From the NCBI RefSeq assembly GCF_009914755.1, contig NC_060939.1: 64,000 nt of DNA. One strand, written 5' to 3'. Shown here piece after piece: positions 1-64,000 of this stretch. The position numbers and the translations under genes are program-made. The notes under the pieces are model-generated. The model had not been told where the DNA came from. It searched no databases and was given only the letters and a program-made list of their open reading frames with translations. The DNA is from the human T2T-CHM13v2.0 reference genome, Homo sapiens. The number at the start of each line of letters is the position of its first letter. The first letter of the stretch is position 1.

Positions 1-3094
<3,094 letters not shown>

Positions 3095-3254
3095 ATGAGC
3101 ATCTGTCCTGTGACAACATTGAGAAGAAGGCAAAGATCATTCTGAAGCTTGGGGAAAGTGAACACGTAACACTGTGAATAAACAGGTGGACACTGCTTTC
3201 CATCCCATGCTTATCAAACTCTATAAGATTAAAACTTATAAAAAGACTCAGATC

Positions 3255-3617
<363 letters not shown>

Positions 3618-3854
3618 TTAAATTCCTAATAGGAAAAAAATTTTTCATCAAAAGCACCAGGCTTCCTACTCATTCCACTAGGTTAACATGTAGATACATT
3701 AACAGAAATGAGAAAAGAGGGGATAGGTCATGATTGGGCTAAAAGATGGATTCTACTGTGCCTCAGGTTCTCTCTGTATTTTATTAAAGAAATACAGGAA
3801 TGGACTAGACTTTTAAGTAGCAAAAAGCTAAGACCCTAATGAAAATAGTTAGGA

Positions 3855-4168
<314 letters not shown>

Positions 4169-4502
4169 CTAAATAGTCTAAAAACGCTTTCCCTAGCATC
4201 CAGTGAACAGTGTACATTATAGGGCCCAGCCATTAAATATCACCATCTTGGGGAGGATATTCAACTTTGAGATTTAGCTAACTTTTATGAAACACTTAGC
4301 ATTGAGCACAGTTTTTTATATATAAGAGTTATTGCCCATTTGTGTAAAAATCTCTGTGAAACATCATGATGTTTTAAATTCTGAGAACTGCCTGTGTAGT
4401 ATGATCTCCATTTTCCAGATGAAGAAATTGAATTTCAGTTGGGTTAACTCTACTACCCAAAGTGACTCTTCTGAGTTAGGACAAGAATAAAAATGCAGTC
4501 CT

Positions 4503-4869
<367 letters not shown>

Positions 4870-7162
4870 TTACTCTAAGTTAAGACAGGAGACGCCCCAT
4901 GCTATCAAAATGAGATACTCTTAAAATCAGGTGCTGACCGAAGACCTCCTAAACATTTGCAGGATGCACCAGTGTGTTTTGTAAGAAGCTAGGGAAACAG
5001 TGAGTAAAGTGAGATATTCAGATAATCCAACAGAGGGCAGGTGTGTCTGTTTTCTTTATCTACTTTTCTTAGATTATTAATTCATGGAAATGTAACATTT
5101 GTTCAACCAGGCACCATTTGTCACGGCTGGAATACAACCTAGAGCCGATCAGCCTTGCAAATAGCTTTCAAATCCATCAGTGTGCTTGCTGCCCTCCCAC
5201 AGAAGCAGTCGTGTTTGCACTGAATGTGTCTGCATTGCCAGATTTCTCTTCTTTGCAATCTTCGCCCTTGCGCCACCTTTTCTGCATCTGCAGCCCTTTG
5301 CCCGTGGGTCTCAGACTCTCCCTGAGATTCCTTTCATTTATTGTCTTCAAACTCTGAGATGGAGGAGAGGCACTTGGGGACTCGGGGCCCTCATAACTCT
5401 GGGCTAAAGACGGTGCTTCCAGTTAAATCCCAGGTTCCATAGGGAACAAGCAGTAGCCTTTGGAAATTTCAGATCCTGGCCTTGGCATGCCTAAGAAAGC
5501 ACTTCTGACAATGAGATTAGCCATGTTAGTATGAGGATCAAACAACCCAAATATCTGCCTTTGTTAGAAAAACATTGTTTTGTGTTTACACAGAACATGT
5601 GTCCAACTTGAAGCATTTTCACCAGAAATACCTGAGTTTACCTGCCCCTAACTCTGAAACCCGAGTCCTATGATGACTCTCTACAGTGAGAAAGTTACCA
5701 CACAGAGCAGTTAAGGGGCTTCCCCAAGACAGCCCAGCTAATCACAGAGGAACAGAGCCCACATTCCACAGGGTTAGCCCCTCGCTTCAGCTCCATGAGT
5801 TTGCATCAACTACCCGTCTCTGAAAAAAAAACCATGGGAAGAAAAAAAGAGCAGCCGATATTTAATTTCACCCTAGATGGCTGCCACGTTTCTGGTAACT
5901 TATTGTGTGTTCTCTTAAGCTATAGGCCAGGGGGTCCCAACTCTTTTCCACTGCAAGACCAATTAACTAGCCATGGGAACTTTTGTTGTGATTTTCCAGT
6001 AGACAGTCCAAAAAGACTCAGGGCATTTATTGAAAACCATTTAAAGGTGAGCAGGTTTTCATCCCCATCAACACTCAGGATATATTCCTTCCCCATTTGA
6101 GTTGTCCTATGGAAGACTTCTGCCCTGAATGGGGTAAGGAGCTCCGTGATGAGTTATGAATCAGAAACTGGGAATGTGTCACCAGGGGACCCCGTGGCCT
6201 ATCCAGGTGGCTTTTTTCTCTCTTCTTTTTTCCCTCTTTCTATTCCACTGCTTTCTGAAGCAACTGCAAAGTTCTTGTCTAGCCATGCCAGTGTCAGTAA
6301 TGTCAGTTCTGAGCAATCTCTTCCCAAGAGCCTCAGCAACACAGGTCAAATGATGGCCACAGTGCCCCTAGGTGAGGTCCATTAGCAGCATGTTCAGAAA
6401 CAGCGATGGACTCCTTTCTGACATCACAAGGCCCTCATTAGGCACTGTGGAAAGTCAAACAATGAGGCACAGCTGAACCTTCAGTGGTTCCACAGTGGAA
6501 AATATGGGTGAAAGCATAAAGGAGAGTCAAAAAACACAAAAATATACAACATGGGCCTTTCCTAGTTTCCAAGGACCCAGTTAGAACAGTGACCTGGTCA
6601 GGCCTGGAGACTAACTGGAGATGACAGAGAATACACAATTCTTAAAACGTTTTTGTTTAACACAATCTCACCTTGTACCTGAACCATTAACACTTTTCCA
6701 ATCCCAGCTTCTTGCCAACCTCCCAACTAAAACTTCATACCCTCAATGGAAGGCTACAAAATGGTTTGCAATCCATTGCAACAAGGGGAAAATCATGCTT
6801 TTTTCCGGAGTCTTCATTTATCCCTGAATGTCACACAAATGAACGTTTCAGTACATGGTACTCTATAGCAAAGTATACTTTGCACTGGGTCACTGCAAAA
6901 TACTATAACTGTTTCAGAGGGATTGTGTTTAATAAAGATGGAGCTGCCTGCAAGGTACCTTTCATGATTCTCCAAGGCAGTGTGAACGACACATGTTCCT
7001 GAGTGTGGACCAGAGGATTCTTTGCTAGGAACATAGTGCATCTTCCTAGAATGCCACTCTGTGCTCTCTGTTTCACAGTGTAAGGGACATTGGGGTGGGG
7101 GATACAAAGCGTGAGTCCTTTAATCTCTGTGACTTTCTGAATTGCTTTCTTTTCTGCTTCAG

Positions 7163-7212
7163 CCTGTTCTGCAAACTTGCCGCTCTCGTTAGACACAGAA
7201 TTTCCCTCTTTG
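7163..7212 (+). CDS. RYR3: RYR3 exon, 50 nt: xLFCKLAALVRHRISLF(G)
   Basis: ttttctgcttcag acceptor; G|gtaagt donor; phase 2 to 1. Confidence 0.96.
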
Positions 7213-7616
7213 GTAAGTGAAGTGTTGCTCAAGGTACCGCTCCTCCCTGTAATTATCTTGAACTTGCACTTTGCCTTTATTTGTGTCTTCCTCAGACAAC
7301 CCGGGCCTTGGGACTAAGGTGTCACCTAAATTTGCCATAGAAAATTGATCTGAAGCATGATAAATGACCTCTTTACCCTTTTAACTGCTCAGATTTTCCA
7401 CACCAATGAAAATTTTAAGCTCTACCTCTGACATCCATCATAAAGCAAGGCTGTGTCAGGCTAGAAATTAATGCATTGTCGCTGAACACAGGCCCAGGAC
7501 TTTATGTGTTGGTAGTTAATTACGCTGGGGCTGTGGCTTGTGCATATGGAGAAGACTGCATTTGAAAGACAGGCTGAGTGGTTTGAGGGAATCACAGATG
7601 ATTTTTTTTATTCCAG

Positions 7617-7677
7617 GTAGTGATTCTACTACAATGGTGAGCTGTCTTCACATCTTAGCTCAGACACTTGACACAAG
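7617..7677 (+). CDS. RYR3: RYR3 exon, 61 nt: (G)SDSTTMVSCLHILAQTLDT(R)
   Basis: tttttattccag acceptor; AG|gtaagt donor; phase 1 to 2. Confidence 0.96.
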
Positions 7678-8020
7678 GTAAGTCTGCCCAGTTTTTCCCA
7701 ATAGTTTCTCATGACTTCCTCTCTGACCCTCTCATCTCACTAATTATACTGAAGAGAAGACAGATCGCTGCTGCCAGGCTTTGAGAAGAGAGGAGAGACA
7801 GGGCAAAGACCCTAGAAGTTAGCACTCTCTTTTTCTCAGTTCACATAACGAGAGCCACTGCCATGGCATAGACGGAATGCAAAGGCCTGATCAATTCTTA
7901 TCTTTCCTTCCTAAGAAGTTTGTCTTTCAGAAGATAAAATATATAATGTGGCAAACCCCACTGGTGGGTGATGAATCTACAAATGTTATGGGAAAGATGA
8001 ACCACAGCGCTCTGAATTCA

Positions 8021-8507
<487 letters not shown>

Positions 8508-8539
8508 TTAACATGCCCATTAAGAAGGGTCCTTGTCAG

Positions 8540-8643
8540 AGCCGGGCACCATGATTTCTGCCTATAGTCGAAGCTACTCAGGAGTTCAAGACCAGCCTGA
8601 ATAATGTAGAGAGACCTCATCTTTAAAAAAAAAAAAAAGAAAG
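8540..8643 (+). mobile_element. Degenerate Alu monomer fragment
   Basis: caggagttcaagaccagcctg then A tract; internally deleted. Confidence 0.7.
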
Positions 8644-8960
8644 AAACGTCTTTATCAAAATTGGGAGGAGGACACACCTCCTAAGACCCAATGCAAAAGA
8701 GGTTACCAACCTAAAAGAGTGGGACACTAAAAGAGCGTCCCAAAGATGAAAATCCACAATGAACTGAGAATGGCTATAAAAAAGGAGGAGAGTAAGGACT
8801 ATTAAAGGGATGAGAAATCTTTACTCCAAGAAACTTGGGAAAAGTCTTGAGAGAGTCCAGTTTTTTGTTTGTTTGTTTTATTTTGTTTTGTTTTATTTTA
8901 AATGAAGGTCAGTTGCAGGTTGGTGTGTTTAGTAATTATTCCTGACAAAACCTGGGACTA

Positions 8961-9249
<289 letters not shown>

Positions 9250-9757
9250 GTTAGAAAGATAGCCCATGAATACTTATAGGATAAGAACAAGCCTAACTGA
9301 CTTTATTTCTTTGTTTGTATTGTCTTGATGAGTTGAATGATTATCAGGAAAATGATGTAGATAAAAAGCATCTGTCCTTGAACCAAGTCTTTCATAATCT
9401 TCTGAATAAGATATAGAAATACAAAACTTATAGATGACTTGTAAGCTTTGTTCCAATTCTAAGTTTTATGAAATACTGTAGTTTTGAGGGAAGGCTTCAA
9501 ATCTCCATAGCTGATCTTCATCCCTGTAGATCACATTTCAATGTTTTGTTTTGTGTTTTCCAGAGGTCTGATTAAGCTGTCTACTTTAAAACGGCTAGTT
9601 GTCTCTTTTCTCTTTCCTCATCCAACCTAGGACGTTTCCTGCAAACTAACAGAAATCTAAGCTTCTGTTGACTTATTTCCTTGCTCTTTTCCTCTAAGAG
9701 GTCTTACATCGGAAGAGTTTATGTTTCTAGCTAACCTTTATAAAAGTTGTTTATCTA

Positions 9758-10093
<336 letters not shown>

Positions 10094-10423
10094 TTAACTA
10101 GATCTTTACAGAAGACTTTAGCCAGTTGCAACTTACTGTAGATAATAGTGGGTGACCAATATTGGCTTCATTCTAAATTGTTCTCTGCATTTCCTGAAGA
10201 GGTGAGCAATGTTTTCCTCAGACTGTCCAGTGGCTAGCCCCTCTGGGATTGTGTGATTCAGGTTTCTTCCTGGATGTTAACTGCTCTCTCCCTTTCTCCT
10301 GACACAGTGTCATTGAGTGACAGGAGTGGCAAATGTCTGCCCAGACGACACTGCCAGTTTCAAGAAGGGGATTGGCCAAAAGTTCAGATTATGCTTCTAG
10401 ATTTGAACATTGTTTGCTTGCAG

Positions 10424-10662
10424 GACTGTCATGAAGTCAGGCTCAGAGCTGGTGAAGGCTGGGTTACGAGCATTCTTTGAAAATGCTGCAGAAGATTTGG
10501 AGAAGACTTCAGAAAACCTGAAACTTGGGAAGTTCACCCATTCCCGAACGCAGATTAAAGGCGTTTCTCAGAATATTAACTACACTACAGTGGCTCTGCT
10601 CCCCATCCTGACGTCCATCTTTGAGCACGTCACTCAGCATCAGTTTGGAATGGATCTACTCT
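10424..10662 (+). CDS. RYR3: RYR3 exon, 239 nt: (R)[13 protein letters not shown]...QHQFGMDLL(L)
   Basis: tgtttgcttgcag acceptor; T|gtgagt donor; lies within ORF 10410-10793. Confidence 0.97.
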
Positions 10663-10800
10663 GTGAGTTCTACTGGTATTTGTCGTGGATGTATGTGCAC
10701 ATGGCCCCAGATAGGAGGTGCAGGGCCCATTCACTTACATTGACCTTGAGGGCAGAGCAGAGAGAGAATTATTCCATGCCTTTTCTTTCTTAGATTAAAA

Positions 10801-10824
10801 AAGAAGAAGAAGAAGAAGAAGAAG
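10801..10824 (+). repeat. (GAA)n microsatellite
   Basis: aagaagaagaagaagaagaagaag. Confidence 0.9.
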
Positions 10825-12037
10825 TAATATACTCTTGGAATGGAAAGAAATTCCCTAATTTGAGTATATAATATTTATCTTTTTCCACTTTTGTTCTGGA
10901 CCAGAATTTCCCATCTGCCTGTCTAGCTCTCAGCTATTGTACTCTCGCTTAATTTCAAAGGTTATCTGAGTAATACAGTGGGAGATACAGATTTGCTCCT
11001 GGGTTTTTGAGACATCATTTTTCTTATTAAGAAGACTTAATTTATTCATTGGATACCAGGAGCAAAGGAAAAATGCTAACATTTCCTTATCTGAGCTTTC
11101 GGAAGACCAAAGTTGGTTGGTTTTATTTTAGTTTGCATTAACACCATATTTAGTGCCACCACCTCCTCCAGCCCCCTGTGCAGATAGTCTGCCACCAGAC
11201 TTCAGTTTTACACTTTAAATATTGGGACATGATTTAATTTGACCAGTTGTTGATAGCTAAGACTATGTCTTTCATATCCTTGAACAACTGAAAATCAGTG
11301 ATTTCTGTTGTGTGGGGGCTGGAAGAACATCCAAACTCATTATTTTGTGCCATAGAAACAGTGCAGTTCCTTGGTCGGAAAAGAAAACATTAAATTAGTT
11401 CTGAAAGTAGTCCCGGCCTTGGTATGAGCTCTAGACATGGCTAGGGATGTGTAGCCGCCAGATTCACAAGCAAAACATGCCCTTCCCCTAGGAAACATGA
11501 TAAAATCATACTATTGAATTGCCTTTTGCAGAACACCCAGCAGAGAACCTGGGATAGGCAGATGTGAGGGATTTTGCTCTATCTCTAAGGGAAGTCTAGC
11601 AGTTGGACGTATCTTCCTGGGAAATGAGCAAAAGGCTCATTCAAGCTTCAGATTTTCTGCATTCATCCTTCCAAAGGAAGGAAATATTGCCCTGGATAAA
11701 ACTGGGCTAAAATGTCTCTATTGGAAACGAACCAAATCGCATTATGGAAGGACCCATTGGTCAAATGATTCCTTTCCCTGTGAAGCGATGTAATCTTCAT
11801 GATAAGCCCCACAAAGGAACTGGGATTGCTCAGTGGAGGATTTTTCCTATATTTTTTTTTTCCTAGTCCAGCAATTAGCAAACTGGCATCTGGGTAGAAA
11901 AGGGATATGTTTGTTGAGAGAGAAAGGGAGAGATCTTTTACTCTTTACTGATGCTCATGCATTTTTTTTTTCCTCTTCATGGATCCTTTCTGTATTCAGG
12001 ATTGATGCAAATCAATGATATTTCTTCTTTGTTTCAG

Positions 12038-12119
12038 TGGGTGATGTGCAGATTTCATGCTACCACATACTGTGCAGCCTCTACTCCCTTGGGACGGGAA
12101 AGAACATTTATGTTGAAAG
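12038..12119 (+). CDS. RYR3: RYR3 exon, 82 nt: (L)[26 protein letters not shown](R)
   Basis: ttctttgtttcag acceptor; AG|gtaatt donor. Confidence 0.96.
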
Positions 12120-15100
12120 GTAATTAGTGAACGAAGAGGCTAACACTTTCAGGCATAGTAAAATGTTACTTACAGCCTTTTACACACTTAATGATATCAT
12201 TTCAATCCAGCAAGACCAAAATGCTCACTGATACAGAATGGTGGTTTTGAGCCTTGTTTATGACATGCTTTTGGCAATGTAAAGAAGTGCAATGATGAGG
12301 CTATTGAGATTTATGACTCCCGTGGAGATAGCTGGCGAATGTATGTGGCTGGAGAAGCAATATAGCCAAGCTAAATCAGGTGCTCATAACCAAAATGTGT
12401 TGGAGATATGTCTGCTTCTTCAGAATCACAGCTTCTAAATAGCTTCCAGAGTTTCTGAGGTTAAAGTGCGCTGAGAAGCTCAAGGGACATGAGGCAGTTG
12501 CTTTAGTGTTTAATGAGTTTCTGTGTGCTACAACCCTGGACTTTTACCAGTCTTGGCTGTCGGATTTGCCATAGTTTTCAACAAGTGCACACTTTGGTAT
12601 TAGCAATGCTAGTCAATACTCTTGAGTCTGAGCAAGCTGACTGCAGAAGCGTGTGGGTTCCAGTTTTGCCTCTCTAATCTGCTTGTCACAGCAGAGACCC
12701 TCGGTGACCCCTTGCTTTTCAGCATCAAATGCCTTGTGTTCTGTTGTTGTTCTGTTTAATCCATGGGGAAGATTGGGAGGATAAACAGTATTAACAAAAC
12801 TAGATCTTACTCTTATCCTTGGAAGATTTTTGTTTTCTTTCTTGCCTTTTCAAACAAGCAAACTGGAAAGAATTCGGTCTGTGCTTACAATTACTTAATC
12901 GAAAATCCTTCGGTATCTGCTTTCTATGTGCTGCCTCTATGTATAATGCTTTTATCAAACAAATTGGTAGTGAACCCTCGTCTCATGTCAGAACTTATAT
13001 TTATTCAAATTGCAGTTTCTCAATATAGCCAAAGATGAAATAAAAGACTTCAGCCCCTTCAAGAACTAAGGAACTACTGACTTGAAGTCATGTACTAGAA
13101 ACCAAAAAATGTTGTAGAAATGTCTGTTTCTTCATAATCACGGCTTCTAAATAGCTTCCAGAATACAAGAAATTGAGGAACTAATGGCTGCGTTTGTTTT
13201 TATTATGATTTTAAGTCTTTAACAGTTGTCAGGCTTTCCTTACTGTTTTACATAAAATATAGATAAATCATTTGTAATTTAGGATAGGAACTGGGCAGAC
13301 AAAGTTTTATCCATATTTTATACCAAATCACAGAAAAATCAACCAAAAATTTTTCTATTAATGCCAAATTTCACTTGAGGCAGATGTTTTTAGTTTATTT
13401 CTCCCACTGAGCATTTGTAAATACATCCTCAGTATCTTTCTCATTCTCTTGTTATATGTATATAAGTATACATTCACTCATATGTCTGTATGTTTCTTGG
13501 TACAATTTTTTGTAAAGCTTATGCATTCTTCTCTTGAAAAAAAAAAAAGTCAAAAAGTCAACTCTGAAGTGTCAGACCAGAAAAAGACTGCTCTTCATGT
13601 GACTTTCTATCCTTTATTCATGGATTCATTCCAGGTTGATTGTGTATCTGCAGCACCGTGAAAATAGTGCCTGTGCTTCGTGCTCCATGTTGGTAGAAGT
13701 CAAGGCTTGGAGAAGCCCCTAGGTTAAGGCTGTCCCTATTGCTTTTTTCTGTATTTTTTTTCCTAAATATTTTTTCCCCTGAACTATGTTTCTCATCTGT
13801 GTGTTGGTTATTAGGTACATTGCTAGTTCTCGGGAGTGGAGAGGATGTGTGTGCTTGTGTGTTTTAAAATGGAGGAGAATGAACAGGAAGAAACAGCAGG
13901 CAGCTTCGCATCTGAGAACCTGGCTCAGGACTAACTCTTTCTCCCTAAATCAGCCGTGTGTTTAGCCCTAGCAATGTACCAACGCTCAGCCTCTCATGTT
14001 CTCCCCCAGCTAAAGTAAGCAGCTGGCCCAGGTGAGAGGTTGGTGAAACTCAGTGCATCCTAGAGTCATAAGACTTGTGTTTAGTGATTTAATGTAACTG
14101 TATTCCCTACTTAGAGAACTCAAGTCAGTGGCCACAAAACGGGCTACTTCTTTCGCTTTGCCTGACCTCCAGGGTTTCTCTAGGCTAGGAGTCCAAGTTA
14201 TGAGAATGGCAGATGGCATGTATACTTTTCCCTACTCTGTTCCCATCTGCTACTCTGTAATGGAACGTGGCCCCACACGCATGCTGCCCACCAGGTCTCC
14301 CGTGGCCTGCTCACACACTTCATCCTCATTGTTTCAGGCAAAACCTTATCTTTTGGCCCCCTTAAAACCCCTATATTCACTTACAGAGGCCAAAGTCCTC
14401 TTCCAGGTCTGGAAAGTATGTTTCCATTTCGGTGTCCTTACTTGATTTGGTTTTCATATTTTATGGGTTCAGAGTTACCGTACATTTTCCAATTTTAGCA
14501 TAGATCAAGATGTCTTCCCAGTTTCTTTTCATTTCTTGTGGGTTTCACAGAGGAAAGTACAATGAACCCACCATTTCTCTACCACCTTTTGCTGGCGTCT
14601 CCTTGACTGATGAACGTATGTAAGGGAATCACTACATACTTGCTTTCCAGCTACACCTGGAGTATGCTTTGTAGATAGAAATGATTCAAGACACCTTGGT
14701 GATAGGGTTGACTGTGAGGGGCAAAGTCACTGAAACAGAGTACAGACATTTCTTTTGGAATGTTTTCTAATTGAGACAACAACACTGAGAATGTCATTGA
14801 CAAGTGGAGTTTGCAGACACAAAATTTCAGAGAAGGGTAATGGTTTGTGCATTTAATCATGCAGAATACCGAATTATTTAACTTGGAGATACTTTGATGA
14901 ACTTAAAGAGCATTTGATGGGGGTTATTCAAGAAAGCAAAGCTTGAAACTTGGTAACGTTAAACACTGGGTCTCAGTTTTGTTTCAAATGAAGACTGAGT
15001 TTTCTACTTCATGCTTTAAAGCTATTTTGTTTCTTTCATCCTGTCTGGCTCCCTTTGACCAATTATTTCTGATCAGACATTGCACAATGTTCCCTAAACC

Positions 15101-15484
15101 TCTAAGGTCACCATCACTGCTGTCTAGACCCGTGTCCTGCCCTGTCCCCACTGTGCTTTCTGCTTCTCTGTTACATGTTATTTCCTCTCTTTAGTACCCT
15201 CTGGAATATAAATGAAGGAACTTTCAAAATTGCAAAGCACCATTTACGTGCAAGATATTATTATTATTACTTTGATGACTTTGTCTTTTCCTATATCCCT
15301 AACAATCGATTTTGAAAGGCAAGATTCAGATACATGGAAATAAAACTGAGAGATTGAAAAGGAAAGTGCTACTTGTCAAATTAGGATGTAACAAAAACTG
15401 AAATACAAACTGAACACTGTCCAGTCTGTCACCATTGACCAAGTATGTATTGTGTGAAAAATACTGTATGAGGCAGTGAGAACC

Positions 15485-15698
15485 GAGACCAGACGAGCCT
15501 GGGCAACCTGGCAAGACCCAGTGGCTACAAAAATTTTTTAAATCAGCCAGTCATGGTGGCACATGCCATAGTCCTAACTATTCAAGAGGCTGAGGTGGGA
15601 GGATTGTGTGAGCCCAGGCTTTCAAGGCTGCAGTAAGCTGTGATAGCAGCACTGCACTCCAGCCTAGGCTACGAAACAAGAACTTGTCTCTAAATAAA
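15485..15698 (+). mobile_element. 5'-truncated old AluJ
   Basis: gaggctgaggtgggaggattgtgtgagcccagg...gcactccagcct. Confidence 0.8.
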
Positions 15699-16281
15699 GA
15701 GAGTTTCCATATCCAATGATAAACCCTTCCAATATATCCTCTGGTTATTATGGAGCTGTTTCTGTAGGCTTTTCTCTGTGGGAAGCTTGGCCCATACCAA
15801 CACTCCCTGCTGGGGAGCACTAATGACCAGTGAGCCTTATATTAATAACAGCAAGTCTTTGCCTAGCTCAATCCCTCCTTGGGCTTTGGGACCAAAGTCA
15901 TTCACACTGATACTTCATAGCCAGGAGCATTAATTGGCAGACTTCTGGGTTTTACTTTTACAGACTTCTCAGTTTTACTTTTTTTTTTCCCCTGGGTTTA
16001 ACTTTTTAACAGCTAGGCCAAGAGAGCTGTTGTTTATTTCTTATAAGAAGCTACTTAGCACCAATGTGCACCCCAGAGTAGAAAATGCCCTGTTGTGGAG
16101 CTTGTGGAGTGGTCAGGTTTGTTAGTAATTAAAATATGAGAGGGCAGGGCCAGTCCCCTGAGTCAACACAGCACCAGAGAACTGAGACTTAGCAACAGCC
16201 TTTTACCCCAAGGACTGCCTTCGTGTCTGACTAACCTTCTAGAAATCCACTTTCAGGAGATCATGGTTTTAATTTTGGTCA

Positions 16282-16701
<420 letters not shown>

Positions 16702-17717
16702 CTATCAGATTTGAAATCTTACCCCTTGTTATTCCTGATTTTCATCCAGGTTTTCTTTCCCAATGCTCTCCCTGTGGCCTTTCTTGTCCTTTCACAATTT
16801 ATCTCCTTATTTCTTCCTCCAATTCACAAAGCAAGACTGAAGAGAGAAAACACCATATTTCTCCTCATTGGCCACTGTGGTAAAGATGGTAAAACTCTTA
16901 GCTGAAAAAAATTGCCTCTTGTGAATGCCTGTATTTGATATGTAGAGGCACTCACTATCCTCAGTTGTCACCGAGGGAATTGGCAACTCAGGTCTGAAGT
17001 TAAAATGATGCCCCTCTTCCCACACCTGGCCACCACCTGGAACTTAGTAAAGAAGAGAAATAATCGGGGAAGAGCAGGTGCTGAGGAGGAAAGGCAGGGG
17101 AATAGGCCTGGCCTGGGGCCTGCCCAGAAGTGAAGCTGCATTGTGAAAGCTTCGCCAATATCACCTGCGTCTCAGCAGTCTCCGTCTCTGGGCAGCATTG
17201 ATACACAGGGCACAATAGGACTGGTTTGTCCAAGGGCCTCCACTCTGCCTCTGGAGCAGTCCTGGGTGGGGAGGTTTTAGCAGTCAAACATTTATCCAAA
17301 GGACAAGACTGAGCCATCAGCTAAGAAGAGATTGCCTGACTGAGGACCTGTCAATCCAGTGTTGCTGACTGGGGGCTGATTTTGAAGTTATCGGCTCAAA
17401 TGCTTCATAGCCAAGTAGGCTATCAGCCAAGCCTAAGAAGAAGATAAAACATAAAACCACATATATTAACTTCCCCTTATAGTAATTTAAAAGATCACTT
17501 TTTAAAATATGTTTGGTAACTTGAATGAAGACTGGGTGGCTTTTCGAAGGAATGCACAGCTTTCTGCCAACTCACCCACCCTTCCCTCCTCCTTCTCTCT
17601 AGTTCAGCAGATTTATATCTCAAGGAGAGCACTTCTATATACCCTAGATTTGCTGTCTGCAGATTCTATCATAGTCTTGTGCAGTCATTTTTCTTCAAGA
17701 CCAGTTAAGATCACAAT

Positions 17718-17800
17718 TTTTCTTTTCTTTTCTTTTTTTTTCTTTTTGAGTTGGAGTCTTGCCCTGTCACCAAGGCTGGAGTGCAATGGTGTGATCTCAA
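17718..17800 (-). mobile_element. Alu 3'-end fragment
   Basis: T tract then gagtcttgccctgtcaccaaggctggagtgcaatgg. Confidence 0.8.
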
Positions 17801-18223
17801 GCCTTTTGTTTTTGTTTGTTTGCTTGCTTCACAGGAAGACTTAAGAACCAGACCTTAAGATATGGTGGACAGTCAACTATTTGTACAAAAGAGGGAAAGG
17901 AGTAACCGTTATCTGAGGTCTCTCCTGTAAATCAAGCAGTAGGTTTTAGGACCTATTGTTTCTGTTGTAAGGGCAGGTCTTTTATTTTTGTGTCTCATTG
18001 GTGCTTTGGTGTGCTACCTACTGTTCCCACTAGTGGACACAGGCTCCATCCATAGCAGAGAAGAGACACAGAGAAATTACACAGATTTCAAAGCATTTTT
18101 GAGAACAGGGAAGGATCCATCTCAATTTGGATACCAGCAGAACTTGCTCTCACACATGCTGGGAGAGAGGGACAAAGCCGCACAGTGTGTTATATCATCT
18201 TAACCAGTTAAGAACTAGGATCT

Positions 18224-18632
<409 letters not shown>

Positions 18633-18713
18633 CTATGGGGAAGGCCTGATCTGCCAATGCATGGGGCCAGCATGTGGGGGGCCACACTTCTCAATGGACT
18701 TCTTTGTTTCCAG

Positions 18714-18844
18714 GCAACGCCCTGCCCTTGGAGAATGTCTGGCCTCGCTGGCAGCTGCCATACCAGTGGCATTCCTGGAGCCCACCCTTAATCGCTACAA
18801 TCCACTCTCGGTCTTCAACACCAAAACCCCCAGGGAGAGGTCTA
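18714..18844 (+). CDS. RYR3: RYR3 exon, 131 nt: (R)[23 protein letters not shown]...KTPRERS(I)
   Basis: tctttgtttccag acceptor; A|gtaagt donor. Confidence 0.97.
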
Positions 18845-19390
18845 GTAAGTATCTCCCCTCAAAGGTCATCAACCCATTTCATGTGCTGAGAGGAGAGGAG
18901 CCACACAGGCAGGGAGCAGCAGCCCTGCAGCACTGTGGCTTTCTTGGTCTGAGAGGAGCCAGGAGGTGAGGTTAGGGACTAGGTTGCAGGTCTGCATCTT
19001 ACTGGAGAAATAAGCATGGGCAAGGCTTTGTTATAATTAGGCTTTGGTTTCCTCTTCTCTAAAGTGAGGAGTCAGTGTTGCTGATTTTGAAATCCTTTCC
19101 ATCCTAAGACCTCAGGGTCTCTTGTCTGCTCTGGGTTTCAGTTCCCCCTCTGCACCTGGGGATGTGACTCCTTTTTTGCAGTGCCTCTCCAGAGTGGTAT
19201 CAGAAGGTGCACATCCACAGTAATAACCCAGTTATACTCTTCAAGTCCATGGAGAGGCGTGCTTCTAAAGATGCTGATGACACATTTTTGTCCTCATGGA
19301 AGATAAGACATAGAAAAGCACCAAAAGGAAGAGAAAGTGTACAAGAAAGAATATTTCTTAGCAAACATATTGACACGCTAGGTTCCACAA

Positions 19391-19606
19391 CAGGGTGGCA
19401 AACTATGACCACAGGGCAAATTTGGCCCCCTGCCTATTTTTGTAAATAAAGTTTTATTTGAACACAACCACACCTACTTACGTACATTTGGTCTGTGGCT
19501 GCTTTAGCACGACAATGGCAGAGTTGAGTAGAGGCAGGAAAGTTTGGCCCGCGAGGCCTAAAATATTTACTATCTGGCCCTCTACAGGAAACGTTTTCCA
19601 CCCTCT
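19391..19606 (+). mobile_element. MER58A-like hAT DNA transposon relic
   Basis: caggg..gcaaactat...ttttgtaaataaagttttattg...cctaaaatatttactatctggccc signature. Confidence 0.82.
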
Positions 19607-21617
19607 TTTGTAAAATGATCCTGGAACTAAAATCCAAGGCAGGTTGTAAATCTGCTTCTGGAGGGTGCTTGTATCTGGGTTAATTGTGATCCTGCCTAAG
19701 GATAAGGGAATAGAATAGAGGAGCTTCAAGTAGGAGCCTTGAATCAAGCTTGGACTCCAACTAGAAAGAACTGCGATGATTCCATCTATTCTGAAGCAAA
19801 AATTACCCAACTGTAGGCTAATCAATATTAAGGGAAAACAAGCTACAGTAAATTATTTTCAACCAGAGCTTTTTCTATTCAGAACCAATGTTTTCTTAAA
19901 ATATTGCTATACACTACCAGTAGATGTCTGGACGTGGTAGCAATTCCATTTAGTTCAAGCCCCCTTTCTCAAACTGCCATGAGATTTAAGGAAGAAGCAT
20001 TCTGAGCAAGAAAGGGCTCATGCCACACTTTTCTTTGCCACTGCTGTTTTTTTCATCTAAAAATGCGAAGTGCTAAGCCATGGCAGCTTTATTCCCACTC
20101 GCTTCTTGTTACTTCAGGTAAGAGGAGCACATTGCCCCCCAGAAATGATCACCAGGACAATTCAGATAAGGCCACTAATAAAAATCTTTCACTGAGCTAG
20201 AATACAGTGGAGACTAGTGTTCTCAGAGGTAGTCAAGAGAAACATTGCCAAGATGCCTCAACTTTCCAAAGTCCCGTATGAAATCTATAAGTTAACCTTT
20301 CCTCAACCGCTTCAGCCTCATCTCACCCTTTCTTCCCTTTGAAATTAGCAAAAAAAAAAAAAGGGGGGGGGGATTTCCAACCTTTTTTTTACTTCCCACT
20401 CCTGATTCCAAATGAGTCCTGGCTTTCCACCAAAGTGGAAGCTGAGCAGCAGAGCAGACTTTGGTGAAGTTGAGAAGTGGCTGTGACATCTCCAGGCAAA
20501 TGCCAGCCCAGGTGTTGCTTCCTGACTCCAAAGGGACATGGGGCCCAGTCATGACAGTTCTGGATATGTATACATTTATTCTGCTTCAACTGTGACTTGA
20601 GAAATAGTGTATCTCTGTCTCTATACCAGCACTGTGTAGAGCTTCACCTGGGGAAAGAGAGAAACTGCCTCTGCTCTTTAGTTCATAAAGGCACAGTAGC
20701 AGGGTGAAATGAGGATGTGACAAAGATAGAGGAAAGCCTAGGTTAGCTTTGGGAGGGAGGGGAATTAGTCTCTTGCATTGTGCTCCTTCCCAAGAGCTAT
20801 TTGAAAAGTGTTCCTTTTCATTCTATATACCTTTGCATTGATTTGATAAGACATATTCATAAATAAAAAATGACTCCCCACCATTGCATATTCCAAAGGA
20901 AGAAAAGAGACAAGGTTGTAATTAGAGATGACACAGTCCTTTATCCATTAGCGACACACTATGGGACTCTATGTCCAGCTCCCCTGAGCCCATGTCTTTC
21001 ATCACTGGCTTTAGCAAAGAGTGGATGCTGACCGTGTATATGGCTCTTAAAAAGTTTATCTAGAGCCGGAGAATGAATGACTGTTGGCTTAATGAGCTGT
21101 AAGAAGGTAGACTTCATTCATTACAAAGTGGGTGGCCTGAGGGATAAAGGGCGGGGAGGAATGTATAAGGTGACAGGTGATGTGAGCCTGTGATTTAGAA
21201 ATACAGTATGAACTGATTTATCATGTCTTCAGTTAATTGGGCATCTCTATTAATTGACACTTGATGCTTTGCCAGCAGAATTACTCAGATTAGTATCTTT
21301 GATGCCCTATAACATCCTGGTGCATTTTCTTCCTTATCCAAAAATTATTAAGATATACCTAGAAAAAGTTTAATACTGTTATGAGTCAGTTATTCAAAAC
21401 TAGTTAAATCCTTAGTTATGGGTGGCAGTGATCTATTAATCAGAACACTAGATGTCAGACCAAAGCATCCTATTACCAGTCAGTTTGCTTTTCTTCTGTA
21501 CCCTATTGGAACTCTTTTCTCTTTGGTTGATTATTCCAATTCTAATGTAAGCCATCTGTCTGTGTTGCAAAGAGAAGAGGTGCTAAAGTGAGGCACACAA
21601 GACTTTAGAATCTAATC

Positions 21618-21805
21618 TGGTGATTCTTGAATTCTAACGCGCATCAGAATCACCCGGGAGGCTTGTTCAAGACTGTTGAGCCCCACCCCTAGGGTTTCTA
21701 ATGCAGTAAGTCAGTTTGGAGTGAGGCCCAGGAATTTGCATTTTCAGCCGGTCTCCAGGTGATGCTGGTGCTGCTGGTAGGAGGATTGCACTTTGAGAAT
21801 TATTG
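21618..21805. mobile_element. MER5A-like hAT DNA transposon relic
   Basis: gcatcagaatcacc...ggcccaggaatttgcatttt...ccaggtgatgctg...ctttgagaa. Confidence 0.8.
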
Positions 21806-24168
21806 ATCTAGAAGTTAAAAGGACAGTGATTCTAAAGATTCCCCCTAACAGTCTTGCGTCTGATTCTAAGAGGACACAGCTGAGGCTGTTTTTCTAGCAG
21901 CTAACTCGGAATTCATTCTGTGGGTTTATGCTGTGGCATTTGAAATACAAAACACCCTGAATCACAAATGTTTGTTCCACTCAAGGGCCAATTACGTATA
22001 AATAACTTTTAAAGGTCATTATAATGGCTCCAGTGCAGCAACCTCAAGCAACTCTGTTTTTCTTAGGCAGCGGGCAAAAAGTGTTCATGATGATGTATTG
22101 TCTATGTGACATTTAAACAAACGCACCTGAGCCTTATCGTTTATAATCCCACGGCAAATAGTTGTAAATTTCAGTTGCGTCTATGGCAGTGGCATTGTTC
22201 TGTGTGTAGAACCTCAAGGTAGAATGTTTGACTTCCCTGTGTTTACCTCTGTACTCTGAGAGTATGTGTATAAAATTATTTTGTTTGCAAGGGTCTCTCC
22301 AGACTCCCATGATCTTGTTACCCATGGCCATTGTTGTCCTGCTGCAAGATGCAGGACAGACTCATTATCTGCAAATGACCATATCTGACCCATAATTTCC
22401 TTCTGCAAATCACAAGAGTTCAGGGTTCTTTGGCTTTCATGCTATTAATCCTTTTCAGTTGTCTGGGTTTTAAAAGATATTGGTCCACCCCTGACATCCA
22501 AGGAGGAGAGATTTTTAGCCTTCTATCCACCAGAAGGCTCTAGTGATAGCAACAAAAGTCATCACTACGGAAAGGCTAATAGTGCTTCACTGGGCCTATT
22601 CCATAGCATAGAGACTGCTGGGATCCATTGCTTTGCAACTGCACATCCTGTCCAGGTAGAATCACTTGTCTCAGCTGCAGATTCATTCTCTCCAAGATAG
22701 CTGGGATTATTCTGTATCTCTGCTCCATGCACTATAACCATGAGAGAAATTGAGACAGTCCCTTTCAATTGACCAGTGTTCCTTAAGGCCAAGGAATTTG
22801 GTATGGCCTCTCCTATTTATTAATCCTTCAATTCCAATGGATATAAAATCTGAAAATCTAGAGAAGAAAGACCTCAAGCCAATGGTAATCCCAATGGCAA
22901 AGGGCCTTGCAGGCATAACCCAATTCACTAAACATACATTTGTATTTGCAGTCTTCTGCTTTATCTTTGGAAATGTATGAGAACTTTGCATTTGATTCCA
23001 AATATCAAAAATAATTTCCTCAAATCTTCCAGTGAACTGATGTTCTGGGAAAGCACACCACATTTTTCCTGTGGCTTCCCAGACTGCCTAGCTCCTTCAG
23101 TGCCGGATGTTTTTGCCCCCGTTTGAGAAGTTTGGCCTGAGGAGGAAGTAGACACATTCTGTAGGAAGCAGTTAGATCAATGGGTGCGTATGCAAACCTT
23201 TGGGCTTGTGGCTCTTACTCAGAATTGTCCACGTCCCTCCACTCAGAGCCCTTGTTATCCTCTAACATGTCAGGAACTTCAGGATGCTTCCAGTCTTCCT
23301 CCCATCTTGCAGGAAAGAGTGTCCTTTACCTTAAGGGAAGCAGGACAGATAAGCCCTGGATTTTTCTGTTTACAGTTCTTGCATCTGAAAACCCTCCCTG
23401 GTTGAATATTGAACTCTGTCTGTTGATACTTTAGCCTGTGTGTCCTTGTCTAGAGCAGCACCCTCAATCATTCAGGGTGAGGAAAAGATAGGGCTCCCAC
23501 GATTCCTTACAAATCAGTCCTTGGAAACAAAAAGGATTAAGTGATTGACAGGGAGTCAATCAAGCCACCTCAGGTCATCCATCATTTCTATTGTGAAGCC
23601 AGAAATCAGTCCACGTGCGATGCTTTTCCCCCCAGAATTCCAGCTGGATGGAAAGTTGTTGTTTCTGGTCCAGCTGAAGGACTATTAGATGAGTGGACTT
23701 TTATTTTTCCTTTTCTAAGCCGAGTATAGATGTGATCCAGGCAATGGCACCACAGCTTGGAACTAAACACTGATCAGTTGCTTTTCTCCTCTGATTACTG
23801 ATTTTCCTGCAGGGGACACACTAAGGCCCAGGCAGGCAAGCCAAGAGGGAGAAGCCAAGAGACTGGCTTCATCGCAGGATAGTCTTAGGAACTAACTATC
23901 CCTCATCCTTGTGTCTGCTGTACTCCTTTAACCATGTGTTTGTTTTAACCTCACCTCAACACGACATCTAGGAAGATAATGCAGCCTCTGGAAGCTGCAC
24001 TCTGTTCACAGACAGCTGGAGGACAAAAGCCACTCCACATCCAAGCTCACTGCTGTGAAGCTCTAGAAATTTATTCCTAAAGACCAAAGGAAAGGAGGGG
24101 CAGAGAGAAGGAAGCTTGCACCCACTGTGCTTTTGAATTTCTGTCCCTTTATTCTTCCTCTCAATCAG

Positions 24169-24489
24169 TTCTGGGGATGCCAGACACGGTAGAAGACATG
24201 TGTCCTGACATCCCCCAGCTGGAAGGCCTGATGAAGGAAATCAACGACCTGGCCGAGTCAGGGGCCCGGTACACAGAGATGCCCCATGTCATCGAGGTGA
24301 TCTTACCCATGCTCTGCAACTACTTGTCCTACTGGTGGGAGCGGGGTCCTGAGAACCTGCCCCCCAGCACAGGGCCATGCTGCACCAAGGTCACCTCTGA
24401 ACACCTCAGTCTCATCCTGGGCAACATTCTGAAAATCATCAACAACAACCTGGGCATCGATGAGGCCTCCTGGATGAAGCGCATTGCAG
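24169..24489 (+). CDS. RYR3: RYR3 exon, 321 nt: (I)[15 protein letters not shown]...[12 protein letters not shown](V)
   Basis: ttcctctcaatcag acceptor; G|gtaccg donor; overlaps ORF 24177-24632. Confidence 0.97.
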
Positions 24490-26724
24490 GTACCGACCCC
24501 TTTCTCCCCAGTCCCCAGCCCAGGGGCCAAGATAACTGGATTCTTTTTTCATCTCTATTATTAATTCCAAGATGGTTTTGCACAAGCTCTATTCTATATT
24601 TAAACCTCCCCATGCCCACCCCAGTTGCTTAACAGTAAAAAGAATTGACATATTCCCCTGAAGAGCTTCCTGGAGCCAATGCTCCCGGCCCACTCCCCTA
24701 CTCATCCAGGCCCCTCAACTCTCCAGGAAGCCCTTCTTAATCAACTCCACTCAAATCCAATGAGCATTGCTTTATTTGATTTTGGTACTCAAGAATCCCA
24801 TTAGCTCTTACAGTAATAATTGTCCAGAATTTTCCTGGTAAGTAATCCTGTGTGTTTTCCACTTGTATAAAACTCACTGCCATCTGACCTACACTATAAG
24901 TTCCTTACTGTCACTCTGCATTTGTATTTCACTCTGTGCTTTCTAAGACACTGTCTCATGCGGGCTCACGGTAGTGGCACTTTGTTGTTTTTTTTTTTTC
25001 TTTTGTATCCCTCCAAAGTTACTTGCACACAGCCAGCTCTCAATGAATGCTATTAGCCAATTTTCTCTTCCTGAAGCAACTTCAAAAAAAGGACAGGCTT
25101 GGAAAATCAATAACTATACTTTCCACAGTCAGGAAACCACAAATATTTTGTGTCCTCTGTGTCAAACTACAGTCCAAGGAGATAGAAGCTAAGGCAAAAT
25201 TACTGCTTTTGATGGACCTATGATTTAGGTAGTGGAGTCCACCAGTAACATCTTTACCCATATAATCTCCTGGACATGAAAACAATGGCTAAGCTAAAGG
25301 GAACTATTAATCCAACACTGGTATTTACTTTCCTGGACAAAGGAATCAGTGTCCTTCTGCAGGACCAAGGAAGAAAAGTTACTGCTTCTTCCTGTCTCAC
25401 AGATGAACTAAGATCAAAATTATAAATATCTTGGGTGCTAATTGGTGTTCCTCTATTACCCATTAGCCCTAAAATATTGTTAACCATAAGGTAATTTTTC
25501 AATGAGTTTTACTTGGTAAATCTGAATTAAGGGAAGGAAAGGTTTCAAAAAAATCTCCTCCCTTACCTCCCTAGAGGTGCGCAGAGGGAAAGTGTCACAA
25601 CGTGAAGGCCACTGATGGAAACTGAAGTTCGGCCTGTTATTCCACAGGTGAATCTAGACTTCATTCAGACAGGCTACTTACTTCTTGGTGACTAAACAAA
25701 GTCAATTTTAAGTAGTAACCCCAAATCACCCACATAAGATGTAGCCATTCCAATTACATATCTAAAGCAGAGTTGCTCATTGAAGAAGGCTAAGAAGTCA
25801 CAACTTCTTGGTGAATGCAGAGAGTGCCATTAACCTTCTCTTTCTAAAAGTATCTGTTTTATAAAAGTAAAATATAAAGTGATATTTTGAAGAAAATTGC
25901 TGGAATGCAAGCTGTTTCCAGCTGAAATGCCTTAAGCTAAAGACACTTTGAAAAGGTGAATGTAGATTGTCAGTGGTTCACAACTCTCACTCACTCATTT
26001 TTTTCTTACAATTACTCTGGTCTTTAAAAAAAAAAAACAAAAACAAACAAACAAAAACAATGGAAAGGCATATTGCTCTTTCTCTGATTGCTTGTTTCTG
26101 CTTTTCAACTTCTAGTGATCACCCCAGCCTCTTTTTGTTCATTTGTAATTGATACCAGACTTATATCCCTCCCTCAGAGCCCAGAGGAGTCTCCAGGCAA
26201 TAGGTTGGCAGGTTTCAAGTGTTGAGGCTGAGGATGGTAGTCGGGTTAATGTGCTTTTAACAACAGATTGTTCTGTAAAATAACCAGAAAGCATATACTG
26301 AGTGCCCGCTGTTAGTGCAGTACTTGCTGTTAATAAAAGCCTTCCTTCAGGAAGTTTACAATCTGCTAGTGAGCCGAAAGCAAAAAGAATGGACTATAAA
26401 ATAATACAAAATAGTCTGTCACGAAGAGCTAAGGGGTGTGGCATAGGCCATGTGTGCATGAGAGGTTCGAGGGAGGCAGGGGCTCCTCATGGCCTGGAAG
26501 AGCAGAGCAGGAATATGGACCTTCTCCCATAGTGGCCTCGGTTCCCCATCCCTCAAGGTGACTCTATGAGAGGGAAGTATCAAGGGGAAGATTGAGGAAG
26601 GGAACAAGGGGCAGGTGCCATCCTGAGTCGATGGGATTCCACGGCCTCACCTTTCAGTCATGTCTTTCATTTTCATCAATTGCCATAATACGTGAAATGA
26701 CGGGGAGGCTCTTTGTAAACGCAG

Positions 26725-26965
26725 TGTATGCACAGCCCATCATCAGCAAAGCCAGGCCCGACCTGCTGAGAAGCCACTTCATCCCAACTCTGGAGAAGCT
26801 GAAGAAAAAGGCTGTCAAGACGGTGCAGGAGGAGGAGCAGTTGAAAGCCGATGGCAAAGGGGACACCCAGGAGGCAGAACTCCTCATCCTGGACGAGTTC
26901 GCGGTCCTCTGCAGAGATCTCTATGCCTTCTACCCCATGCTGATCCGCTACGTGGACAACAACAG
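26725..26965 (+). CDS. RYR3: RYR3 exon, 241 nt: (V)[14 protein letters not shown]...[11 protein letters not shown](R)
   Basis: ctttgtaaacgcag acceptor (weak pyrimidine tract); AG|gtacgg donor. Confidence 0.96.
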
Positions 26966-27939
26966 GTACGGAGGAGAGCACTAGGAGCCTGTCTGCCCCT
27001 CTGTGGGGCTAGTTTAGGCAACAGAATAAAATGGAAAGATGGTGTTGGGTTGTTAACAGTGAGATAAAGGAGGCGATAGCCGCCCCCACCATTCTCCTTC
27101 CCAACACCAATGGTTCCTGCTGTAGGAGCTCTGGGCATTGCTTTCCTGGAGCAATGATTCTGTATGGTCTGTGACATGGCCATCTCCTCCATCCTTACGG
27201 GCTACCACAGGTCAGAGGAAGTTGGTCAAATAAAGGTAGCAGTGACCCACTTCTGCCCCTCTGCTGTTCACTAACGTATTCCTTCAACCAATACTGCCTG
27301 ACTGTGTGTTAAGCGCTCTTCTAGGCTTTAAGCGATAGGAGTGAACAGAAAAGACAAGCTCTCTGGCCTAGGGAGATTTCTTTCTGGGGCTAGGAGAGGT
27401 GCATAAACAATAAACAACCCATATAAGTAAATTATATAGAGCGGGGTAAGGGGAATTAGGAGGGTCAGGGTGGGGTGGAGTTGTGTTTTTAGATAGAATG
27501 TTACTGAGAAATCAACATTTGAGCAAAGACCTGAAGTCAGTAACGTTTGGAACCAGAAAGATCTGGGGCGGGGGTGTTGCAGGAAGAGGAAACGTCTGGT
27601 GCAGGCACCAAGAAAAAAGTGCGTTTGGGATGTTCAAGGGACCAAAAGGAGGCCAGTGTAGCTGAAGCAGAGGGAGGGGTGGGGAAGAGCAGTAGAAGAT
27701 GTCAGAGAGGCAACACGGGGCCGAGAGTCCAGGCCTAGGACGCCACTGTGAGGACTCTGACTTTTACTCTGAGTCAGATAACAAGCCCCTGGAGATTCTG
27801 AGGGAGTCTGTAATGTGATCTGATTCACTCTTTGAGCACTGTAGCAAGAGGTGGAGGCAGCAGGGAAGGAAGAAGACCAGTGGGAGGTTCTCCATGATCC
27901 AGGCAAGAGTGGAATGTGATCCATAGAAACTGAAAGTGG

Positions 27940-28809
<870 letters not shown>

Positions 28810-29880
28810 CTTTTGTTTGTTTGTTTGTTTGTTTGTTTGTTTTTCTGTAAGTTGATGGTGGCTGAGGCCAAGATGGTAGCAGTGAAGGTTGCCAGAAGTT
28901 ATCAGATTCTGGGTCTGTTTTGAAGGTAGAGCCCTTGGAATTTCCAAATTGGGAATGAGAGAAAAGAGAGGAGTCAAAAATGATTCCAGGAATTTTGCCT
29001 GAGTACATGGAAGAATGGCCTTTTTAGCAATTGAGGAAGACTGTGGATACATCAGATTTGGCCAAGGTTGGAGTGAGGTTGTTGAGGGGAAGATCAGGAG
29101 ATCACTTTCAGACGTGTTGAAATTTAGTTGCCTATTCAATAGAAAAGTGAAAATGTTGAATGGACAATTGCATATAAGATTCAGAGTTCAAGGGAGAGGT
29201 CTGGTGTAGACATATGAATTTGGGAGTAATCGACACATTTAAGGACTGTGAGACTAGATGAGATAAGTAAAGGATTGAGGAAGAGACAGAAGAGTTCCTC
29301 AGTACTAAGAGGTCAGGTAGAAGAAGAGGAACAGCAAATGAGACTGAGAGGGAGAAACCAACGAGACAGTAGGAAAGCCAACAGAATGTTGTATCCTGAG
29401 TGCCAACTTCACAAAGAGTTTCCAGAAGGAAAGAATGACCAACTGTTTCAAATGCTGCTGGTAAATAAGATGAGAACTGAGACTGGGCATTATATTAAGC
29501 AGCTCATTAGTTATTGGTGACCTTGACAAGAGCAGTGTCTATGAAGTATTGAAGATAAAAAGCCTCTTTGGAATGGGTTAAAAGAATGAGAGAAAAGGAC
29601 TTGGATCTGGCAATACAGGCAACTTGTTCAAGTTTTACTCTAAAGGAGAACAGAGAAATGGGACGCTAGCTAGAAGCAGAAATGTGGCCAAGAGAGGAGT
29701 TGTTAACATAGGAAACTTGTCAGGTTGTTTCTTCACCAATGGGAAGGATCCAATAGAGATGGGGGCTATGAACATGTAAGAGAGAGACAATTTCTAAGGC
29801 AATGCCCTTGAGCAGGCGAAAGGTCAGCCTCAGGAAATTCATCCCCAGCAACAGACAGGAGGGCAGAGACTGTGTGTGAC

Positions 29881-29929
29881 ACACACACACACACACACAC
29901 CCCTACATTCGGAGAGAGAGAGGGAGAGA
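29881..29929. repeat. (CA)n and (GA)n microsatellites
   Basis: acacacac... and gagagagag runs. Confidence 0.85.
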
Positions 29930-31319
29930 GAGGTCTTTTGGGGTCCTTTTCTGATTGCTTTTATTTTCTCAGTGAAGTAGGAAGCAAGATCATCAGTTGG
30001 GAATGAAGATGGGGAAAGGTGCCTAGAGGTTTGAAGAGTAAAGAGAAGGTATGAGGGGTGGTTCCCAGGGAGAGTGGAAGAATAGATGCACCAGGGAGAT
30101 GCGGGGTGATTACCCGGTAGCATTAAGAGATCTCTGGTCATGAATTTACAGTAAGACCCATCAGCACATTGTCTTTTTCTCCAGCCAAATTCAGCTGTCA
30201 GATATCAACCAAGAATAGGAAGGAAGTTGCATTTAATGAGAGGTGAGGTTTTGCAAAGTGAGTATAACAAAAACAGGCTAGGGAGTTAAGGGTATATGTA
30301 AGGAGGTAATTATAAAGATTTACCATGGAATTTAAGCTGGATGAAGAGGAGGACAGAAAATAGAAAGCCTAATGTGCTTGAACAGACAAAGGATCAAAGG
30401 ATTGTTGGAGAGTGGGTACTAGATAGGAGGAAGGTAGTGGACAGAGAAGTGAAATGCATGGATTTAAGATTAGGGGATTAGGGGAGGTTGCAGTTACTAG
30501 TAATGACCATGGGATTGCATACTGAGGCAAGTGGAAAGCAAGAACCCTTAGAGAAGAAATCAACAGACTGAAAGGCCATGGAGCTGGAAAATCATAAACA
30601 CATATATTGAAGTCACTGAGAATGAAGACTGGTGACATGTTGAGAATATCAGTGAGATATGTGCTAAAAGCATGGATAAAGGAAGGGGAATGGCTCAGAT
30701 TAGTGGACACCTTGGTATGAGATGAAATTCAAAACTGGAGACTTTCGGAGACACTTCATGGTGTGTGTCTCTGTTCTGATATCTGAGCACCATTTAGAGA
30801 GGAGAGGTGGAAAAGAGCACAATATAATGAACTTACCCAAACCTGCTGCTCCCTTCTCTCAAGGCCTCTCCCCCAACCCGAGTCCTTCAGGAGGGGCACC
30901 CAGAATCCTCATTCTTTCTCTATCCCTTGCCTTCAGCCCTTCACACTGACTCTGTGCACCTTCCCTTCTCTCCCATCAGTCAGTCCCCTGGGGTGGTGGC
31001 CATATGCTGTGCTGGACAGGCTGTGTGTCCCAGTTCACCATCATCGCTTCTATTCTACAGAACTTCAAAGGTTGAAAGTCTCTAATGTCATAATTAGGCA
31101 AATTAATTCATGTCATAGGAGAAATTTTTAATGTAATTCACTCTTTCCCCAATGTTCGTTTGGTGCACAAAATTTAGCTGAGTGAAAATAAATAAACAAC
31201 AATTATATGAGAAATGTGAAGGCTTGTGGGAATGTAAGTCTATAAAATCATAAAGCTATTGATAGGGTGAACACAGACATTTTCATTGTATCTTAGGGTA
31301 TGACCCTTACCCTATTTGT

Positions 31320-32156
31320 GGGTTTTGTTGCATTTTTCCCTGTAACCAAATATGTGTCAGTTGTCCAAGTCCATTCTCCAGTTCTCCAACACCAATTGGG
31401 TATCCAACAATCCAATTTAATTCTGACAGTAACTACGCAGAGTTAGTGCAGATCCCACAGGTCAATGGCTCAGTTTTGCAAGACTGTTCCTGCCTCAGAC
31501 ACCAGCCACAAATGAGTTGCCTAGGCTGCTCACACTTCTGCCCAGCGAACTGCAAATTCCATGGTTCTCATGACCTGGCTTGATAATTCACTCAGATTTG
31601 ATAATTCACTGGAATAGCTTATAGAACTCAGGAAAGCGCATTAATAATTACAGGCTTATTAGAAAAGAATCAACTCAGGAACATTCAAATGGAAAAGACG
31701 CATAGGGAAATGTATGGGTGTAGGGGAGTGCAGAACCTCTGTGTCCACCCTGGCACACACCACCCTCCCTGCCCATCAATGTGTTTACCAACCTGTAGGC
31801 TCCCTGCATCTCATACGAGCTTTTGTGTAAGTTTCATTGATAAATCACTGGCCATTGGTGATTTAGACTGAACTCAATCTTCAGCACCTCCTGTCTCCCC
31901 AGAGGTAGGGAGTGAGGCTGAAAGTTCCAACCCTCTTACCATGTGCTTGGTCTTTCTGGTAACCAGGGCCATCCTGAAGCTACCTAGCCCTTCCCCATTC
32001 AAGGGTCACTTCATTAGCATAAACCCAGGTATGGTCAAAGGGGCTCGTTATATATAATAAAAAAAACTCCTATTACTCAGGAAATTCCACAAGTTCTAGT
32101 AGCTCTGTGCCTGGAAACAGGGGCAAAGACTAATACATATTTTTATTATACCATAC
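31320..32156 (-). mobile_element. MER21-family solo LTR
   Basis: aattctgacagtaactac..gagttagtgcagatcccacagg..ggctcag; similar to the reverse complement of 37610-38440. Confidence 0.75.
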
Positions 32157-32442
32157 CCTTCTAAAGTTTAAGGCCCTAAAATACAAATTTGAAAATGTTT
32201 AATTTTAAGGTACCCATTATAGATATTGAAGGGATGCAGGACTATTTGGGGGAACATTGGTAACTTTTTGAGTGGTAACCCATTCTGCCATGGGCAAGAA
32301 ATGGGCCTAGATATACTCATTTTAGCATTATTTTATAAGGTAAATTGTAGTTACTATTTAAAATAACCTAATTAAGATTACTTATATTTAGCATTCCAAT
32401 AGAAACACTTTACACACAACACCTTACACACACACACACTCT

Positions 32443-32760
32443 ATATATATACATATATAAATATATATTTATTTATTTATGTAAATGTATATATAAATAA
32501 ATATATAAATACATATAATACACATAAATATATATTATATATAAATATATACATAAATACATATATATAAATATATACATAAATAAATATATATAAATAT
32601 ATACATAATATATATTATATAAATATAATATACATAAATATATATTTATATATAATATACATAAATATATAATATATAATATATACAAATATACATTATA
32701 TATAAATATATATTATACACAAATATACATTATATATAAATATATATAAATATATATTTA
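32443..32760. repeat. AT-rich low-complexity (TA)n-like island
   Basis: About 320 bp, almost entirely A/T. Confidence 0.95.
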
Positions 32761-32930
32761 TGTGAAAATGAGTACAATTTCCCATAGATAGGTAAGGAAA
32801 GAAAAGATTTTTTATATATATATTTTTATATATATATATTTTTATATATGTTTATATATATAAAAATATATATATATATAAAATCTTTTCTTTCCTTACC
32901 TATCTATGGGAAATTGTACTCATTTTCACA
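32761..32930. repeat. Perfect 50-bp inverted repeat around a 70-bp AT spacer
   Basis: 32761-32810 is the exact reverse complement of 32881-32930. Confidence 0.98.
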
Positions 32931-33879
32931 CACAAAAATCCCTGCTTTTTTGAGGGTCATCATTTTAGTCATTTCCCATATCATAATAACGTTAGCAGTG
33001 TAGAGAAGGAAATCGCCAGAGTTTGAAGTGAAAAATAAAAGTAGAGTAAGGTTGCTCCTGGAATAGCTCTTTAATTGCATTTGTCACTATTGACGATCAA
33101 GACTCAAGACAGAGTATGTTGTACTTATGCGGTGTTTGACAGTTGCTAAAAATGGCAATGTCAGAGAGTCTTTGAGATCATCATTAATTCATTCATCCCC
33201 ACTTTTCAATCTGTTCTTCCCAGAGCATTACGGTCATATGAGCTGTGCTGAGAAATACAGGCTTCCAACATGAGTGCCTTTAGTTTCTTCAGGTCCTCTC
33301 TTCATCCAAAAAATTAGCTGGCTTTGAATTATGGAATTGTGGCCTTGGCAGGGTTGTTAGAGGTCACCTCATCTTACCTCCCAGTGGATGGAGAAATACC
33401 CGTTCCTTTTTCCTATCGTGACTTTCTGCCTCTGGTTATTGGGAAAAGTGGGGAGCAAAAGACAACAGGGACAGCATTGCCATGCATGCAATCCCATTCT
33501 GGTTTCAGACCGTTCAAACCATTTGAGCTCAAAGGATAACTCCTACCTATCAGCTCTAATTTTACTCTCCAGAACCACACAAAATTACTCTAATCCCTCT
33601 TGTGGCAGCTCTTTAAATATGTAACAGAGCCATCTTGGGCTTTCCTCTTCCCTGGTTTTTCTCATCATATTAAACCTTTGTACTGTTTTCTGCCCTGCCA
33701 CAGCAGTGTGTAAAGTTTCTTCTGTGTCTGGAATACTCTTCTGAAGAGCGGCTTCTGTTGGTCAGTGTCCAACCTGAAGTTGACCCAGAATAAGCAAGAA
33801 CCAGCTGTGGTGTGCTCAGTGGGGGACACATAAGTGCTTCGTTTCCGCATGCCAGGAGATAAAAATCAAGAAGTATTAA

Positions 33880-34347
<468 letters not shown>

Positions 34348-34553
34348 TAAACAAGTCTCTCTTTCTAAAAGGCAATCGGCTTCTTAGCCTCCTTCCTAGG
34401 AGTCAGAAATATTTGGAACTTAGCATTGAACTTTAAATAGTGAGATTTTTGGTGAAAACCTATCTCTCAAACTGTTGAAGGGAGTTAGGGTAAATCCCAT
34501 GCAGCAACTGCCTCAGGCTTGGTCCTCTAGGGGAGGCTTTGGAACAAAGCTGA

Positions 34554-34950
<397 letters not shown>

Positions 34951-35082
34951 CCATTTGTCTTTTTGAAAATGGAAGTCTGAATCTCCTTCCTTCTGCCACC
35001 CCCCAGGATTCTGTTCTTATGCTTCTTGTTTTTCCTGTGACTGTGCTCAGTTATTTCATCCACTTGGGTTGCTGCTGCTCTT

Positions 35083-35684
35083 TTGGTTGTTGTTATAAAT
35101 TTAAGGGTTACAAGTACAGTTTTGTTACATAGGTACATTGTTTAGTGGCAAAGTCTGGACTTTTAGCATGACCATCACCCAATACAACCTCCCTGGAAAA
35201 CAGTATGGAAATTTCTCAAAGAACTAAAAATAGACCTACTATTCAATCCAGCAATCTCACTGCTAAGCATCTACCCAAAGGAAATGGAATTATTATATCA
35301 AGAAGATACTTGCACTCATATGTTTATTGCAGCACTATTCACAACAGCAAAGATATGCCATCAACCCAAGCATCTATCAATGGATGCCTGCATTTTTAAA
35401 AAGTGGGATACATATATACACACACAGTGGAATACTCTTTAGTGATTAAAAGGACAAAATCGTGTCTTTTATAGCAACGTGCATGGATTGGAGGCCATTA
35501 TCTTAAATGAGACAACTCAGAAACAGAAACTCGAATACCACATGTTCTCACTTAGTGGGAGCTAAATAATGTGTCCACATGGACCTAGACTGTAGAATAA
35601 TAGACATTGGAGATTCGGAAGGGTTGGATGGAGCTGAGGGATGAGAAATTACTTAATGAGGACAATGTGCCTTATTTGAGTGAC
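35083..35684 (-). mobile_element. Old L1 (L1MA/L1PB-like) 3' end with a 5' inversion
   Basis: 35083-35184 is the L1 terminus on the - strand; 35185-35684 is the adjoining upstream L1 sequence on the + strand. Confidence 0.8.
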
Positions 35685-36419
35685 GTGCCATCTCCTCCAT
35701 ATGGCAGAATCTCTCATGGTTACCTCTAAACCCAACCTTCTTCTCTGCCTACAGCCTTGAGTTTTCCAACTGCCTTTTGGCAGCAAGCACTGCAGATGAT
35801 AAAAGAGACCCACAGATCAGCTAGGTATCTACAAGAAAATCAAGCGACTAAATATTGACAGAGATGGTGAATCCCATAGGAGACTGGGAGCAAGCAGGAG
35901 AAGCACCTTGTTGCATTAATTGGGGGCAGAGAGGGTATGAGCGAATGTGAAAAGCTAGGTGAGGATCTTCCATTCTCCCACAAATACCTTCCTTGACTTG
36001 TGTGCCTAGGGGAAAACCTTTAATGAGATGTTTTTCATTGCACTTACCACTCTGAGCTTGAAGAATGAACCTCACTAGAGATAAAGAGCAAATGTCTGCC
36101 TCTTAGAAGAGGGGTGGCCAAAGAAAAATATGTTCAGCTGAAACCGCATTCTCACACGAAGGCAACAAGATGAAAATCCTCTTCCTTCTCCCACCAAGAA
36201 ACGTTACCCAAGATTTTGTTCCTGATGCTCTTGCTACTCACAGTCCCTGTGGCTGTTTTGTTCCTTGGCTAGATAGGATATGATCCTCATCTTTTCCCAC
36301 TGAAGGCATCTGGAAAACCTATCAAGCTCATTTAAACCAAAACACTAAGGAATGAACAGCTGGTAGTTGTGATAAAATTTGACATTTGACCCTGAAAAAT
36401 CAATAGGAAAGAAATCAGA

Positions 36420-37260
36420 AAGCATTGCCAACCTCAAGCCTCAAGTTTGAATTGCATTTGGCTGCTAGTAGTGGAGAATTGGCTATAGTGGCTTAAACAA
36501 ATGAGAAATTTAGTCTCACACGGAAAAGAAGTCCAAAGATAGTTGAGCTAGGGCCAGTATTGTTCCTCGTTAGAAAGCCTCATGCCTTTGTCTGTCTGTC
36601 TTTTATTTATTTATTTTTTTTGAGATGGAGTCTTGCTCTGTGGCCCAGGCTGGAATGCAATGGCACAATCTCGGTGCTCACTGCAACCTCCGCCTCCCAG
36701 GCTCAAGCGGTTCTCCTGCCTCAGCCTCCCAAGTAGCTGGGATTATAGGTGCCCACCACCATGCAAAGCTAATTTTTGTATTTTTTTAGTAGACACAGGG
36801 TTTCACCACATTGGCCAGGCTGGTCTCAAACTCCTGACCTCAAGTGATCCACCTGTCTCGGCCTCCCAAAGTGCTGGGATTACAGGTGTGAGCCACCATG
36901 CCCAGCCTCATTCCTTTGTCTTTATATTCTCAACATTGCCTTCCATCTTTGAAGTTACTTTATGATATAATAAGCCAATTAGAGTTCCAGCCATCATATT
37001 TTCATTCCAGACAGGAAGTAGGAAATCAGCAGGAGAAAGGCAAAAAGACACCTTCAGCTATCTGATCCCTTCTTAGAGGTTTATTTCCAGGAGGCCCATC
37101 CAACAACTTCTACATTCATCTTATTGATCAGAACTTAGTTACATAGCTATAGTTAAAGGGAAGCTGGGTAATGTGATCTTTAGCAGGGCATAGTTCCACC
37201 CTGAACAAAATGGGGTTTGTTACTATGGAAGAAGAGGAGAATGAATATTGAGTAGACAAC
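36420..37260. mobile_element. Old ERVL/MaLR-class LTR fragment, interrupted by an Alu
   Basis: agtggcttaaacaa...tctcaca..aagaagtcc and aacttagttacat...gggaagctggg motifs; family uncertain. Confidence 0.5.
36600..36907 (-). mobile_element. AluS
   Basis: Antisense Alu; TSD tcatgcctttgtct / tcattcctttgtct. Confidence 0.94.
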
Positions 37261-37609
37261 CAGTAATGTCAGCTATATGAAGGAGAGGCTGCTTGAATCT
37301 GAAAACGAGAGATTAGATAAGAATGTCCCTGAGACTGGAACCAAGGGCAGTAAGGAATTCAGGAGATAAGAGAAGGATCCCAAAGTGATCTTGGCCTCAT
37401 GAGTCTCTACATTTCTTAGCCTGGTGCTCCTCATGAATGGGTAGGAGGTACAGGCTACCCACAACAATTCATTCTGATGTCCTAGGGCTTAGGGAACTGG
37501 CTTTTGGTAGCTGTTACCCTACATGAGGCAAGAGGCATCAGGTTTTTTAGACCATTTTGAGACGCATTTTTTTTTAACTAAAGGAAGACAATAGTTTAAC
37601 TTGTGTCAC

Positions 37610-38440
37610 TGTGATATTTCGATATAATAAATATGTATTTGCTCTTCATCTCTGCTTCCTGGCACAGAGCTCCCAAAACTCATAGAATTTCCTGAGGGAA
37701 AGGGATGAAAGGAACATCTTCTGTTATTCATAATAAGCCCCTTTCAACCATACCTGAGTTTATTCTAATGAGGTGACTCTTGGAGAATGGAGACTGGTTG
37801 CCAGATGTACCAACTCTGCAATTAGAGGGTTGGGACTTTCAGCCCCACCACCATTTACCCTCCCCTAACCTCTGGGGAGAGGAGAGGGGCTGGATATTGA
37901 GTTTAATAACCAATGGCCAGGGGTTTCACCAATCATGCCTATATAATGGAGCCACCACAAAAAAACCCTAAGCTATGGGGTTTGGAGACGTCCATGTTGC
38001 TGAACACACAAAGGTACTGGGAAGGTGGTGTGCCTGGAGAAGGCATGGAAACTCCCTGCCTCTTCCCCCATACCTTGCCCTATGCATCTCTTTCATTTGG
38101 CTATTCCTTGGTTGTGTCCTTTATAATAAACTGGTAATAGTAAATCAAGTATTTTCCTGAGTTCTGTGAGCTGCTCTAGCAAATTATTGAACCCAATGAA
38201 GGGGTTGGTTATAGCCAGTTGGTCAGAAGTACAGGTCACAACCTGGGACTTGAGACCGGCATCTGAAGTGAGGGGCAGGCTTGTGGGTCTGAGCCCTTAA
38301 CCTGTGGGGACTGCACTAAATCCAGGTAGTTAGTGTCATATTTGAATTGTAGGACATTCAGTCAGTGTCTGAAGAGTTGAAGAATTGTTTTATGTGAGAA
38401 AAACCCCACATTTGATATCAGAAGCGTTGAGCAGAGAAAC
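37610..38440 (+). mobile_element. MER21-family solo LTR
   Basis: Starts tgtgatatt...ttcctggcacagagctcc; internal tttataataaa poly(A) signal. Confidence 0.75.
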
Positions 38441-39286
38441 AGTGGGGGTTTTTTGTTTGTTTGTTTAGTTACTCTATGTAGACATTTGAAAATGGCAACT
38501 CACCCAGCCCTTGGAAATATAATTTAATTTGAATATGTAAGCTACTTCACGGCAAGACAGCTTAGAGAAACGACTGAATTCCTGAAACTGCAGTTCAACC
38601 TTCTTGGTGCTACTGCAAAATTTCTTAACCAGTCTATTTTTTTGTTTTATGAGTAATGCTTATTTGTAGGGAATCTTCAAACCATTTTAGAGGGCATAGA
38701 TGAAGATAATTGATCTCTGCTTATACACTTCAAATCACAGCGAAAAACATATTATCTTACAAATTTCATTGATAAAACTGGCTTTAAAGGAAAAGGGGTG
38801 GGACATGAACTGTTGAGAGTGCTCAGAATTTCAGAGGTTTGACAATGACAAGTGTCCAGGACCAGGTTAGATGTCTTAGTGACCAAGACTTGCCTACCTT
38901 TGCTAGCCTTATATATTAAAGGAAGCATGTCCCAAAACTTAGAGCTTAACCTTAATCAACTAATCAGTTTAAAGAAAAAACATAACCTACTTTTGACCAT
39001 TTTGAAATGTCGATTTCTGACATCAGTTTGCTAAGGCAATTCTTGAATCCTTTGGCAAATGGAAATAATTACTGTAGATCTTTCAAGAAATCTACTCTAA
39101 TTATGTACCTATATCTGAATGTTTAAGGAATATATTGCTATTTAGTCTCCCTGATTATTGCTTTCATATGAGAATGCAGTTTGATCTGGATAAATGTATG
39201 TCTCCAGTGCTGGTATAATTTTTAGAGTGTGAATATTTTAATCTCTACTGAATTTCAAATGCCTGTTTATTTACTTTTGGACCCAG

Positions 39287-39374
39287 ATCTAACTGGCTGA
39301 AAAGTCCTGATGCTGATTCTGACCAGCTCTTCCGCATGGTGGCAGAAGTCTTCATTCTGTGGTGTAAATCTCAT
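39287..39374 (+). CDS. RYR3: RYR3 exon, 88 nt: (R)SNWLKSPDADSDQLFRMVAEVFILWCKSH
   Basis: ttttggacccag acceptor; CAT|gtaaga donor. Confidence 0.96.
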
Positions 39375-39435
39375 GTAAGAACACATTTGGGCCCTGGGTT
39401 TAGAATGGTTGTGAAAGCTGCAGACCGTGGAAAAC

Positions 39436-40341
39436 TGTTGATGAAAAAAAGCCAACAGTAAAATATTCGAAGAAATGTATTCTGAGCCACATGTGAGGAC
39501 CACGACCCATGACACTGCCTCAGGAGGTCCTGAGAACATGTGCCCAAGGTGGTTGGGTTACAGCTTGACTTTATACACTTCAGTGGGACAGAAGTTACTG
39601 ACAGAGGCATAAATCAATACATGTAAAGTATACCTTGGTTTAGCCCAGAAAGGCAGGACATCTTACAGGGGTAGGTAGTGGGCGTCCAGGTCATAGGTGG
39701 ATTCAAAGATTTTCTGACTGACAGTTGTCAATCAGAAAGAGTTATTATCTAAAAACCTGGAATGAATAGAAACGGTGTCTGAGTTAAGACAAAGGATTGT
39801 CAGACCAACATTCTTATTATGCAGATGAAGTCTCATATGTGGCCACCCATAGAGACAACAGGTGACAAATGTTTCATATTTAGACATTTAAAAGGTGCTA
39901 GACTCTCATTTAATCTCTTCAAGATCAGGAAAAGACCAGGAAAGGGAAGGGGATTCTCTACAGAATGTGAATTTTCCCCACAGCAGAGACAGCTTTGCAG
40001 GGCCCTTTCAAAATAATGTCAAATAAATACATTTTGGGGTCAAATATTTTTATTTCCTTCCAGGCCTGCTGTCTGTCATGTGATGCTATACTAGAGTCAG
40101 GTTGGAATTTGGTGTCTTATTACTACCAAGAGTCTATTTTGTCTTAAGATCTCTATTTTAATGTTGATGCTGGTCATATGTGCCTAAACTCTAAAAGGGA
40201 GAGGGTATAATGAGACATGCCTGACCCCCTCTTCCCATAATGGAATGAATTAGTTTTTCACGTGTCTTTGGAATCACCTCGGCTGAGAGGAGGGGTCTAT
40301 TCCGTTACTTGGGGAGCTTAGAATCTTATTTTTGGTTTACA
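39436..40341 (-). mobile_element. MER4-family (ERV1) solo LTR
   Basis: TG...CA termini; minus strand begins tgtaaaccaaaaataagattctaag; ctcaggaggtcctgagaacatgtgcccaaggtgg core; near-TSD aaac / gaac. Confidence 0.85.
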
Positions 40342-40385
40342 GAACTTTCTTGTAATGTTTGCTGTTTCAATTCTTTCCCACTTAG

Positions 40386-40478
40386 AACTTCAAGAGAGAA
40401 GAGCAAAATTTTGTGATTCAGAATGAAATTAATAATTTGGCATTTTTAACTGGAGACAGCAAAAGCAAGATGTCAAAA
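40386..40478 (+). CDS. RYR3: RYR3 exon, 93 nt: [31 protein letters not shown]
   Basis: ttctttcccacttag acceptor; AAA|gtaagt donor. Confidence 0.97.
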
Positions 40479-42030
40479 GTAAGTCCTTAGAAATCAATTC
40501 CAAAAACTCTTCAACCCTAACCTCAGCCATGACTTGGATCTGTTTCATACTTTCTGGGGATTAACACCGTACTGCATTTAGGTCAAACTACATGACCAAC
40601 AGTCTCTGCTGCTGTTTCTTTGAGAACGAGCCAGAAGAAACTGCTCTCAAATAAGCATGGTCATCACATTTTATGAATAAATAGCTGCTTGTATGTCAAA
40701 AAGCTTAAGTTTCAAGACTTGCCTAAGGCATTTGAGAGGTCTCCAAAACAAAAGCTGCTGTTAGTGATTTTAAAATAGAACTTCTTCCTGTGTAGTGAGG
40801 ATACAGCAATACACATGCCTAGAACCACCTTTTGATAGCTAGGAAAAAATTACCTTGCTTTGTAGATTTTGACAGCACGTACTCTTACATCATGCTTGTT
40901 TTCCTCCTATCTGTAATATCCAATACCTGTTTTATTTCAGCTGTGTTGATCTCTTAATGCCCTCTGTTTCTTTTTCATGATAGTTGCACTCAGAAAGCCA
41001 AACATTTGTCCATTTCCTTTAGGAAATGTTTGAAAAGGCATATCGGACATCTGTCTGAAGAAAGACTAACCTATAGAGAGGAGCATAGCAGGAATACAAG
41101 GGGCACAAGTTAGCCTCCCACCTCCTCTTGCGTCGGCTCTGCACGCTGAGGCTTCATTATTTTGATTTAAGAGACTTCTCAGACGTACTCCTTCAAGTGT
41201 ACATACAAAAGCAAAGCCTACTTAAATGTGATGTTTTGTTACCAGCTGTTATGACTTACCTTGACTCTGTACCCCTGAGAAATGTGCCTCAGTGAGGGTT
41301 GATTTTATATGTCAAGTATAAGTGACATTAATACCTGAGATGTGCATCTCTCTCATTGCTGGTACAGTGCTGCCTTTGAGGAGCATCAGGGTGGAGTGTG
41401 CATGGGGACCCTCAGAAGTAAAAGTCAGCTCTGGAAAGATGAGAATCATGGGTTTGTAACAAAGCCCTTGGGCATCTTTCCAAATAACCATTTGGGATGG
41501 AGGTCTCATATATAAGCTGCAGACAAGGGGCTGGTATGACACCAAAAGCGAAAACTTTAGCATCTGGAGCTCCACCAAGCATAGCTAGCTCTAGTCAGCT
41601 GCGATCATTCTGAGCTTTCTGTTGCTTTTATTTATGTTGACACATTTCTTCCAACATATAGAAATTGACTGTTAGAGTTTATAGTATACTCTAAGTATAC
41701 ACTTTTAGTATGCATTGCTTGATAAAGTTTGACAAACAAAATTACGTACATACAAAGTAGAGCAATCACATTCATGAGGAATCTTTGCTGCAAAGGTATC
41801 CTTTGTGCTTTAGTTTTATTTGATTTTTCAGAATTCATTTTGCATTTGTCTTTTGGTAAACACATCTACTGTCATATGATGTAGACGAGGTTGAGTTTTT
41901 TCAAATCCACCTTTCGGGGACAGCTAGCTTATCTTAAGTTGCCTCTGCAGGTCTTCTTACAGGTATCACAGCCTCTTCTTTGACTCATCTACCTGCAGAA
42001 AGTCAATAAATCCCAGACAGATTCCATACT

Positions 42031-42331
42031 ATCTTTTTTTTTTAATTTTTTGAGATGGAGTCTCACTCTGTTGCCCAGCTGGAGTGCAGTGGCATGATCT
42101 CGGCTCTCTGTGAGCTCTGCCTCCCAGATTCAAGCAATTCTTCTGCCTCAGCCTCCCAAAAGCTGGAGCTACAGGCGCACGCCACCACACCTGGCTAATT
42201 TTTGTATTTTTAGTAGAGATGGAGTTTCGCCATGTTGGCCAGGCTGGTCTCGAACTCCTGACCTCAAGTGATCCACCCACCTCATCCTCCCAGAGTGCAG
42301 GGATTACAGGCGTGAGCCACAGCTCCCGGCC
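42031..42331 (-). mobile_element. AluS
   Basis: Antisense dimeric Alu. Confidence 0.94.
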
Positions 42332-42884
42332 TTATCTTCAAATTGGGGTAGATTCAATGGCTTAGGACTGAACCAGCTAGCATCCATTGGGATTGTCAGG
42401 GAACAATCACAAAGCAATGGAAATGAATCTGATACCAGGACTTGGATCCTGGATGAGCAGAAATGGCAAAGACATCTCAAGCCTCTGGTAATGAATGAAT
42501 GCTCAAGGTCCTTGGGTTTACATTTGGACAAAGATGAGGTAGCAGAAAATGGCATTTCAAAACCCACCTACTAACAAACTAACCTGACATTTTGTTCATT
42601 CACATCACTGAATGAGGAAAAGCGGGTGTTTGTTTCTTGACAAAGGATGGTCATTTTCAGAAAGTGGTCTTCTTCCTTGCTGGTCCGGTTAGTCTGTAGA
42701 AGCAAAGTCTTTTGTTTCATTTCTGTTGTTGTCATATGCCAAGTATTTCTGAGCCACATGGGATAGGGTCAAAATTACAACTTAACGAATGGATGAGAGG
42801 ACACTCCCTAGATGTTGAATAATAGTTGCCATGGTCCTCAGGGTAACAAGAGTTCATATTGTTCTGTTGCCTGAGTTAAGACAC

Positions 42885-43030
42885 TGTGTAGTGGTAAATA
42901 GACCAGAAGGCGAAAGGAAGCTAAGTCTTGCCCCTGGCCCAGCTGTTGGCTAAAGCTACACCTTGCATCATTCACTTAACTCCTCTGGGTCCCATTTACC
43001 AATCTGCAGAATGGGATTGAGCTTACTTCC
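42885..43030. mobile_element. MIR fragment
   Basis: cacttaactcctctgggtccc..tttaccaatctgcagaatgggat core. Confidence 0.6.
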
Positions 43031-43928
43031 TGACTTCTCCCAGCTCTACTAAGATGTTCTGGTTTAAGGTCAGTTTCAACAGTATCTCTAGGATAGAGTA
43101 ATATTTGAGAAATACAGTGCATTATTTCAGACAAAAAGATACCATGCCTCCGATAAGAAATATCTCCTAGCCATTTCTGGTATTTTTTGGATGTGGAACT
43201 ACATACTGAGGGGTTAGGGCAGGAGTATTCTTCCTTATCAGTTGACTCCCTATTGCCTTTGCCTCCCTGCAATTAGATGTTCTCTCTACTACCTGATCTG
43301 AACAGTGACCTGTACTTGCTTTTATCTCCACTCTTAACTGAATTCTGGTGTTGTAAAAATGAAGTTAGCCTCAGTGCATATGGCAGGCTTTGTGGAGGTA
43401 TGTGTATATGAATGCCCTATGCCACACACACCACATATGCCGTTGCGAATGGAAAGGAAGTGGAGAAAATATACAGTGAGCCACGCTGTTACTACTTGAT
43501 TAGTTGAAGGTCAGTTCAAAGATAACGCTATTTTTCTGGGGCAGTCAAAGCAGATTTTGCTTGTGAGAGCTCATTGTATATTTTGTGTATATAACACCAG
43601 TTTGCAAATGTATGTTAAGCTAAATGTAACTAAGCTGAGCAAGTGTTTTTTGTTTTGAAACTTTTTTTGTTTCTGGAAAAATGACAGCAGCTTCCTCAGA
43701 AGGGAATGGTAAGTTAGAATGTGTTCAGCCCAAGAAATGCCAGTTCCTTGACCAAGGTTATAAACAATAAAATCAAAAAAGTGTCGTGATGCAGGAAATA
43801 TTAGAGTGCCTCATTGTTCAAAGCCACTCCACCCCATGAAGTGTGATTTCAGTGGATCGAAAAAGGACAGGAAATATTTTTGAAGCTATCTTTGAGTTTT
43901 TCAAGGGCATTCACACTTACACGTGTGA

Positions 43929-44293
<365 letters not shown>

Positions 44294-44404
44294 TTCTCTT
44301 TTGTTTTTATTCCCTTTGTTCTTGCACTTCTGCTGTTTACTCACAGGCATGTGTGCATACTCTGTCTCTCTCTCTCATAAATGTGCACACGGGAACGCAC
44401 ACTC

Positions 44405-44537
44405 ATCCTCTTCTTCTCCTCTCCCCCTCCCCTTTCACCCTCCCCTTTTCTCCTCCCTTCCCCTCCCTTCTCTCCACCTCTGCCTCTGTCCACCATTTCT
44501 TCCTTCCCTCCTGCCCTCCTTCTCTCACTCTATCTCT
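44405..44537. repeat. CT-rich polypyrimidine low-complexity tract
   Basis: About 130 bp, nearly all C/T. Confidence 0.85.
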
Positions 44538-44895
44538 TGCTTCGCATTCTCAGACCGACTTACAGAAAGTCTTCTGTTTTTTCTCTGTCTAATGTTGGGT
44601 TGACTTGTCATTGCTTCTGTTACCTTCTCAGTGGGACAAGAGCTTCCCATGGCCCGGGCTTGCCTTTGTCCAGAAGTCTGACACCAGCTCTCCCTGTGCT
44701 GTCCCCTTGTGATGTGTCCTCAAAGTCACTCACCCCACAAAAGCCTGTGTCTGTCTTTTAAGTTCTACACACAAAATCAACTGTCTAATCATTATAAGAT
44801 AACCACTGGTGATAGTTTATGATGTAAGCGTGGGGAGATGCAATGATTTTGAAGGTATAAGAATCTGTACATTTCTATTAAGAAAATAAAACATG

Positions 44896-45020
44896 GGCCA
44901 GTGTCGTGCCTGTAATCCCAGTACTTTAGGAAGCTAAGGAGGGAGGATCACTTGAGGCCGAGAGTTCAATACGAGCCTGGGCAACATAGCGAAACCCTGT
45001 CTCTTAAGAAAAAAAAAAAG
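44896..45020 (+). mobile_element. FLAM-like Alu monomer
   Basis: Left monomer plus A tail; TSD aagaaaataaaac. Confidence 0.85.
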
Positions 45021-45264
45021 GAAGAAAACGCAAGAAAATAAAACGTTTCCACCACCAAATTTTTAAAAGCATTTCATTAGAAAATTGCAGTGAGTTAACT
45101 AATCTTAGCAATATGTGACAGAACAAATAAAACTAGAATCTGTAGCCCCAACCTAAGGCATGTTTAAAGGTTGTAGCACAAGAAGGGAAACGCTCCATCT
45201 TTTAGGTTTTTTGGTGATTCTGAATCACTTTGGATATTCCTAGAGTACTTTTTGTTAATAAATC

Positions 45265-45563
45265 TTCTTTTTTCCTTTTTTTTTTTTTAAGACAGGGTGT
45301 CCCTCTGTTGCCCAGTCTGGAGTGCACTGGTGTGATCATAGCTCACTGCAGCCTTGAACTCTTGAGCTCAAGCGATCCTCCTGCCTCAGCATCCCTAGTA
45401 GCTGGGACTATAACACACAACCCCACACCCAGCTGAATTTTTTTTTTTTTTTGTAAAGACAGTGGCTATGTTGCTCAGGCTGGTCTCAAATTCCTAGCTT
45501 CAAGTGATCTTGCCACCTCGGCCTCCCAAAGTGCTGGGATGACAGGCATGAGCCACTGTGGCC
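45265..45563 (-). mobile_element. AluJ
   Basis: atagctcactgcagccttgaactc..gctcaagcgatcctcc. Confidence 0.9.
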
Positions 45564-46071
45564 TACGCTACCTTCTTTTAACATAAGCACAAGCATTGCC
45601 CCTTAGGTCAGTTCTCCCCTCTCTGTAGCCACAGATGTTGCTAATGTGGTGGGTAGAAGGAAGAAAGAAAACTCTGCTCTTTGGTTATACAACAGATTGT
45701 CTATAGCCCACCCAGGTGAAAGGAGGGAGGTAGAAGGGGCAAAGACTTCAGTTCTGGCCACCCACAAGAACTCTCTAGATCTAAAGACCAGCCTGGGTCG
45801 GGTCTGAGTGCCACACACTCTAGAAGGCTGCTTCTGGGTTGATTGTTTGGTCTGGGTATAAGTCCTTTGACCAAATTAACTTCCATCCTAACCTCCCACT
45901 CACTCTTCATGCTATGCTCAACTGGCTTCCAGAACCATTGAGTTTCTGTTGTGTTGGCTGAGAAATGGGGGCTAAGAAGCTATAACTAACATATGGTGCC
46001 TTTTGCCTTAGAGCCCTGCTTTTACTGACTGACTCTTCTCCTTGTTTCTTTTCTTTTGTCTTTCCACACAG

Positions 46072-46086
46072 GCCATGCAAGTAAAG
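46072..46086 (+). CDS. RYR3: RYR3 15-nt cassette micro-exon AMQVK (counterpart of the RYR1 ASI 5-aa exon)
   Basis: TACTGAC branch-like motif, pyrimidine tract of about 35 nt, acag|GCCATGCAAGTAAAG|gtacag. Symmetric phase 0; fills the gap between KSKMSK and SGGQDQERK. Confidence 0.9.
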
Positions 46087-46719
46087 GTACAGGTCAAATG
46101 CATGACGTGTCTTTTCTGTCCTAGTATTAGAGGTGCCGGGCTCTGGCCCCCTCTGCACTGTGATCACCATGGGGGTGGTAGAGAATGGATTTTCCCGCCT
46201 GGAGGTCCCCCAGGCCTGCTCCAGGGAAGACAACTGCCTGTCAAAGAGTGAATGTAGGCCTACCCACCCTTGGAATGGGGAAGCCGGGGAAGCCAGCCAA
46301 GCCTCACCCTAACCGAGGTCTCCTTGCTATCTCTGCTCCCTTCTCCAGCTGCCCTCTCGGCAGCCACCACACTAACAGAGATAGGGATGACTGACAGGGC
46401 TTGAGAACCCAGGGGACTACTCCTCGTGGTGCTACCCAGGGTCAGAGTCCTATTTTTTATTAGTGGTCTCAGCCCTTTCACACTGTAGGTGTCCTGCATC
46501 CTGTATAAGGCTCCCATGATTCAAAGAGAGTCTTCCAAAGCCTACCCTGGGAGAATTTCCCAGTTACAGTTTCAGGTTATAACTGAACATTTTCTCTTCC
46601 TCTTAATTAATGTGTGTCGGCTGCCATTCTCCCAAACCTCTGCTCTACACTATGCAGTGAAGAAGGGGAGATGTGGAGGAACTAGGGCACACGCAGCTCT
46701 TAGTTAGGAAAGGAAGATG

Positions 46720-46900
46720 GAGCCCAGGCGAGATAGACTTGCATCTGGTTAGCTCAGAGGCTTACTTGCTATGTGATCTTGGAAAAATTGCTTAACTTCC
46801 CTGAGCAATCCCATTCTCATTTACAAAACTGACTGGTTTCAGGGGTTTTGGGAGGATCATAAATGTTTTATATAAGTAGCAGGCACATTGGAGTCATATT
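46720..46900. mobile_element. MIR fragment
   Basis: cttacttgctatgtgatcttgg..cttaacttccctgagc..ctcatttacaaaa. Confidence 0.6.
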
Positions 46901-48129
46901 GCATATGCAGCATTTATGATTAGAAGGACATGAGATTGGCCCAATCAAATAGAGAGTGAGCAGGAAATAATTTAGATTGTGTAATCAAATCCACGTAATT
47001 ACACTTTTGAGCATATTTATTCGATTGCATACTGTGTATTACCATTTATATTTTACATGTATACATACGTGATATCACATAGTTTATATACATATAACCA
47101 GGTTCTATGTTTTATGGATGATTTGAAACATTTTCAAGGGTAATTTCGACTATAAATGAGTTTTGCCCTGAGTCGCAACCTTTAGAATTTTAAACCTGGT
47201 GGTAGAATGGTGAGGAGCCCAGCAAGCACTCAGCCAGTGATAGTTGGCACACGCTCAGTCTGTGTGTGAAGCAGCTTTCCCTTCCTGCTGTTTTCTGGAA
47301 CACCAGGAGGCTCCTTCTCTTAGCCCCATTTCTTTCCCTCTGTTTATATTTCTTACTGCCCCTCCCACTGCTGTCCAAGGGCTGACTGGTGTTTTGGAGC
47401 ACTGGACGCAAGATACCCCTGCAACAATAGAATTTTCTGGCAATGTTTGGCCAGACTAGGGTTCTGCTGGCCAGGGATTTTGCTGTGGTTTCTGTGATAC
47501 TGTGATGCAACCACCTGAAATTGCAGCCGCCACAAGTGCTGAAAGAAATTACACTGTTCTTAAGAGTGTCCATTAATAATTATGAAACTCTTTCGCCTTT
47601 TGGAAAGCAATTTAAAGAGATTAGTCCCAAGACACTGTTAATTCTGACCCTACTCTTCTCTTCCAAAAGCCTTTTCCCATAAAATGAATTCTGCCCAAGC
47701 CCAGGAGGACCAGATCTTGCGTGCCACTTCCAGGGGAGGCATCTGGCGTGCTTCCAGAGCCCTGTATCTGTATGTCATGATAAACCACAGTGCTGTCCCC
47801 TCATTGCTGCAAACACTCCATGGTACCTCATAGCGTAAAGCTTTGGTGAGCACCGCTTCTTTCCCAGAGTCCCTGACTTGATTCTGGCTACCCAGCCCTC
47901 CCCACTTCCAGCAAGTGCCCACTGAGGCCCAGTCCTGCAAGCACGTACCACGTGAGCAGCTCTGTGTCTCTGGAACCTGGAATCATGAAATCTGAGTCAC
48001 CGCCTTGTTTCCTTGAGCCCACCTGGACCCACCAAGTGATTTCCCTGTGCCGTGGATGCTGAGGGTTCTCAGTGGGTTCCCTGGGGCTGCTATTGTGTCA
48101 TAGCCCAGTGCATTGGATTCCTCTCTCTC

Positions 48130-48329
<200 letters not shown>

Positions 48330-48994
48330 TAAACCTGCAACTTCACTGAGTGAACTCTCTCTGAAAAGGATGAGAAGGTATAAGTCAAAGATGGGTATGA
48401 GCTTCCATGGACTGAGGAGTTCCTTTCTTTCATGTCTTCAGTTTTTCTCCTAACTTTCCTTCAGCTGGATTCCAAAGCAGCCCTGCTTTAGATTTTCCTT
48501 TTCCTGTAAGAATTTGCATTGGCTCATGGTCGGGAGGCCATGGTGAGGTGTTCCAAAACACCAGCTTCAGCTTTGAAAACACAGAGCAATTATTCTGTGC
48601 TGGATACTCTTTCATATTTTTAGTGATCCCCCAGCATCAGAATTCTCAGAACTTTTCTGGGGCCATTTTTGTCAGTTAACAAATCATTCTTTTTGTAGAA
48701 CACCAGTTTACTTGTTCAGTCCGGAACTGAGTGAGCAATAGGCGTCGGTGATGTGTGTTTAGTTATGTGGCTCTGTGTGCATGCGCAGAAGGAGAAGGCT
48801 CAGGGTTATGGCTGGTCTTTGATGGCTACCTAATTCGTCTTTGTTCAACACACTCTTTTCACTGTCCTTTGAAGTGTAGTAAGGCCCACCCTATACTGAC
48901 AGGGCCACAAGGAGGCAGGCTGCCTCTGACAGGAGGCCGTTCCTTTGGGAGAATCACTGAACCCCTCTCTGTTTATTTCAACATCATCTCCTAG

Positions 48995-49165
48995 TCTGGA
49001 GGACAAGACCAGGAGCGGAAGAAGACAAAGCGGCGGGGAGACTTGTATTCCATCCAGACCTCCCTCATCGTGGCTGCACTCAAGAAAATGCTGCCCATTG
49101 GTTTGAATATGTGTACTCCAGGCGACCAGGAGCTGATCTCCCTCGCAAAATCGCGATACAGCCAT
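48995..49165 (+). CDS. RYR3: RYR3 exon, 171 nt: [36 protein letters not shown]...AKSRYSH
   Basis: catcatctcctag acceptor; CAT|gtaagc donor. Confidence 0.97.
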
Positions 49166-49493
49166 GTAAGCTGCCCGTCTGCCTGGGCTGAGTGTGTGAT
49201 CCACATGGTGCAGTGATAAGCATTCAGCCCCTGAAGGGTTAGTCCTCCTCCCCTGGGGGGCGGGGAGCAGATGCGCAGAAACCAGTGTGTATGGAGGCAA
49301 CACGCCCTCATCTTTAAAACTGGTTTGGAAGTCCGTGTGTGCCCTTTGGGACAAATCTCCGGAATATTTTTTCTTTTGTTCTTCTGATAAAGATCCCAGT
49401 GAAACTGTGCGTTGACTCTCCATACATCCCCATATGCTACTTGACAGTTCCATGGTGATCTCCGGGAATAAAATCTGACATCTCTTTCCACAG

Positions 49494-49553
49494 AGGGACA
49501 CAGATGAAGAGGTCAGAGAACATCTGCGGAACAACTTGCACTTGCAGGAAAAG
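49494..49553 (+). CDS. RYR3: RYR3 exon, 60 nt: RDTDEEVREHLRNNLHLQEK
   Basis: tctctttccacag acceptor; AAG|gtgatg donor. Confidence 0.96.
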
Positions 49554-49739
49554 GTGATGACTCAGGACAGCAGTGAGAACTCACACCGGCTTTCCTTCTG
49601 GCTGCAGGGTTCCAGCTTTTCACTTCATTTACTCATGCTTCTTATATGTGTTCCAAAAACAGTTTGGGGGTATTTGTGTTTAATTGGTAGGACTAGCTCT
49701 CTCTTTTTTAAATTTTTTTTTAAAAATTTACTGGTACAT

Positions 49740-50040
49740 GGCTGGGCGCGGTGGCTCACACCTGTAATCCCAGCACTTTGGGAGGCCGAGGTGGGCGGAT
49801 CACGAGGTCAGGAGATTGAGACCATCCTGGCTAACACGGTGAAACCCCGTCTGTACTAAAAATACAAAAAGTTAGCCGGGCGTGGTGGCGGGCGCCTGTA
49901 GTCTCAGCTACTTGGGAGGCTGAGGCAGAGGCAGGAGAATGGTGTGAACCTGGGAGACGGAGGTTGTGGTGAGCCGAGATCAGGCCACTGCACTCCAGCC
50001 TGGGTAACAGAGCAAGACTCCGTCTCAAAAAAAAAAAAAA
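49740..50040 (+). mobile_element. AluY/Sc
   Basis: TSD tactggtacat; gagaccatcctggctaacacggtgaaacc. Confidence 0.94.
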
Positions 50041-50070
50041 GTACTGGTACATAAACTGCCCTTAATGTAT

Positions 50071-50098
50071 GTTTGTTTGTTTGTTTGTTTGTTTGTTT
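50071..50098. repeat. (GTTT)n microsatellite
   Basis: gtttgtttgttt... Confidence 0.9.
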
Positions 50099-50749
50099 TT
50101 GCCCTTAATTTTTGTTCTTAGTTATTACAAAGAGGATTACAAAGAGGATACCCAATAAAGCATCTATTCCCATTTCCCATTATGTGAACGTCAGGCCATA
50201 GCAGTGGCGTGTAGCTTAGGTGTCAGAATTTACTGACTGTAAGTCTTGTTAAACAGTGCAGTGGACACCTGGGGGAAGTTTTAGCACTTCCTGCTCTAAA
50301 GAGATTTTGAAACAAAATAATTTTGTTTCTAGTTGGTACAATAAAAAAATATAATTTTCATGATAAAGGCTATTTGAGATGTTTTAAAGCCTGTGAATCT
50401 GAACAACTCTTACCTCAGATACATTATGCCCTGAGATGGAGAACTAAGCCAACACACAAAGTCTTTCCTTTCCGCCCCAAACATATAGGAATGGTGGATA
50501 AAATATACTAGGAAAAAAAAGGCAATAAAAAGAAAGCTCTAGGGCCAGAAAAAAAATCTTAGGGGCTTGGTTTTTTAATCATTGTAAAGGAAGAGGAGTG
50601 TGGGACCTAATTACCCACACTATGCATAAATACAGAGCAAGAAACTTCCATAAAGTTAGCCTTGAACCAGTAAAACCCACAAATATTCCACAGAGAAACC
50701 CAAGTGGAATAACCACTTGGAGAGCCTCCACCTTCTAAAATACAAGCTG

Positions 50750-51280
50750 AGATACCAATAGGTAAAATTCCTCCTGAAGACAAGCTCATATTTTTTTTTG
50801 ATTACAAAGCACATCAGGAAATCTACTAGTAGAGAGTCAGCATAGGAAACAAAGAGAATAATTCAACCATAAGGAGCAATTGAAAGAGATGTAAATGTAA
50901 ATAAAATTAAAACATTTAAAGAGATATAAAGGAATTAATCGAACCCATAAAGCAATAATTGGATGTTATATTTTTAAAAAGAAGGGGAGATGGGTTTGAA
51001 AAAAGACTTCATAGTCATTATAAAAATAAAAAATAATCATTGAAATTAAAAACCTAATAAATGGGTTAAAAATAGGCTACACATAGCTGAAACAATAATT
51101 TATAAATTAGAAGAGTGCTTTAAGGAAATCATCCAAAATGCAACACAGAGAGATGACGAGATAGAAAATATGACAGAAGCATTAAGAGACATAGGAGTTA
51201 GAATGAGAAGTTCCTATACAGTATCTACAGTGTTCCAGAAGATAATTGAGAAAATGAAAGTGAAGTGATAATAGAAGGAG
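50750..51280 (+). mobile_element. Degenerate old L1M fragment (ORF1-like region)
   Basis: A-rich; aaggaaatcatccaaaatgcaacacagagaga...attaagagacat..gaatgagaag. Confidence 0.6.
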
Positions 51281-51378
51281 AGTCTTGACTCCTACAGAAC
51301 CATGGTAGGACCAAAAGGCTTCTTCAGTATAAGAAGTACAGGAAATTCCTCATCTTATGAGTATGCTTCAATTTTCAG

Positions 51379-51510
51379 TCTGATGACCCAGCTGTAAAAT
51401 GGCAACTGAACCTCTACAAGGATGTTCTGAAGAGTGAAGAACCTTTCAATCCGGAAAAGACAGTGGAGCGTGTGCAGAGAATTTCAGCAGCTGTCTTCCA
51501 CCTGGAACAG
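51379..51510 (+). CDS. RYR3: RYR3 exon, 132 nt: SDDPAVKWQLNLYKDVLK...AAVFHLEQ
   Basis: ttcaattttcag acceptor; CAG|gtaagg donor. Confidence 0.96.
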
Positions 51511-51982
51511 GTAAGGAGCATCTGCCCTGAGGAATGGGGAAGCAGAAACACCCTGGACCATACAAAGCTCCCCTCCACACTCAGCATTCAGGTACAAGTG
51601 CCCTCATAAGACTGAGAAAACAAGGACCAAGGATCATCCCAGATCACCCCCACGTGCCATCTCGATGCCCTGTGATAGGAGACCTCTCCATTATTTCCCC
51701 TGCCAGTGTTTTGTGCATTCTTGCCATTAGCTCAAATGCCCTATTTAAGTCCACTACTGTTAGTTAAGCTGCTATTAGGGAATAAATGACTAAAAGCAAC
51801 TGGGAGAAAGAGGAAAACCTAAGACTTTCACAACTGAAATCATCTGCTCCTGGGTGCATTTTGCTAACTACAGTTGAGAAGCCAAAATTCTTCCAGAATG
51901 AAGAAGTCTGGGCTACAGGTGACTAGCTTCTGCCACCAGAAGATCAGCCTAATGTGCACCAACCGATGTGATCTCTTCTCAG

Positions 51983-52095
51983 GTGGAACAGCCTTTGAGG
52001 TCCAAGAAGGCCGTCTGGCACAAACTGTTATCAAAGCAACGGAAACGGGCAGTGGTGGCCTGTTTCAGGATGGCCCCTCTCTACAACCTGCCCAG
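51983..52095 (+). CDS. RYR3: RYR3 exon, 113 nt, calmodulin-binding segment: [37 protein letters not shown](R); ends at a GC donor
   Basis: atctcttctcag acceptor; CAG|gcaagt non-canonical donor, required for phase 2. Confidence 0.95.
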
Positions 52096-53132
52096 GCAAG
52101 TATTTTGTCTTTTTTCCTGGCATGTAAGCCAGCGATGGGAATGGAGGTATCCTCCCACAGCTGTGCTCTCTCACTCTTAATCCAAGGAATAGAAATTGGA
52201 ATCCTTGGCCTATGGAGCTATTGCAGTCTGCATAGTATAAGGGCCTGGCTAAGACAATCAAGGTAAGCATAAAAACTGAAACCAGATGAGATTCTCTAGA
52301 GCCCATTCCTGTCAGGCTCACCATTTGTACCCTAAAGTCAGCCAAGTAAGCATATGGAAGTACACTACTTTTGCTGAGGTGGGATTCTTGGTTAGCATGT
52401 AAAGACTTCTGGAAAAAGAGAAACTGTTTTCTGAAACATTTTACCCCAAATTCCATCAACAGTTCCAATAGTATTTCTCTGCTCAGGAACTTGACACTGA
52501 AATTACCATTTCCTCAGCAGGTACAGAAATGTAACTTGAAAATCTTTTAGCACAGTGTACTAGCTGTCAAAATATAGAAAGGCTGCAGATGCCTCAAGAG
52601 GCTTGCCAGAGGCACGATGCCTTCGGGTGTTTCAGCTTATACTTTGAAGTAAAATGTATTTGAAGCTTTTGCTGAAAAGTCTGGGACATATCCTTGTCAA
52701 CATAGGGAATAGTATCAGTGACAGACTGGCCCAGAGTTGACCACCCAGACCGATTCAGTGTCTTTGGTGATGTGGTGACATTCCTGTCCTCAGACTTATT
52801 GCAGAGTAGGTATGGTCAGGTCTTGGGTCAATAAACAAAGCTGGTAATTGAATATCAGCCTCTGCTTCACTGACTTATCAAATCAGTAGGAATATTCTCA
52901 CTTGCTCAGGGAAATTAAACTGACTTAGACAAGTATACTCTGAAGCTTATGTAAATAAATGTGTTTCTTTGGAATATCACATAAAGGACTATTCCTATGC
53001 TTGACATTTTGTTTTCATCAAATTGTGGATCTTGGCCATCATTTGTCCAGAGTAGCCTATAACCTCGTCCTGAGCCAACTGGCCACCTGGGCTTTCTTAG
53101 GGTCTTTGAAGATAGTTAAGAATGATGGTCTC

Positions 53133-53703
<571 letters not shown>

Positions 53704-54350
53704 TCATGAATGAAAAGATGAAAAGCTCAAGCAGTCATGGGCGTTAAGGCTGCTGAAGTCGTAACAGAAAAGTGAAATTCATAGCCCGTTAGAAAAAGCA
53801 AAAGTGCATAGAATTTGTCTTTGTTTTCTGGAAGTGTCGAAACATCAGAAAGTGTTTCCTTCCCTATCTGATTGAGATTTCTACCTGACATTGTGCTGAG
53901 TTGGCCTTCGAAAGAGCCTAGCTCGAAAGCACATGTCTCTGGGACCAGGACAGCTAGGCAGAAATTACATCTCTCAAAAACAAGCATTTTTTTCTAAATC
54001 CACTGAAGATATTAGTACCATCCTTACATATCTGGGCTGCACCTTCAGTAGTTTTACTCTGTATGGGTAAGAGTAAGTCTAGGAATTCACTATGTCCTTC
54101 ATGAAGCATGACCGTCCCTAACTCAGTTGTTTTAGAGGGGCTGCTATGGGTGATCTCTCTAGCATGGAGGACTGTAAGTAGATTTCATAACAACAGAGAA
54201 GCTGATGATGGAGACAACTTCTCTTCTCCACCTTGTGATCATCTAACCGCATAGAATCTCCCAAACTAAAGGGCTAAAGGGATTTGTTTTATTATGGGAA
54301 ACTGTCTCTGATGCTAGTTTTTAAAAGAAAACTTGTATGCTTCTCTCCAG

Positions 54351-54450
54351 ACACAAAATTAATAATTTCTTCCTGAGCACCTTTCAACAAGTTTGGCTGG
54401 AAAAGGTTAATGAAAAAACTCAGTATGACAGGCTTATACCCATTTTAATG
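54351..54450 (+). CDS. RYR3: Alternative (mutually exclusive) RYR3 exon 'A', 100 nt: (R)HKINNFFLSTFQQVWLEKVNEKTQYDRLIPILM
   Basis: ttctctccag acceptor; ATG|gtaatg donor; open in phase 2 to 0; peptide aligns with the 55379-55475 exon. Confidence 0.85.
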
Positions 54451-54536
54451 GTAATGTAACCTGTGGAGAGACCTGCTCATTCTCTGCACACTCCTCCTTT
54501 ATTGACCATGATTTAACGTTACCATAAGAACACGAA

Positions 54537-55286
54537 TTTGTACAATTTTTAGGAAGAATTCTGATTGGTCAGACTTGAAGAAAGATGGCAAGGGCTGTGT
54601 CCTACCGAAAACCATGACCGGAGTTTAATGGCTCTGGTGTTGACTTTTATCTTCCTCCCCTCTCCTTCCCTCCTCACCACTGTCCTCACATTTTGTAAAC
54701 ACTTGGCTGCTTTTGCTTTGCAGTGGCTAATATTCCCAGAAGTCAATCCTGGCTTATCGGGAGTGGCTCATGCCAGTTATTCAGTGCACCCACATACCAG
54801 GGACATAGCTAGAATCCATGCGGCACACAGAAAATATGCCAACGACGTAACGTGCTTAAACCTTGTCGTGCTAAGTAAAAGCTGGAGCACTTTACCACTG
54901 TGGTTACTTGGAGAATGAAAAGAAGCCACATTTTGGTATTTTGGTATCTCTAAGATGAAACCACTGATCATCGGTATGACTTAGATTGGATTACCTAGAA
55001 GGGTGATCAGCCTAAAGGAATACCTAAATTGCCATATGAAGCAAATACTTCAGGACTGTTACTTGGCCTAATGATTGATTTCTCATTGGAGAGGAAATGT
55101 GATAAAGAGCCTATGAGAACAGAGTAGGATTACAGATAACTGCCATGTCTTGCTAACCATTGTCATTTTCAGAAGGTGCTCTAATATTCAAGACTCGTCA
55201 TGGTAGAGGGTTCTGGTTTCTTTGAAGTGAGTTCTGTGGTATGCTACTGGCTACCCTGACCAATCAGAAGACAAGAATTGTACAAA
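54537..55286 (+). promoter_or_regulatory. Putative long-range pre-mRNA stem between the mutually exclusive exons
   Basis: 54559-54572 complements 55256-55269 (14/14); 54537-54547 complements 55276-55286 (11/11); nested 54611-54626 with 55191-55204. Confidence 0.65.
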
Positions 55287-55378
55287 AGTCTGTCCTGCTT
55301 ACTAACCATTAACTGCCCAAACTAAAAGAACAAGTTCCATGGATCCCTCTTGACCTCCCTCTCACCCCTTCCGCTCAG

Positions 55379-55475
55379 GCACCGCTCTATTAACCTCTTC
55401 CTCCATGGCTATCAGAGATTTTGGATAGAAACAGAGGAGTATTCCTTTGAAGAGAAACTAGTACAGGATTTGGCT
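55379..55475 (+). CDS. RYR3: RYR3 exon 'B', 97 nt (canonical type): (R)HRSINLFLHGYQRFWIETEEYSFEEKLVQDLA
   Basis: cccttccgctcag acceptor; GCT|gtaagt donor; phase 2 to 0. Confidence 0.96.
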
Positions 55476-57094
55476 GTAAGTACTGACTCCCCTGGGAGCA
55501 GATATGAGTGTGGATGAATTTGATTTTCGAATTCATGTGTGTGGTTGTAACAGTTAAACATTCACAAGGAATCGTGTGTATACATTTGAAAAGCACTAAC
55601 TGTGTAAGTGCTCAGGGGAGGCCCTGCTAATGGTCATAGGAGCCAGAGGATGAATTTTCACTTGGAGTTGCTAATACTGTCATCGTCCTCCTCATTGTCG
55701 CTGTTAACAACTAATATTTCTTAAAATGCACCGCCATGTCATGGGGGGTTCATGCTAAGTGAAGTTTTGAGCACCACTGGTTGCAGGAGGCCACCCCAGC
55801 CAAAGCCCCACGTTCCTACTCTGTAGTTCTGCTTTGGGGAAGATGCATCTAGATACCCTTCCTGCATCTTACATTTCTATATTTGGCCTTTCAGAAAATT
55901 TGGCATGCCTTGTCTCTAACAGACTTCATGCTCTAAAGCCACTTAAAATGACACAAGAGGGGAAAACTTACTGCAGAGGTGCCACAGAGCCTCATTCTGG
56001 TTCAGAGAGAAAATAAACCCTCCTTCTCTTTGGCCAGCCCTGTGGTTCTTTTTCTCCTTCTCCCACGAACCTTTTTCTCTTACCACTCACTCTCTCCGTT
56101 CATCTTGTCCTGTGTTTCTGATAGTCACTTTTTTCTAAATGTCTTTCACTTTCTATCTTTCCCTGTCACCCTCTGTTTCTTTCCTTCTTTTTTAAAGCCT
56201 TTTCCTATTGTTTTCTTTCCCTTTGTCTTTATGTCTTTCATTCTTCCCATATATTCCTGTTGGTGAGAAAGACACTCCGTTGGTTTTCTCAGTTTCTTGA
56301 TGAGTGTGAAGTTGACAATGAGCGTCACTTCAGCCCTCTACTTCTTCTGAACCATTCATACAACCCATGTAGTTCTCACCAATTTACCAAATACGGTCCA
56401 CCCTGCTGGCTCTGCCACTGCTAGAAAATTCACTTTTACCTCTGACATTAGCTGTTATTTCTCTTTCCATGAAAAGCGATAAAGAAAAGACCTGATAAAA
56501 GGAGAAGGGCAAGGCCTGCAGCTCCAGGATGGCAGCTCTCAGGAGCAACAAGAATTTTAGAATCAAGAGTTAGGTCAGGAAAGAGAGATGTTTTGCTGGG
56601 TTGAATCTAGAATAGTATTAGACCCAAAATGGCCCCACTGCTTTGTAACTCTTGCCCCACCTCCATGTCCAGCCCAGCCCTTCAAAAGAAATGTCAGCTG
56701 TTGGCCTGAGAGAGCAGTCTCTCAGGTGTCTCTGTGGGGTTTTCCTCCTGAACTCGGGTGCCCAGAGCTTGCATGAGAGGTCAGCTGATTGGAGTCTGTA
56801 GCTATTCCCTTTATGGGCAGCCTTTTGCTTTTTATTTTGTTTTAACCTGAAATTGGAATGTTTCTTTGGTTGGCTGTAAAAATAAAAAATATACAAACAT
56901 ATATACACATGTATCTCAAACCTCGCACCTTTAGGGCTTCTATCCTGAAATAAATACATGACGTAGTGGTTTTGTTTTGTGCTTTAGTCTGATGCACTCT
57001 GTGCCTTGCGCTTTACCTTCTCTTTGTTCGCATGCCAGTCACGTGGCACGAGATTAAATTCATGCCTAAAACCTATCTGTGTTGGTTTGTGTAG

Positions 57095-57201
57095 AAATCT
57101 CCAAAGGTGGAAGAGGAGGAGGAGGAAGAGACAGAAAAACAACCTGACCCACTACATCAGATCATTCTCTATTTTAGCCGCAACGCTCTCACGGAGAGGA
57201 G
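57095..57201 (+). CDS. RYR3: RYR3 exon, 107 nt: [35 protein letters not shown](S)
   Basis: ggtttgtgtag acceptor; AG|gtcaga donor. Confidence 0.95.
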
Positions 57202-57303
57202 GTCAGAACCACCAGCTCACCTGCTTCTCCCAGGCACCAGGGATACTTGTGTCCACTCCTGACCTTCTTCTCTCAGACGGCAGTGGGTGGAAAAGGGAAG
57301 CTA

Positions 57304-57671
<368 letters not shown>

Positions 57672-57906
57672 TCAAGCCACAGCCTGCTCTTCATAATGTC
57701 AGACACTGAGCTAAAGATTAAACAGCCTAAAACTATAAACTTCATCTCTGAATTCCATGTTAAGCCCCTGCTGGTTCACATTTTCAGAGTGGTTTCTAAG
57801 AATCAGAGTGGGGGAAGGGATTTTCTAATTAATTCACTAGTACTTATAATTTGAGATTTATATGACTCTTAGTCTTTATTGTGGGGTCCAAAGAGTAGCC
57901 TGCTAA

Positions 57907-58328
<422 letters not shown>

Positions 58329-59276
58329 GTACACCCAGGTTTTCTGCCCATTGTCTCTGTCTTTCTGTCTTCCCTTAGATTTCTTTAGGCGCATGAAAAT
58401 TGTCATGTTGAATAGCAGGCCTGGGACTTTGTCATGACATAGGTTTCAGGCATTGCACAATTCATGTGCCATAGAGATGATATTAGTAAACCAATTCACC
58501 GTCTTCCTAAGGAAACCTTGAAGCTTTGCAGAAACAATGGGTGCTGGTGGATAGGTTCACACTGACATTTCTAAAGCCAGCTAAATGGGGCTTAGGCATA
58601 CAGAATACCCTTGTGTTTTCACTCAATGTTCAGGATACATCAGACAGTTCAAACACATCCACAGGTGAAGGTTAGAAACTAGAGAGAGCTCCCGGTGCTC
58701 TGGAAGAGGCAGTGTGACCAGAAATGTTCTTTGTCACCTAGAAAGATGGTGACCTCTGGAATGCTGAGCAAATAAGGGAAACTTTGATGTCAGGCAGAAA
58801 GGATGTGTTGGGGTATAGGAGCACCTATTCCTTGATCTAGCTGTACCACAGGGCCCCAGTGGGAAGAGGCGCTTTAGGATTCACATCCTAGGTGATGTGT
58901 CTCCAATCTTAATGCCATGCCCTTGGGGGTGTATCTAGGAAGTGGCAGCTCCCTGCATTCCTGTCTCCCATTTACACCAGAACCTTAGTAAGGTAGAAGA
59001 GTTCAAGTCTGTGGTTAAACCAGCTAGGTCACCATTGATGATGTGAGCTCTGTGTTCTCATTTCTCATTTCTGAACTCTATGGTAACTGCGAAGATGGCA
59101 TTTACAGGAGAAATGTTGCCCAGCAGTGGCCAAAATGTTCCTGGTTTTACACAACGCTGAGGTCCTGAGGTGCCTGTGAATTACATCCTGTCCCCTGCCC
59201 TTGTAGAGTTGTGTTTATTAGATTTACCTTTAATTTGATTGTCTGTCTTCTCCCTTCCCTGCTCCATGAAATCCAG

Positions 59277-59333
59277 AGTTGTCAAAGTGGTGAGGATGAA
59301 GAAGAAGATGAAGACAAGGAAAAAACATTTGAA
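59277..59333 (+). CDS. RYR3: RYR3 exon, 57 nt: SCQSGEDEEEDEDKEKTFE
   Basis: Pyrimidine tract then atccag acceptor; GAA|gtaagt donor. Confidence 0.95.
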
Positions 59334-59650
59334 GTAAGTTCTCATGAAGAATAAAAATAGAGCCACCCTCCAAAGCCAATAGGCCAGGCCTTCAGAGGTG
59401 GGTGCTGACATTAGCCTATGTGGCTCGCCCACCAGCAGTGTGTGAGTTGGCAAGTCTGCCTTAATAAAGCACACTCATTAGCTGTGGTTCTCTTGTCTCT
59501 CTGCCCATGAAAAGGTAGCAGGTAGTATGCCAGTCAGCAAACCACTAGCTTTGTTCTTGTGGGAAATTGTACTCAATTACTGTAATAACAGGGGCCATAG
59601 AAGGACAAACTGAAACATCTAAAATGAAAAAGTCAGAAAAATGAAAATCA

Positions 59651-59960
59651 GGCCAAGCGTGGTGGCTCACACCTGTAATCCCAGCTCTTTGGGAGGCCAG
59701 GGGAGGGAAGATCACTTGAGCTTAGAAGTTCGAGACCAGTCTGGGCAACATAGGGAGACCTACCTCATCTATACAAAAAATAAAAAATTAGTTGGGTATG
59801 GTGGTGTGCTCCTGTAGTCCCAGCTGCTCAGGAGGCAGAGGTAGGAGGATAGTTTGAGCCCAAGTATTTGAGGCTGCAGTGAGTTCTGATTGCACCCTGC
59901 ACTCCAGGCTGGGCGACAGAGTAACATCCAGTGTCTCAAAAAAAAAAAAAAAAAAAAAAA
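59651..59960 (+). mobile_element. AluJ
   Basis: Diverged dimeric Alu, A tail. Confidence 0.9.
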
Positions 59961-60182
59961 GATTAAAAAATCAGAGGAATGGAGACACTTGAATGGTTTT
60001 TGTGCTATTATTCTATAAATGCAAGTTGATAGTGATTTTTATTTTGAGGCAGTACAGGACCCTGCAATTCTCAAGATTAAACTATATTAGGTTACTTGTA
60101 CTCTTTTGTAGACAAAGCACATGACAAAACACAGCAGAAGTAAATGACTATAATTACAGTCTGGAAAGCTTTGACATTCTCA

Positions 60183-60788
<606 letters not shown>

Positions 60789-60892
60789 TTACCTTCCTTA
60801 GGTAACTGGAAAATTCTCTCTCACCTCACTATGGGTGAACTCCCTGGTGCTGGGTAGGAACCAATCTTTCCCTGTGATTTTTTTCCCCCCAG

Positions 60893-60992
60893 GAGAAAGA
60901 GATGGAGAAGCAAAAAACCCTCTATCAGCAAGCTCGGCTGCATGAGCGTGGTGCTGCGGAGATGGTCCTTCAGATGATAAGCGCTAGCAAAG
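60893..60992 (+). CDS. RYR3: RYR3 exon, 100 nt: [33 protein letters not shown](G)
   Basis: ttttccccccag acceptor; G|gtgatt donor. Confidence 0.97.
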
Positions 60993-61145
60993 GTGATTTC
61001 CCTAGTTTCTGGATGGGCTTATGTAACTTCCACAAAGATATCATGCTGTGACATACAGCCATTATTAAAGAGCCCTGCTAAGGCCCAGGAGGCATGATTT
61101 ACCATCTGTTTCCTTGGTGATTCAATCGAATCTTCACCATGGCAG

Positions 61146-61225
61146 GTGAGATGAGCCCCATGGTGGTTGAGACGCTGAAGCTGGGGATCGCCATTCTGAA
61201 CGGAGGCAATGCTGGTGTGCAACAG
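61146..61225 (+). CDS. RYR3: RYR3 exon, 80 nt: (G)EMSPMVVETLKLGIAILNGGNAGVQQ
   Basis: ggcag acceptor; CAG|gtaacg donor. Confidence 0.96.
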
Positions 61226-61624
61226 GTAACGGGAACTTGCAGCGGCTGGGCAGGCTCCCGGGGTATTCCCATTTGACACCTGTCATGCTTCAGGGAAGAG
61301 GAGTTGACTGCTACAGAGGGGAGCCACCCAGAATCACTTAGCTCACGTTTGTCCTTAGTGGCCAGTTATATCAGAGTAGCTGGGAACGCAACATGGCTGG
61401 GAATCTGCAGGCAAATGTGTCTTTAATAAAGAGGTTTTATCCAGGATTAAAGATAAAAACATTTAGTTTTTCATCAGTAGATAACTTTCTGTATAAATAT
61501 TCTCCAGAAAAATTTCCTAAGAGTTAGGTTTTTACTTTAGCCCTTTATTTTCACTAATTAGCTGCCTTTAGTATGAGCAAGGAGCCTCATCAGTTAAGTG
61601 GAACTGATAAACTCACAAACCTGT

Positions 61625-61790
61625 TATTCGTTCGTTCATCCATTCATTCATTCATTCATTCATTCATTCATTGAGCAACTGTTTACTGACTGATGACCAT
61701 GCCAGGCTCTGCTGCAAGGGCTGAGGGTGTAGCAGTGAATAATACAAATAAAAACTCCTGCCATCGTGCAGCCTACACTCTAGTGAGCAT
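61625..61790 (-). mobile_element. L2 3' end with expanded (TTCA)n tail
   Basis: cattcattca... then tttactga..ccatgccaggctctg. Confidence 0.8.
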
Positions 61791-62634
61791 TAAATGCGAC
61801 AACACATAGAAGCATACAACCAAGTACCTGACACATGGTATTTCTTCAACAATCTGAATTGGAACAGGCTGCAGAAGACAGGAACATACCGGTGTTTCTC
61901 AGGCACTCCGGGTTCTGGTTAAAAGCATCTGTGTGTACAGGGAAGTGAAATTTCAAACAGACCCTTGGCATTCATAAGGGTTATATCCCAGGGCCTGTGA
62001 GAGTCTCCAGATTCACAACCACCATTACTGCATATAGCTTTTCCCAGCCTTTAACTCATCCCCCTAAAGTTTCTCCAATTTTTCATTAAAAACTGTCATT
62101 TTCTAAGTTATCCTTCACTTTCTGTTCCCTTCTACCACCTACCACGAGATGTCAGTTGACTTTCTTATGGGGCCTTTTGTTTATTTTTTAAAAAACAAAA
62201 TTTTTATTATGTCAAACAAAGTTCCTACCTTCCAGTAAAAGAGAACACAGGAAACAAAGCCTCATTGTGAAAGAAATACTGAGCTTTCAGCTAGGCTCCT
62301 TACTGGCTAAGCTCCTTGCTCCTCTGTGCCAAATTCATAGCATGAGCTATTCAGATTATAACTCAGCTTCGTGATACATTACTATATCACGGCCTTGGTG
62401 CTTGTTCCCAAATAGAAGGGACTTCAATCAGTAGGTCTATGAATGTCAATTCTGCCCTAGAAGAAATGCCAGTGGGCGTTTATAAAATAAACATGATCTA
62501 CCCCATGGGACTCTGATTCCATAAGTAGAGCGTCCAACTCAGTGTGGCTGGGGATTTCTCCATCAGGATTAGGAGGGTCAGCTCTGTGGTATAGTTTTCA
62601 TCGCTTTTCCCCTTACAACGTGTCTCCCTTGCAG

Positions 62635-62711
62635 AAAATGCTAGATTACCTAAAGGAGAAAAAGGATGCTGGATTCTTTCAAAGCCTTTCTGGTCTTATG
62701 CAGTCTTGCAG
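62635..62711 (+). CDS. RYR3: RYR3 exon, 77 nt: [25 protein letters not shown](S)
   Basis: tctcccttgcag acceptor; AG|gtaaat donor. Confidence 0.96.
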
Positions 62712-64000
62712 GTAAATGCGGGAAAACTACCATAGCATTTAAAAAACTCTTCCCTCTAAGCATAGGAGGCAGGGGAAGGGGAGCACAAAATATACTGGCC
62801 TACCATAGAATTCTTGAGAGAGGAAGCACCTACTTAGAAAGCTAAGAGAGTAGGTGTTGTTCCTCCAGCCTTCAGGATGACAATTCAGCTAACATTCAGA
62901 GGGGAAAATGTGATTGCCATTAGCCACATACACACGCTCCCCCACTGCTGTTGTGTTTAATCTCCCTTCCTTACCTCCACGTTTATGTTGCTTTCCCAGC
63001 AGGCTCAGTGTGCGCATTGAGTTTCTCATCAAACATGTATGTCCATAAAAGTCAAACCAGGAAAGAATGGAAAAGGGGGGATTCCTGACTATGATTCAGG
63101 GCTATGTTTTATTAAACCCACTAGGTACTTTGTTAATCTTTGTCCTTAACAATTCTTTGAGCTTGAATATGTGTTAGGGTAGTGTGTATTTTGACACATC
63201 CATTTTGACAGCGGTACATCCTGGCATGGGAACATTTTGACATAGCCTAAAAAACAAGGCTTTGAACTTTCCATTCATATTATTAAGCTGTTTAAGCCAC
63301 CCCTCATGGCTGAATGGCTCTGACACATAAATAATATATAATCCAGAGTCATAGGTCATGATACTTGCTGAATTCAGAGATGAGCCAGAATCTAAGAAAA
63401 GTGTCAGCTTATTGTCTAAGATTCATATGTATTTGGATAGTCTGCAGATAATTCTAAAAGAAATTAAACTTTTAATTACCTAGTTCATTTGCCTCCAATT
63501 ATGCTTTCCATTTAAAAATGTGGAGGATGGTCATCCTTTCTCTTGGTGGACTACATACTTTTGCTAACCATATTTCACTGGGTAAAATATCGTACCCTGG
63601 GCAGTAGGGAGCATATGTGAGCTGCAGTATAATTCTTTAGTCTCAGCTCTGTGGGGCTTTTCCCCACCAACAGTCTATTCATTTATTATCTCTCTCAGGA
63701 AAACAAAAAGGAATATTTCCAGGCCTGCCTCTCTGAGGCTAAAATAGTACATATGAACTCAGAGATGGCAAAAATCAAGGCAACTCAATTCCATATTGCT
63801 CATAAAGTTATCCATTTACTTTCTAACAGTTCTCTCAGTATCCTGTAATACTTAATATTGCTAAACTCATTTATAATGACAGCTTGGAGAGACAGGTGAT
63901 ATACGCTTAGATGCCAGCTGAGTTCTAACAGAAGTTTTAAGATGTCTTACTGCTGGGTTTTTTATGATTATAAGAACAATATATGTTTTTTAAAAATTTA

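What the first reader, a model, noticed from the sequence alone, without database searches (positions are those of the whole stretch)
54351..55475. Hidden duplicated exon: a mutually exclusive exon pair immediately after the calmodulin-binding site
Seen: 54351-54450 has a good acceptor (ttctctccag) and donor (ATG|gtaatg). It is stop-free in the same phases (2 to 0) as exon 55379-55475. The peptides align with one gap: HKINNFFLSTFQQVWLEKVNEKTQYDRLIPILM vs HRSINLFLHGYQRFWIET-EEYSFEEKLVQDLA (H, N, FL, Q, W, E, E, L, L identical). Including both exons or neither shifts the frame, so only one can be used. Exon A removes most of the acidic residues and adds a proline. Established: the preceding exon encodes the RyR calmodulin-binding helix. 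Inference: the switch could tune CaM/Ca2+ regulation. I recall mutually exclusive splicing being reported for RyR3 cDNAs, so the exon itself may be known. It is absent from the ORF track.
Basis: partly seen in the sequence, partly recalled or inferred. Interest (0 to 1): 0.8.

Follow-up and report, generated by a model that had tools for sequence, protein, structure and literature searches.

The report
Known RYR3 mutually exclusive exon pair
Human RYR3 carries two old duplicate exons, only one of which is used per transcript, that encode alternative versions of the segment right after the calmodulin-binding helix; the pair is real but already annotated and catalogued, and its functional effect is untested.

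Summary
Exon A (54351-54450) and exon B (55379-55475) have usable splice sites, share one open frame and phase, and encode homologous peptides (0 of 20000 shuffles reach the score). Using both or neither shifts the frame.

It is not hidden. The hub table lists 54351-54450 as an exon of other RefSeq transcripts. A 2021 catalogue of tandem-duplicated exon substitutions lists it as RYR3 event 180 with the exact exon A peptide. That table dates it to jawed vertebrates, marks it as present in the Hatje 2017 RNA-seq atlas, and records no proteomics support.

New here: the only solved RyR3 structure (mink, 9c1e/9c1f) carries the exon A form (32 of 33 residues identical to human), and that paper never mentions splicing. 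Exon B is the form shared with RyR1, RyR2 and invertebrate RyRs. Exon A keeps the conserved hydrophobic positions but moves net charge from -3 to +1.

Tuning of calmodulin or Ca2+ regulation remains plausible but untested.

In passing, the intron between the two exons holds a strong long-range inverted repeat (about 28 bp, -36.7 kcal/mol). It may be an RNA bridge or old transposon ends.

Novelty: already known. Interest: low.

The parts
51983..52095 (+). Constitutive upstream exon encoding the calmodulin-binding helix. It ends in phase (codon AG|N) and is followed by a GC donor (CAG|gcaagt).
   Evidence: Searches give the sequence and translation. In one search the exon matches mink RyR3 3457-3493, RyR2 about 3577-3612, RyR1 3610-3645 and the 30-residue RyR1 peptide chain 2bcx_B. 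The GC donor follows from the annotated exon end plus the reading ..NLPR|H.. seen in P0002, P0152 and 9c1e.
54351..54450 (+). Exon A: the alternative 100-nt exon (33 codons plus 1 base), the divergent duplicate. Net charge +1, one proline.
   Evidence: It is 32 of 33 residues identical to mink RyR3 3495-3527 in 9c1e/9c1f. It is 31 of 33 identical in the Weddell seal RyR3-like fragment P0002, which is spliced prev-A-next, and in the unnamed ORF fragment P0130; it is identical in the unnamed fragment P0001. The hub table lists it as an exon of other RefSeq transcripts. The supplement of PMC8373072 lists it with its peptide.
55379..55475 (+). Exon B: the 97-nt exon of the selected RefSeq transcript (32 codons plus 1 base), the ancestral-type copy. 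Net charge -3.
   Evidence: It matches RyR2 (E 5e-9) and RyR1 (E 1.6e-4) chains but no RyR3 chain in the PDB. It is identical in the wolverine RyR3 fragment P0152. All 33 non-A sequences among the representatives, invertebrates included, are of this type.
57095..57201 (+). Constitutive downstream exon. It starts in phase 0 with an acidic run.
   Evidence: P0002 reads exon A directly into it.
54530..54573 (+). 5' arm of a long-range inverted repeat in the A-B intron, 86 nt after exon A's donor. A possible RNA bridge; its role is not shown.
55255..55293 (+). 3' arm of the same inverted repeat. The core pairing ends 92 nt before exon B's acceptor.

Best explanation
Exons 54351-54450 (A) and 55379-55475 (B) are an ancient tandem duplicate spliced in a mutually exclusive way in RYR3.

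Each supplies one version of a stretch of about 33 residues. It begins one arginine after the calmodulin-binding helix and lies at the start of the central solenoid (mink RyR3 3495-3527).

Shown:
- The two exons are homologous.
- They have the same phase and nearly the same length.
- Both or neither breaks the frame.
- Exon A is kept almost unchanged in human, mink and seal.
- Exon A is part of a recombinant RyR3 that assembles and opens.

Inferred:
- Transcripts with both or neither exon are removed by nonsense-mediated decay, so the frame enforces exclusivity. The 928-nt intron rules out steric hindrance, and both donors are U2-type.
- Exon A keeps the conserved core positions (H, N, F-L, aromatic, W, L/I-E, L-I-x-x-L) but swaps surface charge by +4 per subunit. 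The fold is therefore probably kept and a surface changed. The likeliest consequence is altered coupling between the calmodulin-binding helix (or its ligands) and the central solenoid, not a different channel architecture.

The size and direction of any functional effect are unknown.
For: Sequence and frame.

Homology beyond chance: 0 of 20000 shuffles; reciprocal best hits in the window; score 42 against a next best of -11 among 58 open candidates.

Conservation and use of exon A:
- 9c1e/9c1f RyR3 3495-3527 is 32 of 33 identical.
- PMC11452665 passages say the structure is mink RyR3 expressed in HEK293 cells, purified, and open with Ca2+/ATP/caffeine.
- The seal fragment P0002 is spliced prev-A-next.

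Exon B as the ancestral type:
- It matches RyR2 and RyR1 chains.
- 33 of 36 representative-library sequences that cover the region are B-type, invertebrates included.
- 0 of 118 RyR1 sequences have an A-like segment.

Position in the structure: the local-refinement masks in PMC11452665 put residues 3487-4015 with Jsol/Csol and 2170-3462 with Bsol.

Conserved core positions: alignment A1.

Catalogues:
- The PMC8373072 supplement row for RYR3 event 180 reads internal, last common ancestor Gnathostomata, present in Hatje, with the exon A peptide and a 100-nt span.
- The Hatje 2017 supplements give RYR3 cluster 1006 two exons with differential inclusion across Human Protein Atlas tissues (P 1.5e-7 and 2.7e-5). 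One exon peaks in brain, the other in testis.
- RYR3 is listed in PMC9741552.
Against: - There is no protein-level support. The proteomics cell for the RYR3 event is empty in PMC8373072, and RYR3 is absent from table S2 of PMC9741552.
- I could count no junction reads here, so exclusivity in transcripts rests on annotation and on the cited atlases. I saw only supplement rows of those atlases. The Hatje coordinate files are .xls and unreadable here.
- An unnamed library protein, P0005, has both exons skipped and a frameshifted tail. Non-productive forms therefore exist at least as models.
- The AlphaFold2 model of the A-form fragment is poor over the exon (pLDDT about 46-56), so the helix-loop-helix reading is weak.
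- No experiment comparing the A and B forms turned up in searches.
- I did not check the age 'Gnathostomata' myself. My own A-type sequences are all mammalian or unnamed.
Confidence: 0.9

Rival explanations
1. The pair is real, but the two forms are functionally equivalent. The switch is a neutral relic of duplication, or it mainly serves dosage control through non-productive double inclusion or double skipping, not through two different channels.
For: No functional comparison was found. There is no proteomic support. Core positions are kept in both exons. A both-skipped, frameshifted model exists (P0005). The intronic duplex would bring A's donor and B's acceptor together, which favours joining A to B.
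Against: Exon A is 31-32 of 33 identical in human, seal and mink, and exon B is identical in human and wolverine. Both copies are therefore under strong constraint, which is hard to square with redundancy. The catalogue's stated age is at least jawed vertebrates. Inclusion differs across tissues. Net charge differs by 4.
Confidence: 0.25
2. Exon A is a chance open frame or a cryptic exon included only as splicing noise.
For: It is absent from the selected RefSeq transcript. Its polypyrimidine tract is shorter than exon B's (printout). There are no peptides in the proteomics tables.
Against: Its homology to exon B is far beyond chance. It is near-identical in mink and seal. It is the form present in the cloned mink cDNA that gives a working channel and a 2.9 A structure. 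It is in curated catalogues.
Confidence: 0.02
3. The inverted repeat in the A-B intron is only the decayed ends of an old DNA transposon and plays no part in the exon choice.
For: Two arms bracket about 680 nt, as in a terminal-inverted-repeat element. The whole-intron folding z-score is only -0.58. I could not test conservation.
Against: 27 of 28 core positions pair, which is high for neutral ends of an ancient element. I saw no target-site duplication at the flanks. There is no other copy of the intron sequence in the window. The only other perfect 14-nt inverted pair within 1 kb with a complex 14-mer starts at 32761, beside the AT-rich block; the rest are AT-rich or simple sequence, an Alu-like pair and an A-run.
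Confidence: 0.5

Closest known systems
RYR3 tandem duplicated exon substitution, event 180 of Martinez-Gomez et al. 2021 (PMC8373072 supplement); also RYR3 cluster 1006 of Hatje et al. 2017 (PMC5740500 supplements)
   Same: It is the same object. The supplement row gives the exon A peptide letter for letter, a 100-nt span on chr15, and transcripts ENST00000634891 versus ENST00000634418. It also gives type internal, last common ancestor Gnathostomata, and 'in Hatje' = 1.
   Different: Nothing differs in the object. The catalogues do not say that the solved mink RyR3 structure is the A form, and they do not mention the intronic inverted repeat.
Internal mutually exclusive homologous exon pairs of other ion-channel genes (SCN1A-9A, CACNA1x rows in the same table)
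   Same: They are tandem duplicates with the same phase. They swap a short homologous segment while keeping core residues, and they date to early vertebrates (PMC9741552 abstract and passages).
   Different: In those families the 'Gene duplication' cell is marked 1, whereas it is empty for RYR3. I infer the cell's meaning, that paralogues share the event, from the rows. In line with this, I saw no A-like segment in 118 RyR1 sequences or in any RyR1 or RyR2 chain of the PDB.
Mutually exclusive exons of insect RyR and nematode unc-68
   Same: The gene family is the same, and the substitution of tandem duplicated exons is of the same kind (PMC9741552 passage).
   Different: Table S5 of that paper files RYR3/RyR under 'different region, convergent'. 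These are independent events at other places in the protein.
RyR3 AS-8a dominant-negative splice variant
   Same: It is another alternative splicing event in RYR3.
   Different: It is a 29-residue deletion around a putative transmembrane helix, not a substitution (passage in PMC13215552). It lies elsewhere in the gene.
Long-range intronic RNA pairings that steer mutually exclusive splicing (docking/selector type)
   Same: A strong intronic duplex lies next to a mutually exclusive exon pair. Hatje et al. mention such structures and a docking/selector case in CD55 (passage).
   Different: Here both arms lie inside the single intron between the two exons. The only candidate competing partner is weak (-28.2 kcal/mol). 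Neither conservation nor effect was tested.

Membership tests
Tandem-duplicated mutually exclusive exon pair | Two neighbouring exons between the same constitutive exons | tested here: met
   A and B lie 928 nt apart, between 51983-52095 and 57095-57201 (hub table).
Tandem-duplicated mutually exclusive exon pair | Encoded peptides are homologous | tested here: met
   10 identical of 33 columns; 0 of 20000 shuffles reach the score. Reciprocal best hits in the window. Score 42 against -11 for the best of the other open candidates.
Tandem-duplicated mutually exclusive exon pair | Same phase and similar length | tested here: met
   100 and 97 nt. Both start with one base of a split Arg codon and end on a codon boundary.
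Tandem-duplicated mutually exclusive exon pair | Only one of the two appears in productive transcripts | tested here: inconclusive
   Both or neither shifts the frame. P0002 has A alone and P0152 has B alone. RefSeq and Ensembl place them in different transcripts (hub table). No read counts could be made here.
Tandem-duplicated mutually exclusive exon pair | Both copies conserved in other species | tested here: met
   A is 31-32 of 33 identical in seal and mink. B is identical in wolverine. The deeper age (Gnathostomata) comes only from the supplement of PMC8373072.
Exclusivity by steric hindrance (donor too close to branch point) | Intron between the two exons shorter than about 60 nt | tested here: not met
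   The intron is 928 nt.
Exclusivity by U2/U12 splice-site incompatibility | One of the introns has U12-type splice sites | tested here: not met
   The donors are gtaatg and gtaagt, and the acceptors have polypyrimidine tracts and AG. The U12 consensus used for comparison is recalled.
Exclusivity by reading frame plus nonsense-mediated decay | Joint inclusion and joint skipping give premature stops | tested here: met
   One search shows stops in both cases. Decay of such transcripts is inferred from general knowledge.
Ryanodine receptor calmodulin-binding region (the RyR1 3614-3643 equivalent; numbering recalled) | The preceding exon matches the peptide used in solved RyR peptide entries | tested here: met
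   Residues 6-35 match 2bcx_B (30 residues, E 7e-15), 6y4o_B and 6xxf. That these entries hold calmodulin is recalled.

The most novel reading that the evidence does not exclude
Two linked readings remain open.

(1) The A and B forms differ in how calmodulin (or S100A1) and the central solenoid talk to each other. If so, RyR3 data from the mink clone (A form) and from the human reference (B form) would not be interchangeable. The RyR3 cryo-EM paper builds a human homology model on the A-form structure and never mentions splicing (0 occurrences of 'splice').

(2) The 28-bp long-range duplex in the intron between the two exons is a selected RNA bridge that takes part in the A/B choice or in non-productive A+B joining.
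Probability: 0.2. Interest if true: 0.5.

Novelty: already known. Interest (0 to 1): 0.15.

Why it matters
The exon pair itself adds nothing new, because it is annotated and catalogued. The practical point is smaller. The only experimental RyR3 structure, and the stable cell line behind it, carry the alternative exon A. The human reference protein carries exon B, with four charges' difference per subunit right after the calmodulin-binding helix. People who map variants onto RyR3, or compare its calmodulin regulation across clones, should know which form they hold. If the two forms differ, this would be a tissue-regulated handle on RyR3 gating.

Tried and rejected
- Non-mammalian RyR3 sequences: I could not reach them. 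The search for homologous proteins with exon A words (targets of 75-2000 residues) gave only P0001 and P0002. The P0002 exon region searched against longer proteins (476-2000 residues) gave only the B-type wolverine fragment. A full-length-range search from a RyR1-type query found 1900 proteins but listed the best 120, all RyR1. No full-length RyR3 was seen, so I could not check the event's age myself.
- Structure: the AlphaFold2 model of the seal A-form fragment has mean pLDDT 62 and about 46-56 over the exon. It suggests helix 160-177, a loop and helix 185-192, but this is weak. The search of that model against solved structures could not include ryanodine receptor chains, because chains over 3000 residues are not aligned. 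Its best rows (Z 5.2 or less) are generic helical matches. I therefore could not learn whether exon A is ordered in 9c1e.
- Splicing-factor motifs: a scan around both exons for Rbfox, PTB, NOVA, MBNL and CELF words and branch-point words showed nothing notable.
- Duplex background: duplex energies of 200-nt intron ends across all 21 introns, and 300 shuffles, did not discriminate. The A-B intron ranked 10th of 21, and 17 of 300 shuffles did as well. I replaced this with exact inverted-repeat counts and arm-versus-window energies.
- Other literature: the supplement of Abascal et al. 2015 (PMC4465641) has no RYR3 entry. Searches gave no paper describing this exon pair's function; I read passages of PMC7139363, PMC7555182, PMC13215552 and PMC6114036 and found them irrelevant to it. 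One search was badly specified (min_terms 1) and useless.
- window.fa carries no soft-masking, so I could not read repeat status for the intron.

Full report
**What is in the sequence**

Exon A (54351-54450, 100 nt) has the acceptor ttctctccag| and the donor ATG|gtaatg. Exon B (55379-55475, 97 nt) has a longer pyrimidine tract, ending ccgctcag|, and the donor GCT|gtaagt.

Each exon is open in one frame only, and it is the same one. The first base completes the arginine codon that exon 51983-52095 leaves as AG, and the exon ends on a codon boundary. Splicing prev-A-next or prev-B-next reads through into the acidic start of exon 57095-57201. Using both exons, or neither, shifts the frame and runs into stops.

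The upstream exon is followed by gcaagt, so its annotated donor is a GC donor. The reading ..NLPR|H.. in P0002, P0152 and the mink structure sequence agrees with that boundary.

**More than chance**

The two peptides align with one gap and 10 identical columns. None of 20000 shuffles reaches the global score of 42 (z 6.8), and 2 of 20000 reach the local score.

I enumerated every AG..GT pair of the right length class in the two flanking introns. There were 423 pairs, and 58 were open in frame and clear of exon B. Exon A scores 42 against exon B. A sub-fragment of exon A scores 3, and the best unrelated candidate scores -11.

A tblastn of each peptide against the whole window gives the other exon as best non-self hit (E 0.03) and no third copy. 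There is no similarity left at the DNA level. The duplication is old.

**Which copy is which**

The exon B peptide matches 38 distinct PDB sequences. All are RyR2 (E about 5e-9) or RyR1 (E about 2e-4), and none is RyR3.

The exon A peptide matches a single PDB sequence: RyR3 of entries 9c1e and 9c1f, residues 3495-3527, with 32 of 33 identical. The paper behind those entries (PMC11452665; I read passages and sections 11 and others) states that the protein is mink RyR3. It was stably expressed in HEK293 cells and solved at 2.89 and 3.22 A, and it is open with Ca2+, ATP and caffeine.

The word 'splice' does not occur in that paper's main text. The authors started from an AlphaFold model of human RyR3 and built a human homology model on the mink structure. 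So the only experimental RyR3 structure is the exon A form, while the human reference protein is the exon B form.

I searched the representatives library with the seal fragment P0002. There were 395 hits at E <= 0.001, and 150 were listed. Of the 151 proteins then stored (those 150 plus P0002), 36 covered this region at my score cut-off. Three are A-type: P0001, P0002 and P0130. The other 33 are B-type, including invertebrate receptors.

All 118 RyR1 sequences returned are B-type, many of them several isoforms of one species. Exon B is thus the ancestral type, and exon A is a divergent copy that I saw only in RyR3.

**Conservation**

- Exon A is identical in the unnamed fragment P0001.
- It is 31 of 33 identical in the Weddell seal RyR3-like fragment P0002, where it is spliced to both neighbours.
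- It is 31 of 33 identical in the unnamed raw ORF P0130, and 32 of 33 in mink.
- Exon B is identical in the wolverine fragment P0152.

Neutral intron sequence would not stay that similar between primates and carnivores (general knowledge). Both copies are therefore under constraint.

**What the segment is**

The upstream exon's translation matches mink RyR3 3457-3493, RyR1 3610-3645 and the 30-residue RyR1 peptide chain of 2bcx, plus RyR2 peptide chains. That these are calmodulin complexes, and that the RyR1 site is numbered 3614-3643, I recall and did not test.

In the mink cryo-EM work the Bsol mask ends at 3462 and the Jsol/Csol mask resumes at 3487. Exon A (3495-3527) therefore falls at the start of the central solenoid region, just past the calmodulin-binding helix. 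The table of domain borders is in a PDF that I could not read.

Alignment A1 shows that exon A keeps the positions conserved in all ryanodine receptors: H, N, F-L, an aromatic, W, L/I-E and the closing L-I-x-x-L. Its LIPIL lines up with LVQDL in exon B and with LIPDL in some invertebrate receptors. The proline is therefore not unprecedented at that place.

What changes is charge. K+R goes from 3 to 4, D+E from 6 to 3, and net charge from -3 to +1.

The AlphaFold2 model of the seal fragment predicts a helix, a loop and a short helix over the exon, but with low confidence.

**How it most likely works**

Exclusivity is enforced by the reading frame. Decay of the frameshifted products is inferred. 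The 928-nt intron excludes steric hindrance, and both donors look U2-type.

The choice swaps a charged surface on an otherwise conserved helical segment that links the calmodulin-binding helix to the central solenoid. I think the most likely effect is on modulation (calmodulin, S100A1, interdomain coupling), not on assembly, since the A form assembles and gates. I give this roughly one chance in three. I found no experiment on it.

**Already known**

- The hub table lists 54351-54450 among exons of other RefSeq transcripts.
- The supplement of Martinez-Gomez et al. 2021 (PMC8373072; I saw the header, the first rows, the RYR3 row and the RYR3 sequence rows) lists RYR3 event 180. It gives ENST00000634891 versus ENST00000634418, type internal, an empty proteomics cell, gene family age Bilateria and an empty 'Gene duplication' cell. 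It also gives last common ancestor Gnathostomata, 'in Hatje et al.' = 1, the exon A peptide and a 100-nt span on chr15.
- Hatje et al. 2017 (PMC5740500; supplement rows and main-text passages) have RYR3 cluster 1006 with two exons. Both are differentially included across Human Protein Atlas tissues (P 1.5e-7 and 2.7e-5). One has its maximum in brain (Gini 0.53), the other in testis (Gini 0.25). Which identifier is exon A I could not establish, because the coordinate files are .xls.
- PMC9741552 names RYR3 among families with such events in vertebrates, flies and worms. It files the fly event as a different region, convergent. RYR3 is not in its proteomics table.

**Seen in passing**

The intron between the two exons holds a nested inverted repeat. 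Positions 54537-54550 pair with 55273-55286 (13 of 14), and 54559-54572 pair with 55256-55269 (14 of 14).

- The arms give a duplex of -36.7 kcal/mol. The 5' arm against 530 other 60-nt windows of the region gives -14.5 +/- 3.9.
- The stem appears in both the minimum-energy and the centroid fold of the whole intron, although the intron as a whole does not fold better than shuffles (z -0.58).
- The window holds 46 perfect 14-nt inverted pairs within 1 kb. 41 lie in AT-rich or simple sequence, two in an Alu-like pair and one in an A-run. The remaining two have complex 14-mers: this one, and one starting at 32761 beside the AT-rich block.
- Twenty block shuffles gave 0-2 such pairs per window.
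- The core stem starts 86 nt after A's donor and ends 92 nt before B's acceptor.

It could be a selected RNA bridge or the ends of an old transposon. I could test neither conservation nor repeat identity with the collections at hand.

**Verdict**

The structural interpretation is right but the object is already known. The functional idea is open.

Noticed in passing
window 54530-54573 and 55255-55293: A nested long-range inverted repeat (14 of 14 plus 13 of 14 bp, duplex -36.7 kcal/mol) lies in the intron between the two alternative exons, placed almost symmetrically 86 and 92 nt from the splice sites. It could be an RNA bridge or old transposon ends. Conservation was not testable here.
   Followed up: partly
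window 52096-52101: The intron after the calmodulin-binding exon starts gcaagt: a GC donor at the branch point of the A/B choice. Protein evidence supports the boundary.
   Followed up: partly
PDB 9c1e/9c1f, residues 3495-3527; PMC11452665: The only solved RyR3 structure (mink) carries the exon A form. The paper does not mention splicing and builds a human homology model on this structure.
   Followed up: yes
protein P0005 (unnamed library record): A 192-residue library protein joins the upstream exon directly to the downstream exon. Its frameshifted tail is the same as the one the window gives when both exons are skipped.
   Followed up: no
proteins P0021, P0034, P0048, P0098, P0132 (unnamed invertebrate-type RyR fragments): These fragments end the equivalent segment with LIPDL, close to exon A's LIPIL. 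Exon A scores slightly higher against some of them (up to 60) than against vertebrate B-type segments (30-51). The segment is too short to say whether this is ancestry or convergence.
   Followed up: no
window 53850-53919: This is the second-best pairing partner of the 5' arm of the intronic repeat (-28.2 kcal/mol), and it lies upstream of exon A. Such a pairing would loop out exon A. It is weak and may be chance.
   Followed up: no
window 46072-46086, 10424-10448, 60893-60921: The hub table shows a 15-nt coding micro-exon in the selected transcript, and two shorter exon versions in other transcripts. I did not examine them.
   Followed up: no

What the first reader, a model, noticed from the sequence alone, without database searches (positions are those of the whole stretch)
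54537..55286. Nested long-range RNA duplex closing the intron between the two mutually exclusive exons
Seen: TTCTGATTGGTCAG (54559-72) is the exact reverse complement of CTGACCAATCAGAA (55256-69). Just outside it, TTTGTACAATT (54537-47) complements AATTGTACAAA (55276-86). That stem extends by TTT/AAG (one G-U) up to an 8x3 internal loop. Collinearly inside, ACCATGAC[CG]GAGTTT (54611-26) pairs with AGACTCGTCATGGT (55191-204). Weaker nested matches continue (ggctct, tttatc, ttcctc at 54630-57 versus 55088-111). The sequence is not Alu or L1. Folding would loop out about 680 nt of the 928-nt intron, leaving 86 nt to donor A and 92 nt to acceptor B. Established: RNA pairing controls mutually exclusive splicing in Dscam1, 14-3-3 and FGFR2. 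Inference: this is a structure-based switch for RYR3 exon choice, which I do not know to be described. It is my best candidate for a novel system here.
Basis: partly seen in the sequence, partly recalled or inferred. Interest (0 to 1): 0.85.

Follow-up and report, generated by a model that had tools for sequence, protein, structure and literature searches.

The report
Long-range RNA stem in RYR3 intron
A real, single-copy inverted repeat in the intron between two alternative RYR3 exons is predicted to fold into a strong RNA stem that could hide the first exon's splice site, but whether it is conserved or acts in cells is untested.

Summary
The two outer stems are real: 14/14 and 11/11 complementary bases, plus three more pairs. 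No shuffle matched them (0 of 300; 0 of 1000). The duplex is predicted at -36.7 kcal/mol, with pair probability near 1 in 0.9, 2 and 3.65 kb contexts.

Their alignment is matched by 22 of 300 shuffles, and their pair probability is at most 0.08.

The repeat is single-copy in the human genome. The same search found thousands of copies of a neighbouring repeat. Perfect arms without a repeat family argue against a decaying transposon.

No third copy of either arm exists, so this is not a Dscam-type docking/selector switch.

New here: in folding models the structure extends outward. The strand just after the 3' arm pairs with the 3' part of exon A. A local hairpin buries donor A only once the long-range stem exists: unpaired probability 0.03 against 0.35-0.43.

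All of this is computed. Conservation could not be tested because no vertebrate genomes were available. A functional stem and a neutral relic remain about equally likely.

The parts
54351..54450 (+). Alternative exon A (100 nt). Its donor is weak: ATG|GTAATG.
   Evidence: Hub annotation lists it under exons of other transcripts. Translation. Homologous to exon B over 17 residues, E = 5e-5. No second copy in the genome.
55379..55475 (+). Exon B (97 nt), the exon in the selected transcript. Its donor is GCT|GTAAGT.
   Evidence: Hub annotation and translation. Read in the phase left by exon A it gives APLY-stop. RYR2 and RYR1 carry B-type exons only.
54537..54550 (+). 5' strand of the outer helix: 11 perfect pairs plus 3, one of them G-U. 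It contains the palindrome TTGTACAA.
   Evidence: Pair probability 0.70-1.00.
54559..54572 (+). 5' strand of the inner 14-bp helix.
   Evidence: Pair probability 0.97-1.00.
54573..55255 (+). 683-nt loop closed by the stem. It holds splice-site-like strings: a pyrimidine tract ending in CAG at about 54648-54723, and GAA|GTGAGT at 55224-55232.
Evidence: Read. CpG observed/expected is 0.31, and 23% of window tiles are as high. No Rfam match.
55256..55269 (+). 3' strand of the inner 14-bp helix. It contains a CCAAT-box-like string, CCAATCAG.
   Evidence: The 14-mer occurs 155 times in the genome against 13 for the reversed control, and 0 of 20 sampled copies share flanks with these arms.
55273..55286 (+). 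3' strand of the outer helix. In the model, this is the helix on which the donor-A hairpin depends.
   Evidence: Blocking only this strand drops the hairpin probability from 0.96 to 0.16. Blocking only the 14-mer leaves it at 0.93.
54443..54457 (+). Donor A (positions -8 to +7), the 5' strand of the local hairpin H1.
   Evidence: the repeat finder pair I5. Ten consecutive pairs join 54448-54457 to 54516-54525.
54516..54530 (+). 3' strand of hairpin H1, complementary to donor A and 6 nt before the outer helix.
   Evidence: The isolated hairpin folds at -19.8 kcal/mol, z = -2.51, with 4 of 200 shuffles as stable. In the duplex test 21 of 1000 shuffles reach it. H1 probability is 0.96 with the long-range stem and 0.01-0.19 without it.
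54405..54435 (+). 3' part of exon A, which pairs with the strand that follows the 3' arm.
   Evidence: The helices are 54427-35 x 55286-94 (probability 0.95), 54422-25 x 55296-99 (0.92) and 54405-12 x 55307-14 (0.58). The same helices appear in the 3.65-kb minimum-energy fold. Duplex -24.2 kcal/mol, with 4 of 1000 and 0 of 1000 shuffles as stable. It is the best of 320 windows, z = -4.42.
55286..55314 (+). 'Tail' strand immediately after the 3' arm, partner of exon A's 3' part. TACTAAC (55300-55306) followed by TAAC sits unpaired in a 9x7 internal loop.
   Evidence: TACTAAC occurs once in 52096-57094.
52040..52075 (+). 3' end of the upstream constitutive exon, the second-best predicted partner of the same tail strand.
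   Evidence: Duplex -30.6 kcal/mol, with 2 of 1000 shuffles as stable. Second of 320 windows, z = -3.89. It is not used in the 3.65-kb minimum-energy fold, where it forms a local hairpin.

Best explanation
This is a genuine, single-copy, interrupted inverted repeat of about 36 and 31 nt. In the pre-mRNA it is predicted to form a very stable panhandle, 54538-54572 paired with 55256-55285, that closes 683 nt of the A-B intron.

The panhandle is one arm of a larger three-way junction in the models. The strand immediately after the 3' arm (55286-55314) pairs with the 3' part of exon A. A local hairpin (54443-57 with 54516-30) buries the weak donor of exon A.

The partner strands lie only 65-123 nt upstream of acceptor B. 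The junction can therefore form only when exon B is about to appear.

Inferred mechanism: once formed, the junction masks donor A and the end of exon A. Exon A is then skipped, A cannot be joined to B, and exon B is used by default. Exon A would be included only if it is recognised in the roughly 0.85 kb transcription window before the 3' strand is made, or if a factor keeps that strand open.

Shown here: the repeat, its rarity, and the thermodynamic predictions. Inferred: that the structure forms in cells, that it affects splicing, and that selection maintains it.
For: - **Non-chance repeat.** 0 of 300 and 0 of 1000 shuffles match it. It is the only inverted repeat in 544 tiles at this score that is neither Alu nor AT-rich.
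- **Stable in all contexts.** The duplex is -36.7 kcal/mol with probability near 1 in the 928-nt and 2-kb folds, and the pairs are present in the 3.65-kb minimum-energy fold. Forbidding the 3' arm costs 21.2 kcal/mol of ensemble energy.
- **No repeat family.** Searches return only the locus itself, and the combined motif returns only the two arms. The same tool gave 7311 and 4044 first-look candidates for neighbouring repeats. Fifty unchanged arm positions without a family do not fit a decaying transposon (inference).
- **Coupling to donor A.** Donor A unpaired probability is 0.03 with the stem. It is 0.31-0.43 when either whole arm or the outer helix alone is blocked. This holds in three contexts and six parameter settings, although two settings gave numbers identical to default and may not have taken effect.
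- **Timing.** In growing transcripts the hairpin probability is 0.06 or less (0.28 at one length) until the 3' end passes 55300. It is then 0.96.
- **Exon A pairing.** Complementarity between exon A and the tail is matched by 4 of 1000 and 0 of 1000 shuffles. It is the best of 320 windows across 51900-57150.
- **Location.** The repeat lies in the intron between two homologous exons whose joint inclusion gives a premature stop.
Against: - No cross-species sequence could be obtained, so neither conservation nor covariation is known. Three collection scans for orthologous sequence gave 0 hits.
- The 25 pairs of the two core blocks are all Watson-Crick with no wobble. The only G-U lies in the three-pair extension. 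This looks like a fairly recent DNA-level duplication rather than long selection on RNA pairing (inference).
- The outer block can also be read as a direct repeat: TTGTACAA 8 of 8, and ACA[C/A]GAATT 8 of 9. That is how an insertion footprint would look.
- The exon A to tail energy of -24.2 is ordinary in absolute terms. 367 of 2939 real genomic pairs at the same spacing are as stable, as are 2 of 20 other exon-tail pairs.
- The outermost predicted helix is not significant: 235 of 1000 shuffles reach it.
- The hairpin and the exon A pairing were found after looking at the fold, so their p-values are post hoc.
- The intron as a whole folds no better than shuffles.
- RYR1 and RYR2 have nothing comparable.
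- Equilibrium folding ignores proteins, kinetics and helicases.
- The model explains skipping of exon A. It does not explain how exon B is skipped when A is used.
Confidence: 0.4

Rival explanations
1. Neutral relic. A local inverted duplication, for example a replication template switch, or the footprint of a one-off insertion created the repeat fairly recently in the primate lineage. The stem may or may not form. It has no effect on exon choice, and the extra helices are what any folding program builds around a strong anchor helix.
For: - The arms are perfect Watson-Crick with no wobble in 25 pairs, and all differences are confined to one spacer. A single complex mutation after a recent duplication would explain this.
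- A direct-repeat reading of the outer block is available.
- Absolute energies of the added helices are ordinary for genomic sequence: 367 of 2939 pairs are as stable.
- The whole-intron z-score is -0.58.
- There is no paralogue support.
- No paper links RYR3 introns to RNA structure.
Against: - An inverted copy placed 700 nt away, in two blocks, is not a common mutational outcome (recalled knowledge, not tested here).
- The repeat sits in the 928-nt intron between the alternative exons, which is 1.5% of the window.
- The tail's best partner among 320 windows is the exon A segment collinear with the stem.
- The hairpin over donor A is stronger than 979 of 1000 shuffles.
Confidence: 0.4
2. Terminal inverted repeats of an ancient, low-copy DNA transposon about 750 bp long. 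They are either decaying neutrally or were later co-opted.
For: - The architecture is inverted ends around about 700 bp of unrelated sequence.
- A possible 8-bp flanking duplication, TTGTACAA, is present 8 of 8.
- Genome searches here would miss families below roughly 75-80% identity or with few copies. The weakest full-length hits in the positive control were 79% identical.
Against: - The genome search gave one first-look candidate, the locus itself.
- A pattern needing only 18 fixed bases of the two blocks finds just the two arms, with 0 in the control.
- The 31-nt arm at up to 3 mismatches finds only itself.
- 0 of 20 sampled genomic copies of the 14-mer share flanks with the arms.
- Fifty unchanged arm positions imply little decay. 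A family that young should be abundant and easy to find (inference).
- With TTGTACAA as the target duplication, the two ends are unequal, 13 against 8 nt before the 14-mer, and do not start with a known superfamily terminus (recalled).
Confidence: 0.12
3. A DNA-level element rather than an RNA one. Two inverted CCAAT-box (NF-Y-type) sites, each with a TTGTACAA palindrome, would mark an intronic enhancer or promoter.
For: - CTGACCAATCAGAA matches the CCAAT-box consensus as I recall it.
- The 14-mer occurs 155 times in the genome against 13 for the reversed control. This suggests the motif is favoured on its own account.
Against: - Factor-binding sites do not need 14 plus 11 bases of exact mutual complementarity or collinear order.
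- RefSeq lists no functional element here. The only enhancer in the window is at 36236-36405 (hub annotation).
- Nothing was tested at the DNA level.
Confidence: 0.05

Closest known systems
ATE1 exons 7a/7b, competing intronic elements R1-R5 (PMC7797038; passages read)
   Same: A human pair of mutually exclusive, duplicated exons. Conserved long-range intronic pairings, tested by disruptive and compensatory mutations, set the ratio.
   Different: In ATE1, R1 and R4 compete for R3. Here neither arm has a second partner. ATE1 elements are conserved and experimentally tested. Here nothing is tested, and the pairing involves exon A and its donor.
SCN alpha-subunit exons 5a/5b, ISRE1-ISRE2 stem (PMC12772994; abstract and section 7 read)
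   Same: An ion-channel gene with duplicated mutually exclusive exons. Two complementary elements lie within one intron, near the regulated exon.
   Different: The SCN stem is -17 to -23.6 kcal/mol and lies downstream of exon 5b. It is shared by paralogues, conserved to shark, and works with Rbfox sites. Here the stem is -36.7 kcal/mol and lies between the exons. It has no paralogue counterpart, and the intron has no GCATG.
Dscam1 and 14-3-3 docking site with selector sequences (recalled; reviewed in papers listed)
   Same: RNA pairing near alternative exons of a mutually exclusive cluster.
   Different: The defining one-docking, many-selector competition is absent for the arms. The tail strand has two candidate partners, exon A and the upstream exon. 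Both would favour exon B, so they do not make a switch.
Pairs of conserved complementary regions in human introns (PMC8052449; passages and section 10 read)
   Same: A stable pairing wholly inside one intron, the preferred placement in that catalogue. Its energy falls in the most stable class.
   Different: Membership requires both arms to lie in conserved, non-repeat blocks, which could not be checked. RYR3 is not named in the main text or in the 3 held supplement files.
[quoted passage not shown]
   Same: A stem that shortens the path from donor to a TACTAAC box, here from about 850 nt to about 100 nt.
   Different: The yeast definition allows 42-85 nt of total linker and at least 20 nt to the branch point. 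Here the linkers are 86 nt plus about 14-19 nt. Zipper stems help remove the intron, which here would give the non-productive A+B product.
Splice-donor hairpins such as the one at MAPT exon 10 (recalled, no call)
   Same: A local stem over a weak donor lowers use of the exon.
   Different: Here the donor hairpin is predicted to form only when a helix 700 nt away is in place.

Membership tests
Docking-site/selector competing RNA structures (Dscam1 type) | One docking sequence is complementary to two or more selector sequences, one per alternative exon | tested here: not met
   At up to 3 mismatches the 14-mer gives 7 matches against 10.2 expected, and only the two arms are exact. At up to 1 mismatch the 11-mer gives 4 matches against 2.4 expected.
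Docking-site/selector competing RNA structures (Dscam1 type) | The alternative pairings are mutually exclusive and each activates a different exon | tested here: inconclusive
   The tail 55287-55340 has two strong candidate partners, exon A's 3' part and the upstream exon's 3' end. Both arrangements would favour exon B (inference).
Pairs of conserved complementary regions (Kalmykova et al. 2021) | A stable complementary pair within one gene, with free energy at or below about -15 kcal/mol | tested here: met
   -36.7 kcal/mol, with the arms 683 nt apart in one intron.
Pairs of conserved complementary regions (Kalmykova et al. 2021) | Both arms lie in evolutionarily conserved, non-repeat intronic blocks | not testable with these tools
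   No vertebrate genomes or conservation tracks are held. Scans of other collections gave 0 hits.
DNA transposon with terminal inverted repeats | Inverted repeats at the two ends of the element | tested here: met
   14 of 14 and 11 of 11 inverted blocks around 683 nt.
DNA transposon with terminal inverted repeats | A target-site duplication of superfamily-typical length directly flanks the repeats | tested here: inconclusive
   TTGTACAA is present 8 of 8 on both sides. It is a palindrome, also part of the inverted reading, and it leaves unequal ends.
DNA transposon with terminal inverted repeats | Related copies exist elsewhere in the genome | tested here: not met
   Searches return only the locus itself or the two arms. 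Positive controls gave 7311 and 4044 candidates. Sensitivity is limited to about 75-80% identity or more.
Zipper stem (5' splice site to branch point) | [quoted passage not shown] | tested here: not met
   86 nt from donor A to the stem, and about 14-19 nt from the stem to TACTAAC. The total is about 100-105 nt.
RNA bridge bringing a protein site to an exon | A known splicing-factor motif lies next to one arm, and the exon responds to that factor | tested here: inconclusive
   There is no GCATG in the A-B intron. TACTAAC-N3-TAAC lies 14 nt after the 3' arm, and I recall it as resembling a Quaking site. No paper links RYR3 and Quaking.
Rfam RNA families | A match to any curated covariance model | tested here: not met
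   0 matches at E up to 1 in 54200-55600.

The most novel reading that the evidence does not exclude
A co-transcriptional clamp enforces mutual exclusion. A roughly 60-80 nt strand just upstream of exon B's branch region (55256-55314) zips onto the 5' arm and onto exon A's 3' half. This builds a three-way junction that locks a hairpin over the weak donor A at the moment acceptor B emerges. A can then never be joined to B, and B is the default.

The TACTAAC-TAAC motif, displayed single-stranded in the internal loop, would be the handle by which a tissue factor opens the clamp. Candidates are a Quaking- or SF1-type protein. Binding there would also repress exon B, switching the channel to the exon A form.
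Probability: 0.18. Interest if true: 0.7.

Novelty: new member of a known kind. Interest (0 to 1): 0.45.

Why it matters
RYR3 is a calcium-release channel of brain and muscle. The two alternative exons encode different versions of one segment of the channel.

The paper searches and term searches run here returned no paper describing how the choice is made. Not every returned listing was read, and most supplements could not be seen.

If the stem is conserved and active, it would add a human example to the short list of mutually exclusive exon pairs controlled by RNA structure. It would also have an unusual feature: a distant helix that turns on a local hairpin over a splice donor. That is directly testable with blocking oligonucleotides.

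If the arms prove to be primate-specific or neutral, the finding is an ordinary inverted repeat.

Tried and rejected
**Repeat family**
- Whole-region, arm and motif searches of the genome found only the locus itself.
- The 14-mer alone is over-represented, 155 copies against 13 for the control. I fetched 20 of the first 28 listed copies, leaving out 8 clustered on contig 1 between 142.7 and 161.0 Mb. By eye, 0 of these 20 share flanks with the arms.

**Repeat masking**
- window.fa carries no soft-masking.

**Known RNA families and open reading frames**
- Rfam gave 0 matches.
- The longest stop-to-stop frame in the intron is 117 codons. I estimated, without a computation, that this is not beyond chance, and I did not search it.

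**Orthologues from other collections**
- Three scans gave 0 hits.

**Paralogues**
- RYR2 and RYR1 have the B-type exon at 66% and 48% identity. Neither has an A-type exon within 1.5 kb. Intron similarity is no better than E = 0.058, and neither has a comparable inverted repeat.

**Other tests**
- Rbfox-type bridge: no GCATG in the intron.
- CpG retention as a proxy for constraint: the loop is at 0.31, and 23% of tiles are as high, so it is uninformative.
- Exon A to exon B 13-nt complementarity: pair probability 0.
- Comparison inverted repeat at 47386/48548: 16 of 17 pairs and single-copy arms. I estimated about 0.3 such repeats by chance per window, without a computation.

**Technical failures**
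- A window-wide duplex scan timed out and was replaced by seed-based and tile scans.
- The supplement look-up closed. The supplements of PMC10691357 and the full PCCR catalogue, which may list this pair, were therefore not seen.

**Literature**
- No occurrence of the arm sequences in the paper library.
Full report
**1. The observation**

- Positions 54559-54572 and 55256-55269 are perfect reverse complements, 14 of 14.
- Positions 54537-54547 and 55276-55286 are perfect, 11 of 11. Three further pairs, one of them G-U, lead to an 8x3 internal loop.
- The stem leaves 86 nt to donor A and 92 nt to acceptor B, and closes a 683-nt loop.

The core is not chance.
- A local inverted alignment of the two intron halves scores 34. 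Dinucleotide shuffles give 19.7 +/- 2.1, and 0 of 300 reach 34.
- The duplex is -36.7 kcal/mol against -14.4 +/- 3.3 for shuffles, with 0 of 1000 as stable.
- Among 544 tiles of 928 nt across the window, 14 score 34 or more. They collapse to four loci: an AT-rich palindrome near 32.8 kb, two Alu pairs, and this one.

- The alignment of the inner parts is reached by 22 of 300 shuffles.
- The third stem and the three short matches have pair probabilities of 0.00-0.08.
- The intron as a whole folds no better than shuffles: z = -0.58, with 5 of 20 as stable.

**2. Does the stem form in the model?**

The 14-bp helix has probability 0.97-1.00 and the outer helix 0.70-1.00 in the 928-nt intron. The same holds in a 2-kb context. 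The pairs are present in the minimum-energy fold of 3.65 kb, which includes the upstream exon. Forbidding the 14-mer costs 11.6 kcal/mol of ensemble energy. Forbidding the whole 3' arm costs 21.2 kcal/mol.

**3. What the DNA is**

The region is single-copy at the sensitivity available.
- The 821-nt region and the 181-nt left arm each gave one first-look candidate, themselves.
- Patterns joining the two blocks found only the two arms, with 0 in the reversed controls.
- The 31-nt right arm at up to 3 mismatches found only itself.
- As positive controls, the masked repeat at 53131-53612 gave 7311 candidates with full-length hits of 79-85% identity. An Alu-like piece at about 48.1-48.3 kb gave 4044.

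The 14-mer alone is frequent: 68 + 87 copies against 7 + 6 for the reversed control. However, 0 of 20 sampled copies share flanks with the arms. I took 20 of the first 28 listed copies and dropped 8 clustered on contig 1. The string contains CCAATCAG, which I recall as the CCAAT-box core.

There is no Rfam match.

The age argument is my inference. Fifty arm positions are unchanged, so either little time has passed or selection is acting. A transposon family young enough to fit the first case should be abundant and easy to find, and none is found. A neutrally decaying transposon is therefore disfavoured. An old low-copy family, possibly co-opted, is not excluded.

A complication is that the outer block contains the palindrome TTGTACAA. 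It can therefore also be read as a direct repeat: 8 of 8, extended by ACA[C/A]GAATT at 8 of 9. That is how an insertion footprint would look. All 25 pairs of the two core blocks are Watson-Crick, which also points to a DNA-level duplication.

**4. The setting**

Exon A (54351-54450) and exon B (55379-55475) encode homologous peptides, with 7 of 17 identities and E = 5e-5. Exon A ends on a codon boundary, and exon B read from its first base gives APLY-stop. Joint inclusion is therefore non-productive.

RYR3 is listed among genes with tandem duplicated exon substitution events (PMC9741552, passages and one supplement passage). Exon A has no second copy in the genome. RYR2 and RYR1 have only the B type, and their introns show nothing similar.

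Read, donor A is weak (ATG|GTAATG) and donor B strong (GCT|GTAAGT).

**5. Why it is not a Dscam-type switch**

Neither arm has a third copy in the window. On its own, looping out the A-B intron would bring donor A to acceptor B and favour the non-productive product. Yeast zipper stems do just this (PMC12350175, passages). Those criteria, 42-85 nt of linker and at least 20 nt to the branch point, are not met here. The linkers are 86 nt plus about 14-19 nt to TACTAAC.

**6. What the folds add**

In folds that include exon A, the structure extends outward.
- The strand right after the 3' arm pairs with exon A's 3' part. The helices are 54427-35 with 55286-94 (9 bp, probability 0.95), 54422-25 with 55296-99 (0.92), and 54405-12 with 55307-14 (0.58).
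- TACTAAC (55300-06) is left unpaired in a 9x7 internal loop.
- Between this helix and the panhandle sits a hairpin, 54443-57 with 54516-30. Its ten consecutive pairs cover donor A from -3 to +7.

The hairpin depends on the long-range stem.
- Donor A's mean unpaired probability is 0.03 with the stem.
- It is 0.35-0.39 with the 3' arm blocked, in three contexts.
- It is 0.43 with the 5' arm blocked, and 0.36 with only the outer helix's 3' strand blocked.
- It stays at 0.04 when only the 14-mer is blocked.
- Across six parameter settings the hairpin probability is 0.96-0.97 with the stem and 0.01-0.19 without it. Two of the six settings returned numbers identical to default and may not have taken effect.
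- In growing transcripts the hairpin probability is 0.06 or less (0.28 at one length) until the 3' end passes 55300, and then 0.96.

The statistics for the added helices are moderate.
- Exon A's 3' part against the tail gives -24.2 kcal/mol, with 4 of 1000 and 0 of 1000 dinucleotide shuffles as stable.
- It is the best of 320 windows across 51900-57150, z = -4.42.
- The second best is the 3' end of the upstream constitutive exon: z = -3.89, -30.6 kcal/mol, 2 of 1000.
- The hairpin alone has z = -2.51, with 4 of 200 shuffles as stable, and 21 of 1000 in the duplex test.

Results against this extension are as follows.
- Compared with real genomic pairs at the same spacing, 367 of 2939 are as stable as -24.2.
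- For the whole exon against the whole tail, 627 of 1465 are as stable.
- 2 of 20 other exon-tail pairs are as stable.
- The outermost helix is not significant, at 235 of 1000.
- These helices were found by looking at the fold, so the tests are post hoc.

**7. Mechanism proposed**

This is inferred. The partner strand lies 65-123 nt before acceptor B, so the junction can form only as exon B is about to emerge. It then masks the weak donor A and the end of exon A. Exon A is skipped, A cannot be joined to B, and exon B is the default.

Exon A would need to be recognised in the roughly 0.85 kb window before that strand is transcribed, or the strand would need to be kept open by a factor. The model does not explain how exon B is skipped when A is used. 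The TACTAAC-N3-TAAC motif is a candidate handle. I recall it as Quaking-like and branch-point-like, and it occurs once in 5 kb. No paper links RYR3 and Quaking.

**8. Comparison with what is known**

Known human cases are ATE1, with competing conserved elements and compensatory mutagenesis (PMC7797038, passages). Another is the SCN genes, where two complementary elements in one intron are conserved to shark (PMC12772994, abstract and section 7).

Intronic pairs of conserved complementary regions are catalogued genome-wide and prefer to lie inside introns (PMC8052449, passages and section 10).

RYR3 does not occur in the following:
- the main text or the three held supplement files of PMC8052449;
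- the main text of PMC5740500;
- PMC6071210;
- PMC8373072.

A search for RYR3 with intron, RNA structure and splicing gave 3 papers, none on this topic by title. For PMC10691357 I saw only the abstract and outline. Its supplements and the full catalogue could not be seen because the supplement look-up closed, and they may list this pair.

**9. Verdict**

The inverted repeat is real and rare, and it should fold. Its origin looks duplicative. Whether it is young and neutral or kept by selection cannot be decided without other species' sequence.

I put a functional structure that biases splicing toward exon B at about 0.4. A neutral relic is also about 0.4, an old transposon end about 0.1, and a DNA-level element about 0.05.

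If functional, it is a new member of a known kind, with an interesting twist: a distant helix that switches on a donor hairpin.

Noticed in passing
window 32752-32939: A near-perfect long palindrome. The arms are 87 nt, 92% complementary and 14 nt apart, lie partly in non-simple sequence, and sit beside an AT-rich tract. It is the strongest inverted repeat in the window.
   Followed up: no
window 47386-47402 and 48548-48564: A 17-nt inverted repeat, 16 of 17 complementary, with arms 1145 nt apart in the neighbouring intron. The arms are single-copy. I estimated about 0.3 such repeats by chance per window, without a computation.
   Followed up: partly
window 52040-52075 with 55287-55340: The 3' end of the upstream constitutive exon is strongly complementary to the same strand that pairs with exon A: -30.6 kcal/mol, with 2 of 1000 shuffles as stable. 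This pairing would loop out exon A entirely. It is not used in the 3.65-kb minimum-energy fold.
   Followed up: partly
window 55300-55313: TACTAAC followed three bases later by TAAC, 14 nt after the 3' arm and 73 nt before acceptor B. This is a perfect yeast-type branch box. I recall the pattern as a Quaking-type bipartite site. TACTAAC occurs once in 52096-57094.
   Followed up: partly
window 54648-54723 and 55224-55232: Inside the loop there is a long pyrimidine tract ending in TTTGCAG, and a donor-like GAA|GTGAGT. Together they could define a pseudo-exon that the stem would loop out. No transcript with it is annotated (hub table).
   Followed up: no
window 54399-54411 and 55389-55401: Exon A and exon B share a 13-nt stretch that is 92% complementary. 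It has pair probability 0 in the ensemble.
   Followed up: yes
genome-wide; loci L005-L024: The 14-mer TTCTGATTGGTCAG occurs 155 times against 13 for its reversed control. Among 20 sampled copies, some share flanks with each other, for example L019 with L022. This suggests that other repeat families carry this CCAAT-like string.
   Followed up: partly
window 53131-53612: A mid-age interspersed repeat of about 470 bp. It gave 7311 first-look candidates, with full-length copies at 79-85% identity. The family was not named.
   Followed up: no
L028 1287-1298 and 1774-1785: In RYR2, a 12-nt perfect inverted repeat flanks the exon homologous to exon B. I estimated about 0.3 such repeats by chance in 3 kb, without a computation.
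   Followed up: no

What the first reader, a model, noticed from the sequence alone, without database searches (positions are those of the whole stretch)
54537..55286. Nested long-range RNA duplex closing the intron between the two mutually exclusive exons
Seen: TTCTGATTGGTCAG (54559-72) is the exact reverse complement of CTGACCAATCAGAA (55256-69). Just outside it, TTTGTACAATT (54537-47) complements AATTGTACAAA (55276-86). That stem extends by TTT/AAG (one G-U) up to an 8x3 internal loop. Collinearly inside, ACCATGAC[CG]GAGTTT (54611-26) pairs with AGACTCGTCATGGT (55191-204). Weaker nested matches continue (ggctct, tttatc, ttcctc at 54630-57 versus 55088-111). The sequence is not Alu or L1. 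Folding would loop out about 680 nt of the 928-nt intron, leaving 86 nt to donor A and 92 nt to acceptor B. Established: RNA pairing controls mutually exclusive splicing in Dscam1, 14-3-3 and FGFR2. Inference: this is a structure-based switch for RYR3 exon choice, which I do not know to be described. It is my best candidate for a novel system here.
Basis: partly seen in the sequence, partly recalled or inferred. Interest (0 to 1): 0.85.

Follow-up and report, generated by a model that had tools for sequence, protein, structure and literature searches.

The report
Long-range RNA stem between RYR3 alternative exons
A short inverted repeat found nowhere else in the human genome should fold the intron between two alternative RYR3 exons into a stable 28-base-pair stem, a good but untested candidate for a splicing control element.

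Summary
The sequence observation holds. 54559-54572 and 55256-55269 are perfectly complementary (14/14). 54537-54550 and 55273-55286 match 13/14, and the one mismatch is a sense-strand U-G. An 8x3 internal loop separates the two helices. The core duplex is -36.1 kcal/mol. Both helices have pairing probability 0.92-0.997 in three sequence contexts. Only 2 of 4000 and 1 of 4000 dinucleotide shuffles reach the observed long-range inverted-repeat score.

The arm unit (14-mer, gap of 12 or fewer, 10-mer) occurs exactly twice in 3.1 Gb, and those two places are the arms. The intron is single copy, with no target-site duplication, so this is not a transposon relic.

The third inner helix and the 6-mer matches exist as letters but are not predicted to form (p about 0.001 to 0.07). 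The intron as a whole folds no better than shuffles (z = -0.58).

The two exons are true homologous mutually exclusive exons: 13 RefSeq mRNAs carry A, 4 carry B, none carries both. Exon A is 32/33 identical to mink RyR3.

No second partner exists, so this is not a Dscam-type docking/selector system. It resembles the FGFR2 IAS2-ISAR stem.

Cross-species conservation and any effect on splicing could not be tested here. Function is inferred (about 0.45). A neutral local inverted duplication is the main rival.

The parts
54351..54450 (+). Exon A (100 nt), the upstream member of the mutually exclusive pair. It encodes 33 aa directly after the calmodulin-binding segment.
   Evidence: Present alone in 13 of 17 RefSeq mRNAs, all XM models. 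In frame. 32/33 identical to residues 3495-3527 of the RyR3 cryo-EM chain 9c1e, which is mink RyR3.
54448..54457 (+). 5' splice site of exon A, predicted to pair with 54516-54525 in a 10-bp local helix with one G-U.
   Evidence: Pair probabilities 0.78-1.00 in the 1125-nt context. Mean P(unpaired) is 0.03 with the long-range stem, 0.13 with the left arm blocked and 0.35 with the right arm blocked. In a 400-nt local context it is 0.35, rank 13 of 22 exons.
54516..54525 (+). 3' strand of the local helix that covers the exon A donor. It lies 11 nt 5' of the left arm.
   Evidence: (pair I5).
54537..54550 (+). Left arm, outer helix (14 nt).
   Evidence: 13/14 complementary to 55273-55286; the mismatch is U-G on the sense strand. 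Mean pair probability 0.92-0.96.
54551..54558 (+). The 8-nt side of the internal loop.
54559..54572 (+). Left arm, inner helix (14 nt, perfect). It contains an inverted CCAAT.
   Evidence: 14/14 with 55256-55269. Mean pair probability 0.996-0.997.
54573..55255 (+). The 683-nt looped-out part of the intron. Single copy, with ordinary CpG content.
54611..54626 (+). Complementary to 55191-55204 but predicted to fold locally with 54630-54648 instead.
   Evidence: p about 0.001. MFE partners are local. Enforcing the helix costs +6.1 kcal/mol.
55191..55204 (+).
55256..55269 (+). Right arm, inner helix (14 nt, perfect). It contains CCAAT.
   Evidence: This 14-mer occurs 154 times in the genome against 13 for the reversed control.
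55273..55286 (+). Right arm, outer helix (14 nt).
   Evidence: The 31-nt right arm is unique in the genome at 3 or fewer mismatches.
55300..55313 (+). TACTAAC branch-site-like heptamer, with ACTAAC followed 3 nt later by TAAC. It starts 13 nt after the right arm and lies 73 nt before the exon B acceptor.
   Evidence: Motif scan and sequence. Its role as a branch site or as a QKI-type site is inference from recalled consensus motifs.
55349..55378 (+). Second branch-like site (CTTGAC), a C/T-rich polypyrimidine tract and the AG acceptor of exon B.
55379..55475 (+). Exon B (97 nt), the downstream member of the pair. It is the form shared with RYR2 and RYR1.
   Evidence: Present alone in 4 of 17 mRNAs, including both NM records. 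66% identical to the RYR2 exon and 48% to the RYR1 exon.

Best explanation
The intron between the two homologous, mutually exclusive RYR3 exons carries a genome-unique bipartite inverted repeat. The arms are 54537-54572 and 55256-55286. In the pre-mRNA they pair into two 14-bp helices separated by an 8x3 loop, worth about -36 kcal/mol.

The stem loops out 683 nt. It puts the donor region of exon A, which sits in a local hairpin ending 6 nt before the stem, next to the branch-site region of exon B, where TACTAAC starts 13 nt after the stem.

I take it to be an RNA bridge of the FGFR2 IAS2-ISAR type. By joining the two ends of the inter-exon intron, it lets factors bound near the exon B branch point and polypyrimidine tract act on both exons at once, which couples repression of one exon to use of the other. 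The thermodynamic model adds that stem formation deepens occlusion of the exon A donor. That would favour B once the right arm has been transcribed, and so make the choice sensitive to elongation rate, helicases or double-strand-binding proteins.

Shown: the complementarity, its non-randomness, its uniqueness, the predicted stability and the mutually exclusive exon annotation. Inferred: that the stem forms in vivo, that it is under selection, and the direction of any effect on splicing.
For: - Complementarity is exact.
- It is non-random: 2 of 4000 and 1 of 4000 shuffles reach the observed score.
- The arm unit occurs only twice in 3.1 Gb, and the 31-nt arm is unique at 3 or fewer mismatches.
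- The intron and both arms are single copy. The same tool finds 66 matches from 1100 candidates for an old MITE used as a positive control.
- There is no target-site duplication and no complementarity beyond the arms. The repeat therefore consists of two clean blocks with non-complementary sequence between and around them. That pattern suits maintained helices better than an evenly decayed duplication.
- The core duplex is -36.1 kcal/mol and is the best partner in the window by 6.7-10 kcal/mol.
- Pairing probability is 0.92-0.997 in three contexts. Blocking the left arm costs 17.9 kcal/mol.
- The one mismatch in the core is a sense-strand U-G.
- The exons are a real mutually exclusive pair: 13 A, 4 B, 0 both of 17 mRNAs. 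They are homologous peptides, and exon A is used in mink RyR3.
- Precedent: FGFR2 IAS2 and ISAR form a stem that activates IIIb and represses IIIc (passage of PMC2471395). Introns flanking mutually exclusive exons are more conserved than other introns of the same genes (passage of PMC6071210).
Against: - I have no conservation or covariation data, because no other vertebrate genome was available.
- The whole intron folds no better than shuffles: z = -0.58.
- Patchy closing stems of equal bp count occur in 7 of 134 shuffled MFEs.
- With 100-nt arms, RNAduplex gives equally low energies with unrelated neighbouring introns: -64.5 and -67.2 against -65.4/-66.6.
- A stem inside an intron usually helps removal of that intron. 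Here that would join A to B (197 nt, a frameshift), and no RefSeq model contains such a product.
- There is no GCATG in 54300-55560, so the FGFR2 cofactor logic does not carry over directly.
- The 5'-splice-site occlusion effect is a model prediction. In a local context the exon A donor is unremarkable, rank 13 of 22.
- The 14-mer is a common genomic word, 154 against 13, which makes a chance match somewhat less unlikely.
- No paper links QKI to RYR3 splicing.
Confidence: 0.45

Rival explanations
1. A neutral local inverted duplication. A short piece of the intron (about 36 nt) was copied in reverse about 700 nt away, for example by a template switch during replication or repair, fairly recently in the primate lineage. 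The RNA may fold, but this has no regulatory consequence.
For: The arms are related to each other and to nothing else in the genome, as a local duplication would be. With 27 of 28 helix positions Watson-Crick, the event could be young. There is no evidence of constraint in CpG content. No competing partner or known regulator motif such as GCATG is present. The whole-intron fold is ordinary.
Against: The complementarity stops abruptly on both sides. It is interrupted by an 8x3 non-complementary patch between two near-perfect blocks. That needs a complex extra event in a duplication otherwise almost unmutated. The location, symmetric between two mutually exclusive exons (86 and 92 nt from the splice sites), would be a coincidence.
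Confidence: 0.36
2. Terminal inverted repeats of an old, neutrally decaying DNA transposon or MITE.
For: An inverted repeat enclosing about 750 nt is the shape of a non-autonomous DNA element. The annotation's repeat mask misses Alu-like and MER5-like elements, so being unmasked proves little.
Against: The intron and both arms find only themselves in the genome (one first-look candidate each). A MER5-like MITE control gives 66 matches at 73-90% identity. The arm unit is found only at the two arms. No direct repeat flanks it: 451 of 2000 shuffles reach the best flank match.
Confidence: 0.05
3. A DNA-level element. Two CCAAT boxes in opposite orientation, each next to a TGTACA palindrome, would act as paired binding sites (NF-Y type) of an intronic enhancer or promoter, with the RNA complementarity as a by-product.
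For: The perfect 14-mer contains CCAAT and is about 12-fold more frequent in the genome than its reversed control, 154 against 13. That is typical of a word used as a binding site or carried by repeats.
Against: RefSeq lists no functional element between 52000 and 58000. CpG observed/expected is 0.30, and 24% of window tiles are equal or higher. A binding-site explanation does not require the second block to be mirrored at the matching offset.
Confidence: 0.06
4. Chance complementarity.
For: Real DNA has a heavier tail than shuffles. In about 215 kb of unmasked control sequence, single blocks of 15-17 nt with scores of 29-30 occur a few times. My first null was reached by 171 of 3000 and 414 of 3000 shuffles. 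The 14-mer is a common word.
Against: The null was inflated by short-range palindromes that cross the diagonal. Restricted to long range, 2 of 4000 and 1 of 4000 shuffles reach the score. The two-block unit occurs nowhere else in 3.1 Gb. All 7 control loci scoring 32 or more were repeats, simple sequence or short-range hairpins.
Confidence: 0.04
5. A Dscam/14-3-3/ATE1-type competing-structure system, in which one docking site chooses between selector sequences next to each exon.
For: The exon pair arose by tandem duplication. According to passages of PMC6071210 and PMC10790352, tandem duplication can create competing arms.
Against: There is no second copy of either arm. Only hits with 3 or more mismatches were found, at or below the chance count: 7 found against 10.2 expected. 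The best alternative partners are 6.7-10 kcal/mol weaker and lie elsewhere in the window. The stem encloses no exon.
Confidence: 0.04

Closest known systems
FGFR2 IAS2 (ISE-2) - ISAR (IAS3) stem in the intron between exons IIIb and IIIc
   Same: Two short complementary elements lie inside the intron that separates two mutually exclusive exons, one downstream of the first exon and one upstream of the second. They form a stem that loops out several hundred nucleotides and encloses no exon. Per the passage of PMC2471395, the stem activates IIIb and represses IIIc. The titles of Muh 2002 and Baraniak 2003 were seen in reference lists. The loop size of about 700 nt in FGFR2 is recalled, not seen.
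   Different: FGFR2 works with GCAUG/Fox sites next to ISAR, and no GCATG occurs here. FGFR2 function was shown by mutation and compensation, whereas nothing is shown here. The RYR3 stem is longer (28 bp in two helices) and sits 13 nt from a consensus-like branch site.
[quoted passage not shown] 2021, PMC8052449)
   Same: An intronic long-range pair less than 10 kb apart, lying inside one intron, which is the configuration they find enriched (passages). I recall -36 kcal/mol falling in their most stable energy class; I did not see the class limits.
   Different: A PCCR requires both arms to lie in conserved sequence, which I could not test. The catalogue is in supplementary and online tables that I could not open. 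RYR3 is not mentioned in the main text (0 occurrences).
Docking-site/selector competing structures (Dscam1, 14-3-3 zeta, Mhc, ATE1)
   Same: RNA pairing in the introns of a tandem-duplicated mutually exclusive exon cluster (passages of PMC10790352; abstract of PMC7797038).
   Different: Those systems have one element with two or more alternative partners, and each pairing loops out exons. Here there is a single pair and no exon in the loop.
5' splice-site hairpins such as MAPT exon 10 and SMN2 exon 7 (recalled)
   Same: The exon A donor is predicted to sit in a 10-bp local helix.
   Different: The predicted occlusion is average for this gene in a local context, rank 13 of 22. It becomes strong only when the long-range stem is present in the model.

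Membership tests
FGFR2-type intra-intronic stem / RNA bridge between mutually exclusive exons | Two complementary elements both lie inside the intron separating the two mutually exclusive exons | tested here: met
   The arms at 54537-54572 and 55256-55286 lie between exon A (ends 54450) and exon B (starts 55379).
FGFR2-type intra-intronic stem / RNA bridge between mutually exclusive exons | The elements form a stable duplex in the transcript | tested here: met
   Prediction only: -36.1 kcal/mol and pairing probability 0.92-0.997 in three contexts. There are no in-cell data.
FGFR2-type intra-intronic stem / RNA bridge between mutually exclusive exons | Disrupting the pairing changes exon choice and compensatory changes restore it | not testable with these tools
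   This needs a minigene or an antisense experiment.
FGFR2-type intra-intronic stem / RNA bridge between mutually exclusive exons | The stem brings a regulator binding site (GCAUG in FGFR2) close to the regulated exon | tested here: inconclusive
   There are 0 GCATG in 54300-55560. A TACTAAC/ACTAAC...TAAC site lies 13 nt 3' of the right arm. Whether any factor binds there is unknown.
Docking-site/selector competing RNA structures | One element is complementary to two or more alternative partners, one per exon variant | tested here: not met
   No further copy at 2 or fewer mismatches in 64 kb. Hits at 3 mismatches number 7 against 10.2 expected. The next-best duplexes are -29.4 and -26.0 kcal/mol, at unrelated places.
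Docking-site/selector competing RNA structures | Pairing loops out the non-selected exon(s) | tested here: not met
   The loop 54573-55255 contains no annotated exon.
PCCR (conserved complementary regions) | Complementary regions of at least about 10 nt with a stable duplex, no more than 10 kb apart, in one gene | tested here: met
PCCR (conserved complementary regions) | Both arms lie in evolutionarily conserved intronic sequence | not testable with these tools
   No other vertebrate genome or conservation track was available, and supplementary tables were closed.
DNA transposon / MITE | Further copies of the element or its ends elsewhere in the genome | tested here: not met
   Self-hit only. 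The positive control gave 66 matches.
DNA transposon / MITE | Target-site duplication flanking the terminal inverted repeats | tested here: not met
   The best direct match of the 50-nt flanks is reached by 451 of 2000 shuffles.
Steric-hindrance mutually exclusive exons | The donor of the upstream exon lies less than about 50 nt from the branch point of the downstream exon | tested here: not met
   The linear distance from 54451 to 55305 or 55353 is about 850-900 nt. With the stem closed the path is still 86 + 19 nt. The 50-nt limit is as stated in PMC5740500 (passage).
Frame-based exclusion (nonsense-mediated decay) | Including both exons, or neither, shifts the reading frame | tested here: met
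   100 + 97 = 197 nt, and both lengths leave remainder 1 modulo 3. This alone can explain why no coding model has both exons.
Rfam families | A match at or above the gathering score | tested here: not met
   There were 5 matches at E = 3.5-9.8, all far below gathering.

The most novel reading that the evidence does not exclude
The stem is one part of a compact three-element junction: a hairpin over the exon A donor, the 28-bp long-range stem, and a consensus branch site or QKI-like bipartite site 13 nt beyond the stem. This junction would work as a co-transcriptional switch. Until the right arm is made, the exon A donor is relatively open. Once the stem closes, the donor is clamped shut, and one protein-binding site next to the exon B branch point comes within reach of both exons. 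A single tissue-specific factor, or the elongation rate, would then set which 32-33-residue segment follows the calmodulin-binding site of RyR3. That would be a vertebrate ion-channel exon choice made by RNA architecture rather than by separate enhancers and silencers for each exon.
Probability: 0.18. Interest if true: 0.7.

Novelty: new member of a known kind. Interest (0 to 1): 0.5.

Why it matters
The two exons encode alternative versions of the segment that directly follows the calmodulin-binding peptide of the ryanodine receptor. The upstream exon matches the 30-residue RyR1 peptide chain 2bcx_B and RyR1 residues 3610-3645. That 2bcx is the calmodulin complex is recalled.

Exon B is the RYR1/RYR2-like form and is the one in both curated human mRNAs. 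Exon A is the form in the mink RyR3 whose structure was solved. How cells choose between them is not described in any paper I could find.

Few vertebrate mutually exclusive exon pairs have a demonstrated RNA-structure mechanism. The main text of the human survey PMC5740500 names only CD55 as a candidate (passage). A clean, unique 28-bp stem placed symmetrically between the exons is a cheap target to test, by checking an alignment and then running a minigene. If real, it would add a channel gene to a short list. It would also offer an antisense handle for shifting RyR3 isoforms.

Tried and rejected
**First shuffle null.** I aligned the intron against its own reverse complement. The observed score was reached by 171 of 3000 and 414 of 3000 shuffles. 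I rejected this as a test of long-range pairing because alignments that cross the diagonal (short hairpins and palindromes) are counted double. I replaced it with split alignments that require a loop of at least 100 nt.

**Own triangular Smith-Waterman.** It gave the same observed scores but was too slow; searches hit the time limit.

**Loose-gap alignments of the two intron halves (second and third schemes).** These chain 58-70 tiny blocks and sit in the linear regime, with shuffle maxima of 29.5 and 486 against observed 31.5 and 508. They are not meaningful evidence of extended arm homology.

**RNAduplex with 100-nt arms.** It does not discriminate: any 2-kb neighbour gives -50 to -67 kcal/mol.

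**Count of bp in the closing stem of the MFE.** It does not discriminate either: 7 of 134 shuffles reach 40 bp.

**Real-DNA background.** I planned 1 Mb and obtained only 200 kb. The empirical bound is therefore weak. There were 7 control loci scoring 32 or more in about 163 kb (12 of 520 segments). All were repeat-like or short-range on inspection. Calling two of them Alu-like is from recall. The MER5-like one was confirmed as multi-copy. The 187-nt inverted repeat in L016 was not identified.

**Repeat mask.** It covers only 17.7% of the window, so an unmasked stretch says little.

**Rfam.** Nothing.

**An exon A-like exon in RYR1 or RYR2.** None in the genome search, and none in the 1.5 kb upstream of their B-type exons.

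**CpG or promoter-like signal.** None.

**Target-site duplication.** None.

**Dating exon A by protein search.** Not possible: the word search accepts only proteins of 0.55-1.75 times the query length, and joined exons may not be typed. I used the PDB sequence search instead.

**Papers.**
- Passages seen: PMC9741552 (RYR3 is named once, as having a tandem-duplicated exon substitution), PMC8052449, PMC6071210, PMC5740500, PMC7404189 (reference list only), PMC10790352, PMC2471395, PMC11452665 and PMC13215552.
- PMC8373072 has 0 occurrences of RYR3.
- Baraniak 2003 (PMC309649) is not held.
- Supplementary tables of PMC8052449 and PMC9741552, which I could not see, may already list this pair of regions or the age of the exon pair.

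**Correction.** My first notebook entry gave 12 A / 5 B. The count is 13 A / 4 B.
Full report
**What is there**

I read 54301-55520 and ran an inverted-repeat search on 54351-55475.
- 54559-54572 is the exact reverse complement of 55256-55269, with 683 nt between the arms.
- 54537-54550 pairs with 55273-55286 at 13 of 14 positions. The exception is T54548 against G55275, a U-G wobble on the sense RNA.
- The two helices are separated by 8 nt (54551-58) on one side and 3 nt (55270-72) on the other.
- The stem begins 86 nt after the exon A donor and ends 92 nt before the exon B acceptor.
- 54611-54626 is complementary to 55191-55204, with a 2-nt bulge and one U-G.
- The three 6-mers at 54630-57 are complementary to 55091-55111 (two coordinates I used were wrong).

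**The exons**

In the RefSeq table, 17 RYR3 mRNAs cross this region.
- 13 contain only 54351-54450 (exon A, 100 nt). All 13 are XM models.
- 4 contain only 55379-55475 (exon B, 97 nt). These are both NM records and two XM models.
- None contains both exons. One non-coding model skips both.

Both exons keep the reading frame when used singly. Using both, or neither, shifts it.

The peptides are homologous: 41% identity over the first 17 residues, E = 0.004 within the locus. Exon B has counterparts in RYR2 (66%) and RYR1 (48%). Exon A has no counterpart elsewhere in the genome, nor in the 1.5 kb upstream of the RYR2 and RYR1 exons.

Exon A is not a prediction artefact. It is 32/33 identical to residues 3495-3527 of the RyR3 chain in PDB 9c1e/9c1f, which the paper describes as mink RyR3 (passages of PMC11452665). 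The exon B peptide matches RyR2 and RyR1 chains but not that RyR3 chain.

The preceding exon matches the 30-residue RyR1 peptide 2bcx_B and RyR1 residues 3610-3645. I recall these as the calmodulin-binding peptide. PMC9741552 names RYR3 among genes with tandem-duplicated exon substitutions (passage).

**Is it more than chance?**

My first null was flawed (171 of 3000 and 414 of 3000 shuffles reached the score) because short palindromes are counted twice. With arms required to be at least 100 nt apart, 2 of 4000 and 1 of 4000 dinucleotide shuffles reach the observed gapped score.

In real DNA:
- The feature is the second-best locus among 242 window segments. The best is a 170-nt palindrome at 32761-32930.
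- In 200 kb of control chr15 gene sequence, 12 of 520 segments, in 7 loci, score 32 or more.
- On inspection these are Alu-like pieces, a MER5-like MITE, a 187-nt inverted repeat, a palindromic tandem repeat, an AT-rich short hairpin and simple sequence.

The strongest evidence is genome-wide. The 31-nt right arm is unique at 3 or fewer mismatches. The pattern of the 14-mer, up to 12 bases, then the 10-mer occurs exactly twice in 3.1 Gb: once on each strand, at the two arms.

Against this, the 14-mer alone is a common word, at 154 copies against 13 for its reversed control. It contains a CCAAT box.

**Is it a repeat element?**

The whole intron, the left arm region and the right arm region each find only themselves in the genome, with one first-look candidate each. 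The same tool returns 66 matches at 73-90% identity, from 1100 candidates, for an old MITE taken from a control locus.

The 50-nt flanks hold no direct repeat (451 of 2000 shuffles reach the best match). They hold no further complementarity either (1899 of 2000). Rfam gives nothing near any threshold.

**Does it fold?**

The intron as a whole is not unusually stable: -242.3 kcal/mol, z = -0.58, and 5 of 20 shuffles fold as well. The antisense strand gives z = +1.04. Random sequences also close with patchy long-range stems; 7 of 134 shuffles have 40 bp or more.

The two outer helices, however, are in both the MFE and the centroid structure.
- Their pairing probability is 0.92-0.96 and 0.996-0.997 in contexts of 928, 1125 and 1525 nt.
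- Together they are worth -36.1 kcal/mol, and each is the other's best partner in the window by 6.7-10 kcal/mol.
- Forcing the left arm single-stranded costs 17.9 kcal/mol.

The third helix has p of about 0.001. It costs 6.1 kcal/mol to enforce, because 54611-54626 prefers a local hairpin with 54630-54648. The 6-mers have p of 0.07 or less. The supported structure is one bipartite stem, not a nested series.

**What kind of system?**

There is no second partner for either arm, and the loop holds no exon. The Dscam, 14-3-3 and ATE1 logic of competing pairings that loop out exons does not apply.

Steric hindrance does not apply either. The distance from donor to candidate branch points is about 850-900 nt in the linear sequence and at least 105 nt with the stem closed.

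Frame disruption alone can explain why no coding transcript has both exons.

The closest precedent is FGFR2, where IAS2 and ISAR, both in the intron between IIIb and IIIc, form a stem that activates one exon and represses the other (passage of PMC2471395). Intra-intronic long-range pairs are the configuration enriched among conserved pairs in human genes (passages of PMC8052449).

**Mechanism I commit to, and its status**

I propose an RNA bridge. Closing the stem puts the exon A donor region beside the exon B branch region. The donor region is itself a hairpin whose 3' strand ends 6 nt before the extended stem. In the branch region, TACTAAC starts 13 nt after the stem, with a following TAAC that together resemble a bipartite QKI-type site (motif recalled). 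Factors bound at one site could then act on both exons.

In the thermodynamic model the exon A donor is paired (10 bp, p up to 1.0). Its mean unpaired probability is 0.03 with the stem, 0.13 with the left arm blocked and 0.35 with the right arm blocked. This suggests that stem closure disfavours A.

This is inference from a folding model. In a local 400-nt context the exon A donor is average, at 0.35 and rank 13 of 22. No GCATG is present, and no paper connects QKI with RYR3 splicing. A simple expectation also points the other way: an intron-closing stem should help join A to B, a product that no RefSeq model shows.

**What could not be done**

No other vertebrate genome, conservation track or RNA-contact data were available, and supplementary tables were closed. 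The central question, whether the arms are conserved with compensatory change, is open. I found no paper that describes an RNA structure in this RYR3 intron (searches; also 46, 73).

**Verdict**

This is a real, strong, genome-unique stem in exactly the place where such elements are known to act. It is not a transposon and not chance. The inner nested helices are not supported.

Function is plausible but unshown (about 0.45). The main rival is a neutral local inverted duplication (about 0.36). If it is functional, it is a new member of a known kind.

Noticed in passing
window 32761-32930: A 170-nt palindrome. The outer 50 nt on each side (32761-32810 and 32881-32930) are perfectly complementary, and the stretch as a whole is 92% identical to its own reverse complement. 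The AT-rich core has many relatives elsewhere in the genome, including a tandem array on chromosome 8 (143 matches).
   Followed up: partly
window 54399-54411 and 55389-55401: Exon A and exon B contain a 13-nt stretch complementary at 12 positions (pair I4). By my rough estimate about 0.4 such matches are expected by chance in this region, so it is probably meaningless. It was not tested further.
   Followed up: no
window 52093-52101: The exon just upstream of the alternative pair, which encodes the calmodulin-binding segment, has a GC rather than GT donor (CAG|GCAAGT). I recall such donors being rare and often linked to alternative splicing.
   Followed up: no
window 55256-55269 and genome-wide: The 14-mer of the right arm, which contains a CCAAT box, occurs 154 times in the genome against 13 for its reversed control. 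I did not determine which repeat family or binding-site class carries it.
   Followed up: partly
window 54843-54868: Four CpG dinucleotides within 26 nt in the middle of the loop, in a predicted small hairpin. The intron's overall CpG content is ordinary.
   Followed up: no
L016:1944-2497 (chr15:46,752,091-46,752,644): A control locus holds a 187-nt inverted repeat with a spacer of about 200 nt (score 270). It is unmasked in the annotation and I did not identify it.
   Followed up: no
annotation file, masked_repeat rows: The repeat mask covers only 17.7% of the window and 18.5% of 200 kb of control sequence. It misses Alu-like and MER5-like elements, so an unmasked stretch in this file is not evidence of unique sequence.
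   Followed up: yes
window 46072-46086: An annotated 15-nt coding micro-exon of RYR3. I recall a 5-residue alternative insertion described for human RYR3. It was not examined.
   Followed up: no
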